This document shows, piece after piece, positions 1 through 64,000 of a stretch of 64,000 nucleotides of DNA (its first letter is position 1; every line of letters starts with the position of its first letter). Source of the stretch: Tubiluchus corallicola (lineage: Eukaryota; Animalia; Priapulida). The DNA is taken from positions 124,001-188,000 of the forward strand of contig JAQGDQ010000228.1 of the NCBI GenBank assembly GCA_030141605.1, given 5' to 3'. The position numbers and the translations under genes are program-made. The notes beneath the pieces are model-generated. The model did not search any database and was not told where the DNA came from. It saw only the letters and a program-made list of their open reading frames with translations.

Positions 1-703
1 AATAATTCATGTTGCTTATACACAGAAAAAGCTGATGTACAATTCAAATAATGCATTAGAGATCAATTTTTATTATTATGAAAAAGCAATGGATTTATTG
101 CAAATATAATTTAAATCTAACTCTTGGCGAGGCTTATCTTGATTGCCGATGAATCAATACCAAAACACCAAAATGATCCCATATGTGTGACTAACGTTGC
201 CTATTTTTATATTTAATTTTGAATTAACCAGCTTTCTCGTTCAATAATTTCTAAACTTTAGTATCTCTGCCAGAATGTCCATGCACAATCTGACCACATA
301 TCCACAATGCGCTTGCCATATTTCAACCAGTGATTCGCAGTGCCATGTGTCAGGGCTCTATATATCACACTTTACTGACATATTATGGGCATTTATGATG
401 TTATGGGATTGAGTTGCAAAGTGCTGCATGTGAGATTGTTCATTTGTTTAACATTAAAAGTTGACACATATAAAATTTCACATGTACTCTTTTTGTACGG
501 CAAAACAGTTTCAAAACGTTTTGAGCAAAATGTTTTCTCCAGTGCAATTTGATTTAAACATGAGCATTCAAACCATTCTGAAATGATTTACATTTGCCGT
601 GTGGAGCAGGTAATAATATCACAGCTTGACAAAACAATGTTATTTTATCTTCATAAAATGATGATGTGAATCATAATAATAACTTGATATTATTATATTG
701 TAG

Positions 704-2042
704 GATTCTATAATTACTGGGATGGGTACTCCACATTTATTGTATTTGATCTCGGCACAACGGCTCAGCAGTACGAGCCTAGCATGGTCACATTCAATGC
801 TGCACCTGAGTGTACTACTATCATCAACTCTAGTGAAGCAGTTACTGGAACCAAGAAGGGAGAGCTGATTGTCTGGGATCTGAAAACGGCCAAGCCCATC
901 AGGCACTTGCGTAATATTAGCTCTGTGAATACTCTTGGACGTCAGGTATGTGTTCACACTTGTGGTAATTAACACTGTATTGAGAGAAAAGAAAAGTCTC
1001 ATTGCATGTCATGATGGTAAAATTTGCATGACGGTGTTTGGGATGTGTCAAAACACAAGTGACGACTAAAAAAACTTAACAATTCTGCACAATTTATCAT
1101 TAATTTGCTGTTTTGCTCTCAGGTGGAAATTCCCACAACTGCTCACACTAGAGAAATCAAAGCTCTTGCACTGTCTAAAGATGGCAGGTATCTAGTTGCC
1201 GCATCAGCTGATAATACGGTCAGTGTGTGGAATATGGAAACTGAAAAGCGGATGCATAGTTTGGAAGGTCATAGCGATGAGGTATGTCAAATTAAACAAT
1301 TAATTGCATTTATTTCACAATATGCATTTCAAGGCCAGCTAAAGGTGCTGAAATTGGCTTGAACAGGCTGATATAGGCTTGAAGTAAATCATAAATTCAC
1401 TAGCTGTCATAGTTTTGACGTGAATCATAATATCTCCTCACATATTTAGATAACTTGATTTACAACAGTATTTATTGAAATCTATAAAAGGCTTGAATGT
1501 TGCGAAATTAGTTCCTGACCAAATTTTGCACTAGTTTTTTTCTGACTATCTCGCCAAGTTGAGCTCCAAATAAAAAGGTCAAATTGATGGTAGAAAGGAA
1601 ATTTCATTGTCTTTCATAAAATGTACACTAAGTCTTATGTCCAAAAAAACTAGATGAGGTCTGAGTGGTCTACTGGTAGTTTCAGCCAAGATTGTCACTG
1701 CTGTTCAAGTATCTACAGTCAAGATTTAGTTACTGACTCGTTTCAAGCCCTGACTTTGAACGTTCTATGGATTACAGATTTTTTTCAAAGGTAATTTGTT
1801 ATTAGGTATGGACATGTACAATATCTGGAGACAATGATATCATAGTCAGCGGTTCTAGAGACAAAACGATTCGTCTTTGGTACCTGCAGAGTGGAACAAT
1901 CGCTTGCGTCCTGCTCACAGAAGTTGGAATATTTAATGTGCGCATCAGCGAAAACAAAGAAACTATCGTTGCTCTTGGAGACAAAAACAATAGCAAGAAA
2001 TTGGTGCTGATTAGAGTTGTAAATGCTAAGCCAGCAGCGTAG
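704..2042 (+). CDS. 3' end of a WD40-repeat protein, NACHT-WD (NWD1/NWD2/qui-1)-like; last 3 coding exons, 5' part outside window
   Basis: Exons 704-945, 1123-1281 and 1806-2042 have AG/GT ends and splice in frame: (G)FYNYWDGYSTFIVFDL...EAVTGTKKGELIVWDLKTAKPIRHL...AHTREIKALALSKDGRYLVAASADNTVSVWNMETEKRMHSLEGHSDE|VWTCTISGDNDIIVSGSRDKTIRLW...TIVALGDKNNSKKLVLIRVVNAKPAA*. GH...WD repeats are clear; the NWD assignment is from recall of the terminal 'TIVALGDK..RKL' segment. Confidence 0.8.
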
Positions 2043-5000
2043 ACTACAAGGCAAACTAATTTTATAATATAAAATGTTATTTCTTATGCTAAATTTCATT
2101 TTATAACATTGAGTTTTTAATAATTTTGATTTAAATTATTATTTAAACATCTAATAGTAAGTTGAAGATTAAAATTAAATAGTTAATAGCACAAGGCACG
2201 CTTCACGACAGATCTGAATTAGACGTAAATTTATTTTTGTCCATTTTGCAAATGTTATGCGCTGTCAAGAATAAAAATAACAAAATATAGTACTTGTATT
2301 TGAACATGGTCATTTCACACAAGCTATCATGTGTATAAAGATCAACCTTTACCCCTTTACATTATGATTTTGTCAAATGCTATTAGCATTACCAGTTGCA
2401 CACATTTAATATGCAAGTCTTTTGTTCTATTTGCATACCTGCTGCAGGTGCTGAATTGTGTTGTAATTTTATTGATTTTTTACTCGCCCCTTGTTAACTA
2501 TCATTTAAAAAGCTTTTTAAAGAACTTACAGGAACCTCAGCTTATATTATTATTATTAGCCATTCTTAAATCAAGATTAGTCATAATGTAAGAATACGGT
2601 GCAAAGATTTTTTTCATTCATTACGATTAAGATTTTATTGTATTTTGTGTTGAGGATCGTAGTGTTAATTGGATGTTAAGAAAGTAGAAAATGATTTAAT
2701 TTTGTTTGATTTTTGCATTATGTGAAAAGAATACTCAAACGCAAGGTTTTAGTTGCTAAATATACTCATTATTTCTCATTTAGTGCAACGTTAATTAGGA
2801 GTAAAAACATCTCGCATGCTTTTAGATATTTTAATGGCTATAAACTCATTTCAACAGCTTTGGCAGCTATTTATTAAGCATTTTTTGTTTTTATAATATA
2901 TTTTAATTCATGGACTCTTGTTACAATGCATTTACATTTTATGAGATTATGATATTGTTTTCTGTAATAGTAGTATTCAAATTTTTATTGTCTCTTTATT
3001 GATCAAATTTAACAATAACAGCGTGAATCAAAAGTTAATTATTTTTGTAATGTGTGTGAGTACGAAACAGTTTACAACAGATCACAAATGGTCATCAGAT
3101 TTTTTTTGATACATGGCAAGCTCTTTGTCAGATTTGGGTATAGTTACAATCACAAATTACAGTTTTTATGTAGGAGTAATTTAGGCAAAAATAAATGTGT
3201 AGTGAAAATTTAATATGGTGTTATTGTAATCATCTATTGTCTAGAACGCATTATATGATAAAAACAAACTAAAGTATTAAATAATTAAAACACCTCACAG
3301 TTTTCATTAATAATTCAGAAGTTAATTATCTGTTTTTGTGCTGTATAGATTTTTACTATATAATATTAAGGCTTTTTGTTAGAAAGAGAAATCAGAAATT
3401 TTCATTTACCAGGCAGATTATGAAATTGTAATTATGTGACTGTAATGGTAACATGTCGCTTATGGTAGTTATGATTGTAAGCTGCTAAAGCATCAGCGTA
3501 ATAGCAAGACCAGCTGATCTTTTTAAATATAATGGTAAATGTAAATGTCTCAAATCTGGCTGATAGTGCTATTCAATTAATATTCATTACTCGTCAATTT
3601 TTTGTACTTTCCAAATTTGGGAGTTTAGAGCATGAAATAAGCTTTAATAATTCATTAATGTGTTACTGGCCCAAAATCAATCAAAATGTGTTAGAATCCT
3701 CCTAGTATGATGTTTTTAAGATTCATGAAGTTTCAACAATGTCCTTGTTACTCTGCAGTAGAAGCATAGAACATTTAGCAGTATGTAGCAAGAAAATTTT
3801 ATTTGTTCATTAACACGTTTATTTAACCAATAAAATTTAAACAATTGGAAAACCTGTTCCGTATTTTTTCATTAAAACTGGTAATAAGGAATTATTCTGA
3901 CATGAGCAATTTACAAAAATTTTAAAACTACTGCAAAACTGCCTAGTCAGAAATCATAGTACTACATACAACCTAGAAAAAAGTTAATGTTGTTACTTAA
4001 GGGGGTGTGTTCGCAGATCCATAATTTTTTGTAGAAACAGCGGCATTATTCTTTAAATGCTGATTGTGTTACTGTGACAATTCGTGGTGTTCTGTATCCT
4101 TCATAATCTTTGCATGTTTTAATGCTGGAGCTGAATGTTTAAGGACTGTTGTGTCATGAGTAACTTTCCTAGATCAATGCATAGAAGTTATTCTGCTTAG
4201 TGCAGTACCCAAACCAAACTCATCTTCATCTCATCATGTCGAAAAAGGAAAGAGGGACCTGGGGTCGCAAAAAACGTCATAATTTGTGGCTTCACGCATG
4301 ACACTTGCTATGCCAGAAGTAATTTAAAAACCACAGAAATGTTCATTTGTAATGTTTATTTATATCATGTAACACCTAACTTCACAGCTATAGTCATTTT
4401 TACAGGCCAGTACAGGTAAATTAAATATTTTCTGATTCCAACATGAGCAGGATTCTCAATCTGGGAAGTACTGTACACTGTTGAGGAAACTCAAAATCAA
4501 TCCTCAAAAATTAAGCTTCAATTTTATCCTGGCATTAGGCAAACATTACATAGCTTCCCAAACTGAAATTACTATGACAAAATTTAAAATGTTTGTAAAA
4601 TAGAATAAACTTTCAGCTATAAAATAATGAACAATAAAGGGGATAATTTAAGCGCATAATGACACAATCATTATTATTATTGTTAACTTGTATATTAACA
4701 AAGACAGCTAAAATTATAAATTATCCTAATGCAATCAAGAATTTCATATTGATAGTAAAGCCATTTTGCTAATAAAACGAAATATTACATAATATTTATA
4801 ATATTAATAGCGAATATTAAGTTAAAACAGGAACAACAACAACAACAAGGTAAATTGGCCATCATAATTATGTCACTAATATGGCTACAAAAGTGTACTT
4901 ATATGCAACACACTTAATTTACTCAAAAAGATAATTGCTGCAAAATTTTTCATTTTTTGAATTAATGCGATCATTTAAAGTGTAAAGCTAGCATTCACAA

Positions 5001-5891
5001 ATGAAGCAAACTAAATCCACTATAATGGACATGATCACGTCAGAATTACAACTTTTACACTTGTTAGTTAGTCTTTTTACACTGCCAAATTGCACAAACT
5101 TCACATTTTCCTCAAAATAGCTACCGCTAATAATGACTAGAACTAGAACTTTATCAATGTCATTATCACACAAACTGATTGAAGTACTTGATAATGTAGT
5201 GTAATGCAGCGATATTTCACTGCATTCGAACTAATCATTTTGTTTTCGTGACAAGAAAATTGACTCACGATGAATTTTATAGTGCAGCTTCATGTTGTAC
5301 ATGCAAAAAGTTCAAACTTATACCAAAAAGGTGTGAATGGAATGTAGACAGAGAAAAAACTTTCATATTTAACACTACAGAAGTAAAAGACAATTATTAC
5401 AGATTACAGATTTGTACTATTCTAGACAAGGTAGGCCACATTAATCTGAATAAATGCTACAGAAACTTTTAATGCAAAATCCAAATATGTAACAAAATAA
5501 ATTAAAGTATAGTACAATGAATGCCAGTAATTAGACATAAGAAAGTCACATACTGCTTTAGAAACTAAACCAAACATGCAGATTACAAGCAATTAAAAAT
5601 AATATTGAGAGAACTTTAGTCATGCTTTCGTTAAATTTTTTAAAATTTTACAGAAATTTGCAAGACCAAATTCTCAAACAGATTCGTTAAATTATGAAAC
5701 AATTTCAACACATAGACCATGGTTTTACACTGCATCAACAGTTAAGCACAACAAAGCAAATTGCAGCACTTTAAAATACCCAGATTTTAAATAAATGCTG
5801 ATATTAACATATAATTTACAAACAACCTGAAAAGGCTGTAGGAATGCTGCCTAGAAACTCCTTCTTACCACTATGATTAACTTTGGTCTTT

Positions 5892-5920
5892 TCATTCTTT
5901 CTTTGACGTTACTGCCCAAA
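5892..5920 (-). CDS. VAMP: VAMP last coding exon (luminal tail VWAVTSKKE*)
   Basis: Strong acceptor ttgttttcactttcgtgtag; phase-1 entry gives VWAVTSKKE then TGA; followed by a long U-rich 3'UTR-like region on the minus strand. Confidence 0.7.
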
Positions 5921-8900
5921 CTACACGAAAGTGAAAACAAATGCAATAAAAAGAAGCTTACAACGATAATGAAAGCATATTAGAATTTGATGTATTCTTC
6001 AAAATTGGAATAAACTTTAAACAGTTGAAACAAAATCATGCAACTTTTTACAGGAAAGTAGTGTGTACATTTAAAATAAATTAAAAACAGCTACGAAACT
6101 AATTTAAAAAATAGTAGCAATTCACGGTACCTTGAATAAACTCAAAAGCAGTGTGGCCTTTATACAAAGTGAGGCTAATAAATCGTATAGGTAAATTGGT
6201 TAGGGACCATCCACATATAACGATATGAAGATTAGAGTAAGTAAGTCGCAGGAGACGTGTTAACACTATTATAAAGCAAGGTAGGTAGGTGATTTAGCTA
6301 TGATATCATTATCTGACTTCACGCTTTGATGTGGACAATGAATGGTCATTATTGACCATGAGGAGGAGGAATTTTCAAAATGGGTCGATGAGAATGAGTT
6401 CAGTGAATTGGGGCTTGCACCACCTCCACTGCTGATGCTAGTAAAATCCACCGATGGTTTCCTGTTAATTGACATGAATGATGTTGTTGCCGTCCTATGA
6501 GGAGGAATAAAGTGTACAAACATGTGGTGTGACATCGATATCATTATAAGGGGCAAATAGGTGGAGGGGCATATGATAACGCCATTGTAACGCAAAGCAG
6601 GTAGGTTTTCAAAATTAGTCAAAAACTTTATATCTTTATATGCGGATGGCCCCCTATTTTAAATAAATATTTATCATTAAAAGATATACACGATGGAATG
6701 TTAATTATACATAAAATAATAACTGTGTACAAACATTTCGGAAATCAATAAAATCGTGGTTTGGTTAGTTGTACATGGTTAGGAACTATGCTATCTCTAG
6801 TAAATACAGGAAACAGTAATTACTACCTACTTAGTAATTAGAAGACTTAATGTTGAGAAATAGTTGTCACTTATCTTTTAAATAAAACTAACTTGATTTA
6901 CTTTACCTTTACACTGCACGGCAAACTAACAACTCAATTTTTTAGTATTGTTATGCTTTAACATTGCTGCTGTCAGCAATATAATTATACGATACAATCG
7001 TTCTAGAATCTAGCAACTCTGGAAACGTTGTATGTAAGAGTAACAGAAACGGATTGCAAGATTAGCTAATTCCGAAAGTAGGTATAACATTATTTTTACA
7101 TAAATAATCCAAATACAGCTAAGCTTATGCAAATACGAATATTCCACGAAAAATTTTGCAGATCTTTTTTAATTCAATCAAGATCGTCATTCGAAAATGT
7201 ACTGTTTTTAATTGCTAGTAGTGGCAAGATTTTAGTAAGTGAATAACATAACAAATGAAGCACATACAGCACACAAGCGAGCAGCAGTGGTACGAGAAGG
7301 CACCAGAGAAACACTGGATCATCATAAGAACAGTTAGTGGATTATTTGTTATAGTTAAGTGCTACTTAGCCTGGCTTAAGAAGAACAGTACACCTGCAGG
7401 TAACATCTAAACTAATATTAAGGAATGAATTGATGACTCAATGTTAATCTGGCATTGCAGATATAGAGAGAGAGCACTTGGCAACCACTGATTACGCGTA
7501 TTTTGTAGCTATCCACACTTCAGGTAAGCATTAACAGAAACAAAGGTACATTGTAAAAATTTCGTCAATCATATTGTAGATGAGAAAAAATAACATATGT
7601 AACACGTTTTCTCATTCATATGAATTTGTTGTACTTGAATTTGCAAAATATAATCAAATTTCCATAAAAACTCATGTTGTTCATGTTTATGTTGTTATTC
7701 CATGTCATGTTATTATGCCCGCGTTTATCTTTGGACATGAAGCAAATACGGATGAAATTCCATGTATAAATTTTGCTAATCCAAAATTACCATAAAGTTT
7801 TTAATTTTTCATACAAAAGTGCGAAAACTGCCTGACACGACGAAGATAAAATGTTTTTGGAAATGAACTTTGAAGATCATATTACACAGTTTTGTGCAAA
7901 ATTAGGCAGAAAAACAATTTAAGCAAACTTGATAAATACTTTGGTTTTGAATAAAAATTTTGTGCCACATTAAAAAAGCAGTACTAACTTTGTAAATGAG
8001 CTTCATCAGAATAGCCAAGATTGAATATTAGTAACAATTTGACATGTATTCAACCTATACCAACACACTGAACATCTCAAGCATATAGATGCTGATTTAC
8101 AACACTAGTTCATGCACAAAACTGTTAGTAGAATAACTCAAAAGACATCGCTGCTATCGGTAACAAAAAGAAGAGAAACTAAAAGCAAAGCGTCATGCAA
8201 AAAATAACTTACCAATGATAATTATCACTATAACCAATATTATAGCTATGATAATAATCCACATCTGAAAGTACATGTACAAAAGCATAAAACAAAATAA
8301 ACAAACACTCGTTACATTAAAATAAACAAATAAACAAACACTCATTACATTAAAATATCATGCAAGTAAACATCCAAATGGCTCTTCAAAACTGCCTCAG
8401 TTTATCAACTTTTTTATTTAAAGTCATTGTAGTAGGTAGCTTGCCATTATCAAAAGGCAGTCAAGAATAAAATCATTATTATTATTGCGCATTGAGGATT
8501 CAATAATATTTTATGAACTGATGTTTTACAAAATTTTTGTTAGCTACAACTGCCTAGTAACTTTTCATCTGTAAATGAAACTTGATGAAGTATTCTTTCT
8601 GTTTTGTGTATAAATTACGTCTTAAAAAGCCAATGGTTACGTGGACAACTGGATATAACAAAAAAATTGCTTGAACCTTAGGATAACGATAACGGAGGTA
8701 GTTTGACACCAAAGGCAAAAGTATCCTTAGTGTTTGTTCTTCAGCCCTTTCTCCCACTTGGCCACCTCCAAAAGACAGTTTTTGTTATATAGTATGATAG
8801 GTGTGTTATGTTTATGCATTAATTGAATGTCAATTACCTATTTGCAGAATGAGTTGGTTGAATATAAAATTGCATTAATGAGCTCACTGTGCTGGATCTA

Positions 8901-11900
8901 CAGGAGGAATCAAAATTTCTGCAATTTTCATTTTGCTGCACGCTCTTCATGTACATACTCTTCACTAGATTCACTCAGCCTTTTCATCTGAAAATTTTTG
9001 ACATCCTAACCATTTCTTACATATGTACTTTCATTTCATTAGTTTTATCATAACTCCACCTTTTTACCTTTTGTTTCCTGCATTATGCTACTGAAGACTG
9101 CTACTGAAGACTTCAATTTCTTATAAGTTTGTCTGTCATAATGAGATAAATGCAAGAGACCTTTTTATTAATGGAAGGATCTGCTGCTGTATACATACAA
9201 ACTATGGACAAAAGCAAAAATAATGCATCAGTAGTTTCTGCCATTAAATGACATATCTGAGGAAGCCAGGTGAAACGAAAGCAGAAAGTGTTTTCTGCAG
9301 GAAGGCAGCTCTGTGTTAACATGGACAAAATTTTGGTACATAAACAACAACCCACATACTATATTATTAATTACGCCTAACTTAGGAACTAAGTTTGGCC
9401 CTCTTAGCACCAATTTCTTGTGGCCTAGTTTGTCTAGTAGTGAGAGAGCCAGCACTGACTGGTAACATGACACAGAAAAACATGTTTAAAAAAAAATCAC
9501 AAACAATGGTAAACACTGTCTAACAAAAATAGCTATACTAGTGCTGGTGATACTTCTTTTAACAAACTTTGTGCAGGAACTAAAAACATCACACTGGCAA
9601 CAATAAATATATTTCCTAACAAAACATCAAGCATAGTTACAAACATGCATGTGATACTACAAACCCTAAGCTTACCCGCTATGATTATTACAATTACAAG
9701 TCCTATTCCAACCATAATAGCAATCATCTATTATGACAGCAGGAAAAATTACAAAAACAATTTTTTTTTACTAATTACCTGATAAAAATTCAGGTAAAAA
9801 AGCCGTGAAAAGTTTAATATTGTGATTAACTTCATTTTCAAATAAGTAAATTCAGTTAATTCACATTTGGCACACATATTTCGGCTATATTAAGGCTATT
9901 CGTCCAGTAACAATCTAAAAAGATATTTAGTTATAAAAATGCATGCGCTGCAAAATATCCCATTTAAAACTTTATTGAACAGGGCTGTTATCAGCATTTA
10001 GCTGAAACGAAATGGAAACTCAGCAAACATCATAGACTGGAACCAAACTAAAACTGGACACGAATGGCTTTGGCAGAAAACAAATAAATTTTATGTAAAA
10101 AGGACAATATAGTGGCACCTGTTCCAAGTTCAGGGCAAAATTATCCTATTGACAGTAAATTATATTAAGCTTAAACCTGACAACACAACAAATTTCGTGG
10201 AGGAAACCATTACTGTCTTTGGATTGCGAGGAAAACTTAAAGAGGACTTAAACTGCCAATAAATTTACAACTACAATCTAGTGTTATATGATAAAACCAC
10301 GTAATTGAACATGGTAAAACCTGTTAAATTAAGTGCAATGTATATTCTAAGATGCAGGAGCATACCAAGTTCAATAAAATTCCAAGCCAGCCGATAAGTG
10401 ATCAGTCTTCTGGGGAATTTCTGATTGTTCGAGTAAGAATGTTTGAATCAATCTGCCACAATAATCCTACTTTTACACATACAGTAGATAGTGCACATAT
10501 TTGTGAACAAGCAGTGAAACCAGGTCAGAAATACAAACACACTGATTATACATGATACATACCTTGCAGTTTTTCCACCAGTATTTCCGCTTCAGTTTTC
10601 CTGCACTGGCTTCAAACTGTGATGCTCCTTGTTGTAGAGCATCTAAAGCATAACAGGTATATTAGGTATACATCTATTCACAATTTATACATAAGTATAA
10701 ATAAGAAATTTGCAGAACTCAAAGAGTAATAAGGTAAAGACAGATCAACTAATGCCACTGAATGTAGGATCATATTCACAAATTTACTGGCAAACCTTTA
10801 ATCAAATGTCGTTTAAAATAAGTCTGTACATCCACCACACTAAGAACATCCATCAAGATGAGCAATCACTGATATAAAAGTACAGGGTGGTGCATCATCT
10901 TTAGCTGCAGGGGAGGGGGGAGAATGAGTAATAGTACAGAAAACATTTACATCAAAGTGTTACTCAAAAAGTAGCAAATCTATCATGTCCTCGAAATTTG
11001 TGAGAAAAGCCATCATAGGATTGGAGCAGTGATTCGAAGAACTCTAGATTCTCTAATACATCTTGCAACTCAACATCATCTAACATATTTTGCAACTCAA
11101 GATTCTCTAACACATCTTGTAACTCAAGAACATCTGACAGATCTTGCAACTCAGGATCATCTAACACATTTTGCAACTCGAGATCCTCTAACATATCTTG
11201 CAACTCAAGATCAACTAAAACATCTTGCAACTTAAGATCATGAAACACATCTTGCAACTCAAGATCATGTAACACATCTTGCAAGTCAAGATCATGTAGC
11301 ACATCTTGTAACTCAAGATCATGAAACACATCTTGCAATTCAAGATCATGTAACACATATTGCAATTCAAGATCATGTAACATATCTTGTAATTCAGATC
11401 ATGCAACACATCTTGCAACTCAAGATCATGTAACACATCTTGCAATTCAAGAACATGTAACACATCTTGCAACTCAAGATCCTCTAATACATCTTTTACG
11501 TCTCATAAACTTATCCCTTGAACACTAAATCAATGGCATGTCTTTTACCACATTAGCACCTACTCTGTCTTTCAGGATAACTTGAATGCGCTAGCCGGAC
11601 TGAGGCATGTGAATTTCCAGCCTTTCAGTTTGAAAAACTCTCTTACCCCTCAAAATTGCAAGCTGTGCGAGATACACGGGACTTTATTACTCTGAAGGTA
11701 TGGTAGATTCTCTTTGTTTATAATAAATTGTGCTTACTCATTGTTTTTGTAAAGTTTTGCAAACCCCTAGCAAAAGTTTCTGTATTCCCCTAGCAAAAGA
11801 TTGAATCTTTTGCTGTACCTCCCTGTACAAAAAACATTGGATTATTTAATGTGCATATTTACAATTGATGCCTGGCATATCATCAAGGTTAACCCTTTAA

Positions 11901-14900
11901 GATAGGCCCTGATCCAGATGGCGGTATCTCAGCCACGTTTACATACATTGTGCCCCCTACAAGGTTAACAGCCAGAATCAGCATGGCAAATGATACCACC
12001 TAAGCGGTTATGAGGTGATCAGTCTTAGCATGACTTAACTTTGGCCTTAACTTCAGCTATTGGTCTCGTGTTGAAATTCACCCAAAATTGTATTAGAAAG
12101 GGACAAACTTATCACAAAGAATTTTACATAGAAGATTTCAGCAAATTTTTATTGTAATAAGAAGAAAAGGTTTGCAGATACATCAGTGCTGAGAACCTGT
12201 TAAGATCAGAACAAACTTTCAGAGTCATACTTTTGGCACACATATAAAAGAACAATAATTTTTTTTAAGCTTTTTCACTGTCGGGACAGTGTCCAAAGTT
12301 TAAAAAGTTATAAAACTGATGCAAATATCTTTATATTACAAAACCCAAATGTATGAGAAGTTCAACCAGCTGGACGAAAGATTGTGTAATGACAATCTTA
12401 CAGCTTAGCATTTAAATAATAACATATAGTTTCCAAAGTTTGAATGGCAAAATCAAGATGGTATACTACAGTGATGCACAGGAAGCATAAAGCCTAAGAA
12501 GCAATGCTCTCCCGGTAATTAAATTAAGCCTTAAGTTACGACAGAGTTTCAAAGCTATTGGTTACAAATATCACAAATAAAAGCTATAGCTAATCTAATA
12601 CTGATTTTTTGCAATTCAGTAGAATACAATTTGTGTTTCATTGTACTTATGTTTAAAAAACCTCAACCACTGAGATCAGACTTTGATAAATATGATAGAA
12701 GACATACTTTGCAGGTTTAAATTAATTCAAAAAACAACTTATGCACAAATTTTAAGAAAGCATACATGAAATGTCAGCTATTTTTTAACAAAGTACATGT
12801 TAGACACCCTCTGTTCAATCCCGCTATACGGGTAAAAGGCTTAACTGAGAGAAAACCAAGTGCTGAAACACACATTAGGTGCAAATATATTCGTACCTGC
12901 ACGGTCATCCAACTCGGAAAGTTTGTTGTCTCTCTCAAGTACATGCTGCACATTAACCTTCATTATATCAACAACCTAAAAAAACAAGAGTTATGTACGT
13001 GGCATACCTGCTCTGTCATCTAGCTCCGAGAGCTTGTTATCTCTGTCTAGTACTTTCTCCACATTGACCCTCATTATGTCCACAACCTGTTAAAACACAA
13101 GCAAACACTAATGGCACATACGAGTGCAGTGTTTTTTTAATGCAGTGAGCACCACAAAAATGGATAAAAGTCAAGTCACGCTCACGCAAAAATTAACTTG
13201 TGCAAAATAGTGACATTACACAAGAGTAGGTTTTTATTAAGATGGAGAATTCTAACACCTCTACCTACTCCATAGTTTTGGCACTGTACCTCGTTAACTG
13301 TGCCACATTCAGAACAGAAAATACCACTTTGTATAAATGTTATTGTAATTGCCTAACTTTAAAAAAGTAAAATTTATTAAAAATGCAAACATAATACACA
13401 TTAGGTGAAACATCATGCTTACAACAATTAACCCAACAGCTAATTAATTGAAAGTGCTGAAAAATTGCGAGCCAAATCAGGGTTTGAGCTCACTACCTGT
13501 GGCACATGCTACACTATTTGAGCTGCTGACTCAACACGGCAAAACTGGTCTGAGATCTCACCCTAATAGTACACAGTCATCTGCTAGTGATATATAACTT
13601 CATTTGAATACATTCAAAAGTGAGAGTTGACTAACAGGCCTCTGCATCTTTCTAAGGGCAGGTGTGGGAAACTGGGCTCCTTTCTAAGGGAGGTGTGGGA
13701 AACTGGGCGCCTTTATAAGGGCAGGTGTGGGAAACTGTACGCCTTTCTAAGGGCAGATGTGGGAAACTGGGTGCCTTTCTAAGGGCAGGTGTGGGAAACT
13801 GTACGTCTTTCTAAGGGCAGATGTGGGGAAACTGGGTGCCTTTTGGGCGGTGTGGGTGGGTGTTTTGTGGGTGTGGGTGGTGGTTTGTTCCAAGGGTTTG
13901 GGTTGCTGGTTAGTCTGAAGCTCTAGTTTGGAAGCCCTTTAGCTGCCTGCTTAAAAGCCGAGCTGCTCACCACAATGTTTTACTTGTCTAACTGGGTGCC
14001 GTAACAGCAATAGGTTGTCTGATTACAATGTGCATTATCTTTAGAGTCAGTTGGTAGTAGACCGGCCATCAGGAGCCTCTGCTTGCTGTATGTCACATTG
14101 TAGCTTAGTATACATACATCTTACGTTTCGCAGATTTCAGTTATTCATCTTTTATTGCTATAAAATTTGTATTAGCGTTGACTACATATGTTCCAACATG
14201 AAAAAGTATTGTAAAGAAAAATACAACTAAAATTTTTGTATTGTTAGATTTTCTTAATAAGGGAAATATTCCTACAGTTTAGACATGTTATAATGATTAC
14301 ATGTGAGAATTTGATTAGTTTAGATAACTGCATCAGTCAACTTATTTTAGTTTTACACATTGGTAAATTTGATCTGTTCCTTGAACTTATGAAATAGATA
14401 TTTACTACATATTTTCTAATACAAAACCGTCAATTTATTAAGTTTAAAAGTGCTTCACAAAATCTCAAAAGCTGGAAATGTGAGAGGTTTTTGGGTGGAG
14501 GAGCACTTGTACAGGCACGTACCGCCATGGGCGCTTACAGCACTTCTACACACGTTCTGGGCACTTGCCCACTCTTGCTGTAGGATATTCAGAACTACTT
14601 GGTGTGACACACATGCAAACTTATGCTGAAATAAAGTTAGAACTTAAAATGCCTTAAATTCAAAGTTGTGCGGTCTGCAAAAAAGAATGTAACTTTGTGC
14701 ATTTTTGCAAGCACGTACTCCATTGCACACCATTAAGTTATCATCAGGTTCATAATAACCTGTCTCTATACTTCAATTACAGACTAAACTTAACAGATAA
14801 TCTCATTGAAATATACGCATGAAATGTAGAACAAATACATAATATCACCTGCAAAAAAATAGTGAAAAGCACTTGACAAATATACTTTATACAGTTGCTC

Positions 14901-16041
14901 AAATTACCCAAGTCACATTCACATGCTTGAATATTTACTCTGTAGTAAGCAGCATCACATACCTCATCAACTTGTGCTTGTGTCTGTTGTAACCTCTTCG
15001 ACTGCTGTGCAGGTTTAGGGCCATCCCCTCCTTGACCAGGGGCACCCGTAGCAGCTGGATCAGCCCTGTAAAACACATAATGCAAGCATTTATAAAACAC
15101 ATCACTAACATTTCAGCTGCTTCATTTTTGAACATTAAACATTTCAGTTTTGTAAAAATCCAAATAAGATCACAAGCTATCATTTCTCAATTTTTCACAT
15201 AGCAATTCTTCTCTTAATGACAAAAGAATTCCTGCTTCCAAAAAAGTACTGAATTTTGTTTGTCACATAATGGCGTTTCTGAGTTTCTTTTGTACTGATT
15301 CTGATAATTGAGAAATTGTTTGGGCCCCAAAAATGTAACAGAAATTACCAACAATTAGTAAGAAGCTTAAACGATTGGTAAAGAAATGGGATTCATCAGT
15401 GGTTCCTCACAATCACTGATATTGTATATTGTGTAATTAGTCGCAGTCAATAAGACAGATACGAAAACCTCTACCGCATTTTTCTCACTAGACTAACAAA
15501 CGCTATACATAAATGGCAAGGTTGTTTATTTTCTAATGTCAGCTCTTCTTTTTGTCCTCTGTCTACTGGTGTGAATTTTAAAAAAACTGATGTGGCTGCA
15601 AATTTATTCACAAACTTGTACTTGTAAAAAATACTGCCAAGATGATATAATTTTCACAAATTTTTATTTTTTTATAGTGCGCTCGGAGAAGTAGAGGAAT
15701 CAATAACAAAATATGCTAATCACCAACAGTTATTACAGATTTGTCAGATTACAGATTTGTCAAATGTATATGTTAAATCTACATGTCTTCAGGGAGTTTC
15801 TTAATAACCGATATGTGCCTGGGATTGCACAAAGCTGAATGGGTTGTGACCCAGAAATAACTAATATTATTCTTAATTATATATTACAGAAAACATGTGT
15901 TAATAATGTTATACTATTCAGGTAGTAAATCAAACTTGAAATTCAGAAAAACCCAAAAACAACAAGATAGACATAATTGTAATGCACGACATGCCGATTT
16001 CTGCCGTATAACAGTATTTATCATGCGGTAAATACTCACAT
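5892..16041 (-). CDS. VAMP: Synaptobrevin/VAMP family R-SNARE (about 114 aa per isoform), alternatively spliced
   Basis: AT(16041-16040) + 15065-14963 + [13086-13008 or 12975-12897] + 10642-10563 + [9727-9676 or 8264-8213] + 5920-5892 gives [99 protein letters not shown]. It contains the zero-layer Arg, the QF bond and the juxtamembrane WWKN. All junctions are GT-AG with compatible phases. Confidence 0.95.
6203..6653. mobile_element. MITE with about 25-bp terminal inverted repeats (PIF/Harbinger-like ends)
   Basis: Left end gggaccatccacatataacgatat matches the reverse complement of right end atatctttatatgcggatggcccc; flanks tta/cta. A related decayed copy lies at about 17066-17660 (ggggccatccacat; atgatattattatctgacttcatgcttt). 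Confidence 0.7.
8213..8264 (-). CDS. VAMP: VAMP transmembrane exon, variant B
   Basis: 52 nt, [17 protein letters not shown]+G; acceptor gtactttcag, donor gtaagt; same length and phases as variant A. Confidence 0.85.
9676..9727 (-). CDS. VAMP: VAMP transmembrane exon, variant A
   Basis: 52 nt, [17 protein letters not shown]+G; AG acceptor after a pyrimidine tract, donor gtaagc. Confidence 0.82.
10563..10642 (-). CDS. VAMP: VAMP exon: C-terminal SNARE half and juxtamembrane region
   Basis: 80 nt, (D)[26 protein letters not shown]; acceptor tgctttag, donor gtatgt. Confidence 0.95.
11040..11495. repeat. 27-bp minisatellite, about 17 copies, in a VAMP intron
   Basis: Unit acatcttgcaactcaagatcatgtaac with an internal inverted pair atcttg/caagat; it produces the LQDVLHDLE repeat ORFs. 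Confidence 0.9.
12897..12975 (-). CDS. VAMP: VAMP SNARE-motif exon, variant B (mutually exclusive)
   Basis: 79 nt, [26 protein letters not shown]+G; acceptor cttgtttttttag, donor gtacga; 32 nt downstream of variant A. Confidence 0.88.
13008..13086 (-). CDS. VAMP: VAMP SNARE-motif exon, variant A (mutually exclusive)
   Basis: 79 nt, [26 protein letters not shown]+G; acceptor ttttaacag, donor gtatgc. Confidence 0.93.
13648..13883. repeat. G-rich 31-33-bp minisatellite (6 copies) plus a GT-rich tail
   Basis: Unit ctttctaagggcaggtgtgggaaactgggcgc repeated over 13648-13843, then gggcggtgtgggtggg... Confidence 0.88.
14963..15065 (-). CDS. VAMP: VAMP exon: N-terminus and start of SNARE motif
   Basis: 103 nt: g+[34 protein letters not shown]; acceptor ttttacag, donor gtatgt. 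Confidence 0.93.
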
Positions 16042-16045
16042 ATTT
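16040..16045 (-). CDS. VAMP: Candidate 6-nt VAMP micro-exon (AAATAT) carrying the AT of the start codon
   Basis: Minus strand reads actcttccacatttccag|AAATAT|gtgagt. The next exon starts with a lone G, completing ATG in the context aaatATGg. Confidence 0.65.
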
Positions 16046-16272
16046 CTGGAAATGTGGAAGAGTATTGATATTTTACACTTAAGACACGAAAATGGCAACC
16101 ACTGATGACAGATGACTCATCGCATCCGGGAATTTGTATGTTAAGACTAGTCTTTCATTCAAAGTACTGAAAAGACAAAGTACATATCATTCTAACCGGA
16201 AATACCACTGTAGTTACAGGAAACATCTGCTCAGTGCTTACTAAGGGGTAAGCATTACTGAGCATTCTCTAC

Positions 16273-16606
16273 CAGAAAGTGAGATCGAATCGAATTTGTC
16301 ACTTTCGAACCGAACTTCAATATTTCGAATCGAATTGAGATTGAAAGATTTTCGAACCACCAGTAAAAATTTGTCTTACCAAGTCATGCGTATTACTCGT
16401 TTTGTTCTGCAATAAAACCACATATAATTTGTTTAAAAATTGTGCACGGAAGTCATGCTAATTGCACGATGTTTCAATCGTTTTATTAATAAGGAATATA
16501 TGTGATTGAAGTGCTGAATTATTCAAATCTATAGTTTTAGGTTCGGTTCGAATTCGAACAAAAAAGCTCGTTCGAACAGAATTCGAACGTTCGATGCTCA
16601 CCTCTA
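16273..16606. mobile_element. Non-autonomous DNA element with TCGAA-rich subterminal repeats
   Basis: Left cagaaagtgagatcgaa and right ttcgatgctcacctcta are imperfectly inverted; both arms are rich in ttcgaa/tcgaat. A related fragment lies at about 18050-18180. Confidence 0.5.
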
Positions 16607-18820
16607 GTGGTTACTGAATATTTGTGTATAAAGAAAAAATAATTTGTCTAATTATTGCAAAAATTGCAATGCAAATGAATCTATCATGCCTCCAAAAAGA
16701 TCTCTAGCTAACTAAATATTATTTTATCTCTACTGTGGATACACTTGATCTTCTTCGATCTTCACCAAAATTGATGTGCAAACATATATCAATAAAAAGT
16801 GTTTGTTTGCAATGTCAATTATAGGAATTTATTTTATTTGTAATTCACACTGTATGGATAATTTACTTTGTCATCACTTCTTTAGTTTCCTTGTTTTTGA
16901 TTTCAATTTTAACTGCAGTATGGTCATTGACATACATTTTAACTTTTCTTAATTTATTTTCACTTGAACTGCCTATGTCCTGCACTGAATGTCTCGAGCT
17001 GAGCACATAATCGAGCTGACGGGAAAAAATTCGAGTTGACTAGATTATCTTAACCTGGCCACACGGGGGCCATCCACATTATTATACTGATATAAAATTT
17101 AGTGTAGGCATAGTTACAGTTACTGTACATTTTATAAATTTAATTTCATATATGAAATTTCTTATGACTATAGCAATGCGAAAATATATATGTTAATCAG
17201 ATAAATATGTTTCACTTAAGATTCTTGTACTCTTAGTCAATTTGTTTCTGTGATTGTGTGTCTTATTATGTATGCAGTTTGTACTTATATTATGTTATGT
17301 ATGTATTACGTATTTTTAATTATCTAAATACATTTTTCTTTTTTCTGTTTTTTAGACAGCTCTCTCTTAATCTTTTAAGTGAACTGCTTTTGTATGCTTC
17401 TATTTTAATTAAGTATTTTTAGACTGTAGAGATTTAATGTATTTTACTTAGGTTATGTTTTTATTTAGGATACTAGAGTTTTGTATTTATGTCGGAAAAT
17501 TGTCTTACAGTCTGATGTTCTTTGTATTGCAAACTGAGTTTAAATAAAGTAAACTGCAACTGAAGGGTATGGGAATGTGGCAGGAGGCGTGATAATACCA
17601 CTGATAACACACGATAGGTATGGGCGAGTCATGATATTATTATCTGACTTCATGCTTTTTCCACACAAGTAAGAAAATCACAGGTAAAAAAGAAAAATAT
17701 CTAACCTTAACGTAAACCCACCTTATCACTAACCCTGACCCCTAACCCTAGCCTTTCTTTTTCCTAACGAAAATTTCGAGTTTTTTCCTTAACTTTTTGT
17801 GACTTCATTTCCGGTCACCGATATTTTAATTACTCGCTAAAAATGTACCTTTTCAAAGTGAAAGCCCATTAGGCAAAATAATAATTGAAAAGTTAATGAA
17901 TGAGACAAATTTTTGCTGTTAGTATAGCAGGTTGAGTTCTTGACCTGTTTTTGCTAAATAGAGCAGAATATTCGCTTCGTTGGTAACTGCTGCCAGGTCG
18001 CTCAAATAAATGGTAAAATAGCTTTCCTTGTAGTGAATTGAGCAAATGTTACTAGAACTCAAATTCGAATCAAACAAAATTTTTCGTTTTCGAATTCGAA
18101 TCGTATCGAATTTCAATTTTTGGAGTTCGAATCGAATACGAATTCGTTACTAGAGATATTTGAATGACTTTTGAATCGGTACTAAAATATAAATGTGCCC
18201 AAAAAGTGAAAATTGAAACCCAATTTAGCTCTGAGATGATGAAATCTCTGCATGTACCAGTGTGCTACTAATTTATCACTCTGACTATAATAACTGATTT
18301 GTATAGTTAAAATATTCTTGAGAATCTCTGTGAAAATAGCTCGACTCACTTGGCAGTCTGTTGAATAAAAGATCTACTTTTACTAGACTCTACTTGAGTC
18401 ACTTAGCAATAAGATGGGATATACTTAGTAATACTAAATCTACTTGACTCACTTAGCAATAAGATGAATAAGAGATCAAATAAATGAATCTCCTTTTACT
18501 TTGTGTTTCAAGCGATATGTTTGTGATGTTGCTATACGTTTTTGGATGTTGTTGTTTTTATATGCTGTTAATTCACTATGTTGTTCATATTCACTAAATT
18601 ATATCAAAAAATTCTATTGCAATTAGTCTATTGTTCGTCCAACTCTAGTCCTCCCCTGTTCTTCGCAAAATGCCAGGGCCCAGGAATAGAAAGGGTAGAA
18701 TTGAAATAGCTGAAGAAAGCGGTAATAAAATGCAACTGAATCGTCATTTTAGTCTTAGCTACAATCAACAATCAAAGGCTTGAACACTTGGCGAAGCGTA
18801 GCGGGAATGGAAATTCTTAC

Positions 18821-19121
18821 CCCGGACCTGGTATGTCTGGGTCAAGTCAACTGTAATTTGTATGTTGGAACGAAGTTGTTGTAGACTAGAACTTATTAAG
18901 TAATATACAATTTTAAAAAATTATTAATGTTATTTCGTTGGATTTATTATTGTATGGAGACGAGTGCAGTTCAAAAACTTTATTTGAAGTACAAAAGTCG
19001 TAGAGTAGTAAGCAATTAAAAAGCGGTGGGAAATGTGCCACAGGAGAAGAGCGACCCAGAAGTGGGAGTTGTGGGTGGATTCCTGTGTCAAATGAAGTGT
19101 ACTGCGCTGCACTATATCTAT
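18821..19121. promoter_or_regulatory. Candidate bidirectional promoter and non-coding first exons of VAMP (-) and SMC6 (+)
   Basis: The genes are head-to-head and both start-codon exons are preceded by splice acceptors (16046-16048 on minus; 19897-19898 on plus). Outward-facing donors occur at 18820 (ggg|gtaaga, minus) and 19122 (tat|gtaaga, plus). Inferred only. Confidence 0.35.
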
Positions 19122-19929
19122 GTAAGAAAGTACTTCAGATTAATGCTAAGATCTTTTATTAGGATCCTTAATCTCATAAAGTTGCATGCAGTCCATCTAT
19201 GCCTTATGAAGCACCAAATTTACTATTTAAGCCGTTAGCATAGGTGAATCTGGTGAGGCTTTAGGGCGACTTCAGTCTGAGAACCAAAAAGAGGCAAAGC
19301 AGTCTTTATAACGTTTGTTTTTCTAGAGAGCAAAAAACTAAGGAAATTACACCTGTACATTCTGATGCTGTGATAGTGAAGTGAAGAAAGTGCCAGTTTC
19401 AGCAAGAAAAACATGCAGAAAAGGTACTGAAAACATGCGTAGATTTGCTCCAAGTTGGCAATTTTTTTGGTTGCCAGATACAATAATATTCAAATTACAT
19501 ATATGCCAACAATATTAGCAATCCTTCATAATAATTTTGGCTTCTTAAAGCATGACTATCACGAAGTGCTAAATCTCTTTCCTTAAAGAGGTTTTGATTC
19601 GGTGCACTAACCACCCTTTCAGGCAAACTGTTTCACTTGTTCACTACACAGTGTGGAAAAAATTAACTTACGATTAGTTCTTGCATAAGGTTTATATAGT
19701 TTCTTAGAATGACCGCGAGTCGACAATAGTTCTTGCATAAGGTTTAAGCATTTTCTTAGAATGACCGGAAGTGGACATTAGAGGTGCAGCCTTAAATAGT
19801 GTATCACAGCTCCATGATGTCTCCATTTATGTACTTAAGTACCTCATACAGGTTACCTGTTTCTTTGTTGGAGTGAACAATTTATCTTTTTATTTCAGCT
19901 ATGAATAATTTGTGTTCTTGTCTTTAATT

Positions 19930-22900
19930 ATGCCAAAACGCAAAAGATCGGGCGTACAGAGAAGTAAGAGGGGTTCTAGCAAAGCATTGTGCAGTGATGG
20001 TGGTTTTACTGAAGATGATGCTGAACCTTCACGTGACATTGAAATAGTAAGTTGAACATGTTTCACTTGCAATGATATCAGTGTATATCAGTAGTAATTC
20101 CTCTCTGTGGATGGTTGAACCCGGATAGTTTATTTTTTAATAAGCAGTGCCTGCATTCGTCAGTGGCACTCACATTAAACACGGTTTGCTTTTACACCTA
20201 CATATGTACATGAATTACATAAAACTAAAACTAAATTTTGTATTTTGTTTTTTTAGAGAAAGTTGATACTCAGTGTTCATTAAATACTTTCATTTGGCTT
20301 TAAACCTTGGCCAAGATTGATTTATGACCTTCAATTCAAAATAGATTTCATTTTCAAGGTCACTCGAAACTTTGCTTGTGTACCGAGTACAGTTTTTACT
20401 CTAGATGTAGCTAAAATGTATGTTTGAGGAAAGCAGGCAGAGATGATGAACAAACGTTTTTAAAAGTTTTGATGTCGTAGAACACATATTTTGTCTTTTA
20501 ATAGGCTAGCTTTAAAACTGACATTTAAAGTTAATTGAATATGATATGTGGTTTACAGTTTGCATCAGTAATTTTGTGTCAAGTAAAAACAGGTATAAAT
20601 TAATCTTATTCAACAGTGTGCCATTCATTAAGATTTGGGTGCTTATGCTTGTTAAATATATACCACGATTAAATATATGTACTGTGTCACTGTGATATAA
20701 TCTTTCTTGCAGAGGCAAAATGAATGTGGCATCATTTCATCAGTAAACTTAAGAAATTTCATGTGCCATGATGCTTTTGATATTTCTTTTGGACCAAATG
20801 TTAATATTATCACAGGACGCAACGGCAGTGAGTATCAATTTCTCTTGAGAATTTGATTGTCGTAAAGTTAGTATTTGTACACTCACAAAACTTAGAAAGA
20901 AGCTTTACGATTAGTGTTTAGCCGAGAAAGGGGTAACAATGTTCAGTATATTTTAGATCATGGTGTGAGGAGGTGAATATTTGATACTGGCAGTGCAACA
21001 TGTGAACAAGGGCATCTCAGTTCTTATTGTGAAACAGGAATACTTATTTGTGATATCTGGCATGTGTTTTAAATTATCAGTCGTTATACGACATTTGTAG
21101 TAATTTTCGGTACGGCATCTGGTACGCAGTATTTTAGTGTACAGCTATAATACTGTTCATAAGTCACATGTCCCTGCATGACAGGTTTTTCTTTGCCAAG
21201 TTCTAAGCTTAAAGATCTAGCTTATAATTCATCATTTAGGTGCCTTTATTAAACATTGCTGCTACGTGATTTGCTTATCATGTTAATGCTAAGTTCAAGT
21301 TTAACGTTTTATAACACATTAGTTTATTTTAGTTAACTTGTTTGCACGTGGTATCATTTTAAATTATGTACTTTTAACTCGCTGCTTATTAAATTTATAT
21401 TATGATATCTGGCAGTTTGGTTACTGAAAAGGGCTGGGGAGACATTTTGAAGTAAAATTTTGGGAATTTGCCTGCCGTGCAAAAAAATAGGAAGGTCAGA
21501 GAGATTTTCCACTGTTTTGGTATATTCTCACAATCTCACTTGTTCTGACTAGTGTGTATTTTGCCATGTGTATGAAACTTAGTTACGAAACCATTATGCA
21601 AATATTTCTCTCAAAGCATCATCTCTACATGCCCAGATAAATTTAGGCGCATACCAGAATGGTCAATATTAAAGGTGGTAAGTTATCTATAAAAGATCAA
21701 ATTGCATGTACACAGATGTAAGTTGTTGGTAACAAATCGTGTTAACAAATACTGAAATACTATTTTGTCAAAAATTGTAGTTATTAAACCATTCTGAATT
21801 TCAAAGTTTATGTTGCCTATCTCATTAGCTCTGTCTATCAGCTTTTCTCCTATATAAGCATAACTGACTAAATAATACTGTCTTCACTGTCCTTATTAAC
21901 ATTAAATTTGCCTATCTTTATCAACTATTATTTATCTAAAATTTGTATGAATGTTATCATTGTACGTATTTAATTTGATTAAGAAAAATTTTATTGTGTT
22001 GAATTAATCTATGTAGCCAATAGTTTTTTATGGTTCACAGCCAGGGCCAACTCTGCCACTAGGTAAACTAGGCAGTTGCCTAGCTTGCCAAATTCTGGAA
22101 GTAATTCCTTGATTTTTAAATTTGTCTTAAATTTGACACTGTATCTGTGTTTTTTATGTGTAGTTGTTTAAATGCACAACACATTATTTAAATGAAAAGG
22201 ATTTCTTGCATTATTTTTATGTCAAAATGTATGATTCGTCCATTCTCACACAGCTGTGAGCCTGTCACTTCACAAGATTACATCATTTTAGGTAGATGCC
22301 ACTTACGGGTCACCGTTTTTTGCTAACAGTTTGTACAGTATGCAGAGCTGACTAACTGTTGATTTCAGCCAATCTTTCCACTAATAAAAAACATTTCTTG
22401 CACAAGCTGCTGACAAGCATTAATTTTTTATAATTTTGGCAGATAAACATATAAAAAATCGAAGCCTTAATGAGCATAAATTACGTAATACAGGAAACGA
22501 AAGGTAAAAAAGCTGGCAGACCTTGAACAACAAAAATATTTGCTAATAAAATATTTGCACCCAGACCAGAGTTATGGTTGTGAAAATGATACAGTTAATG
22601 AAATGAATGTACGTGAAAAAGAGGAATTAGTGTTTCAAAACTTTTCAAATGAGAAGGCTAAATCTAGCGAAGAGTATGTAATTGCATCTGAAATTGCAGA
22701 AATTTTGATTGCTCCCGAGGACACAGGACAATGGGGTCGTCAATTCAATTTCAAGTTAAGTCAACACAAGCTGCAAATAGGCAATTGACGCTTATTTATA
22801 ATAGACTGTAATATATGTCAAACCAATTGGAGCCTGTTCAGAGCCTATGCTATGGTTTATCGGTTTTCAAATTGTCATGAAACTGTCAACTTTTTTTAGG

Positions 22901-25900
22901 TGGAAAAAGTGCAATTTTGACTGCTTTGGTAGTTGGCCTTGGAGGCAAGGCAAATGTTACGAGTCGTGGATCTTCTGCAAAGGGTTTTGTCAAAACCGGA
23001 AAGCCGTAAGTTTGCTTCATCATAGTTATGACTTTGTTGAGCTTACCAGATGGGCTAAATGTGTACTAAGCATAAATGTAATTGTGTCAATCTCTCTCTC
23101 CCTCTCCTCCCTCTCCCTCTGTCTCTGTCTCTCTCCCCCCTCTCTCCTTAGTCCCTTTTTTCTTCTGTTTTCCCCTGTTTCTTTTTCTCTTTTTCTCACT
23201 CACTTTGAATTCCACTCTTTCTTTCATTTTCCCAGTTTTTTTGTTGTCTTTTGTCTTTGCATCTCTCTCTTTCTCACATACTTGACTTAACTGCCTTCAT
23301 TTTGATTTTGAATGTATTCAAGAATGCATCTGCTGGAGACAGAAGGCTTTTGTAAATTTTCTTACTTTTTCCAGAGCATTAGAACTAATCCTATACCATC
23401 CAACAAATATAATTTTTTTTATTTTAAAAGACTAGTGCTTAGGTTTCCTGAGTGCTAAAGTTATTGCAAAACAATCATGCTGGGAAGGTGACGCTCTCGC
23501 TTACCTTGTTCTGTTGTAGATCTTGTATGGTTAGTGTGAGGCTGATAAATAAGGGTGATGAAGCTTTTCGTCCCGACGAGTTTGGTGACCACATCACAGT
23601 GGAGCGAAGGTTGTACCCGGATGGTGCCAGTACGTACAAGATACGCAGTGAAACCGGTGACGTTGTTACTGCAAAAAGAGATGATTTGATGTTGCTTTTG
23701 GAGCACTTCAATATTCAAGTAGACAATCCTATATCTGTCTTGAATCAAGATACAAGCCGGAACTTCTTGAACAGTCGAGATCCTCAGGATAAGTATAAGG
23801 TGTGCGGAAAGTGCGTAAGCTTTTGAAAATGTTTGTATAAGAATTAATTAGAATTGACTGTCATAGTTTGCTCATCAGAATTGTGCCATCTGGCAATGCT
23901 CTGATGACAAATATTGCAAATGACTCTGATGTTCGGTACTCTTCAAAAATTTTTAGATTGTGGTTGTCCTTCTTATTTGGTGTGAGTAGCTTTTAATATT
24001 TTTTTGTTGTTGCTTGTAATTAGTAGAGTTAGTATTTTTGTTTTTGTGTATATGTAGTAATTTATCTTTTTTAGTGAATTATATGGCAATTTAATGCTGA
24101 AATAAAAGGTGAATTGAATTGAATTAAGTTACTGAGCATTCATATAAGCTCATGTATAATCATTTTTTCACATGAACTTATGTTTCTAAATCGTATTTTG
24201 TAAGGCCAGCGAAAATCATACAATGATTCAAAGTCTCAACATAAGTATTATGTACAGCATAAAAACTTGAAAAGCATTTTTTGTCTTACATCAGAAGCCT
24301 TTTACATGAAATCTGGACGGCATTTTTATGACCCCTTTTGCCTAATTTAAAACTAATAATTTAAACGATTTAGATCTGTGTGCATAAGATAATAATGGCA
24401 CAAGTGTTTAAGAACTGAAGAACATTGCCATTACGGAAAACGTTATTTAGTGCAGAAAAATAATATTAATTACAGATTTAGAAATAGATTATATATGTGC
24501 ATAGATTAGAAAAAACTGTGTTTGGAGGCATGTATGTAGGTCTTAATCAAACGTGCATTTTTTAGCAATGTAGGCCTTAATTGTGCACTTTTTAGCCTTG
24601 ATCTAGTTTTCTGTATTTTCTATAGCTCGCCCGCATTTGCGGTGTTTATGAAGAGCACTTTTTTAGTTATTTTTATAAAAAGCAAAAATGTAAATAAAAG
24701 TAACGCTCATAAAAGGCCCTGTTCTTGTTTTTAATAATTTTTAAAACGGTTTTTGTTACATACGACTTCTGCTTCATTTCAAAACTACACATCTTTGTCT
24801 TTTCTTCAGATTCTAAGGACAAATGCAGTTGATGTTTTTTAAGATGATTAAACATGTTGATCATTTGAACCACTGCAAAGTATAGCTGGGATAAAGATAT
24901 GTTATAAACACATTTTTGGTTTGTCAATATGATTCAATATTTATTTCACAGTTTTTTCTAAAAGCAACACAGTTGGAGCAACTAAAATGTGATTATAAAT
25001 TGGCGGACGAAGAGCGCAAGATAGCATCGGCAAGTTTTCTCAATAAAAAAGAGGTACGTATCTTTTATTTTTTGTATAGAGTTCTGTTTTGTGTTTTCAG
25101 TTTTGTTTGTCGTTGTTTTATAACCTCATATGCTGTATTCTTGAACATAGCATGCCTAGCCTAAAAACAGTTTTCATGTTTCTGTTTGAAGATTCCTTAT
25201 TGCTGCATTGTTACATTTAATACCATTTACAGCAGTAAACTAGCTGACTAGCTAAATGCTGACTATCATGTGGTAACAAATGTGTACGTAGATATAAATG
25301 AATTAGACATAAATGAGTATGGTGACTTGTAAATAAACTTACATATGCCTTCATTTGAGTAACTATAAAACCTTCAATATTTAATTTTGTTGGCGAATTT
25401 TAATAATAGTAATTTTTTTCAATAAACTTTATGTAATTTTAACTACCATTGACCGTTTTACAACTTTTTTGTTGAAATTTTTAATGTAAATTGTGAGTTA
25501 GAAACTACCGGAATGTAAAGATATTTCTGATCAGAATTTTTACAATTTTTCTAGTTATATTACTAATTTTGATTTGAATTTAAAAAAAGTAGAAAGGAAA
25601 TTTAGAAAATATTGGATACTGGAAATTTGGGATATTGGAAAATGTATATTTTTTTCCAAAAAAAACAGTTTAAGGTGAAGACAGTGCTACCAGTTTTAAA
25701 CAGGACTTTCAGACCTGCTTAAATATTCATAAACACTGGAAAGAGTTGCCTAAACAGATTTTAATGAAATTTCAGACTAATAATTGTAAAAACTTAGATA
25801 GTTTGTATAGCAATGTGTATAATTTGTCATAGTATTTTAAATTTCAAGTAGTAGGACATGATGGAACTACTGAAAACATTGTCAAGTGATAATAATAGTC

Positions 25901-28900
25901 ATCATCACATATTTTTGTTTATTTACAGACTATGACTGATCTGAAGAAGCAAGTACATGAATGGGAGAAGAAATATAATGCTGTGAAGTCTTTAGATAAC
26001 TTACGTGAACGTATTGAGAAGTTAAAGCATGAAATGGCTTGGGCTCAGGTTAATGAAAAAGAAAACGTGAGTGATATTTAGCTAAAAATATTTGTTTCTA
26101 GTTGCGCTAGTTTCCAGATGGTTATTTTAAGTTGCATAAAATTAACTTCAGGCTTTTGCCAAATAGTTCAGCATCAATTTTTTTATCAGTTATGCATAAA
26201 AGTGTATAAACATTTAATTTTATAAACATTGAAATTAGAGAATCATAAGTACAAATTTCTTGTTTTTCATTCATTCAAATTGAACAAGACTTAAAAAATG
26301 TTGACTTTTTCTATTTCATGGTTCAATATAATATTTTTTTTTACAAAATATGATCGCGTTTTCAGAAAATTGAGGTACGAGTGAACGATAAGTATTTTTA
26401 TATAGCTGTTCAGTGTAATTCCACAGTTTGTGGTGTGATGTATTTAAATGATTAGCAGTTGACATGATTGTACTTGCCTGCAAGGTCTCACGAAATTATA
26501 GGAGAGTTTAATTGAATGCTTGTAGCAACTTCTAATGTTTTTGAAGCTCAATAAACCAGATAGACATGAAACTATATGACACAGACTTGAAGCAGTCACG
26601 TAATGAAGTTAATAGATGGAAGAATGAGAATGATATGTCTAAGGTTCCCATTCTATGGCATCCACTCAGCATTTATCAATTCTTCAGTCTTGTTATGGTG
26701 TTGATTGACGTAAGACTGCTAAAATGATCAAGGTTTTATGTATTTGAACTGCAATTTTTTAATTACTAGACAACAGAGTCGATGGAAAAATCATTAAACC
26801 AAGCAGTGTCTCGCACGCCAAAGTTTATGCGACCCATAGAAGAGTGTGAGGTAAGTAAAAAAGTATAGTTTGATTATGTACATTGTTTAGGTTCCTGTCA
26901 TTATATTTACTGTAACTATCCAGCTACTATTAATCAACAGAAACCTGTTTGATCTTTGGTCAATAAGACACAGTTATTCAACCTTTTTGAGTAACAGATT
27001 TGCTAACATTAGATAGTTGGCCTTGTAAGACAACATGCTTTGTAAATTTGACAGCATCGTCGTTGCAGTCACACATGTTGCTTAAAATTGCAATTGAAAA
27101 TTGAAAGTTTATAGAGTTTCCTTATTGCTTGAGTTGAAAGTCGATCCCACTCTAGTTGGGTGTGCGTCAGAATATTTTGTCCTAGCAGATTGTTAACATT
27201 GTGGATAAAAATGACCTTCATGCATCAGTCAGAAAAACAGGCAGTTATATTTTCTTGTTTTAACATTTGCATTATTTTTTTCTAAATAAATCTCTGTAGG
27301 CAAAAATAAAAGACGAAGAGGAAAATAGAACTAAAATTCAAACTCAGCTGAATGACATCGCCCAGCAAGTGACAGATGTACAGCCTCAAGTTCGTGATGC
27401 AAAACAGAAACTTGATCAAGCCAAGAAGGATTACAGAAAAGCCCAGGTAACTGTGCTATAGAAATGGTCTCAGATTTGCACACTTCTGCTGCGATTTACG
27501 TAACTAAGCATTTGCAATTTTAGTGTACCATCGTAATTATTCAGTGTTTAGTATTGTTTGACGTCTGTAGTAACCTATGGCATTATTGTTGTGATTAGAT
27601 TATGAATCTAATTTATGAAAAACATACTTAAATATATTTTCATTTCCTTGATGGAAAATACTTGATTTGATGTTTTAGTTTGTATTTCACATACAAATTA
27701 CATATTTGGGCATATCTTTCAGATGCAGTCTTATATGTGAATTTGTTTTTTAGGCTATTCTGCACGTAATACGTCTGTAATTAGTCAGCCAGATGTGCTA
27801 AAATAAAATAAAAATGATTTTTTTTAAAGTCTAATCTTTTGCTGTATAATTCTGTTTTAATACGCTCAGTAGGTCCATCCTGTCCTAGGCTGGATTATGA
27901 CTTTTGGAACCTCTAGACTAAACCTCTGACGGAGCCACCCTCTAGCTCACCCGCACCCTTCTTGAATGTTTTTTTACTTATGATATGTTTTAGCAGCATT
28001 TACTTAGCTTAAACTAAACTTATTGCAAATTCTTTAAATAAAGTAGAATAGCTCTATCTTTTGCTGGGAAATAAAAATATTCTTTAAGAAATACTACTAC
28101 TTTATTATTTATTGCAAACCAAATTAGCATACATTAAAATAACAGTTAAGCAGATTTTTTACTAACTGTTAAGCACCAAAGTTTGAGGTGCCCTAGGCTG
28201 TATACGTTATCTTATAGTATAGGATAATGTGGCCCTGATCCTGTCCCTGGTTAGTTCACTTGTAGGTCTTTGACCTTCATTACAGCACTGTTGTGTTTTC
28301 AAAAACAGGATTGTTGGCATTGCTTTAGTTTTGCAGTAAGGTGAGTTTTCAACATGTACTTTTTGTTTATGCAGATGCAAGTGAAAGAATCAGAGAGAAC
28401 TGCCAAGGGATTAAAGAGTGATAAAAATGTAATAAAAACTCGCATCACAGAGATTAAAAACAGGTAACGCATATTTGGTTTTGCCTATAATTTAGTTAAC
28501 TATCTGGGTTTTCGATAGAATATCGTGTTTATTGCTAGGAAAATTTGCTTGGTTAAATTGCATACTTTGTGTGGCTAGACCGTGGTCAGTGGCAATTGTG
28601 CTGTGGAACCAATGAGCATTGAGTAATGTGATTTGCATATGTTGCAGTGCATTAGAAGAGAATAAATCTGAAAGGGAGGAAAGAGAAGTGAGACTTCGCG
28701 ATTTAACAACTGAAGTGCAGCAGCTAGAAAGTCAACAGCGAACAGTACAGAATGATAGTGATCAGTATCAAGGTGCCATTAATCAAAACAGGAGTGACTA
28801 TGCCAGACTGAAGTAAGTAAATTTTTGTTGCCAAGGTGTAGTGAAACTAATTACTTAATAAAAAAAACATTTATCTAACAGTGTAATAATGATTAGCAAA

Positions 28901-31900
28901 AATAATTATAGTTATATGATTGCAGCAATTAAATTATTTAATCTGGCAGACAGTAACACAAAAAATTAATTTTTGAAGCAAATTAGAAACATCATTTAAC
29001 GTAGTACAGCATTCATGTGCCTATTTTGGCAGTTTAAAAGGGAATCCTGTGTCGTATGTATTTTTCTGCACGCTTGTCATATCTGCTTAGCCTTTCAGAT
29101 AAGCATTGCAATTTTATTGAACATGAAAGTTGGAAGTAGTTTTAGTGTTCTGAAAGATGTGAAAAATTAAGCTTGTTTTTTGCGGGAACACCTTTGTTAT
29201 GTGAGTCATGGTGTTTATGGTGTTCATGGTGGTCAATGCCTTTGTGGTGCTTATATGGCGTAAATTTTGTGTTAGGAATGAAGGAGAATCTCTAACTGAA
29301 CAACTTCGCCAAATTCACGCTGACTTACGTGATCTGACAGGAAGTCGAACTGATAGGTACAGGTTATTTGGTCAAGAGATTCCTAGACTTGTAGCTGAAG
29401 TTAACAAGGCTCACCAACGCGGTGAATTTAAGGAGAAACCGCGCGGGCCCATTGGTAAGTGTGCAAAGACCTAAACTTAGTTTAATTCTGTTTTTGCAAG
29501 CCTCAAATACATTAGCTGCGCATGGATACATTGACAGGAACTTAGGATATTGACTCGGTGTTTATTTAAGTACAGGCAATCGTTTTGACGATGACTGTCA
29601 TTAAAGCCAAAGCGCATAAAGAAATCACTCACACGTAACGTGGCAAATAATTGCTTTAGATACATGAAAGAGCCAGTCTCTACGAATCAACATGGTGTTT
29701 ATTAAGCTCAGACGGACGTTTCAACACCAACTCAATTTATCAGTGCTAGAAATGAATCTAATACAAATAATTAATACATTTATGGCACTACAAACCAAGG
29801 CACAAAATATCATTGCAAAATCAAGAGTGAAATTGCCAGAATTCTGATTTGATTTTGTGCCTTGGTTCGTTGATTCCTAGAGGCTGACTCCTTCATGTAT
29901 CTATAGCAATTATTTGCCACGTCACGTTTCATTGATTATTTCTTTATGCAACCTGGAATCCAGCAATAAACTGTATTGGTATTTGTCGCACATCTTCATT
30001 TGCGATTCTTAATTTAGATCACTACTACTAATAATTAAACAGGTGTTGCCACCTACATTTAAAATTATTTATCATTGAACTGATAAATGTCAAGTTTAAT
30101 GTCAAGTCAAGCTCAGTGTCAAGTTTAATCCAGATTATGCCCTTGGTTTGCTGCTCAGTCATCTGTACTTGCTGGGCTTCCCATATATGGTAGTGTAGAT
30201 TGCTTTGCTAGTGAGTTTCACTAGTCAATCGGATAAGCTCAGTGGGTGCATGTGACTTGGGTAGCTCTGCCAAGGCCAGCCTGGACCTTTTTCTTCTTCT
30301 TGAGCATTGCTGTTGAGTGGTCACCATGTGTCTTCTTTCCTGTAAATAATAGTGTAATATGAAAATAGAAATAAAGTCTCTCGCAGTTCAGCACAATTTC
30401 ATAGTTTTGTTTCAACCACCAGAGAGAGGAATCAGCATTTGACTTCAGTGTAATATACTTCAAGCTCTCTACAAATTCAGTCCTTTTACGCTGTCAGCTA
30501 AAAGGTTTCTATAGTATTTGAGGCCAAAACTGGGATCTAATTCAGTGTCAATGATAACCCTGTGAAATGAGGCACTAAATCAGCAGGGGTGGCAAAGTAT
30601 GGTTTGTATATGTCTTTCCTCGAAGATATAAATAGAATCAGTGAAAATGAAACCGCCCAGGGCAAGTACTGAACCTTAGACAGTTACGAATCATTCACCG
30701 ACCACCCCTGGCTCAGCTTAATTTTGTTATGCATACGCCATGACCATTCGGCTTTTAAGCTTACTTTGTCTTAATTTAATATTCTGGTTCATCAGTTGCC
30801 TACTCAGGTTGAAAGGTGAATAATTTAACATACACATGCTTTTCTGTGTGTAAGGACTTTATTGTCCCAACACATACACAGTGCATGTAGTGTGAAGTGA
30901 GTAATTCTCACCTATATTTTTTAGGCTAATACAGAACTCTGCTTGTTTATGTTGTTAGTGTTTAGTACTATACATTTGGCATGTTTTATTTGATAATTTT
31001 CTACCATTTCCCAGTCCTGCAAGTTCTTTTTTCTGGTCTGAATAGACTTATGAAAAAATTTTTTTTACATGTTTCGTTTGTTTGGTGTTTTGTGTTATCA
31101 ATAAGTGTTTTCACAGTTTCAGCGATTGATGACGATTGTGAAAAGGCCAAAGGTTAACTGAACCAGGCAATGCATTTGTGTACATTTGACAACTACTCAC
31201 AGCCCATGCTATTGTAATAGTAACACTTTTAACGGCTAGCTAGAACCAAGCACCTAGTCCATTTTTTCTTGCTCCCAAGCAAGATCTTGCTAGCAAATAA
31301 CTCTACGCACATACTAATGCATAATTAAGTAAAGTCCAGGTAAAACAACTGAAGTTGCTGAACTGTTGTGGCAGACACTTTGCTTTACCCAAAATGTCAC
31401 ATGGCGCATTGCTGTGTTACACTTAACCATTGACCAACAGCAACTGCGCATACGCACAGCGAAACTGTGAACAGGTTTATTGATTTTGGTCTGTAATTAC
31501 CTTAATTTTGCTGTTCCTGGTATCCGTATTACTAGAGTGTAGTGTTTTTGTATAGGTGCTTATATAGACCTTAAAGATCAACATTGGGCGCTTGGGATTG
31601 AAAAAGCTCTTGGCGGCATCTTGTACTCGTGGTGTGTTGACAATCATCAAGACAGTCGTGTGTTGGAGCGCATTATGTCTACAGTTTTACGTCACAGACA
31701 TCCGTCCATCTTCACAGGCAAATTTAGAAATCAGCAGCATGACGTTAGCCGTTATGTACGTGAAATTTACTATAGTGAACTATGTATAATTTGCACACCT
31801 TGGAACCTTAAAATTTGTTCAAGTTTTGTGTAAGTACAAGTTAAACAATGTTCAATAAAAAAACGATATTAGGTCGCTCATCAACGCCAGACAGTACATT

Positions 31901-34900
31901 AGTAACACTACAGTAGTATAGTAACTGACAAAATGAGTCTTTAATTAGATATCAAACAACAATTTTTGTGAACAATCAATAGTATAATAATGGGTCCACC
32001 TCTATTATAGTCTGAGTAGCATGGTTAATATAATTCGGCAATAATAATATTGTGATCTACACTAAACCACTTTTATTAAGCCATGTTGTGTGCAACGTTC
32101 TGATAAGGTAATGCAAGAAATCTTATCATTTGTGCTGAAACTAGCAGTTAAAATCGTAATGTAGTGCGCGCTGTCACGTAGGACTTCGAGATAGGCGAGG
32201 TTGTTTCTTTGAGATTCTTAAGAATTGTACCGAGAATTCAGTTCGAGTTACACGATGTTTGGTATAAATGAAAAATCTGTTCCATGAGATCTGTTTGAAA
32301 AATCACAAGCACTCGTGTTATACGTAGTGTAGTGTGTTTTGTTTTTATAGTCAACTTATTGATGATAATTACATTTCTCTCAAATTTTTACACTTGCTAG
32401 TCCTTTGCCATAAGCAGTTTGCAATGTTTTGTTTTAGGCAGCTGTAAGCAAGCATCCTACTATATTGCAAATGTTATCTATTCAAGATCCTGTCATTGCC
32501 AACTGCCTTATTGACCAGGTGAGGTACCATTTCATAATGTATTACATTTGTGATATTATTTTGTAGTTTATTTGAATCGCTTTGCTTTTCTTAGCGATAA
32601 TTGACGCTTTCGATCATCTCGCTAAGTGATATTGAAAGAGTTTGACGGTACCAAGTAAGAGTGAAATTAATCATTCTATTATGAGTTTTGCAAAAAACTT
32701 TTCTTCTTTGTGACAGCATGTTCCATTTTTTGCCATTTAATTCAACAGTGTAAAATTTTTAGTGCTTGTTTCTCAAAAAGCAGAAAACATGATTTTCATT
32801 ATTCATTATCAACATAAAACAGTAGTAAGCCGATATGCAGTTGTGATTGCTTTTGCAACATCATAGCAAAATAGCAGTAAAGCCCACGTAATCTTTTGCA
32901 TTTGGTGTTGAACCAGTTATTTTTGTATGAAGCCACTATTTTTGCAAGAGAAAAATAACATGTTCGTGTATTATGCTTTGTGTGAAAAAGTTATTGGTAA
33001 CAGTACTAGTAACCGTGTTACTTTTCTTGTTTGTGGATATTGCATTAGTAGCTCCACTGAATATCTTTGTCATTAGTATTAAATTTTAAACTTGGTTAGT
33101 TCAAATGTTTCTAAATTTGCCAAGCTTCTATTGTTGAATGTTGATTAGCAAGAAAACATGGCTCTAGTAGATGTACTTTCGAATCACTCCTAGCTGTGAC
33201 TTTTAGGGATTGTATGTATTGTGCTTTGTTTAAATAGTAAAAGTAGCTTCACTAACCGCGTGTAGTAAAGGCTTCTATAAAGCTTGGCGCACATATTTAC
33301 ATTGCAAGAGGCTATGAAGTAACATCTAATTTACTGAGAAAGTAACATGTTACATTACATGTTATTGGAAAAAAATAGCATGTTACCAGTAGCTTATTAC
33401 TTGTAACATTTTATTACTCGATTCTAATTATATTTGCTTTCCTTTGCTAATGCAGAAATTTGTGTGCATTCCAGCGTGGAATTGAGTCTATCATACTCGT
33501 CAAAGATAACAGAGAAGCTCGGAATCTTTTGTTGCGGAATCCACCTAAAAACTGTAGAGAGGTATAAGTTTTTAAGGTTGTATAATGTTAGTTAAGTATT
33601 TAAGGATAAAAATTGCCACTTCCATAGCTTGTAGTGAGGTAACTTTACAGCCAACTAGCATTGTGGCTCCATAAAATGTATTTTAAGAAAATGTGATAAT
33701 TTTTTATGTTTGTGTAAGTGCAGATTGCGTAGTTTGTCACTGTTATTTCCATTAATACATATGCCTTTGCTGAAGCTTCTGTTATAACCAACCCTGTGGT
33801 GTTTTCAGGCATTTGCATAACAGTAGGTTTTCAATTCTGTTTGATTTTTTATTAAGCAGAAGTATTACAATGTATTGCCTTGTGCTTTTTCTAAAGTTCT
33901 TTCTGCAAGTCAAAAGGATTTATCTGTCACAAAGTATACTCGTTCACTCGTAAGAACTTCAGCATTTTGAGCAAAAAAACTAAATGAAGAAAAATATAGA
34001 ATTAATTAATTAACTCAAGGCAGTGGTTTTCTTACACTGGTATTTTCGTAAAATGTTTGAGGTATATCAGTTTCTTCACAGAATGTAATTTTGTAGCTAG
34101 CATTTATTTGGTTATGTGAATAATTTGACATTTACTTTCGTGAAAATACTATATTAATAATTTTTGTGCTACTTTTAAATTTCTATGGATTTTTAAACTA
34201 CTTTGGATAGGCTTGGATAACAGATTTCTATTTCTTGCAACTTGTGACTAAAATCACAACAAGCATTTTTAAATCAATTGTTGAAAAATTAGATTGCTTG
34301 CTAACATGCATGCTAAATTATTATCAGTTCTTTATATCTCTTGTGTACAGGCTTTTACTCTGGAAGGGGACCAAGTTTTAACTGGACGTACATTCCGCTA
34401 TTACTCCTGTGATGCTGCATTCAAGGCAAAGTACCTCAAGACTAACAAAGACGATGACATTCGGTGAGACTGTGTTTTCTGTTCCACGTTTTTCGTATAT
34501 GGAATTTTTATCGCTCAGGCGTAAACTTAACTTGTACTATAGCTGGTGTTTTAAAAGTATGTTCAGTTACTGAGTAAGAGTTTGTCCACAAGGTGAATGG
34601 TGTTATTGATTAGGTGTAAAGAAATTTGAAATTCAAATTTGTGAGGGACTTATGAAATGCCATATACAAGGTGCCTCAAAAGTCACTATACGCTTTGATA
34701 TCTAATTTTTTTTAAAATTTTTCTCTAATCTCGACAAGCTTTTATATTAATCAAAAGGGGCCTTTGGCAATTCTTTTTATTTGTTGTGTGACTGGAAACC
34801 AGTTGCTGTGGTGATGACAGTAATGTTAGAAATTAGGTACAAAATCAGCCTGGCAGAGGTCGTTCAATCACCAACTGAAGTTCAGTGGAAATTCAGAGCA

Positions 34901-37900
34901 CCATATGGACCACACTATTTTCTTACATTTAACAGTGCAGTTTTTCGACAATAAACAGCCCTTTCTTACAACTAACGGGCTGTAAGAGACCTTCTCAATG
35001 CAAGATGCCCGACTTGCCATTGGTGTTGTCTCTAAAGTTCTTGAGGTCCCTGAAAAAGGTAGTAAAATAGCAAATCCTATTAGTACAGTAGTTTTCTTTT
35101 AAAGATTTTTGTCTAATTTGACAGAATTAACCTAGAATAACCTAAAATAATTGCTGAAGGTTTTAGTTTGCCTGTACCAATTTATAAACATTTTGCTTTA
35201 ATTGTTTAAAAAAATGTAGAAAATGTAAAAGTTAAATTAGCTATGTTAAATTACAGGCAACACAAGGAATCCGAGAAACGGCTGCAGTTGCAGCAGAGAG
35301 AATATCAACAAAAGCTGCGACAACTTGAGCTGGATATGAAACAGCATAGGAATCAGAAGAATCGTGCTGATAATCAGGTTGGTCTATGTTAGTTTCACTT
35401 TATCTTTTTGTTACTGAGTTGCTTAATGAAGTGGCAGAGTTGTAGTTATGGGCGATTGTGAAATTATGTAATTCGATTATAATTTTGTTCTTGTAATTCG
35501 ATATCACGATTAATCTTTTGCGGTGATTTTTTAGTGTTTTAGCCATATTTTTCAAACATAGCAGTACTGAAATTAGCCTATAAGCTTCTTCATGGGTTTC
35601 GTCGCTGTCTACCATTTTCGTACTCGCAAACTATTTTTATAGACATACACGTTCATTAACTTCTCTATTACTATGTCAACTGCACACGTCACGTGAAAAC
35701 GAATAAGAGGGCTCAGTTTGTGACACTGTGATTTGCAATTGTGTGCATTGTGTAAGGTGAGAAAAACGAAGAAAACGCAAGAATTCAGTTTATTTGTGCT
35801 GAAACGCTGCTGTTTTATTCAGTGTGTGACACGTATATTTTGCTCTCGATTAATCTTGATTAACCGAATTACCGTTCAATCACTGATAATATCTATTTAT
35901 ACATGGTTGTAATCTTGATTAATTCGATTAATCTATCAGTCGCCCCTCACTACAGAGTTGCCACTCTGTGTACTCTCCATGTGTATTTTTTGACCACTTT
36001 GCGGAGAAATTAGTGTCTATGTTTTTTATCTTTTTTTACTATTTCATGCGATTTCATTAAATTAAATTAAATTTGACATGCTGTTTAATTATGAAGATAA
36101 AAGAAAAGTATTATTTTTTATTTTTTTCAACTTCTTTTTTGTTGTTGTTGTAGTTTTTATTTGTTATTTTTAACATTGCTACCTTTATCAGTGTTTCTTG
36201 CTATTATAAGGTAATAAGAATTCAGGAAGAATTGCGCAAGAAGCTTTCGGAAATTAATGAGTTAAAGAACATTGAAGAGCCTGCACCCATAGATGTTGCC
36301 ACACTGGTAAGTAAAGTATGTTTGTATCCGAAACAGCAAGGCGGTCTTAATAACATTATAGGCCTCTTGTGAAGCAGTGTACTGGGAGCCTTACCTACAC
36401 AGCCACTCAGGAATGTAAATGGTCTATAAAATTAAATATATATTTATTGTATTGGTATTTCCAAAAAACAGTCTTTAAATGTTAAAAACATGCTGTGCAA
36501 CAAAGATTAATTACCACAATTGTTTGAACAATATAACATGAGCTTTGAAACACACAAACATTTTCACACATACTCAATTCGCAAAGCATACAGACAGAGA
36601 TTGCATAGTACGAAATTACTATGAATTATTTGTTATTAATCAAATGTTCAACACAAACATTTGTGAATTTTTTTGTAGTGAATTGCTGTATAATTGGCTT
36701 AAAGCCAGTGGTCTTCAGAATGTCATTTTCCATACATACGAGTGAAAGGCAGTTCAAACGCTGCTGACCATTGTGCTATCAAGCTGTTTTTTTACAAGTT
36801 TCAGTCTTGAAAATGAACGTTTTCCTGCACAGTTGATCGTCATCTCGCACATGAACACTCCCAGTGCAATTTCAACATTGGAAAACACAGATTTCAAGTT
36901 GTCCGAAATTATTTTTCTGTACACGTGCAAAGAGATTCTCACAAGCACAATTCGTGTTTAGTATAGTGTACAGTATTTATTTTTGACGGCAACTCACAAC
37001 AACTCACAACACTCTACTCGTAGGACCCTCGGCAACTGCCAGGCGTGCCCATGTGTTGACAGCCCTGCCAAGCAGAATTGAGCCATTGGTAGTAAGGTTC
37101 TTAAAAATTAAAAAGAGTCGAAGTATATAGAAATTACTAAAATGCAGTACCTAAACATTAAACGAATGAATGCCTTTTAAAGCCTAAGATTTAACTGAGT
37201 AGAAATTCAGCTTTGATTGTTCTTCACAAAATAGTCTTGGAGCAAAAACTGAATGTTGATATGTCTGAAGTGGCACTTGTAATTAAGTGGCACCTACCGG
37301 TATGCGTTTTTAAGTAAATTAAACCTCTTTGAATTTCAGTCAGCTGTTCTTATATTTGGTTTCCTTTTCGTATACGTTATTATATGATGCGTAATATAAG
37401 GATATTTTGATGGAGTGTTTGAACAGTTTGTCTCTTGTGAAAAGCTGTTAAAATTTTTTTGCAAATAGAACTTTTACTTTTTTTCTGACACACTTACTAT
37501 GTTATTCTCTAGTTGTTAATGATATGTCAAGCAATTACTTTAAGTTTTAATATCCCAGGTGCTTTGTTAGTGATTTTTGTAGAATGACTTGATTATATTA
37601 ACGTTTCTTTTTCAAACTACGTTGTTTTAACTTCAATTGTGAAAATCGTTTTTGCAGGAAGAAGAGGTAGAAAGTATTGAACAGAAGCTGAAAGGCGTTG
37701 AAACCGAGCTCAAAGATGGAAAATCAGCGTTAGATACGGCAAAAACGAAGCAAGAGGAAGCTGAGCAAATATATAATGATTTGCAACAACAAAACAGCAA
37801 AATGATGGAGAATGTAGATCCACTGAAGGTACGTTAGCATGTGTCACAATATAAAACATGTAGGATTATATTAACACTTTAGTAGAAGCAGTGGGTATTA

Positions 37901-39804
37901 GTGCTGTTCTGAGAAGGTACGTTAGCACTTGTCACACAATGTAAAACATGTAGGATTATATTAACACTTAGTAGAAGCAGTGGGTATTAGTGCTGTTCTG
38001 AGAAGGTACGTTAGCACTTGTCACACAATGTAAAACATGTAGGATTATATTAACACTTAGTAGAAACAGTTGGGTATTAGTGCTGTTCTGAGAAGGTACT
38101 TTAGCACTTGTCACACAATGTAAAACATGTAGGATTATATTAACACTCAGTAGAAGCAGTGGGTATTAGTGCTGTTCTGAGAAGGTACGTTAGCACTTGT
38201 CACACAATGTAAAACATGTAGGATTATATTAACACTTAGTAGAAACAGTTGGGTATTAGTGCTGTTCTGAGAAGGTACGTTAGCACTTGTCACACAATGT
38301 AAAACATGTAGGATTATATTAACACTCAGTAGAAGCAGTGGGTATTAGTGCTGTTCTGAGAAGGTACGTTAGCACTTGTCACACAAGGTAAAACATGTAG
38401 GATTATATTAACACTTAGTAGAAACAGTTGGGTATTAGTGCTGTTCTGAGAAGGTACGTTAGCACCTGTCACACAATGTAAAACATGTAGGATTATATTA
38501 ACACTTAGTAGAAGCAGTGGGTATTAGTGCTGTTCTGAGAAGGTACGTTAGCACCTGTCACACAATGTAAAACATGTAGGATTATATTAACACTTAGTAG
38601 AAACAGTTGGGTATTAGTGCTGTTCTGAGAAGGTACGTTAGCACCTGTCACACAATGTAAAACATGTAGGATTATATTAACACTTAGTAGAAGCAGTTGG
38701 GTATTAGTGCTGTTCTGAGAAGGTACGTTAGCACTTGTCACACAATGTAAAACATGCAGGATTATATTAAAACTCAGTAGAAGCAGTGGGTATTAGTGCT
38801 GTTCTGAGAAGGTACGTTAGCACTTGTCACACAATGTAAAACATGCAGGATTATATTAACACTCAGTTGAAGCAGTGGGTATTAGTGCTGTTCTGAGAAG
38901 GTACGTTAGCACTTGTCACACAATGTAAAACATGTAGGATTATATTAACACTCAGTAGAAGCAGTGGGTATTAGTGTTGTTCTGATTAATAATTTTTATC
39001 GAAAGTCAGTCGGCCATGACATTCGACTAAGCACACGGTCATAAATTAACATAATCGATGATTGTTTAATGAATGTAAGATTTTTCACACTTTGCCACTC
39101 ATTTCTGCCATTTAATTGCAGCATTGATAGCAACAAATGTCGTTAGGAAAATATTTTAATGAATATGTACGAAAACTTATACAAATGGAACAGTTACTTA
39201 GGAAAGAAATTGCCGACGATCAATGTGCGATGCATTTAAATCTTCCATTCACGTTGTTTTCTAAACAAGGTATTGGACTTAGAGTCCTAAAATCCTCTTT
39301 GAAAGTGAAAGTTTTCCGCATAAATTTACATAATTACGTAATTATATAATTATTTGTAAATAAATTTTGTTGTTTTTGTATCTAGGCTAGTTTAGAAGAG
39401 ACAGAAGAAGCCATTATAACTGCAAAGGAACATCGTAAACATTATCAGAATAAACTCAAGCAGCATCAGCAGGAGATAGATAAACTCAAAGCACAATGTG
39501 AAGCGCACAAGAAAGACGTAGAGGTTTGTAGTTTATTTGACGTATGAAAAAGTACGATGCAGAATTTCAAATATAGGACCCACATGCGACGTCAACATGA
39601 GAGCTTGACTGCTTGTTTAAATGTCTTTTCAATAACCTACAGAATGTGTTTGGAATATAAAATGTTTTTGAAAAAACATTATTCTGCAAAGCAAGTTCTA
39701 AAGAACTTCTGCATGATACTTTGACCACCTTAGAAATAAGTATTGAGTTACTTAAGGTGTTATTCTTGGACTATGTCCTAAACGAAATTATTATTATTAT
39801 TATT

Positions 39805-39868
<64 letters not shown>

Positions 39869-40105
39869 GCACTAACGTACTTCGACCAAATGTCTGAAAA
39901 TTCATTACATCATCAAGACCATACATAGGCTTAGTCCACAAGAAGAAGCCCATTCCGAAAGTGCTTAAAATGAACATGATTAGAAACAACAACATGGCAA
40001 TATTGAAGAGAACAGGTATTGAAACAGCAAGCGCAAACTATAACGTTCGAATTCCCTGGGCACCTTTTATTAGTCGAAAAATGCGCCCTTTCTAGTAACG
40101 CAATC

Positions 40106-40152
<47 letters not shown>

Positions 40153-43100
40153 TATGTTGAACATCAGTTGACAATTGTTGTTGCTTAGTTTATCTAAGTG
40201 TCTGCCACCGGTATCAGACTGGGTGATAAAATCACTTTTGGCCACTTTGAATAGAATACATATGCAAGATTTTTAGTGGGCATCATTCAATTTTAATTAT
40301 TTTGCATGTGCAGACTCTGATCATCTGACATTGTAGCATAAAAGAAAGTAGACTAGACATTTTATTCAACAGTAAATATTAACAACACAATAAGACTTTG
40401 CACGTTGATTTGTTAGACTAAAATTAAGTTCATCTAGATTCATTTCGTGCTTTGTGCTTGTTCTGAACAGCCAAAAATTAATAACTTCTACTGTGTACAT
40501 GTAATTAGGCTGCTGTATTAGTTTAATTAATTTTTTAGGACTCTACTGCCACAGCAGAAAAGATTTGTCCACGTGTTAACACCAGACGACAGCCTAAAAG
40601 TCTCGATGCTGAAATCGCTCAACGTACAGCTACTCTACAGGAGAAAGAACAAGTGTAAGTAATACAGACTTTAGCGGCTGACAGAAAGATGGTTGTTTTT
40701 TACTTTAAATGTTAGCTATAATAAAATCTTCTTATGTATTTGTTGTAGTCAAGGAAGGAAGGAGGACATCGTCGCCAAGTTTCACCAAATTTCTGTGAAG
40801 TTTAAGGACATCATTCATGAGATGGACGAAACTCACATGTTTCTGATGGTAAGATGGAGAGATGCCAAGCTTGCTAAAAATTCTACCATTAGATTGCTGT
40901 AGCACCTCAGTTATTTATTATTAATTATTTACTTTTTTGACTCACACAGCAAATGTGTAATAAAGCATTAGTATTGATTAATAGTTAAAAAGAGATGGAA
41001 AATGACCGTATGGTCACCGCGCATCACATAGTAAATTTTATCTATTCTGTTTCAGTTGTTATGTGTTATTACTGATAATGTTAATGAGGCACTTTGTCTT
41101 TTTGTGCCCAATGACAGTATGATAATCTGTAAATTTAATACTATGACAAGGCTTGCTAATTATGCTGATGAAAGAATTGGAATGTAGCTAATTATCAAGG
41201 AAAATTTTCCAAAATGAGACACTGAACCAGCAGGTGTGTCTTAATCGTGTTTAGTTGTCTATACATGCTCCTCAATGTGAAAATCGCCTGAGAATGTGCT
41301 TAAACACATTTTTGTTGTATTGTAATTTCCCAACCAAAGCATTATAGTAGAGTGCACGATCATGGATATTTGCACACAGCATAACAAAGTGAAATAATGA
41401 TAGGAACAGCTAAACAAAGAAAAATCAACCACAATTCAGGGTACTTCTGGATAATTCAATGGTACAACCTCAAAAATTGCTAATTAACCAATAAAACATA
41501 CAGTATATTTGTACCTTGTAATACTATTCTATTTTATGCATGCCATTGTATGTGAAAATTTTGGTATACTATTATATGTATGCAATATACAATATAATGT
41601 ATACACAGTATACAATGCAAAATTTGAAGCGTAATAATATCTTTATTTTGTACAATTCATTAAACAAATGCACAGTTTTTAATACTAAATAGTTAGCAAA
41701 TTTAGTAAATAAATTAATATTATTGGCAATTTATGCCTGGGTTAGTGGAAAAGTAAGTACTAATATTTACGTATATATAATATTTGTACGTGACATAGTG
41801 AAATATATTGTATGTGAAATTAAGTACATGAGTGAGTCAGTTGCCCAGTAACTAGAATACTAATAATAAATTTGCTTTATGCAGAAATTGGATAACATAA
41901 TGAAAAACAGGAAATTGGCATATGAAGTTTTCCGGCACTCAATATCGATGAGAGTGAAAACGCTTTTCAACATTTCCTTATCGATCCGACACTGTAGGGG
42001 AGACATGACATTCAATCATAAAAAAGAGACTTTAGATCTACAGGTTTGTAAACAACTTACTATGCTATGTACGTACTGGATTTTAATACTATTGTACGTA
42101 GACGTGATACACTCAAACCATCGTTATATCTCCAGCCTTGCTCTAACGCCAACTTTTGGCTTGTCCAGTTTTCCACAATGTATTGAATATACGGCATAAG
42201 GCCAACCTTGCCTATTGCCATTCGCCAACTTATCTGCTTTGCCATAAGTCGATTTTACATAATAAATCTGCTCCATTATAATGCCAGCCAAGATAAAGCA
42301 CAAATAAATTGCTGTTGAAAAACAGTCCATTCTCTTGTAATGACCACTGAACAGGAAAACAATTATGGTGTTTAAATTAAGATTTAGTTTTGTACCAAGT
42401 GAATGTATGAAACTGAATATTGCATAGCTAAGGTGAGGCTAAATGAATGCGAATTTAAAGGCTATTAAAGGTGCTGTTTGCGCTGCTTCAGCTCTGGTCA
42501 AGTTTATGTGACGGCTATTTATAGTCTTAATTGTCCAGTAATGTTATGTTGGGAGCATGGCTGCATATTTCTCTTATCAGCAGTTGGTTACTTACCAGTA
42601 TTTGTGGTATGTAAAAGTTTTGCAATGCACTGCCACATACACCTGTGTTGTTAATATGTAGTACAAATGTGTAGCATACCACTCGTATTAACCTAGGTGT
42701 AATAATACTATTTACTACACTTATTTATCACATTTTAGAGTTAACTAGGAAACAAAATTGAGGTTACACAGTAGAATGGCTTTGATATGTGATGAACATC
42801 GCCTTACCTCCAACTTCGCAGTAACGCCTTATTTAGTGGGTGTCCCAGACCTGGTGTTTTAATGAGGTTTAACTGTACATGGGCCACTGGACGTGCAACA
42901 TTTTTGAACAAATTATATCTTGTGCTTACATTTACAGGTTGTGCAACCAGGGCAATCTATGGCAGCGAAAGACACTAGAGGTCTCTCTGGTGGAGAGCGA
43001 TCGTTTGCAACAGTTTGCTTCATTCTGGCATTGTGGGATGCTATGGAGTCTCCATTCCGTTGTCTAGACGAATTTGATGTGTTCATGGTACGTTCAGGAA

Positions 43101-43741
43101 ATTGCTGAAACAGTACTAAATTCAATATATTCATCAGTAATAAGCCTGGTCTTTTAAAAGTGCTGTTAAAGTTGTCTGCAGTTTAACACCTTTGCTAATA
43201 AAGTCGTATTGCTGTTACGATTATTTTTGTTTGCAGGACTTGGTGAATCGGAGGCTGTCAATGGAAATGATGTTAAAAACTGCCCGCGAGCAAAAACATA
43301 AGCAGTTTATCTTTTTTACACCACTTGATATGAGGTATGGTGTCATTCTGTTTTGTTGCAACGTCATTATCTATCCACAGCCATAAATCAAACAAAATTT
43401 AGTCACATGTACTTAATATCCTTTTATTTTGCATTTTATTCTAATGTTGCATTGAAATTACTATTAAATTTTCCTTGCCCGTAATTCAAATATTTTGAGG
43501 TTTTATCATTCAACTTTCAAAATTCCAACATAACTTTACCTTCAGTTTTATGTTTTTTATGCTTGCCTTTTGTAATATTATGTTGTAACAATTGGCAGGT
43601 TCAGTAATTTGATTAATGCAATTGAAATTTGAAACGTGAAACTGTCTTTACTTTTACAGTTCGCTGACACCGAGCAATCTCATCCGTTTGTACTTGATGC
43701 CAGAACCGGAAAGAGAAGAACACACCGATGGAGAACAATGA
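19930..43741 (+). CDS. SMC6: Structural maintenance of chromosomes protein 6, 25 coding exons, about 1076 aa
   Basis: Exons 19930-20046, 20713-20827, 22900-23005, 23520-23799, 24952-25053, 25929-26066, 26770-26850, 27300-27446, 28375-28463, 28648-28812, 29276-29454, 31556-31755, 32438-32518, 33475-33561, 34351-34463, 35257-35377, 36211-36306, 37658-37828, 39386-39523, 40539-40654, 40749-40848, 41885-42043, 42938-43087, 43237-43334, 43660-43741 sum to 3231 nt in frame. Motifs: NFMCH, Walker A GRNGSGKS, Q-loop [17 protein letters not shown], hinge PRGPIG, signature LSGGERSF, Walker B/D-loop [16 protein letters not shown]. Confidence 0.96.
22042..22790 (+). mobile_element. Decayed 5' part of a hAT-like element in SMC6 intron 2
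   Basis: Terminus cagggcc...actaggtaaactaggcagttgcctag, then a broken acidic ORF ending APEDTGQW, similar to the DPGxW of hAT transposase N-termini. Confidence 0.3.
23090..23280. repeat. CT-rich low-complexity tract
   Basis: Imperfect (CT)n/polypyrimidine run in SMC6 intron 3. Confidence 0.7.
29613..29950. mobile_element. Fold-back element with about 70-bp inverted arms and an insertion in the left arm
   Basis: gcataaagaaat...acgtggcaaataattgctttagatacatgaaagagccagtctcta (29613-29681) pairs with tagaggctgactccttcatgtatctatagcaattatttgccacgt...atttctttatgc (29878-29950); inner pair aaccaaggcacaaaat/attttgtgccttggtt. Confidence 0.75.
30085..30540 (-). mobile_element. Decayed 3' end of a non-LTR retrotransposon (RT C-terminal part)
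   Basis: Minus translation EFVESLKY...DSSLWWLKQ...C.RLYF resembles the 'VESFKYLG..D..L.W..H...C..RLYFL' segment of LINE ORF2; it ends in a (cttga)-like tail at about 30085-30130. Confidence 0.45.
30584..30710. mobile_element. Short hAT-type MITE
   Basis: Ends caggggtgg...ccacccctg; no clear TSD. Confidence 0.45.
31100..31481. mobile_element. MITE with about 23-bp TIRs
   Basis: aataagtgttttcacagtttcagc matches the reverse complement of gcgaaactgtgaacaggtttatt. Confidence 0.55.
34663..35060 (+). mobile_element. Decayed Tc1/mariner-like fragment
   Basis: Terminus tatacaaggtgcctcaaaagt; broken frames include [12 protein letters not shown], similar to the VR..LN..FP segment after the second catalytic Asp. 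Confidence 0.35.
35442..35952. mobile_element. MITE-like element with GATTAATC subterminal repeats
   Basis: Ends tagttatgggcgatt / agtcgcccctcacta; repeated cgattaatc motifs in both arms. Confidence 0.45.
36337..37067 (-). mobile_element. Internally deleted hAT transposon retaining a decayed C-terminal dimerisation domain
   Basis: Minus ORF 36754-36948 [40 protein letters not shown] matches the hATC pattern FPN..IAL...L.....ERSFS.LK..K..LRSTM. Ends caaggcggtc / gacagccctg; 8-bp flanks cgaaacag / ccaagcag (6 of 8 match). Confidence 0.8.
37825..38985 (+). repeat. 89/90-bp tandem array, 13 units, starting at the SMC6 exon 18 splice donor
   Basis: Unit gaaggtacgttagcacttgtcacacaatgtaaaacatgtaggattatattaacacttagtagaagcagtgggtattagtgctgttctga; copies are near-identical. 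Confidence 0.97.
39787..39867. repeat. (ATT)n(ATC)n(ATT)n microsatellite
   Basis: Read directly; left flank of the Nav fragment. Confidence 0.95.
39868..40100 (-). pseudogene. Fragment of a voltage-gated sodium channel alpha subunit (domain IV S4, S4-S5 linker, S5, start of pore loop) with an in-frame stop
   Basis: [77 protein letters not shown] aligns without gaps to the Nav DIV consensus [40 protein letters not shown]...FGM..F......GIDD.FNFETFG.S; TAG at 40038-40040. Confidence 0.88.
40106..40155. repeat. (ATT)n microsatellite
   Basis: Read directly; right flank of the Nav fragment. Confidence 0.95.
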
Positions 43742-43769
43742 GTTTTATATCAATTGTTTTTTAATTTAG

Positions 43770-43904
43770 AACTTTAATCATCACACAGTTGTGTCTTAGT
43801 GATGTTCTTTAACTTTGGAATCATCACACACTTGTGTCTTAGTGATGTTCTTTAACTTTAGAATCATCACACAGTTGTGTCTTAGTGATGTTCTTTAACT
43901 TTAG
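43770..43904 (+). repeat. Three tandem copies of an about 43-bp unit in the SMC6 3'UTR
   Basis: aacttt(ag)aatcatcacacagttgtgtcttagtgatgttcttt x3, starting about 30 nt after the stop. Confidence 0.9.
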
Positions 43905-46900
43905 AGAACTCCGCATGTATTCGATGGCAAATTCAGAGCAAGTTGTTTGTTTCATATGCAGTTTTGAATTTTCAGTATAGGTTTCTCGCATTTATATACG
44001 ATTTAAACAATGTTTTGTATATATTTATATATGTTCTAGAAGAACTTCTGGTGTTGAATAGCCAGTAAAAATGACAATGAAACATTCATAATAGAATGAA
44101 ACTTTTATGATTATAAAAATCAATTTTAGTTGAAGTGGTAGAATCCTGTGAATATATCTTTACTTGTTAGTGATTTATTTGTGCCTTTTTGTGATCATTT
44201 GCTTTAAATTTTGCCATGTTTAGCATACAAAACAAAATGTAAATAAATATGTTATGTTAGGGTTAGGGTTAGGCGACATTAATAAATTAGATCCCATTTC
44301 TATTTTGAGAGAACATTGCCAGTGTACAAGCTGAAAATTTGTGATGAATTAATAAGTGTATCAATATCAAAGTATTTTGTTGAAATGCTGTTTTGAGCAA
44401 AATGTTAAATAGTCTAGTATGATTGATCTTAACTACTTTAATAAGTTGAGCTGTTGTAGCCTGACTCAGAGTGCTATGGTTTAGGACAACCTACGTCGTG
44501 TTGTGCTACACGGTGCTAGTGACGTTAGAATACTGTGTATTGGTGCTGCATTGTAATGCAGCGTGACAGTACTGTGCTTTTATGGCTTAGATTACTACAA
44601 TATAGTGCTCGTGAATATGACTGTGCTGTAGTGTGGCATAGAAAATGTGTTTACAGGGTGCTGTTACATCCTTTTGTATTTAAAATTGTGATACAATTGT
44701 CTACATCCCTGAATAAAATTTACTTAATTTTGTGCATTGGGATTTGTTTTAAACGGCTATTTTGCAAAATGTCTGTGTAAAATATTTTTTTTGAATATTT
44801 ATTTTGACATTTATACATATGTTAAAATTGTATAAAAGAAAGAATTAGCAGGTGCAAGCGTACTTACGCTGATCCTATAATATCACAGATTCGTATTAAG
44901 GTGCACATTTTAAAATCAATTTTGAGCTATATATGCACGGCAGCACAGCTTTTGGTCACCCTCAACTACATTTTCGAGATGCATGCTGATTTAGCCTATA
45001 TATAAACCTTATCATTTTAACGTGATACGGGAATATAAATATCTGAAACGCAAAATAATAAATAAATAATAAAATAAATTAAAAAAAGCTAATCTCAAAA
45101 AAAGACACTGCATTTCAGTCCACCTCTGTGAACTAGCTTCATGTGCAAGAAAAGAACAGAAAATATAAAATGTAAGTAAGTAATATTTTTGGTATTTTAT
45201 AAGAATGACACACCAAATTCGCATAAATTTCGTATAACGATTTCTTCCTTTTCATTGTGACAAACTTTATAAATTTACGCAGTACATTCTGTGTTTCTGA
45301 AGGGGTGAATCCCCATGGCTCAGGGGAGTGTGCTTATTAAAGAGTACCATGGCAACGTCACGTCAAGCGGGTTTTTACAGTGTAGCCTTTAAATTGCTCA
45401 TTATCTGGTTAGCTGATACCTTAAGTGGCATTTATTCTTTATTTTTGCAAGTCACACGTGTTAATTTCTCTTTAGTGGTAGACTTGAGCTGAGTAAAAAG
45501 CAAACACTTTCTACTGACAATCACAGAATCTCTCTTTCTGGCTTAATTTTCATTCTCTCTATGTTGCCATGTTAAGCTATATTTTATACCCGGTGCTAAT
45601 GGTCATCAGCAAACGACAGATCGTAACAGTTACAGCCTCATGGTCGTGTTCAGCAAATTGTGCGCAGGAAATATGTGTGCGCAATTTATCACGGCTTGTC
45701 TATGGGCTTCTCCGGATTACACGCTCTTTGAACGCAGGAAACCATTTCTCACGCTAACCTCGTGTCAGTGCATGTTGTATTGCCCGTAAGTGGAAGATGT
45801 GACTACAGGCCATAGACGGTATCTCCATGCTGAACACAACGATTATTTTATTGCTTATTTATTATCTAGATAAATCCCGGATTCCTAGTGGGCTCGGATT
45901 TCTTCGTAATATGTCCTTATTAGGGCATATTTGTCACAGTGACTACAGCCGTGACACTCGTGTTAATGTAGCTATAGTATTGGCTTCCCATAATAAAGAG
46001 AAAGAAAGTAATAAAGGTTTTCGTACCCTGCCCTTCGCTAAAACGATCTGGCTTGCAATCAAGAAGGCAATCCCTGCTCGTTTATATGGCTTTACGCGTC
46101 GTAAACTTGCTAGCATGTACTTACTTCTCGCCCTACAGGGCATGCGCTAAAAGAACAAGCGAAAAAGCAAATTAAGAAAACTATTTCGAAGAGTAGCGTC
46201 AATTACAATTCTGGAACATGATAAAGCGGCCACAGCTGTTGTTGTTAAGACAATCATATCAATAAAGAAGCTATTGGTGATCTGTGGGTAAAAAACTGAT
46301 CATAATAAAAATTAATCGGGAATGCGAAGCATTGACTTACTCTCTTATTGATTTTTTTCTGCCCACCTGCCTGGATATGTTATTTAGAACACCATTTACT
46401 GTTGGCGTGAATCTAGTTTCGTAAAAATTCAAAATGTGAAATAACTCTGTTGTGACGTCACATTACGAAAAAACTGGCTAAAAACTTACAATATTACACG
46501 AGCAACGAGAACAAAAATAAGATTGGTATTATGAAATAGACCTCTTTATAGAGTTACTTCGCAAACGCAAAAAGTGTGAGAATTTCAACTGGCAACATTT
46601 GTAAAAGTAAAGCAACTCTTTATTCCAGCTTTTACAAAAATTAGAAGAAAAATGTACGATTAAAATGTAACCTCGAAACTTTTAAATCTTATTTTAGTTA
46701 TTTTTTTGGATAAATTTAAAATTTCTTGTATAGATTGTATAGTTTTAATTTGTATTTCATATTTTGCATTTTTTATGTTTATTACTCTCTTTGAGTGATT
46801 TCATTTGATACAGAACGCATAAAACCTCATTTGAAATCATAGATAAAATAACAAATATATAACAATATACAGAAATAATAGGCCTATGTTTATTTAAAAA

Positions 46901-47204
46901 CACTCGTATTACTTATTCCCTGAATAATACTATGAACAGTATTGTAATTTTGGCAATCAACAAGGCGCTTAGAACTCATGGACTAATAAAATTAACATGA
47001 AATGACAAGAAAGCTAATTACAGTGATAGTGCAGAAACAAGAAGAAGACAATAGTAAGGCAATAAAGATATAATAGGTGTGCAAGAATCCTTATGTTATT
47101 CTTATTTCTTACACAGGGTAGTAGCTGTTACTCTTATTATAACTTTAAACTCAAACATAAATGTACAAAAAGAATCACCCAGTCTCAGAAGGCTCAAAAA
47201 TAGG

Positions 47205-47357
47205 CTAAAATGCAGGAAAATGCGCTTCTCCAGACCCCCTCGCTGATCGGCCGGTGAAGCTATAAACACCCCCCCACCCCCACCCCCGGCTCCGCATCCG
47301 CCTTTCTGCTTGGTCACATTTGGACCCTCCCTTTCAAAAATCCTAGATCCGCCCCTG
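47205..47357. mobile_element. One end of a CAGGGGCGGATCTAGG-type MITE
   Basis: ctaaaatgcaggaaaatgcgc...ccagaccccc...aaaaatcctagatccgcccctg; the other end was not found. Confidence 0.5.
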
Positions 47358-48150
47358 ACTTATTCTGTTTGTTTTACCTTGTTGAGGGAGGATGCATTTA
47401 TCGTTACTCAGATATCTCTGACAGGATCGCTTCTTCGTTAATTAGTCAGGCTCAGGCCTAAACTGAGTACGCTAGGTCCTACCGTTGAATGCTGGGTTCC
47501 GGTTTGCAGTATGCCGAATTACATAAAACAAAAACAGCTTGGACGATCTCTGCACTTAAAGCACAGGAGCTCTTAAAGTAAAAGTTTTTGGAGATTTTTA
47601 CAAATACCGGAGACAAACAACAAGAAGAACAACTTTGCGTTACAAGAGTCGCTGTTACAGCAATTAAAAACCAGTTCAGTGGCATCTCGAGACGAGCTTA
47701 TATAAGCGAATCTAATGACAAGATTACCCTGCAGGACTATAATAAATCACTGAGTTTATGCGATCATTTTACGTAGCTATTGCAAACGCTAATGACTAGA
47801 TCATTACCAGGAGAGGTTATATTGATTAAAAGCTTGCTATTGCTGCGATTTATCTCAGTAGTAGCTTAACTGGATCGGCACAGCTGATGTCAACCGCGAG
47901 CGATATTGAACAGTTTAGCTTGTTAGTAGAGCTTCCCACTGGCCTACATGGTGAATGAGTAAAATTCTGCTTCAGTTCAATTTGAGAATGTTTATTTACT
48001 TTACTATAAGCAAAACTTGCACAGAAACACCTACACATCCCTTTATTACAGTTACACGTAGGCCTACCTATTTATCATTTTAATTAAAATAAGAATCAAC
48101 GTGCAATGCTTAAAATTAGAACGTGAACGTATGTACACAATAAAATAATA

Positions 48151-48323
<173 letters not shown>

Positions 48324-49299
48324 GCATAATAGTTTTCATTATTTAAATTTTGTGGGCAATTTTAGTGCAGATGGTAGAGTTCGTTTTGTTAGCTAATTTA
48401 TCTATCTGTAGTGGCCTACTAGGTTTTTGATGTTTTTGCGTGTGAGAGTGTGCAAAGGTGCTTGGGTCACCCTGTATCGGATGGACGTTAAAATATTCAA
48501 TACTAGGTGGAGCTATAGGCCAAGACTAAGTTTGTTTATCATAGTAACGAAAGAGCGAAGCAGCATGAATACTAGTCTTTTTGGGAGAAAATTTGTTGAT
48601 CAACAATTTAATTACATAGAAGCAATGTTACGCAATCTATATTGACGCAGTAGCCTTTTACACACTGTTGTTGTCTGAGTTCGACACTGCATGTATTATT
48701 GAAAATTACTTTATTAAAAGTATGTAGCCGTATGCACAGTACTCAGTAGGTTTCTGGATGTAGTTAAGAAAGCCTGTAAGTGTAAGTATCGTTGTATGTA
48801 TAATTATGTATTGCGTTACGTTATTGATACGGACCTTAACTTATATAGATAGTGTGAAAAGATGCACTTTATGATCTGATTACATCAAGAAAAGATATCT
48901 TCTAAAAGTACTGACGAGTATTGGCAATTGTAATATTGACTGTTGTTGTGGCTATTTCCAAATTCTAATAAATGTGTTAATCAGCAAACGTTCTTGCTGA
49001 AAATGGTATCACTAGAGCTGAATGAATGTCCTGAAAACCAGAAAACAATTTTTTGAATTTTATCCTGTAAGCTTTGATTAGTTTTTTCCAACTTTACAAT
49101 TGACTGTTATGTTATGTGAATGAAGTCAAATGTTACTGTTACTATTATATTAATTTTCTAATCATTTAAAAAACACTACGTATGTTATGCTTGTCTCATT
49201 TTTCTTATCATAGGTGCAATGGCAATTGAGCAAGTTTGTTTATTATTAAAATCAATTGCTCAGGATGATCTTGTTGATGTAAACTAGCCATTAGAGACA

Positions 49300-52107
49300 A
49301 TGAGTTTGAATAACAAAATGAAGTGCCAACAAAAACACGAGTTTTCAACCTTTACTTATATTAATGACCTAGTACAAACATTGGAAGCAGTTAACAACCA
49401 AATTCTATCACCACCTAGAACATCTGAGGAAGTGGCACAGAAGCTCGAAAAGCTATTGAAATCTCATAAGAGTATCTGCAATGTGTCATTAGATTTGCAA
49501 GAAGCGGTGACTTATGTTATGAGAGATGTTTTGTCAGAAATATGGGAAGATTTTTGCCATATACCTACTAGTCCATATTTAAGTAAAGATCAACATTTGG
49601 AATTATTACGGCGTACTGTGGTGCAGGTCATATCGTATTTCTTAGAGATATCTATATCATGCCTTTATGAAGCAGCACAGCTTGAAGAACAGCAACTTTT
49701 AAACAAAGAAGGAAAGTTGCTAACACAACTACAGACTGAGCTAAACAATATAATATGTGTAGATTCGATAGCAGCAGAAATTCTAAATTTTATGCGTGTT
49801 TCTAAAAAAGATACAAGTAACGGAAACTTCAAGCCAAAGCTGTTAAACAAAGGTGCACAAGGAAATCTTTTTTCCACAAAAACAAATGGCCTAGCAGAAT
49901 ATTTGGCTGTGGAAATTCCTGTCTCAGATGTGGATTTATTAGATAAAACAAAACAGTTACTTGAAAAAGACAATAGTTATGAAGCACCTAAAGACTTAAA
50001 AATGGTTAGCGGAGCTCCCAAAGAAGGTTTGCTTTCTGACATTGCCAATTTTCATGAAATTACAAATTTCCAAGATGCTCACATTTCAGAATTGTTATAT
50101 GAAGATATGTCACAAATTTCTCTTATAAACAATCATTTAATACATGATATTGATCACAAACATAGTGGCAAGAACAATCAGAGAGATGACTGCAGTGTGT
50201 GGTCTGAAAATGGCATAAATGATAGTACTATTCCTCCATTAATAATAGCTGGAACTGCTTATAATGATAAAGTTAACAGGATTTCTGATTCTAATGAAAA
50301 ATTAGATGAGGTCAAAAAGACATACACTAAAATACTCTCAAAAAAGCACCAGGAAAAAGCCATCCCTACAATAACTGAAAAGAATGAAATAGCAGTATCG
50401 CCTTACAATGTACGTGTGAGTGATCGCATTTGGCCATCAAATGTGTTGCTCAAACCTTGCGAAATGAAGTTTAATCCGCTAAAAGATGAAATTAGCGAAG
50501 TTTTGTCAAGAATGATAGATAGGAATTTGTTTACTCAACAAGAATTAAGTGGATTTTATGAGCGTATCATGAAAACAATGGCTGAAGATTATTTTAGCAT
50601 AAAAACTAATCTGCCTCTTGAAATTGCAGTAAGAAAGCAAACGAAACTTTCACGGTTTACAGTGTCACACGTAATCAAACGAAACCCCGAAATGTCTTTG
50701 CGAGTTGTGAACGAAAATCTTAAAGGTCATCAATCTAAGGCTGTAGACAAACCAACAAAACTTGCTGACTACAAGAATTATAAAAACTGGATCACTCTGC
50801 AGGATACTGATTACTTGGTAACCCTCCTGAATCCTGAATCATTTATTACCATGACTCCAGAGGAACAGGAGACTCTCAAAAAGAGGGAAGCATTAGCTGC
50901 TGAAGCCATTTTAAAAGAAGCACAAGGAGCACAACTGAAGCGCGTTTTGGAAGGAAAAAATCGAATATCTGTTGTTGAATCCAATGTTTTTCAATCCGGA
51001 CTTCGTTATTTTCCAATTGACGATAAAGAGGCTCCAAGTTATTCTGTTTTGACAATACCTGAACCAAACATTGCTATCACCCCAGAACTTCGAAAATTTT
51101 CTTTTTCACCACAACTTCAAAGGCAGTCTTTAAGAACGTCCATAAAAAACGTTGACAAAGCAGACCGGCTGTTGCCTGTAAAGGAAATTCCTTCGTCATC
51201 TGCAGAAAAAGTGGTTTCTACATTACCCGCAGTGAAAGTGGAAAAGTCGTCTTCTACGACTACAACCAATCTGAGAGTTGCAGGTCAGTTTTCATCTGAC
51301 TGCATTGATGAAGCCGTTCGGCCATTGTTAAACACAGATAAGCTGATTTACTCTCCACCAGGTACTACGTCATTGTCTGTCCAAAAACCTGGACAGTCTT
51401 CATTTCAAACCTGGACAGAACTGACACGTCATTTCACATCTGATGGTGCTAAAGAAATTGTAGAGAATGCAGAGAATCTAATTCATTCATCATCAACAAA
51501 AAAGTTAAAAAATGTTTGCTTGAGGGTGGAAGAAACTGAAACCTCAAAGAGAAAAACTCGTCTTTCACCTAATTTGGTTGACTTGCGTTATAGGCAGACC
51601 GGTCCTCCAACCGATGATTTCGTTAAATTTATCCAAGGTCAGTACAGTGACAAACATCAGAAGCAATTAGATGCTGTGTGGAGTAAGCTGAAAATGACAA
51701 CAAGCGATCGCGTAGAAATGATGGTTAAATACTGCCCAATGAACAGCAGGCCGAAGGCAACAGAAAAAGTTATCAAACTATGGGAAACCACAACTAGTTT
51801 AATACTGCAACGAGAGCATATATTAGAGCAATTAGAAGTTCTTGAGCGCACAGCTTCTGATCCTGTTAGGTTTTTCAGACGGGGATGGAGAGGCTTGGAT
51901 GAAGCTGCAATGCGTTCGAGAATTAATGCAGAATTATACAAACTCGAAGCTCAACTTTCTAAGTTATTAACATTCGCGAAGAATAGGTACAATGACATTA
52001 TTTGTTATAAAGGCAGATCGTATTTAGACAAAATGAAATGGGACAGAACTGAAATGTTATTTTGGCTTCAGGAGGAACGCCGAAAAAATATTATAGGCTA
52101 TATATAA
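49300..52107 (+). CDS. CCDC87: Coiled-coil domain-containing protein 87-like, single coding exon, 935 aa
   Basis: Uninterrupted 2808-nt ORF. The C-terminus QKQLDAVWSKLKM...RVEMMVKY...WE....LILQRE..L..LE.LERTASDPVRFF...YKGRSYLDKMKWDRTEMLFWLQEERR matches the conserved CCDC87 C-terminal domain as I recall it. A splice acceptor lies upstream at 49212-49213. Confidence 0.85.
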   Translation: MSLNNKMKCQQKHEFSTFTYINDLVQTLEAVNNQILSPPRTSEEVAQKLEKLLKSHKSICNVSLDLQEAVTYVMRDVLSEIWEDFCHIPTSPYLSKDQHLELLRRTVVQVISYFLEISISCLYEAAQLEEQQLLNKEGKLLTQLQTELNNIICVDSIAAEILNFMRVSKKDTSNGNFKPKLLNKGAQGNLFSTKTNGLAEYLAVEIPVSDVDLLDKTKQLLEKDNSYEAPKDLKMVSGAPKEGLLSDIANFHEITNFQDAHISELLYEDMSQISLINNHLIHDIDHKHSGKNNQRDDCSVWSENGINDSTIPPLIIAGTAYNDKVNRISDSNEKLDEVKKTYTKILSKKHQEKAIPTITEKNEIAVSPYNVRVSDRIWPSNVLLKPCEMKFNPLKDEISEVLSRMIDRNLFTQQELSGFYERIMKTMAEDYFSIKTNLPLEIAVRKQTKLSRFTVSHVIKRNPEMSLRVVNENLKGHQSKAVDKPTKLADYKNYKNWITLQDTDYLVTLLNPESFITMTPEEQETLKKREALAAEAILKEAQGAQLKRVLEGKNRISVVESNVFQSGLRYFPIDDKEAPSYSVLTIPEPNIAITPELRKFSFSPQLQRQSLRTSIKNVDKADRLLPVKEIPSSSAEKVVSTLPAVKVEKSSSTTTTNLRVAGQFSSDCIDEAVRPLLNTDKLIYSPPGTTSLSVQKPGQSSFQTWTELTRHFTSDGAKEIVENAENLIHSSSTKKLKNVCLRVEETETSKRKTRLSPNLVDLRYRQTGPPTDDFVKFIQGQYSDKHQKQLDAVWSKLKMTTSDRVEMMVKYCPMNSRPKATEKVIKLWETTTSLILQREHILEQLEVLERTASDPVRFFRRGWRGLDEAAMRSRINAELYKLEAQLSKLLTFAKNRYNDIICYKGRSYLDKMKWDRTEMLFWLQEERRKNIIGYI

Positions 52108-52464
52108 ATTTTGATTCAGATTTGCTGAAGAATGTAGTGAAAATACTAATGGCGTTGTTTTTGTGCTTATCTATATGGTATATAAAATCAATATTTACTA
52201 GCAAAATTCTCTCATAAAATTATAATGCGCATAAAAACGATATAAAACCAGGTGATCCTTGACTTTTGCATCGCTACTTGGTAATTAGTATGCTTGCAGA
52301 TTTGCAAATAAGGTGAAACTTTTCTCTATCCCTTTCTCTATCTCCCTTCTCTTGTCTCCATTCTCTCTCTCTCTTTCTGGCACTCTCTGTCACGCTCTCT
52401 ATTTCTCTCGTTCTCTCGCTCGCTCTCTTCCCTGCCCTTCCCCGTTTCTCCTTCTGTCCCTTTC

Positions 52465-52860
<396 letters not shown>

Positions 52861-54072
52861 TGCCTAAACTGTTCATTATTATTTATTTGTCACTGTTGCT
52901 GTCTGTTTATACTTTCCATACTTACAGCGGTCTTTGTGCATAATCGGTAGAAATTTGTATTTGCCAAAATAACTTCCAAGTGTGACCAGTCACTTGCCCT
53001 TGCTTTAATTGACATGCTTTACTTTTAGGCACACAGTATTTAATATGGATATGACCAGGATTTGCCCGTTTACATTTTTTAAAACTATTTTTGTTTGTTT
53101 GCCCATTTTAATGCGAATGAGTATTTTCTGTCATGTTTGTAAAAACTGTTAAGTGATGATGAACATACATATGTATAGTTTTTGTTACTCTGCTCACCCG
53201 TGATTGCACACGTACAATAATACTGCAGCAAAGTAATAGCGGCAGCAGAATAGCAAACGATTTATAGCAGTTGAATTCTTCTTCTGATAAGGTAGAATGC
53301 AGCCTGTTTGTGTTTGATGTAGTTATCAAAACTCGCCACCGAAATATTGCGCCGAGGTGAAATGATTTTGCGGGGAGAAACCGAGCATCAAACTGTTTCC
53401 CTAATTTTTACTTAATAGCTTGATCCTTGGCGAATTGAAACATAAAGTTGAAGAAATAACTGGAAAACGCCCTAACAATTTTCCCACTCGCTCGTATAAA
53501 CCTGTCAATAGGAAGTACCCGCGTATCACACAATGTGCCACTTACGGGCCATAATATTTCAATCTTTCTATGGAACTATTTAGTTAGAGAATCTGCACTG
53601 TGTTTATTGATTCCCTTTAGAGGGTTTCAGTTGAGAGAAGCTTAATAGAAGGAAGACTGTAAAGTTGGTAAGATTAGATGATTGATTCAATGTGTTTGCA
53701 CCAGCACTTAATAGCTTCATGTGCTGTGTAGGGCGGTACAAGGATTTATAGTGTTGTGTCTTGAGTTCTTTTCATCATTCAAGATACCTGTTGTATAGAG
53801 GAGTCAGGAACGTAGGGCAGACCTGTAAGAGCACGCTGTATCGTCCTGGCACTGCTAACATCGTTCTAAGAACTAAAAAATCTAATTTTAGTAACTTAGG
53901 TGCTACACTAGGCTGCTTGTACGTACGAAATTGCACTAGACTTTCATGCAGTTACAGAACATACTATTAAAAAACCTTACGGCTAAAAAGTCAAAGTCCA
54001 TTGAAAGATTTATACAACTGTTCTCACATTAAACGTTTGCATTTCGTTTTTACTTTGAAACTAATATTAAAC

Positions 54073-54290
54073 CTGGGTTGGGTATCCAAGTCGTTTAGTT
54101 TTCGGACAGCAACCATACAGCCTTGAGTTCGAGACTACTGGCTGCCAACACCAGGACATACACCCTACATCCTATTCTTTCTTCGAGTTGCGTCACTACC
54201 TGTATAGTTGCAAGTGTAAGTAGCCAAACAGCCGTTAGTGCTAATGTTGTCTGTTAAATTACCGACGGTAAATGAATTTTATCTTTGTCT
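54073..54290 (+). mobile_element. Possible decayed tRNA-derived SINE
   Basis: A-box-like tgggtatccaagtcg and B-box-like gagttcgagac at tRNA-like spacing; no complete cloverleaf; T-rich tail. Confidence 0.35.
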
Positions 54291-57200
54291 TTTTGAGGTA
54301 ATCGGCCTCTTCATCAGAGGCGAGGCGTTGCTCTTGCAACGCCACGAGGATTTCAATTATTATTTTAACGTATAAGAAATTGAAACGAAAACGCCGTGTC
54401 ATTTTCTGTTAATAAGGGCGAAGTGAATAACTGAGAGGTTGTGGAGTGCGCTTGGCTATAACAATTAAGCAGCACCGACCCTGTTTAGAAGCGGAATAAA
54501 AAAAACGAGAACACTGCGCACGTATGTGCTTGTATGAAATTTTATCTGTTATGCTGTCTTTGTAATTGAAAAACGACGTATGCACATCCGAAGATGAGAC
54601 ATGGTTACTGGTTTAGTGACGCACCTTAGAAAGAGGTGGTCCTCGAAAGTAAGTGTTTTCGCACAGTACTAAATTGTTTTTTAGTAACAAACGTTTTTTT
54701 GAATGCCGACTTCTTACTCCCAATAAAAATAGCATCTGGTAAACGTTACACTCACTTACGTAGGACTGGCATATGTTCTGTAGGCTATTAACAACGAAAC
54801 TTTAATTTCTGAGGTTTTTGGTACTAAATATTTAATATCTGTTTCTACCGCCCAGAGGTTTCATTGCGGTACTTGCAATTGTACCTTCACTACTTTCCGC
54901 TGTGGAATTTTAGTTCATTATTTTTTGCGAATAAGGTGAAAGGACAATTTATTTTCCGCGACTAACAAAATACCATTATAAAATTTATCCAAAACACTAA
55001 AATCTACACAATAGCAAACGAAATAAATAGTATTTCATTTGACTGCTAGACCTTGTGGATCCTGACAGAAGAGTGGAAAAGAATTACGCATATAAAAGAC
55101 CAGAAATGTTAGTGATTAGAGGGAAATTGAAGGGGAGAAACAGGCTGGATGGGTTAGTAGCACTAAAACTATCCTTTATCGTGGTATATTAAATTAGTGG
55201 TATACAGAAGTAAATTAAATCGTATGATAATTTTATGCTGATACGAATCTTTATGTATGTTAAAACCGGTTTAAGTATTCGAAAAATGGAAAAGCTTGTT
55301 TAGTAAGTTGTTCATAGAATGCTCTTTTGGTTAAGATCCTGGTAACGGCCCCAATGTCGTGCTTGTGGTTGTTCCAAAGTTATTATGATAGATGAAGAGG
55401 TCAAAGTCTCGAAGAGTGAAGTGCTCAACAAAACGTAGGGCAACAATGAAACTCAGAAGTGAGTTGTCAATTAAACTCAGAAGGGCGTTGTGTAGAAGTT
55501 ACAGTCAGACTTACTAGTTTGAATTTGATTCAGCCGTGGTTACATGCTGGACAAAGAACACGAGGACTGGTTGGTGTACCTGTCGTCGGTATATGTGGCA
55601 GTGGCTTTTCTTGCGCCAAATTCTTTTCAGGTTCGCTCTTCTGTGATAGCGACGTTGATGACTCTGGAGATCAATTATTTCATAAACTATGTGGTGAGAA
55701 TGGTGGAGAGCATACTTGAGTTTGTTGATGCTTGTACCGTTGTCGCATTTCTTCTTCTTCTGGCTTTGCAATGTTGGGTTGTGGTCCGACAGCAATTAAA
55801 ATACTGCTAGAGCTTTGCTTTCGAGTTTTGACTTTCATTCCAGTTTGTCTGAGTATGAATTTCAACTGGTCTTTTTAACGGTGAAAAAGGCATCCCTTTT
55901 GTATCTGCTAACGAAAAGACAATATTCATTTCTTTATTAAAATAAACGTTCTTTTCTTTATTTATTAGCATTCGTTCATTTTTTTTATTAGCAAAACATT
56001 TCAAGGCACTGTATGTCTCATCTTCAGTTGCTCAATGATTAGCTCATTATGCAAAGTGTTATGTTGAATAATACTAACATTAAAGTCAAAGAATTTTATT
56101 TATGATACAAACATTCGAAATTTGATATTTAATGGAAACGTTTTAGTGAATCGAGGAGACGCCAATGTTCAGTGTTGGTTTCTCCTCTCTGATAAGTAGA
56201 TATTGGCAAAACAAGAGACATCTGTGGCTCCACGAACCCATCAAAACTTTGAAATTTGAAGCATTACCTGGATCGCTTGACAATGCTTCCAAACAGCAGA
56301 GTATGGAGGGGCAGTCAGGGGTTAGTCTACCTGGGCGAGATGATTTGTTCTGTAACGCTAATTCTAACTGACCGAGTATTATTGAAATTGTTTATTACAT
56401 GAATCAAAATGGTACTGGACAAGTTTTATTTTAAGGCAAAAATCTGAGTTGTGAACAGAAACTTCTGATGTTGATGTTGAAACAGATGATGTTCTTAGTT
56501 ATAACTTTTATAGGGAAATATAGCCAGCAGGTCCATACACAGGTTTTAAAATTGGTTCAGTCACCGGATTAGGCAGGCTATTTTTTAAAGCGTCTAGCAT
56601 CCTTCGAGTATTTTTTCATTTCAAGGAACGCGTTCCTCTGTCATTTATAGGTTTATATGTACCAGTTGCAATGCCAGTCATATTGAACAGACAGAGAGAC
56701 ATATTAGTGTTTTTATCCAAACCAAACCTCCACATAAAAAAAGACTGGCGTCTTTTTCCCCAATGGGAAGTTAGGAAATTTCACCGATAAAGGTACGATA
56801 TAAGAACCTGGTGTAATTAGAACTAATAAAATCACTTTTTCAAGCTCCAATCGTACGCGTCTTGACGCGCTCATTTTGAACGAATAATGACGTTCATGTG
56901 GCCAATGAAAGAAGATGTTACGCATTGTCATCGCAACAAAGTAAAATAAATGTAATGAAAGCATAATAAAATAAGTATAATAAGTATAATAACAAGTAAA
57001 ATAAGTAAATATGTAAAAAAGTATGATATTTTTTTACAAAGGCTTAGATAGTTACAATTGTAATATTCAGCTGGATTCATTTGCTGGTAGATATCATTTT
57101 CCGTTGTATGTTTAAAAAAATCTTTGTGCGGGTGTCTTGTGCAGTGAAAACTAAATATTCAAAATTGCACATTAAAATGCATTGCAAGTTGTTAGTCTAC

Positions 57201-57499
57201 AAATTTTTTATTTATGAATATGCTACTGTCATGTTGGGCTTCAACAACAGCTATGACACATTAAGGTTTCAACGAATGCACCATTTCCGCAATAAAATAA
57301 TATGTGATAACATCACTTCAGTTCTCGCACAAACAATACGCACATATCTGTGGGAGCTGAATTCTAATTATTTGACGATGCCTGTTTAGTGAACTTCGAT
57401 AGTTCTGAAATGCAGTTTTTTATTGAAAAATAAAAGAAAAGGGCACGAAGAAATCGCATTTGTTTTGACGGTTAATTTTGCAATGAGTATCTTTTCTAA

Positions 57500-57886
57500 T
57501 ACACTGTGTTTAGTGTAATTAGTCTGCGTGAGATAATTTTCAACACGCACTATCAAAATTATTATATATTAGACTAATTTGCCACACGGACTAATTTCAT
57601 AGAATTTTTATCATTTTCATATGAAGTTCATTTTCAAATTCAAATGAAGGAACAATGTTTTGCTTTTAAATCAGAATCTTCTCTAGTGGACTCAGGCTCG
57701 GACAATCATTTGTTTCATGCGTTTAAGACCTAAGCTGCTGCGCAGCGCAACACGGACTATTTCCAAAAGCCAGACTAATTAAATATAGCAACAATACACA
57801 AAAAGTGCAATTTAAAATTAGTCTGTGTGAGACTATGTTTCTACACAGACTAATTATTCACACAGCCTAATCACACCAAAGAGTGT
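57500..57886. mobile_element. MITE-like inverted-repeat element about 500 bp upstream of the NK7 start
   Basis: tacactgtgtttagtgtaattagtctg is imperfectly inverted to cagcctaatcacaccaaagagtgta; repeated ttagtctg/cagactaa motifs inside. Confidence 0.5.
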
Positions 57887-58382
57887 AGCATTAAAACTGG
57901 CATTCTTTATGCGCCAGAGAATCTTTCAGCAAGAGAAGCCACCTTCTTGCTTTCACTCTTTTAATAGGAATTACTATAATAAAGCACGTCTCGCTTTATA
58001 GGCCTACAATTTATGATTACCGCGCGGCTGATAGCATTGCAAGTAGGAATCTAATAATGCGCTGAAGATTAATAACTGCTGTAAGGCAATGTGTTGATAA
58101 TATCGATATAGGCAGGCTTATCGGACGTGTATATGAGCTTTGCGTCAGTAATAAGGCTGCGAGTGTAATCAAAGCTAGCTATGTGCGCGGTGAACACGTT
58201 TGTTTAATGGTTATTAGCGAGGGGATACAGCGTGTCTGCGGCGCAGTGCTTAATTGCTGATATCTGCTGCTCAATCGTGCTATTGATTCGATCTGCGCTG
58301 CTTGTCACAATTAAGTGATTCGTTGAAGCAGCAGAGCTCTTAGTTTGCCTTGTGCCGCGAAGTTACTCGACGTGCCTCCACC

Positions 58383-61300
58383 ATGCAGCAGATAGACTTC
58401 TCGTTAAAAAACTCTTCAGTTTCCGTCCATGTATCTACCACTCATGACCTTAACGTCTTACTAAGCAACCGTCCACTGCACATGCCTCCTCCGAGGCCTA
58501 TACCTAGATACACTTGTGCTGGTACGTGGCATCCACATATATACGAAAAATCACCACGCGAACCAACGCCACACGGCATTGATGATATTCTTGGTAGGAT
58601 AGCAACGGGAAAGACTGAAGACGTTACGTCACCGATGGTAAATGGTCGTACTTCAGTGGATATATTGGCGTCGAGTGAAAGCAGCTGCGGTTCAGTGACA
58701 AATGCAGCATCTCAAGGTGAGTCATAATCAGTCATTACCTTTAGGTACTAAGCATGGTAAACCAGGGCTTTTCTGTGACACAGGAATTTGTATTTATTTT
58801 TTCATAAACATATTTTTTGTTATTATTTTTCACACATAATGTGGCCTTTGGTCAACATTAAAGCTGACGTAAAGACCTTAGGCAAGATACAAAATAAATT
58901 TCAAAAGATTCTGCTAAAAACAATGCATAACAAAATGTGACTGCATGATCAAAAAAATACAAGTCTGTTTCCTTACTCAAATCTACCAGTATTCTTAATG
59001 ACTATTTCGAAAAGTGTAATATTTTAGTAATAGTTTAATAAAGGACTACCATTTAAAAAAGAAGAATTAAAGATTGGGTGTCCAAATTGAACGCATTCAT
59101 TGGTAATACGTTATTTTGAAACATGGAGAAGGCCATTCGAGGATGAAAAGTACGACGGATTCAGTAACAGAACCACATAAACATTTTTTATCCGCAGTAT
59201 TGCCGTTTGTATTTCTCATTTCTTTTGTAGGCATTATAGCCCCTCTGCACTTTGGATAACTACTAGAGTAGACCTATAGAAAGTAAAAGTGTTTGTAATT
59301 CTTTGTTGCTTTTAAATTGCATTGTTTTTGTGTAGCCGAATCATTAAACATTCACTAGTTTTGCCGTTTGTTTATCACCCGAACGAGTTGTTCGTAACTA
59401 ATGGTTATTCTTTAAAGTTTGCAACTTTTTTAACTGCCTCTTTATAAAAACACAGTCTCGGACCCGCTGGTTTTGAAAATATTGCGGTTTTTTGAATACC
59501 ACGTGAACATATGTATGTACAGTACCTCGGCATATCTTGTCTGTTAACAATGAAAAAATATTCGTGCATTTTCTTTTTTAATTGATATTTTTTACCTGAA
59601 AACTTGACTTTTGGCCTGTATTACTGATACGTAAATACTGTGTCATCTAATTCTATAAGGGTCACATTTGGCTTAACAGATACGCTTTATGTCCTATAGA
59701 ATAAATGGACATCTAAAAGTGAAGCCATATATTCAATGCATAATCTAAAACATTTAATTTGCAAATATGAGATTATTTAATAAAATCAAAATTAATCATT
59801 ATTGCAGGCATATCAAATTTTGACATGGGAAAAGCGAATTAATTATTTACACCCGACAAAAAGCCAATTAGGACTTTTAGTCGATATAATATTATGACAC
59901 CAAATAGATTTGTAAATGTGATTTTCATACACTTTGATGAACTCACATAACATGATAAGTGTACCTATGCCCGCATCGTTAACTCTTGCCCTGTTTTAAT
60001 GTTGCTACAGTAACAAGCAATGAACGTTTAAACAACGTTACGCATGTGTACATTATTAAAGCAATATAATTGTCTACATTTATAATAATGCACCAGACAC
60101 ATGGGGCCTGATTACGTCTACTTTTATTGTTGTAGCGAAATTGATAAAACTATGATAGTATAATAATATAATATGTTAGTAAAATAAAGCTGTCACACGT
60201 CATTTTGCAATCCAAGAGTACGCGTTTTAATCCATTAGCTTCATAAACGACCGTCTGTTTATTTTTTGTATTTAATTTTATTTGCATCTTGTCCTATTTG
60301 TGTATTTGTAGATGATTCTTATAATTTATGTAAAAAATTGTCTTAAATACTTTAGGCATTTTTTTACGATATTTTAAATTTTTATTTTAGTACTATGTAC
60401 CTACTACTGGATGGATGACAGGCAGAGACCTGTTTCAGGATTTAGTTCCTTGCTGTCATCCATAGTTTTAGGTACAACCTGTGTCTTGCTCATGGCTATG
60501 TAAAAGTATCTTACTGTTAACTTTTTACTGATGTAGAAATGCACATATTTTTGTGCCCAATAAATAGTAAATAATAAAGAAACCAAATTAATTAAACCCA
60601 CGTGTTCCACAATACTAAATACGTGTTCCGAATTGTATATAGTGCAGTATACCTGAGTATACGTACATTAGTGTAGTCAAATAATGTAGGCCAGGCTGAT
60701 TTTTATATGTAAAAACGATAGATCTTAAAACCTAGTTAAAATCTGGTAAATGCGAGATGAGCAAGGGCGGTTTAATTTAGGACAGTCAAAGACACAAACG
60801 TTGATCCTTATAATGCACTTTATTGACGTGACTGCGGGTAGAACACTAAAACGCTGGCTATTAGGGGACTCATCTCACTGCTGTAATATGACTAAACCGT
60901 GTCAGCTGGCCTGGTGTCATGCCGTAATATTATCACCGTATAATAGCCTACTTAATTCCCACTTTATGGGGGTATTTAATAGAAATGCGACAGCCACTAT
61001 GATATGCGCTTTAATGGAAACGAAGAGTTGACGATCCGTCATTAGGGAACACAGAATTTATCAGCCTAATAGCTTTATAAATGCTTGCTGGCTTGTACGC
61101 CCATTGTCAACTAAAGTTAGAAGCGCCTGCATCTATAAAACACTAATTAGTCTTTTCTTTAATACTTGTTATTAGCTGGGAGATAATTTGTCATTTTTAT
61201 TGGTTTTCATGTGGCAAGGAACATTTGTTTCACCATTATAAAACCATAATGTTATGACTACTATTGCAAAAAAACATGACAAAATATGGACACCCTCTGT

Positions 61301-61765
61301 GAACAGAGCGTCAGAAATGTCCATTGCTTTGACATTTTCCCTATTCCAGGCTTGCAAAAGTTAGGTTTGAAACATAGGTCTAGTGTTTATTCCATGTAAC
61401 ATCCGTTGTGTACTGTACGGTATCTGCATACGAACATTAGCTGGCACAATTAAAGGATTAATATCGGACTAACATATAAGTAAAAATGTCAGTGAAGAAG
61501 CAATGTTGGGTTATCTAAATCTAATTAAAAGTTGTAATCTTGTTTCCTGTTTTATACAGACAGTTATTCTGGCTGTGGCGTGGAGAAAGAACATAAGCGA
61601 AAACATTCAGAGAAAGAAGATACTGAATCAAAGAAAAAGAAAGCGAGGACCACATTTACAGGGAGACAAATATTTGAACTTGAGAAACAGTTTGAACTGA
61701 AGAAGTATCTTTCGTCTACTGAACGTTCCAGCATGGCAAAACTTCTAAATGTTACCGAAACACAG
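58383..61765 (+). CDS. NK7: NK7 (NK7.1-like) homeobox transcription factor, 5' partial; helix-3 exon outside window
   Basis: Exon 58383-58716 contains [18 protein letters not shown] (eh1/TN motif region). Exon 61560-61765 encodes [45 protein letters not shown] and ends at the typical phase-0 intron before VKIWFQ. Phases are compatible (1/1). A possible 81-nt middle exon lies at 60391-60471. Confidence 0.88.
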
Positions 61766-62884
61766 GTAAAATGTCAATGAATACATATGACATATACATC
61801 AATCATGCATTTCAGTAATGCATGATTGATATCCTTAAAATAGAAAAGAAAAGCGCAGATTTGCTTTCTCAGCAATGTGATTGTGATTCATACTGTATAG
61901 CAAAGTGATTTCTGTACAATCATACAACATACAACTTATTTTGAAAACTACAACTTGTTTTGTTGGCTCAATTTGCTGAACATGTTTTATTGGGCCTAAA
62001 TTCTTTCAGGAAAAGGGAAGTTTGGGTGCTGTTCTATGCTGGAAGCCTTTCTGGGGGGGGGGTAATAATTGTGTGTTTTTCACAAACTCGATTTTAAAGC
62101 TCCACTTTGAACCGTTACAAAATGTTAGACATATGTAAGGTTGTAATCTCTCGTAAAAAGTGTTCGTCTTTCTGCTACTCAGACGCTTAAATGCCTGTCT
62201 GGTCTGATCCTGCAGGTATGCAGGAATTGGCTTTTTACGCTGCGCGCGTGCTGCGACGCACGTGTAAAATTGCAGCATCTTCTTCATCTTGTAACAGCAG
62301 CAGAGCTTCAGCCATTGAACAGGACGAATAAAGATGTACCTGGCGTAATGATGGGTAATTGCACGCTTCCTAATGACATCTAATTATCCCATCTACACCA
62401 CTCCTTAGCGGCAGTAAATTATTATAGTAAATCAGCAATTTGTGAGGCAATAGGGAGCCGCTAGCAAATGATAACTTATTTTTGCACTTTACTTGTACAT
62501 TTATAAATGTCGTATAGTATAGCAAAAGCATTTTGTATAATTAAGATCAACCCAAATTCCCATATCTAGACTAAAATTTGATGAAGTGCTATACAAAGAC
62601 AAAGTGTTAAATTATAGGCCTACAGGTTTTTGATTAATGTGAATACAATTTAAGCATTTATTAATTATTGGTTAACCATTTTTAATGAGCCGCAAGATAA
62701 TTATGCCAACTTTATTTTTCTACGTTATTTTTTAACTTTATTTTTATTTCTGCTTGTAGACATTTTGCTTTCAGCTATGAAAATACATCATGGTGCTAAA
62801 AGTAAAACTAATTAAGTGAACATTTGTACACTAATACAATTTGAATTACCAACAAAACTAAAAAGAGATTAATTAATTATTTAC

Positions 62885-63010
<126 letters not shown>

Positions 63011-64000
63011 GTAATAATAATGATAATATATAATATATAATATATATATTAAAAGTACCTGAAGATTTCGTTCCAATAGCTAACGGTCAAAGTACCCACT
63101 GTTAGATCAGCTTTTTAAAGTACTGCATAATTATTTTGGTTTTAGACATATTTGGCTTTAAAATATCCTTCCTTAAAAACTTAGTTCAGGTAATAAAAAG
63201 CATGCAAAAAAATCTTGTAAAAAAGCAATAATCGCGACAAAACAGGTAGCCAATAAATTAAGAACTTACAGAGCTTTCAAAAAGCATTTCATTGGCAACT
63301 TTTCATTTGTCGAAAATCGTTTATGATTATGATTTGAAAAATGCGTTTCGTTATGCGGTGCCAGTATTATTTATGACAATTATAAGAGAGGAGCTGCATA
63401 ACTCAGTTTTAGCAATTATGCCCGGCATTTTCATAATGAGCGACAATGATAAGATTTAAACTTTTCTTGGGCAGTACGTAATACTTAGTAATCTGGAAGA
63501 TGTGACACTAATTATTGACTATTCTGGTAAAGCGAACCCACAACTGTGTAATGAAAAGATTAATTAAGTTATGGATTTTTGATAGAAGTGCTGTCGCTTT
63601 CCCAATACTACCACTTTACTAACACATTTAGATTCCTATCTTATACCAACAATATGTTTTTATGACCCGAACTACTGGTCGAGGGATTCGCTGGAGGCAA
63701 AGAAAATACGACACTTTTATGTTAAAAAAAGGTGCGGAGAAATTTAGACACTTTTGCACTAAGACTGGAAAGGAAAAAATCAAGATAAGTTTCCGTTGTA
63801 AGTATAGGAAATGTATTCACTTGGAGTGAAACCTGTATCAAGTAAAATGTGGAAATGTCGAGAGTTACTAAGCATCGGTAATATTTTGCTAATTCACAGG
63901 GTCGGCTTTAGGTAGTTTGACCGCCTAGGCAAGAGTATTTTAGCGCTCCCTCCTCAACCGTCAACTCGTTCCCAGACGTTCCCACTACACCCCCAAAATT

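What the first reader, a model, noticed from the sequence alone, without database searches (positions are those of the whole stretch)
12897..13086. Synaptobrevin with two mutually exclusive SNARE-core exons only 32 nt apart
Seen: two 79-nt paralogous exons with intact AG/GT ends, encoding [26 protein letters not shown] and [26 protein letters not shown], separated by a 32-nt spacer (12976-13007). Of 26 codons, 10 differ synonymously and only 4 change the residue (R/K, E/Q, K/H, D/E; VAMP2 positions 47, 51, 52, 55). There are no indels or stops, and the hydrophobic layers and zero-layer Arg are identical. Including both exons shifts the frame. Established: very short spacing blocks joint splicing sterically, and duplicated exclusive exons are known for SNAP-25 (5a/5b). 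I do not recall such a switch in the SNARE motif of a VAMP. Inference: an old duplication under purifying selection lets one gene make two v-SNAREs that differ only in exposed residues of the N-terminal SNARE half, the region used by AP180/CALM-type sorting adaptors.
Basis: partly seen in the sequence, partly recalled or inferred. Interest (0 to 1): 0.85.

Follow-up and report, generated by a model that had tools for sequence, protein, structure and literature searches.

The report
Swappable fusion-helix exons in worm synaptobrevin
The gene for the vesicle-fusion protein synaptobrevin, in what is likely a priapulid worm, carries two intact 79-base copies of the exon for the first half of its fusion helix, only 32 bases apart, so it likely makes two versions of the protein by using one copy or the other, as the annotated genes of spiders, ticks, crustaceans and mayflies do.

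Summary
Observation confirmed: two 79-nt AG/GT exons, 32 nt apart, 10 synonymous and 4 residue-changing codons. Synonymous sites are near saturation, dN/dS is about 0.06 (Fisher p 1e-5): both copies are old and under purifying selection. The gene is closest to Priapulus synaptobrevins. No RNA covers the pair, so exclusive use here is inferred from the 32-nt spacer (23 introns next door are 94 nt or longer) and frameshifts. The same switch is annotated in arthropods: 28 protein pairs from 11 genera differ only in this segment, and 4 distinct metagenome loci hold both exons 451-972 nt apart. Insect nSyb-type proteins carry the second type, most Syb-type the first. The window's pair lacks the arthropod signature residues; one origin or two is unresolved. 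The gene also has two membrane-anchor exons and two tails. The adaptor idea is untested: the key CALM residues are unchanged. This scan noted the arthropod pair before on other DNA; eight paper searches found no description. New here: a likely non-arthropod case with steric spacing.

The parts
16040..16041 (-). End of predicted exon 1: the AT of a split start codon, followed by a GTGAGT donor; start of the exon not determined
   Evidence: sequence; inferred, no RNA
14963..15065 (-). Exon 2 (103 nt), N-terminal proline/glycine-rich part and start of the SNARE motif
   Evidence: homology to P0012, P0005
13008..13086 (-). Exon 3A (79 nt), VAMP2 positions 42-67; peptide identical to the Priapulus caudatus protein P0005
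12976..13007 (-). 32-nt spacer with GT donor, one TAAC branch-point-like site 17 nt from the donor, a T tract and AG
   Evidence: sequence; branch point is a consensus reading only
12897..12975 (-). Exon 3B (79 nt), differs from 3A by K47, Q51, H52, E55
10563..10642 (-). [quoted passage not shown]
9676..9727 (-). Membrane-anchor exon 5a (52 nt)
   Evidence: a contig of run X2 joins it to 7517 across GT..AG
8213..8264 (-). Second membrane-anchor exon 5b (52 nt, AG/GT), predicted alternative to 5a
   Evidence: matches the second anchor type of tick, horseshoe crab and mollusc isoforms
7492..7517 (-). Terminal exon 6a, coding part to stop; tail identical to P0005 and P0128
5892..5920 (-). Predicted alternative terminal exon 6b, coding part to stop
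   Evidence: resembles the start of the tails of P0008 and P0012

Best explanation
The gene holds two intact, long-conserved copies of the exon for the first half of the synaptobrevin fusion helix, and each transcript likely includes exactly one of them, which would give two vesicle-fusion proteins with the same core and four different, likely surface, residues. Shown: both copies have intact splice sites, each alone keeps the frame, both or neither give a premature stop, and both are under purifying selection. Inferred, step 1: the 32-nt spacer is too short for the spliceosome to use the 3A donor and the 3B branch point together, and nonsense-mediated decay would remove stray double or null products. 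Inferred, step 2: 3A is the common form (it is the only type among the five Priapulus caudatus models seen) and 3B is a regulated form, most likely enriched in neurons, by analogy with insects, where the neuronal gene nSyb carries the second-exon type and Syb mostly the first. Inferred, step 3: replacing the E51-K52 pair by Q51-H52 changes the outer face met by accessory proteins (sorting adaptors, complexin, SNAP, SM proteins) and so tunes sorting or release, not the ability to fuse.
For: Anatomy and frames. dN 0.10 against dS 1.65, Fisher p 1.2e-5, 0 of 100,000 neutral simulations. All 23 introns mapped in the neighbouring SMC6-like gene are about 94 nt or longer; steric limit under 50 nt from donor to branch point in PMC5740500. 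28 pairs of equal-length proteins from 11 arthropod genera differ only inside this segment (names). Eight gene models carry both copies in tandem (P0009, P0010, P0011, P0013, P0014, P0040, P0194, P0202). 6 of 90 metagenome loci (4 distinct) hold two 79-nt copies, in the order G44 type then T48 type. All 56 proteins with the insect nSyb-type linker carry D44/T48. n-Syb is neuronal and c-Syb ubiquitous in Drosophila (PMC3265959, PMC8377282). H52 occurs in 0 of 62 distinct segments from other proteins and Q51 only in mayfly second exons (3 of 62), so 3B is a distinct, kept variant.
Against: No RNA read or contig covers 3A or 3B, and none shows either junction. None of the five Priapulus caudatus models seen has a 3B-like segment, and the search with the 3B peptide found no protein with its Q51-H52 word (6 candidates only). 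The window's exons lack G44 and T48, the residues that mark the arthropod pair, so the neuronal analogy may not carry over. V43 and M46, the key CALM contacts, are unchanged. Overexpressed c-Syb rescues n-Syb mutants in flies (PMC8377282), so such differences can be functionally small. Arthropod pairs lie 451-972 nt apart, so steric exclusion is not the general mechanism. The arthropod isoforms are annotation models whose read support I did not check. One locus (L054) has a broken first copy, so copies can be lost.
Confidence: 0.62

Rival explanations
1. Both exons are spliced one at a time, but the two proteins are interchangeable; selection keeps each copy intact only because each is used, and the four changes are tolerated drift.
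For: Changes at 47 and 55 recur freely across the family (K47 in 12 of 62, D55 in 9 of 62 distinct segments); CALM key residues unchanged; fly c-Syb rescues n-Syb when overexpressed.
Against: H52 is seen in none of 62 distinct segments; in arthropods the two types keep the same distinguishing positions 44 and 48 in all 28 pairs, which suggests a kept difference there.
Confidence: 0.25
2. Exon 3B was functional for a long time but has recently been silenced, so only 3A is used today.
For: No 3B-type protein among five Priapulus caudatus models; no RNA evidence; 3B has the rarest residues; L054 shows that a copy can decay.
Against: Intact acceptor, T tract, donor and frame; the one X1 contig over each exon lists no other letter inside the exons but does in the flanking introns (weak, and X1 may be the source sample).
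Confidence: 0.09
3. On origin: the window's pair arose by its own tandem duplication in the priapulid line, converging on the arthropod arrangement, rather than being inherited from the common ancestor of moulting animals.
For: Both window exons share N58 with both Priapulus caudatus genes, and both lack G44 and T48; a tree holding the priapulid exons together is not rejected (p-AU 0.51); the nematomorph Gordionus isoforms show one ancestral type.
Against: In the best tree 3B falls with the arthropod second exons (support 77/87, not starred; the group was chosen after a first tree was seen); order in the gene matches; synonymous distance between 3A and 3B (pS 0.67) is within the range of cross-phylum comparisons (0.59-1.12); a nematode carries the G44 type and a tardigrade a T48 type; position 58 is labile.
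Confidence: 0.55
4. The tandem is an assembly artefact or two alleles placed side by side.
For: No single contig of run X1 bridges both exons; two contigs abut at 12990 inside the spacer.
Against: 17 of 79 nt differ with a strong synonymous bias; the spacer is unique sequence with its own donor and acceptor; each X1 contig carries its part of the spacer; tandem pairs exist in other genomes.
Confidence: 0.01

Closest known systems
SNAP-25 exons 5a/5b of bony vertebrates (PMC2581893)
   Same: Tandem duplicated, closely spaced exons in a neuronal SNARE gene, obligate choice of one, differences partly on the surface of a SNARE helix, old and conserved.
   Different: Other SNARE (Q-SNARE), other lineage; 9 of 39 residues differ and the exon includes the palmitoylated linker; here 4 of 26 differ, all inside the R-SNARE motif; tissue regulation and phenotype are shown for SNAP-25, not here.
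Annotated arthropod synaptobrevin isoforms (RefSeq and GenBank models of Limulus, Tachypleus, ticks, spiders, decapods, Hyalella, mayflies)
   Same: Same exon, same 79-nt length and phases, same position, one copy per isoform, and in chelicerates the same second switch in the membrane-anchor exon.
   Different: Arthropod pair differs at 44 (G/D) and 48 (V or M/T, D, E); the window's pair differs at 47, 51, 52, 55. Spacer 451-972 nt in the four arthropod-type loci read, 32 nt here. Decapods have three or four variants.
Drosophila and other insect Syb (c-Syb) and n-Syb paralogues
   Same: Two synaptobrevins that differ in this same segment; n-Syb-type proteins match the second arthropod exon, most Syb-type the first.
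   Different: Two genes instead of one gene with two exons; they also differ in linker, anchor and promoter.
Sterically enforced mutually exclusive exons (57 of 629 human clusters, PMC5740500)
   Same: Donor-to-branch-point distance under 50 nt, plus frameshift on double inclusion.
   Different: Not validated by reads here; VAMP does not occur in that paper's main text.

Membership tests
Synaptobrevin/VAMP1-3 type R-SNARE | Short N-terminus, R-SNARE motif with zero-layer Arg, C-terminal membrane anchor | tested here: met
   Predicted products of 113-114 aa; matches to VAMP2 structures and to PF00957 proteins
Mutually exclusive exons from tandem duplication | Neighbouring homologous exons of equal length and phase with intact splice sites | tested here: met
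Mutually exclusive exons from tandem duplication | Both copies under purifying selection | tested here: met
   dN/dS about 0.06, Fisher p 1.2e-5
Mutually exclusive exons from tandem duplication | Reads for each exon alone and none joining them | tested here: inconclusive
   Run X2 contigs do not cover the pair; no other RNA run listed
Sterically enforced mutually exclusive exons | Donor to branch point under 50 nt | tested here: met
   Whole spacer is 32 nt; shortest of 23 neighbouring introns about 94 nt; branch point itself not mapped
RNA-structure (docking site/selector) type | Competing conserved base pairing around the exons | tested here: inconclusive
   Fold z-score -0.79; only short inverted repeats; no shared intronic element with four arthropod-type loci; no close relative to test conservation
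Arthropod synaptobrevin exon pair | Same exon, length, phase and tandem position | tested here: met
Arthropod synaptobrevin exon pair | G44 in the first copy and T48 (or D, E) in the second | tested here: not met
   Both window exons have D44 and V48
Arthropod synaptobrevin exon pair | Descent from one duplication | tested here: inconclusive
   26-column trees; neither grouping rejected
SNAP-25 5a/5b-like regulated switch | Tissue- or stage-specific use with a functional difference | not testable with these tools
   No tissue RNA for this species; no binding or rescue data

The most novel reading that the evidence does not exclude
The exon pair dates from the last common ancestor of priapulids and arthropods, and one ancestral synaptobrevin gene made both a general and a neuronal vesicle SNARE by splicing. 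Insects later split these two forms into the genes Syb and nSyb, and the second switch in the same gene, the two membrane anchors, was split in the same way into vertebrate VAMP1/2 and VAMP3. The general and neuronal synaptobrevins of flies and of vertebrates would then be frozen splice forms of one gene.
Probability: 0.3. Interest if true: 0.75.

Novelty: new variant of a known kind. Interest (0 to 1): 0.52.

Why it matters
The SNARE motif of synaptobrevin is among the most conserved parts of the release machinery, and fly work leaves open why a neuronal and a general form are kept when one can replace the other (PMC8377282). A gene that swaps only this half-helix isolates the few residues that matter from promoter, linker and anchor differences, so the question becomes testable with two-to-four-residue swaps. 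A case outside arthropods either pushes the switch back to the base of moulting animals or shows that it evolved twice. It also warns annotators: gene models that join both copies (eight seen) are likely wrong.

Tried and rejected
No whole genome is held for the window, so paralogues elsewhere were not searched. RNA: no RNA holder listed; run X2 (RNA is a guess; a relative or other population, 14 other letters in 202 of 3' UTR) laid at 88 and at 80 per cent likeness gave no cover of exons 2, 3A or 3B; this is no evidence either way. Search with the 3B peptide plus intron read-through gave 6 candidates and no Q51-H52 protein; 90 per cent clustering can hide such a form. RNA structure as the exclusion mechanism: no signal. 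No TGCATG motif lies between 11405 and 14617, so none near the pair. Trees of 26 columns could not settle the origin. No complex prediction was run: four surface changes on a textbook helix would not be resolved. Assembly artefact and dead pseudo-exon were considered and given low odds. P0189, P0190 and P0192 carry two whole synaptobrevin units, likely fused gene models, and were not counted as exon pairs. The pair count misses variants whose segment begins differently (three decapod proteins). Look-ups of earlier findings by sequence and by place showed nothing.

Full report
Observation. Each alone continues the frame from exon 2 into exon 4; both, neither, or both with the spacer lead to a premature stop. 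The alignment to the VAMP2 chain 1sfc_A puts the exon at residues 42-67, so the changes are R47K, E51Q, K52H and D55E. That these lie outside the packing layers is recalled from the SNARE structure, not computed here.

Selection. Nei-Gojobori counts give 11 differences in 16.5 synonymous sites and 6 in 61.5 non-synonymous sites (dS 1.65, dN 0.10; Fisher p 1.2e-5), and 0 of 100,000 neutral simulations at the full or the half rate kept four or fewer residue changes without a stop. The synonymous distance (0.67) lies within the range between these exons and those of other phyla (0.59-1.12), so it is close to saturated and gives no date. A dead copy or a doubled assembly would not look like this. 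Two contigs of run X1 cover the two exons and abut inside the spacer; none bridges both, and X1 may be the source sample.

The gene. It has a predicted split start codon at 16041-16040, exon 2, the 3A/3B pair, exon 4, two 52-nt membrane-anchor exons (9727-9676 and 8264-8213) and two terminal exons (from 7517 and from 5920); all eight combinations give open frames of 113-114 aa, and both anchors together shift the frame. The only junction seen in a run is anchor 5a joined to the first tail, skipping 5b, in one contig of X2. The best protein match is from Priapulus caudatus: P0005 has the 3A peptide, exon 4 and first tail unchanged, but neither Priapulus gene retrieved has the window's N-terminus. 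I infer another priapulid, or a further paralogue; this is not shown.

Why one at a time. Hatje et al. count a donor-to-branch-point distance under 50 nt as steric interference, in 57 of 629 human clusters (PMC5740500, passages). The whole spacer here is 32 nt. The 23 introns mapped in the neighbouring SMC6-like gene with an 85 per cent identical protein run from about 94 to 2100 nt, so this animal gives no sign of using such short introns, though one gene is a small sample. A competing RNA structure was not found. No RNA covers the pair, so exclusive use in this species remains inferred.

Relatives. Among the proteins fetched, 28 pairs of equal length differ only inside this segment; all are arthropod (Limulus, Tachypleus, Rhipicephalus, Dermacentor, Parasteatoda, Trichonephila, Procambarus, Petrolisthes, Hyalella, Cloeon, Neocloeon), and all differ at positions 44 and 48 (names). 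These are annotation models; I did not check their reads. The isoform sets of Mytilus (13 proteins), Aplysia (3), Lineus (3), Gordionus (4) and Priapulus caudatus (5, two genes) show one version per gene. Eight models of spiders, an isopod, a springtail, a mayfly and a thrips contain both copies in tandem. A pattern for the exon end plus donor found 92 stretches in metagenome contigs, held as 90 loci. Six loci hold two copies; three of them are the same sequence type, which leaves four distinct ones, with spacers of 451, 690, 700 and 972 nt, G44 type first and T48 type second; in L054 the first copy is broken. Of the 19 loci that include both flanking exons, 2 have two copies and 17 have one: 8 of the ancestral D44/V48 type, 6 of the insect nSyb type, 3 of the G44 type. 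So the 79-nt exon is old and widespread, the pair is seen in arthropods and here, and the 32-nt spacing was seen only here.

Link to Syb and nSyb. Of 114 new proteins, 4 had more than one segment; all 56 with the insect nSyb-type linker carry D44/T48; 24 carry G44/V48, among them one named Syb by its source and one nematode protein; 3 braconid wasp proteins of the Syb type have D44/V48 instead. In Drosophila n-Syb is neuronal and c-Syb ubiquitous, and overexpressed c-Syb rescues n-Syb mutants (PMC3265959 and PMC8377282, passages; the rescue paper itself was seen only as cited). This suggests that the second arthropod exon is the neuronal form and that insects split the pair into two genes. The scan noted this before on other genomes (e1-7495079, e1-7500688); I had reached the same reading beforehand (note).

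One origin or two. The window's exons lack G44 and T48 and share N58 with both Priapulus genes, which favours a separate duplication; 3B shares K47 with horseshoe crab and most insect second types and Q51 with mayfly second exons, and a nematode has the G44 type and a tardigrade a T48 type, which fits an old pair with losses. With 26 columns the tree is mostly open. Holding the priapulid exons together costs 0.69 log units (p-AU 0.51); in the best tree of 29 rows 3B sits with the arthropod second exons at 77/87, not starred, and that group was named after a first tree had been seen; 12 of the 41 rows of the first tree were left out as duplicates or long branches. I put independent origin at 0.55.

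What the switch may do. CALM binds VAMP8 residues 10-41 (VAMP2 29-60 by the K24/V43 offset) as a helix, through a mainly hydrophobic face, with V43 and M46 as key residues; AP180 did not bind in that study (PMC3267021, passages and section 11). The four changes lie in that stretch but spare those residues; the full contact list is in a figure that I could not see. 3B loses the E51-K52 pair at no net change of charge; H52 occurs in 0 of 62 distinct segments from 332 proteins. I favour a change in accessory-protein contacts that tunes sorting or release; functional equivalence is the main rival.

Literature. Eight searches aimed at a prior description gave listings with SNAP-25 5a/5b (PMC2581893, passages) and a C-terminal n-syb exon (PMC6025963, passages), and nothing on a duplicated SNARE-motif exon in synaptobrevin. 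The library lacks most subscription journals, and I read no supplements; catalogues of predicted exclusive exons could list it.

Verdict. A real, old, conserved exon pair, likely spliced one at a time; a new variant of a known kind, already implicit in arthropod annotations. The window adds a likely non-arthropod case, a different set of residues and a spacing that would enforce exclusion by itself. Interest 0.52.

Noticed in passing
window 9727-9676 and 8264-8213 (minus): Second pair of equal-length (52 nt) exons for the membrane anchor. The two types match those in tick, horseshoe crab, spider, Mytilus and Aplysia isoforms. Fetched vertebrate VAMP3 proteins have the type beginning MW and VAMP2 the type beginning MM, so these paralogues may each have kept one exon; not tested by a tree.
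   Followed up: partly
window 8364, 8199, 8116 and 9649 (minus): TGCATG motifs (Rbfox-type, recalled) lie 100 nt before and 14 and 97 nt after anchor exon 5b and 27 nt after 5a; 7 occur in the whole gene. No chance control was run.
   Followed up: no
window 7517-7492 and 5920-5892 (minus): Two alternative terminal exons, as in Priapulus caudatus models; one X2 contig runs through the second acceptor unspliced.
   Followed up: partly
proteins P0310-P0317 (Procambarus, Homarus): Decapods show three or four versions of the SNARE exon, one strongly diverged (P0311) with changes at 43, 44, 48, 52, 54, 55 and later positions.
   Followed up: no
L054, first copy: The first exon copy has stops, small deletions and no intact donor while the second is intact: a possible loss in progress, or an assembly error.
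   Followed up: no
L007, L021, L045, L054 second copies: The second exon is 90-93 per cent alike in DNA among these loci and keeps an unusual GTTAAT donor in all four, which hints at splicing control on that exon.
   Followed up: no
window 20713-43738 (plus): SMC6-like gene (name recalled from its motifs) with 24 exons mapped by a 1066-aa relative.
   Followed up: partly
window 49288-52107 (plus): Single open frame of 939 aa with no intron, unusual beside intron-rich neighbours; not identified.
   Followed up: no
window 58344-58727 (plus): Open frame with an eh1-like repressor motif (recalled), possibly the first exon of a homeobox gene.
   Followed up: no
window about 11050-11500 and 13680-13830: Tandem minisatellites inside the introns on either side of the pair.
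   Followed up: no
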